DNA from: Naegleria gruberi
Lineage: Eukaryota
Direction: 5' to 3' (one strand)
DNA: 2,695 nucleotides
Assembly: GCA_000004985.1 (NCBI GenBank)
Contig: GG739251.1
In this document: positions 1-2,695 of the stretch, one piece after another
Layout of the letters: every line of letters starts with the position of its first letter
Position numbering within the stretch: position 1 is the first letter of the stretch
The notes under the pieces: generated by a model
What the model was told of the DNA's origin: nothing
Database searches by the model: none
Seen by the model: only the letters and a program-made list of their open reading frames with translations
Made by a program: the position numbers and the translations under genes

Positions 1-151
1 GTCTATAGTAAATGGTGGAATTGACATCTCAACATCTTTACCAAAATTCATGAAATTGATATCATATGCTACATAGAGTTTCTACATGTCATGGTATCTA
101 TTTCAGTGAAAGTGGAGTTGTTTCTGGAGCATTCAGATTTCCATTAATTCT

Positions 152-394
152 CTAAGAACCAATCCATGAGATTTCCTTAACATTGGATCCTGACATTTCC
201 TCTTCTAAAAAATGAAATGTGGCTGCATGGTCTGTAACTTCACCATCTCGCCAATTTTCAAAGAAGTTCGTTCCAACAACACATTCTCCAACCTTGTATG
301 GAGTGACATCTTGTCCAATTTAAACAAGTTCACCGACACCTTCTGATAATGGAATATATCACAGGTGAATTTTGTGTTTCATCTCTTCATCTTA
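152..394 (-). pseudogene. Possible gene relic or pseudogene: a minus-strand reading frame with a coding-like codon pattern, interrupted by three in-frame stops
   Basis: In one minus-strand frame the translation reads ...DEEMKHKIHL(TGA)YIPLSEGVGELV(TAA)IGQDVTPYKVGECVVGTNFFENWRDGEVTDHAATFHFLEEEMSGSNVKEISWIGS(TAG). On plus-strand coordinates the stops are at 392-394, 359-361, 320-322 and 152-154. The 55-codon open stretch (plus 155-319) has G at the first codon position in 24 of 55 codons (44%), a strong RNY coding signature. The overlapping plus-strand 44-aa ORF (212-346) has only 16%. There is no ATG that would give an intact ORF, and no yeast intron signals (GTATGT/TACTAAC) are present to splice the stops out. 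I could not assign a family. Confidence 0.2.
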
Positions 395-605
395 ATACCA
401 TAAAACATTCAGCCACCATTCCTTTATTTTTAAAATCAATTCATCTTAAAAAAAATGCCATGCACAACCTTAACAAACATTCTACTGAATAGTAAGGTTA
501 CGTGAGGGGAAACAGAACATAAAAATGTTAGAGAGAAATTGGTTCAACACAGAGCTGTTTGGACAATATAATGTTTAGAAGCTCACAATGGTGGCTTCAC
601 TGCAG

Positions 606-613
606 TATAAATA
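606..613 (+). promoter_or_regulatory. Consensus TATA box (TATAAATA)
   Basis: An exact TATAAATA, 25 nt upstream of the ATG at 638. An AGGGG stress-response-element-like pentamer lies at 505-509, about 100 bp further upstream. Confidence 0.3.
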
Positions 614-637
614 GATTTCAATAATTGTCAAAATGCA

Positions 638-1012
638 ATGAAAGGATTACGTGATGTACATGTTAAGGTCAAACATGATTATACACCAAACAATACAAAC
701 TATTATCAAACACCATCTCATGATAGATATTTACTTGCAATATCATTTTGCATTTTTGTTGATCACTTTGTTCATAAGAATTACTCCATGCTTAGTGACA
801 ACTTGTTGGATTATTCAAAGAAGATTATGGAGAAAATTAATCATCCACTGATTGTTCGTGTTGTGCCATATATACGTACAATGCTGGATTGCTCGTTGGA
901 ATCTACACAATATTTCATAGCAACGATTGAAAGCATTCTGGATCCTACAATAGATCTTTCATTTGATTTAGAAGTAAGAAACCAAACGCAATTCAAATCG
1001 TTCCTTCAATAA
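638..1012 (+). CDS. Hypothetical 124-aa protein (from the supplied ORF track); no recognisable family
   Basis: An ATG at 638 and a TAA at 1010-1012. A 124-codon open frame in 33% GC DNA has a per-start probability of about 7e-5 (roughly 0.3 expected in the window), so it is only mildly significant. Glycine codons at first position are weakly enriched (about 21%). The ORF contains three CTG codons, which are rare in yeasts. The TATA box at 606-613 lies only 25 nt upstream, so this ATG may not be on the transcript. The nested 66-aa ORF at 651-851 is in another frame and is judged spurious. Confidence 0.35.
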   Translation: MKGLRDVHVKVKHDYTPNNTNYYQTPSHDRYLLAISFCIFVDHFVHKNYSMLSDNLLDYSKKIMEKINHPLIVRVVPYIRTMLDCSLESTQYFIATIESILDPTIDLSFDLEVRNQTQFKSFLQ

Positions 1013-1638
1013 ACTTTTCATTTGTTGTTGTTTGGAATCAACTTTTCCACTCATTAGACAAAATTAAACCTATTCTAAACTAATTTGAGTTCAAAATCTA
1101 ATAATTGTCAGATTCTTTCTTGTAAATAACATAGATCATCTTCCTTGGGCGTATGAAAAGAAGACACTATTTCTTGGCCTTCACTTCTCTAAAAAGTGCA
1201 TGAATTTACTCACACTAGATATGGGTTTCATTGGCTTTTCCTCAATCTCAGAAGAAATTTAAACAAATTTTATCAAAATCCAATCATGAACCCTTTCCTG
1301 ATCATTGAGGTAGAGGAAAAAAAGTGATTTTAGACATTCTCGACAACCAGTACATACTAAAGGATTATCCAGGCATAGTTGGGTGTATCAATTGAACTGA
1401 CAATTTAGCTATAATTGTACAGAAAAAAGGCGCCAAAATTCAATGCCTGTTATTGTTCTTGAGCTAAATCTCTGCCAAGTGGGACAGTGTTAGATCGCTG
1501 TTATTTGTGCTGAAAGAGATAGTTTCGAAAGACGCATTATTCTAATGTGCATAAGTTCTTTTGGACTTTAGGTTCAGATTCGTGCATAAACTACAACTTT
1601 TTAAAACATTTGATGAAAACAATTCTTTTAAAAAACAC
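1013..1638 (+). promoter_or_regulatory. Spacer of about 625 bp: probable 3' UTR of the 638-1012 ORF plus the promoter and A-rich 5' leader of the 1639 gene
   Basis: The supplied track lists no ORF in this interval on either strand and I found none by inspection. There is a TATA-like sequence at 1410-1417 (ctataattg). The 30 nt immediately upstream of the ATG are A/T-rich (ttttaaaacatttgatgaaaacaattcttttaaaaaacacATG), which is typical of yeast leaders. The extent and exact elements are inferred, not demonstrated. Confidence 0.5.
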
Positions 1639-2695
1639 ATGAAGATAACACCCACCACTGCAAGTGTTATAGAAAATCATAAGGAGGACCAGAGTATTGC
1701 ATCTTTCTCTGATGATGGGTCCTTCTTTGGCACTGGAAAGAAAACAACTTGTTGCTCTTTAAAGACATTTATAATTGTCTCAATGATAATGCTTGTCTTG
1801 TTGTGTTCTGTTTCTATCTATGTCTCTGTATTTGTATTGATGAATCAATCAGTGGATGAACTAACTGAAAATGTTCTTGGTTTGCTTGAAGAAAAGATGA
1901 GTGTTTATATTGACTCGGTTTTGAACGAAATGAAAAATACTGGCATGACGATGGCAGATGGTATAGGAATTGGAAAACAAGGTAAACAGGAAATTGTCTA
2001 CTCTTATCAACCTCCTGGTTTCATTGGCTCAATTCGTGATACCTATTTGTTGAATGGTACTCTTCTTGTGTTAAATGAAACTATTGATTATACTCCTTAC
2101 AATGTGGCAAAGAAGGACTTTTACTATGTTGCTGTGAGTGAAGCAGCTAGAATTGGGAAGGAGGGAGCTTTCAGTTATCCTTACATTGTTACAAACGGAA
2201 CCTTGTCCATTTCATTTGGTGCCAAGGTGTATGACCAACAATTATTCGCTCAAGGAACCAAACATTTGAAAGGTATTGCAAGAATTGTCAAGCCACTTTC
2301 TGGTATTAGTGATTTTCTTGAGAAGAAGGTCCAAGTCTTCGACCAAGGTTTTGTAATTATCAAAGAAAGCTCAAACGACTATGTAATAGCTGGCAGTATC
2401 AATTGTACAACATTTGATGAAAAGTCAAGATTGAGTATTTTTGATATTTCGGCTAGAAATGCAGGCAAGTTAATGAAAGATATCAATTCAACTATTGGTG
2501 ATATCAGTAAGCTACCAAAAGGTACTTCAATTTCCTCAAATGGTGTTGATTATCTTGTGCGACATGTTGTTTACGAATTTGAAAATATCAAATGGGATAT
2601 GTATGTCATTGTAGTAACACAAGATATTTTGCAAACCACTCACATTAGTATTGGTGTTTCGGTTGGTGTTGCCGTTTTGATTACGCTTATTGGTA
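1639..2695 (+). CDS. SLN1: 5'-partial-in-window CDS (start present, no stop; continues past base 2695). It encodes a two-pass membrane glycoprotein: cytoplasmic N-tail, TM1, ectodomain of about 267 aa, TM2. Best interpretation is the N-terminal sensor domain of an Sln1-type osmosensing hybrid histidine kinase.
   Basis: Direct translation shows the ATG at 1639-1641 is the first in-frame ATG after an in-frame TAA at 1552-1554. From there 352 sense codons run with no stop to the window edge; in 33% GC sequence the chance of this at random is about 1e-12. The protein begins MKITPTTASVIENHKEDQSIASFSDDGSFFGTGKKTTCCSLKT, followed by the hydrophobic stretch FIIVSMIMLVLLCSVSIYVSVFVLM. Next comes an ectodomain with sequons N69-Q-S, N139-G-T, N146-E-T, N186-G-T, N255-C-T and N283-S-T. 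It ends ...NIKWDMYVIVVTQDILQTTH and then the hydrophobic ISIGVSVGVAVLITLIG. Codon usage is typical of yeast: GGT 14, GGA 7, GGC 5, GGG 2; Arg is mostly AGA; Gln is CAA 10 to CAG 2; none of the 27 Leu codons is CTG. The layout TM, roughly 270-aa glycosylated ectodomain, TM, beginning within 70 residues of the N-terminus, matches what is established for fungal Sln1. The motifs AKVYD and W..V.IVVTQ followed by TM2 resemble Sln1 as I remember it, but that recollection is unverified. Confidence that this is a real CDS is high; confidence in the SLN1 identity is about 0.45. Confidence 0.8.
   Translation, partial: MKITPTTASVIENHKEDQSIASFSDDGSFFGTGKKTTCCSLKTFIIVSMIMLVLLCSVSIYVSVFVLMNQSVDELTENVLGLLEEKMSVYIDSVLNEMKNTGMTMADGIGIGKQGKQEIVYSYQPPGFIGSIRDTYLLNGTLLVLNETIDYTPYNVAKKDFYYVAVSEAARIGKEGAFSYPYIVTNGTLSISFGAKVYDQQLFAQGTKHLKGIARIVKPLSGISDFLEKKVQVFDQGFVIIKESSNDYVIAGSINCTTFDEKSRLSIFDISARNAGKLMKDINSTIGDISKLPKGTSISSNGVDYLVRHVVYEFENIKWDMYVIVVTQDILQTTHISIGVSVGVAVLITLIG
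1765..1842 (+). other. Predicted transmembrane helix 1 of the 1639+ CDS (residues about 43-68, TFIIVSMIMLVLLCSVSIYVSVFVLM)
   Basis: A run of about 24 uncharged hydrophobic residues. Lys residues and a CC pair lie on the N-terminal (cytoplasmic) side. On the C-terminal side there is an N-glycosylation sequon, consistent with an N-in orientation. Confidence 0.7.
1843..2643 (+). other. Predicted extracellular (lumenal) sensor domain, about 267 aa, between the two TM helices
   Basis: A hydrophilic domain with six N-x-S/T sequons lying between two hydrophobic helices. A heptad-like segment immediately follows TM1 (VDELTENVLGLLEEKMSVYIDSVLNEMKN), which could be a coiled-coil. Confidence 0.6.
2644..2694 (+). 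other. Predicted transmembrane helix 2 (ISIGVSVGVAVLITLIG...), continuing past the window end
   Basis: Seventeen consecutive hydrophobic or small residues (I, V, G, A, L) directly after a polar segment. The window ends inside the helix. Confidence 0.65.

What the first reader, a model, noticed from the sequence alone, without database searches (positions are those of the whole stretch)
1639..2695. Largest gene in the window is missing from the ORF track: a 352-codon open frame running off the right edge
Translating by hand from the ATG at 1639 gives an uninterrupted 352-codon frame (plus one base) to the window end. The track presumably dropped it because there is no stop codon inside the window. 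This is by far the strongest coding signal present and it changes how the whole right half of the window should be read.
Basis: seen in the sequence. Interest (0 to 1): 0.6.

Follow-up and report, generated by a model that had tools for sequence, protein, structure and literature searches.

The report
Truncated Naegleria dCache receptor-cyclase-like gene
The long open frame is real and is the front half (tail, membrane anchor, extracellular double-Cache sensor, start of second membrane helix) of an ordinary Naegleria gruberi receptor gene cut off by the end of a 2.7-kb contig; its relatives carry a cyclase-like, not a histidine-kinase, output.

Summary
Observation confirmed. Window 1639-2694 (+) is an unbroken 352-codon frame (open from 1555; 380 codons, against a maximum of 146 in 1000 shuffles). 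The other five frames carry 15-28 stops. The ORF lister skips it only because it runs off the end.

The window is an entire 2695-bp Naegleria gruberi contig, and the product is already in NCBI as "predicted protein, partial" (100% identity).

The window encodes a short cytoplasmic tail, TM1, an extracellular double-Cache (dCache) sensor and the first half of TM2. The AlphaFold model has pLDDT 85, and all top PDB fold matches are dCache ligand-binding domains.

Relatives form a family seen so far only in Heterolobosea (Naegleria spp., Willaertia), 750-870 aa long. After TM2 they continue with a HAMP-like segment and a class III cyclase-homology domain. The family aligns end to end with bacterial dCache-HAMP-adenylate cyclases (hhalign E 6.5e-48). 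No histidine-kinase or receiver domain appears in any relative. The "Sln1-type, 1000-1200 aa" reading is therefore right only for sensor topology and fold.

Two wrinkles:
- The family's cyclase domain lacks the canonical catalytic residues.
- This copy alone has a clean 117-nt in-frame deletion that removes helix α2 and strands β1-β2 of the distal sensor module.

Verdict: an ordinary, already annotated gene of low interest.

The parts
1639..2694 (+). 5'-complete, 3'-truncated coding sequence (352 codons; base 2695 is the first base of codon 353). It matches the NCBI 'predicted protein, partial [Naegleria gruberi]' (P0001).
   Evidence: Translation without stops. 380-codon open stretch against a shuffle maximum of 146. 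100% identity to P0001 on a 2695-bp contig.
1639..1767 (+). Predicted cytoplasmic N-terminal tail (aa 1-43), disordered.
   Evidence: AlphaFold pLDDT below 50 for residues 9-36. Relatives have poorly conserved tails of similar or greater length ahead of TM1.
1768..1842 (+). Transmembrane helix 1 (about aa 44-68, FIIVSMIMLVLLCSVSIYVSVFVLM), continuous with the long stalk helix of the sensor.
   Evidence: Kyte-Doolittle 19-residue windows reach 2.7. The model has one helix from 41 to 108.
1843..2643 (+). Extracellular double-Cache (dCache) sensor domain (about aa 69-335): stalk helix, membrane-distal and membrane-proximal α/β modules, and six N-x-S/T sequons.
   Evidence: AlphaFold model with pLDDT 85 and pTM 0.76. 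Foldseek against PDB gave 84 hits at E<=1e-3, and all top hits are dCache ligand-binding domains: 3li9 at 4.9e-8, Mlp24 6ior at 1.4e-7 with target TM 0.63-0.65, plus PctA and a DGC (7k5n). 11 of 35 family members touch Pfam dCache_1, best 4.9e-10. Sequons listed.
1957..1989 (+). Junction of a 117-nt (39-aa) in-frame deletion relative to all other family members (break between nt 1958 and 1959). A low-complexity linker, D-GIGIGKQGKQ, remains.
   Evidence: Protein alignment with L001 and L002. 33 of 33 other members that cover this segment have 75-87 residues where the window has 41. The DNA alignment shows a clean gap. pLDDT is below 50 at residues 111-114. The missing elements correspond to α2 (136-150), β1 (153-158) and β2 (163-170) of the P0004 model.
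2644..2694 (+). First half of transmembrane helix 2 (aa 336-352, ISIGVSVGVAVLITLIG), cut by the contig end.
   Evidence: Hydropathy. In L001/P0002 the same helix continues as VLFGITLSLIII before RPITFL. The model helix 327-351 runs to the end.

Best explanation
Window 1639-2694 is the 5' part of a Naegleria gruberi gene. It belongs to a family of type-I-like two-TM receptors found here only in Heterolobosea. The family architecture is: cytoplasmic tail, TM1, extracellular dCache sensor, TM2, HAMP-like segment, disordered linker, class III cyclase-homology domain, helical tail (about 750-870 aa).

The window holds everything up to the middle of TM2, and the contig ends there.

Shown:
- The frame is coding.
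- The ectodomain has the dCache fold.
- The family is homologous over its whole length to bacterial dCache-HAMP-adenylate/guanylate cyclases.

Inferred, by analogy with bacterial dCache receptors:
- A small-molecule ligand binds the extracellular sensor.
- The conformational change passes through TM2 and the HAMP-like hairpin to a dimeric cyclase-homology domain.

In all close relatives that domain lacks the first metal-binding Asp, the substrate Lys, and mostly the transition-state Asn and Arg. The output is therefore more likely regulatory, either as a pseudo-cyclase or as the non-catalytic partner of a heterodimer, than autonomous cAMP/cGMP synthesis.

This particular copy also lacks helix α2 and strands β1-β2 of the distal (ligand-binding) module, so its sensing function may be altered or lost.
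For: - Coding frame.
- Identity and organism.
- Family size and protein lengths: (159 hits at E<=1e-3, 51 at E<=1e-30). Names: all 19 of the 20 close hits looked up that carry an organism name are Naegleria gruberi, N. lovaniensis, N. fowleri or Willaertia magna, and several are labelled 'Guanylate cyclase domain-containing protein' by UniRef.
- dCache fold of the window product. Weak but recurrent Pfam dCache_1 hits in relatives.
- Cyclase-homology domain in relatives: the family profile against PDB sequences hits AC10 at 7e-11, RhGC at 6e-9, plus AC8, AC9 and CyaB. Pfam Guanylate_cyc matches 14 of 35 members. The P0004 model against PDB gives Cya2 TM 0.81 at rmsd 3.0, with CyaB, CyaC and Rv1625c also matching.
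- Whole-length homology to bacterial dCache_1+HAMP+Guanylate_cyc proteins: hhalign probability 100%, E 6.5e-48, 653 columns.
- The closest relative (L001, 61% identity) is a complete 758-aa gene with this architecture once a 46-nt intron is removed.
- Degenerate catalytic positions.
Against: - The part of this specific gene after TM2 is not in the window. I could not find it elsewhere, so its output domain is inferred only from relatives that are at most 61% identical.
- The window protein itself gets no Pfam hit.
- The catalytic-residue calls rest on alignments at about 15% identity. MAFFT and hhalign disagree on the position of the second metal Asp.
- The unique 39-aa deletion and the location on a tiny unplaced contig leave open that this copy is non-functional.
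- No expression data were available.
Confidence: 0.87

Rival explanations
1. One reading: the frame is the N-terminal sensor half of an Sln1-type hybrid histidine kinase of 1000-1200 aa (TM1, extracellular domain, TM2, then HisKA, HATPase_c and a receiver domain).
For: The topology (TM1, roughly 270-aa ectodomain, TM2) and the dCache fold match what Upadhyay et al. 2016 report for Sln1. Some top structural matches are ectodomains of histidine kinases (3li9, 3lib). N. gruberi does encode 24 histidine kinases, most predicted to be membrane-bound (PMC6324907).
Against: None of the 44 relatives scanned against Pfam (35 family members and 9 distant ones) shows HisKA, HATPase_c or Response_reg, and neither do the 10 bacterial relatives. 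The closest relative (61% identity) continues into a cyclase-homology domain and ends at 758 aa. The family profile hits only cyclases in the PDB.
Confidence: 0.03
2. The family assignment is the same, but this copy is a decaying or incomplete paralogue. That is, a pseudogene or assembly fragment with no working product, its frame still open only because the damage is recent.
For: It has a unique, clean 117-nt in-frame deletion that removes α2-β1-β2 of the distal sensor module present in 33 of 33 other members. It lies on a 2.7-kb unplaced contig that ends mid-gene. No continuation was found. The closest annotated N. gruberi paralogue is only about 31% identical, so it is not simply an allele of a placed gene.
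Against: 352 codons stay open in a 34%-GC sequence in which random frames close within tens of codons. Every nearly invariant family position within the window is retained: G212, L220, G237, G276, Y305, N316, W319. The deletion is in frame, and AlphaFold still builds a confident two-module domain, although such models are insensitive to destabilising deletions.
Confidence: 0.25
3. The family assignment is the same, but the output domain is a catalytically active adenylyl or guanylyl cyclase. The protein would then be a true receptor cyclase making cAMP or cGMP on ligand binding.
For: UniRef labels several relatives 'Guanylate cyclase domain-containing protein'. The fold and overall homology to active class III cyclases are strong. 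Naegleria is reported to have at least 81 cyclases, many membrane-bound (PMC9928731). The second metal-binding position is Asp or Glu in 17 of 23 members under the MAFFT alignment.
Against: In the 23 close members, the first metal Asp is present in 0 of 23, the substrate Lys in 0 of 23, the transition-state Asn in 2 of 23 and the Arg in 1 of 23. The same losses are visible in the hhalign consensus. The best PDB sequence match is to the second (C2) domain of soluble AC10, which from my own knowledge is the half that does not supply the metal-binding Asp residues.
Confidence: 0.15

Closest known systems
Bacterial dCache_1 - HAMP - class III adenylate/guanylate cyclases (for example P0110 = MEW6536308.1, Candidatus Auribacterota MAG, and P0085, P0086, P0118)
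   Same: Same architecture and topology along the whole length: TM1, dCache, TM2, HAMP, cyclase-homology domain. hhalign probability 100%, E 6.5e-48 over 653 columns.
   Different: The bacterial proteins pass Pfam thresholds for all three domains and keep the canonical motifs FxDIxGFT, KxxGD, RIGIHTG and GDxVNxASR. The heterolobosean family is so divergent that Pfam mostly misses it, it lacks most catalytic residues, and it has a 60-aa disordered linker and an extra C-terminal helical domain. The window copy also lacks α2-β1-β2 of the distal Cache module.
The single Naegleria 'bacterial-type adenylate cyclase' with a Cache domain noted by Upadhyay et al. 2016 (PMC4822843)
   Same: Same organism group and the same domain combination, Cache plus cyclase.
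   Different: That paper found only one such protein with Pfam-style models. Here at least six N. gruberi paralogues (the window protein, P0007, P0009, P0012, P0016, P0026), plus many in N. lovaniensis, N. fowleri and Willaertia, share the dCache ectodomain below Pfam's threshold. I did not establish which of them, if any, is the protein in that paper.
Yeast Sln1 osmosensor (hybrid histidine kinase)
   Same: Two-TM topology with an extracellular double Cache domain (per PMC4822843).
   Different: Sln1's output is HisKA-HATPase_c-REC. No kinase or receiver domain occurs in this family, and family members are 750-870 aa long.
dCache ligand-binding domains of chemoreceptors (V. cholerae Mlp24/Mlp37, P. 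aeruginosa PctA/B/C, C. jejuni Tlp3)
   Same: Best structural matches to the window product (target TM up to 0.65, E down to 1e-7).
   Different: Sequence identity is 9-16%. By eye, the amino-acid-binding motif of PctA (Y121, R126, W128, Y144, D173; PMC8915833) is not kept: the window has Y154, K159 and F161, with no Asp at the D173-equivalent. This was not formally tested. The output domain also differs (an MCP signalling domain).
Other protist receptor-type cyclases (trypanosomatid receptor adenylate cyclases, Dictyostelium ACG)
   Same: Membrane receptors that couple an extracellular sensor to a class III cyclase domain. Both are mentioned in PMC9928731.
   Different: From my own knowledge, not tested here: those proteins use different ectodomains (periplasmic-binding-protein-like or CHASE) and have catalytically competent domains.

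Membership tests
dCache_1 (double Cache extracellular sensor; Pfam PF02743) | Extracytoplasmic location between two transmembrane helices | tested here: met
   Hydropathy peaks at aa 44-68 and from aa 336 to the end. Model helices 41-108 and 327-351 flank the domain.
dCache_1 (double Cache extracellular sensor; Pfam PF02743) | Fold: long N-terminal stalk helix followed by two PAS-like α/β modules (membrane-distal and membrane-proximal) | tested here: met
   AlphaFold model with pLDDT 85. 84 PDB matches at E<=1e-3, and all the top ones are dCache domains. Caveat: the distal module lacks α2, β1 and β2 relative to all relatives.
dCache_1 (double Cache extracellular sensor; Pfam PF02743) | Sequence match to the Pfam model at the gathering score (45 bits) | tested here: not met
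   The window protein has no hit even at E<=10. Relatives give mostly sub-threshold hits of 16-28 bits. 11 of 35 match at E<=0.05, best 4.9e-10. Membership therefore rests on fold and profile-profile homology, not on Pfam.
Class III nucleotidyl cyclase (Pfam PF00211 Guanylate_cyc) | Presence of the cyclase-homology domain in this gene | not testable with these tools
   The contig ends in TM2. No continuation was found. In relatives the domain is present.
Class III nucleotidyl cyclase (Pfam PF00211 Guanylate_cyc) | Canonical catalytic set: two metal-binding Asp, substrate-specifying Lys (or Glu), transition-state Asn and Arg | tested here: not met
   Tested in 23 close relatives aligned to a canonical cyclase (P0129). 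First Asp 0/23, Lys 0/23, Asn 2/23, Arg 1/23. Second Asp position is Asp or Glu in 17/23, but the alignment there is ambiguous. The family therefore works from a cyclase scaffold but should not be filed as an active cyclase.
HAMP linker (Pfam PF00672) | About 50-aa helix-loop-helix directly after TM2, starting with a conserved Pro | tested here: inconclusive
   This lies beyond the window. In relatives the segment 'RP(I/V)..L...F..IK..DL......F.E.' aligns column for column with the Pfam-verified HAMP of the bacterial proteins and models as two helices. However, no family member hits Pfam HAMP at E<=0.05.
Sln1-type hybrid histidine kinase | HisKA + HATPase_c kinase core and a C-terminal receiver domain | tested here: not met
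   Absent from all 35 family members and from the distant relatives scanned. The family profile hits no kinase in the PDB. For the window gene itself the region is missing.
Sln1-type hybrid histidine kinase | Two-TM sensor with an extracellular double Cache domain | tested here: met
   The assignment of dCache to Sln1 is taken from PMC4822843, not tested here.

The most novel reading that the evidence does not exclude
Heterolobosean amoebae (Naegleria, Willaertia) carry an expanded, previously under-recognised family of dozens of dCache receptors whose class III cyclase domain has lost its catalytic residues. These receptors would signal as pseudo-enzymes, for example by heterodimerising with and gating one of the many active Naegleria cyclases. 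The window copy, with the β1-β2 hairpin of its ligand-binding module deleted, would be a natural ligand-blind or constitutive variant.
Probability: 0.3. Interest if true: 0.45.

Novelty: new member of a known kind. Interest (0 to 1): 0.2.

Why it matters
For the scan, the finding corrects the reading of the right 40% of the window. That stretch is coding sequence for a membrane receptor, not intergenic DNA.

It also shows the blind spot of an ORF track that drops frames running off the edge.

Biologically it adds a functional label (dCache sensor of a receptor cyclase-like protein) to a database entry currently called only 'predicted protein, partial'.

Cache-type extracellular sensors in Naegleria also appear to be more numerous than the single example reported in 2016, because most fall below Pfam thresholds.

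None of this is surprising for an organism known to encode roughly a hundred cyclases. The gene itself is ordinary and incomplete.

Tried and rejected
1. Pfam on the window protein found nothing beyond a noise hit to DUF5963 at E 0.26. A phmmer search against PDB sequences found nothing.

2. Word-seeded homology searches found only three family members. The family appeared only in the exhaustive HMMER search.

3. A phmmer search of P0002's cytoplasmic part against PDB returned only immunoglobulin CH3 domains (E 4.6e-4, around 'CSVIHVRLHNY' against 'CSVLHEGLHNH'). I rejected this as a chance match. It falls in a linker that is poorly conserved and disordered in the family, and Ig chains are heavily over-represented in the PDB.

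4. An exact look-up of P0001's contig failed because it is not on record.

5. I looked for a fragment that could be the missing 3' half of this gene. No retrieved protein overlaps the window's C-terminal end at high identity. A metagenome scan with the protein found nothing, and an exact 34-nt match to the right end found nothing.

6. Protein-like fragments on the minus strand at about 150-380 and the + ORF 638-1012 have no Pfam hits, and the minus-strand fragment has no homologue. I rejected the idea that ORF 638-1012 is an upstream exon of the receptor gene, because Met1 at 1639 aligns with the start of the relatives.

7. I considered and rejected an alternative frame or strand over 1639-2694. 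Each of the other five frames has 15-28 stops.
Full report
**Observation**

The window is 2695 bases long with 34% G+C. From the ATG at 1639, the + frame runs 352 codons to 2694 without a stop. The open stretch begins at 1555, right after a TAA, and there is no other in-frame ATG before 1639.

Over the same interval the other five frames contain 15-28 stops each. In 1000 shuffles of the window, the longest open stretch in any frame averaged 84 codons and never exceeded 146, against 380 observed. Codon-position composition is typical of coding sequence.

The mechanical ORF list omits the frame because it lists only ORFs that close inside the sequence.

**Where it comes from**

The translated frame is 100% identical to an NCBI protein named 'predicted protein, partial [Naegleria gruberi]' (351 aa). 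That protein's only contig is 2695 bp long. The window is therefore a complete small contig of the N. gruberi assembly. The gene is already annotated, without a function, and this record cannot be extended to the right.

**What the window encodes**

- Hydropathy shows one strong transmembrane segment at about aa 44-68 and a second beginning at aa 336 and running to the edge.
- Pfam and PDB sequence searches with the fragment alone were empty.
- With a 35-sequence family alignment, AlphaFold2 gave a confident model (mean pLDDT 85, pTM 0.76). It has a 68-residue helix (TM1 plus stalk), two α/β modules, and a final helix entering TM2. Low confidence is confined to the N-terminal tail and residues 111-114.
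- Foldseek against the PDB returned 84 matches at E<=1e-3. All the top ones are double-Cache (dCache) extracellular ligand-binding domains of histidine kinases, chemoreceptors and a diguanylate cyclase (3li9 at 4.9e-8; Mlp24 at 1.4e-7 with target TM 0.63-0.65; PctA; 7k5n).
- Six N-x-S/T sequons lie in this region, consistent with an exposed ectodomain. This last point is an inference.

**What lies beyond the edge**

Word-seeded searches found only two relatives, both on short metagenome contigs. A prokaryotic gene caller had split each of them.

- In L001, removing a 46-nt GT..AG intron (983-1028) directly after 'QPPGFIG' joins two calls into one complete 758-aa gene. It is 61% identical to the window protein over the shared part.
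- L002 has a short in-frame intron.

An exhaustive HMMER search with a profile of the window protein plus P0002 found 159 proteins at E<=1e-3 and 51 at E<=1e-30. Most are 650-870 aa long. I looked up the 20 closest. The 19 that carry an organism name are all from Naegleria gruberi, N. lovaniensis, N. fowleri or Willaertia magna, and UniRef calls several of them 'Guanylate cyclase domain-containing protein'.

Evidence on the family's domains:

- Individually these proteins barely touch Pfam. Of 35 members, 14 match Guanylate_cyc (best 2.4e-6) and 11 match dCache_1 (best 4.9e-10), and there is nothing kinase-like.
- The family profile hits solved class III cyclase catalytic domains: AC10 at 7e-11, rhodopsin-guanylyl cyclase at 6e-9, plus AC8, AC9 and CyaB.
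- More distant hits are bacterial proteins with Pfam-verified dCache_1 + HAMP + Guanylate_cyc.
- A profile-profile comparison of the heterolobosean family with ten of those bacterial proteins gives probability 100% and E 6.5e-48 over 653 aligned columns, from TM1 to the end of the cyclase domain.
- A full-length model of the N. lovaniensis member P0004 (pLDDT 80) shows dCache, TM2, a two-helix HAMP-like hairpin, a disordered 58-residue linker, an α/β domain and a helical tail. The α/β domain superposes on Cya2 (target TM 0.81, rmsd 3.0 Å), CyaB, CyaC, Rv1625c and RhGC.

**Mechanism**

Shown: the gene belongs to a dCache - TM - HAMP-like - cyclase-homology receptor family.

Inferred from what is established for bacterial dCache receptors: ligand binding in the ectodomain is transmitted through TM2 and the HAMP-like hairpin to a dimeric cytoplasmic domain.

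I aligned 23 close family members to a canonical cyclase. The results were:

| Catalytic position | Members that keep it |
|---|---|
| First metal-binding Asp | 0 of 23 |
| Substrate-specifying Lys | 0 of 23 |
| Transition-state Asn | 2 of 23 |
| Transition-state Arg | 1 of 23 |
| Second metal-binding Asp (as Asp or Glu) | 17 of 23 |

hhalign aligns the hairpin carrying the second metal site differently from MAFFT, so that position is ambiguous. The hhalign consensus shows the same losses at the other positions.

The family is therefore best described as carrying a degenerate, probably non-catalytic, cyclase-homology domain. It may act as a regulatory partner. The alignments are at about 15% identity, so this needs an enzymatic test.

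**A peculiarity of this copy**

Between 'MAD' and 'IGKQ' the window protein lacks 39 residues. All 33 other family members that cover this segment have them (75-87 residues against 41 in the window). At the DNA level it is a clean 117-nt in-frame gap between nt 1958 and 1959 relative to L001 and L002.

In the P0004 model the missing piece forms helix α2 and strands β1-β2 of the membrane-distal module, which in characterised dCache receptors is the usual ligand-binding module. The junction is the only low-confidence spot inside the window model's ectodomain.

Together with the tiny contig, this keeps open the possibility that the copy is a decaying or mis-assembled paralogue. Against that, the frame is intact and all nearly invariant family residues are retained.

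The sensor half does resemble Sln1. Upadhyay et al. 2016 assign a double Cache domain to Sln1's extracellular region (PMC4822843), and N. gruberi has 24 histidine kinases, most predicted to be membrane-bound (PMC6324907).

The output does not fit. No relative has HisKA, HATPase_c or a receiver domain, and full-length members are about 750-870 aa.

**Novelty**

The ORF is already in NCBI, and the architecture is a well-known bacterial design. [quoted passage not shown]

The present searches show at least six N. gruberi paralogues and many more in sister species with the same ectodomain. Most are invisible to Pfam thresholds. That is a modest extension, not a new kind of system. Naegleria is already known for a very large cyclase repertoire, at least 81 (PMC9928731).

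**Dead ends**

- The continuation of this gene could not be found.
- Weak immunoglobulin-CH3 hits to a linker of P0002 are judged to be chance.
- The upstream 133-codon open stretch (611-1009) is mildly unusual (p about 0.009), and its codon usage favours its own frame. It has no Pfam match and could not be searched further.
- Minus-strand protein-like fragments near the left edge have no relatives.

**Verdict**

The feature is the truncated 5' half of an ordinary, already annotated Naegleria receptor gene of the dCache-HAMP-cyclase-homology type. Interest is low.

Noticed in passing
window 1957-1989 (break at 1958|1959): Clean 117-nt in-frame deletion (39 aa) relative to all 33 other family members that cover the segment. 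It removes helix α2 and strands β1-β2 of the distal Cache module and leaves a low-complexity 'GIGIGKQGKQ' linker.
   Followed up: yes
window 611-1012 (+), ATG at 638: 133-codon open stretch (124-aa ORF from the ATG), seen in only about 0.9% of shuffles of the upstream 1.6 kb. Its codon usage fits its own frame better than the shifted frames. It may be a small orphan gene or exon.
   Followed up: partly
window about 150-380 (-): Protein-like fragments interrupted by stops on the minus strand (for example 'IGQDVTPYKVGECVVGTNFFENWRDGEVTDHAATFHFLEEE'). No Pfam hit and no homologue sharing words, so probably chance.
   Followed up: yes
L001 983-1028; L002 about 915-950: The two metagenome relatives carry very short GT..AG introns (46 nt, and about 36 nt in frame) that the window gene lacks. 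A prokaryotic gene caller split both genes into two proteins, so database entries P0002 and P0003 are fragments of longer genes.
   Followed up: yes
relatives P0002, P0004-P0049 (cytoplasmic domain; not in window): The cyclase-homology domain of the whole heterolobosean family lacks the first metal-binding Asp and the substrate Lys in 23 of 23 members, and mostly lacks the transition-state Asn and Arg. It looks like a pseudo-cyclase domain, although UniRef labels the proteins 'Guanylate cyclase domain-containing'.
   Followed up: partly
P0002 residues about 295-365 (L001; not in window): A linker segment gives weak phmmer hits to immunoglobulin CH3 domains (best E 4.6e-4; 'CSVIHVRLHNY' against 'CSVLHEGLHNH'). 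Judged to be chance because the segment is unconserved and disordered in the family.
   Followed up: partly
distant relatives P0052, P0066, P0067, P0081 (metagenomes) and P0062 (N. gruberi XP_002679910): Variants of the same cytoplasmic module are fused to other N-terminal parts: ankyrin repeats ahead of a dCache-like region, or teneurin-type EGF repeats. This suggests domain shuffling around the TM2-HAMP-cyclase-like cassette.
   Followed up: no
literature versus family: Upadhyay et al. 2016 report a Cache domain in only one Naegleria protein. At least six N. gruberi paralogues here have the dCache ectodomain by fold and profile-profile evidence but fall below Pfam's threshold.
   Followed up: partly
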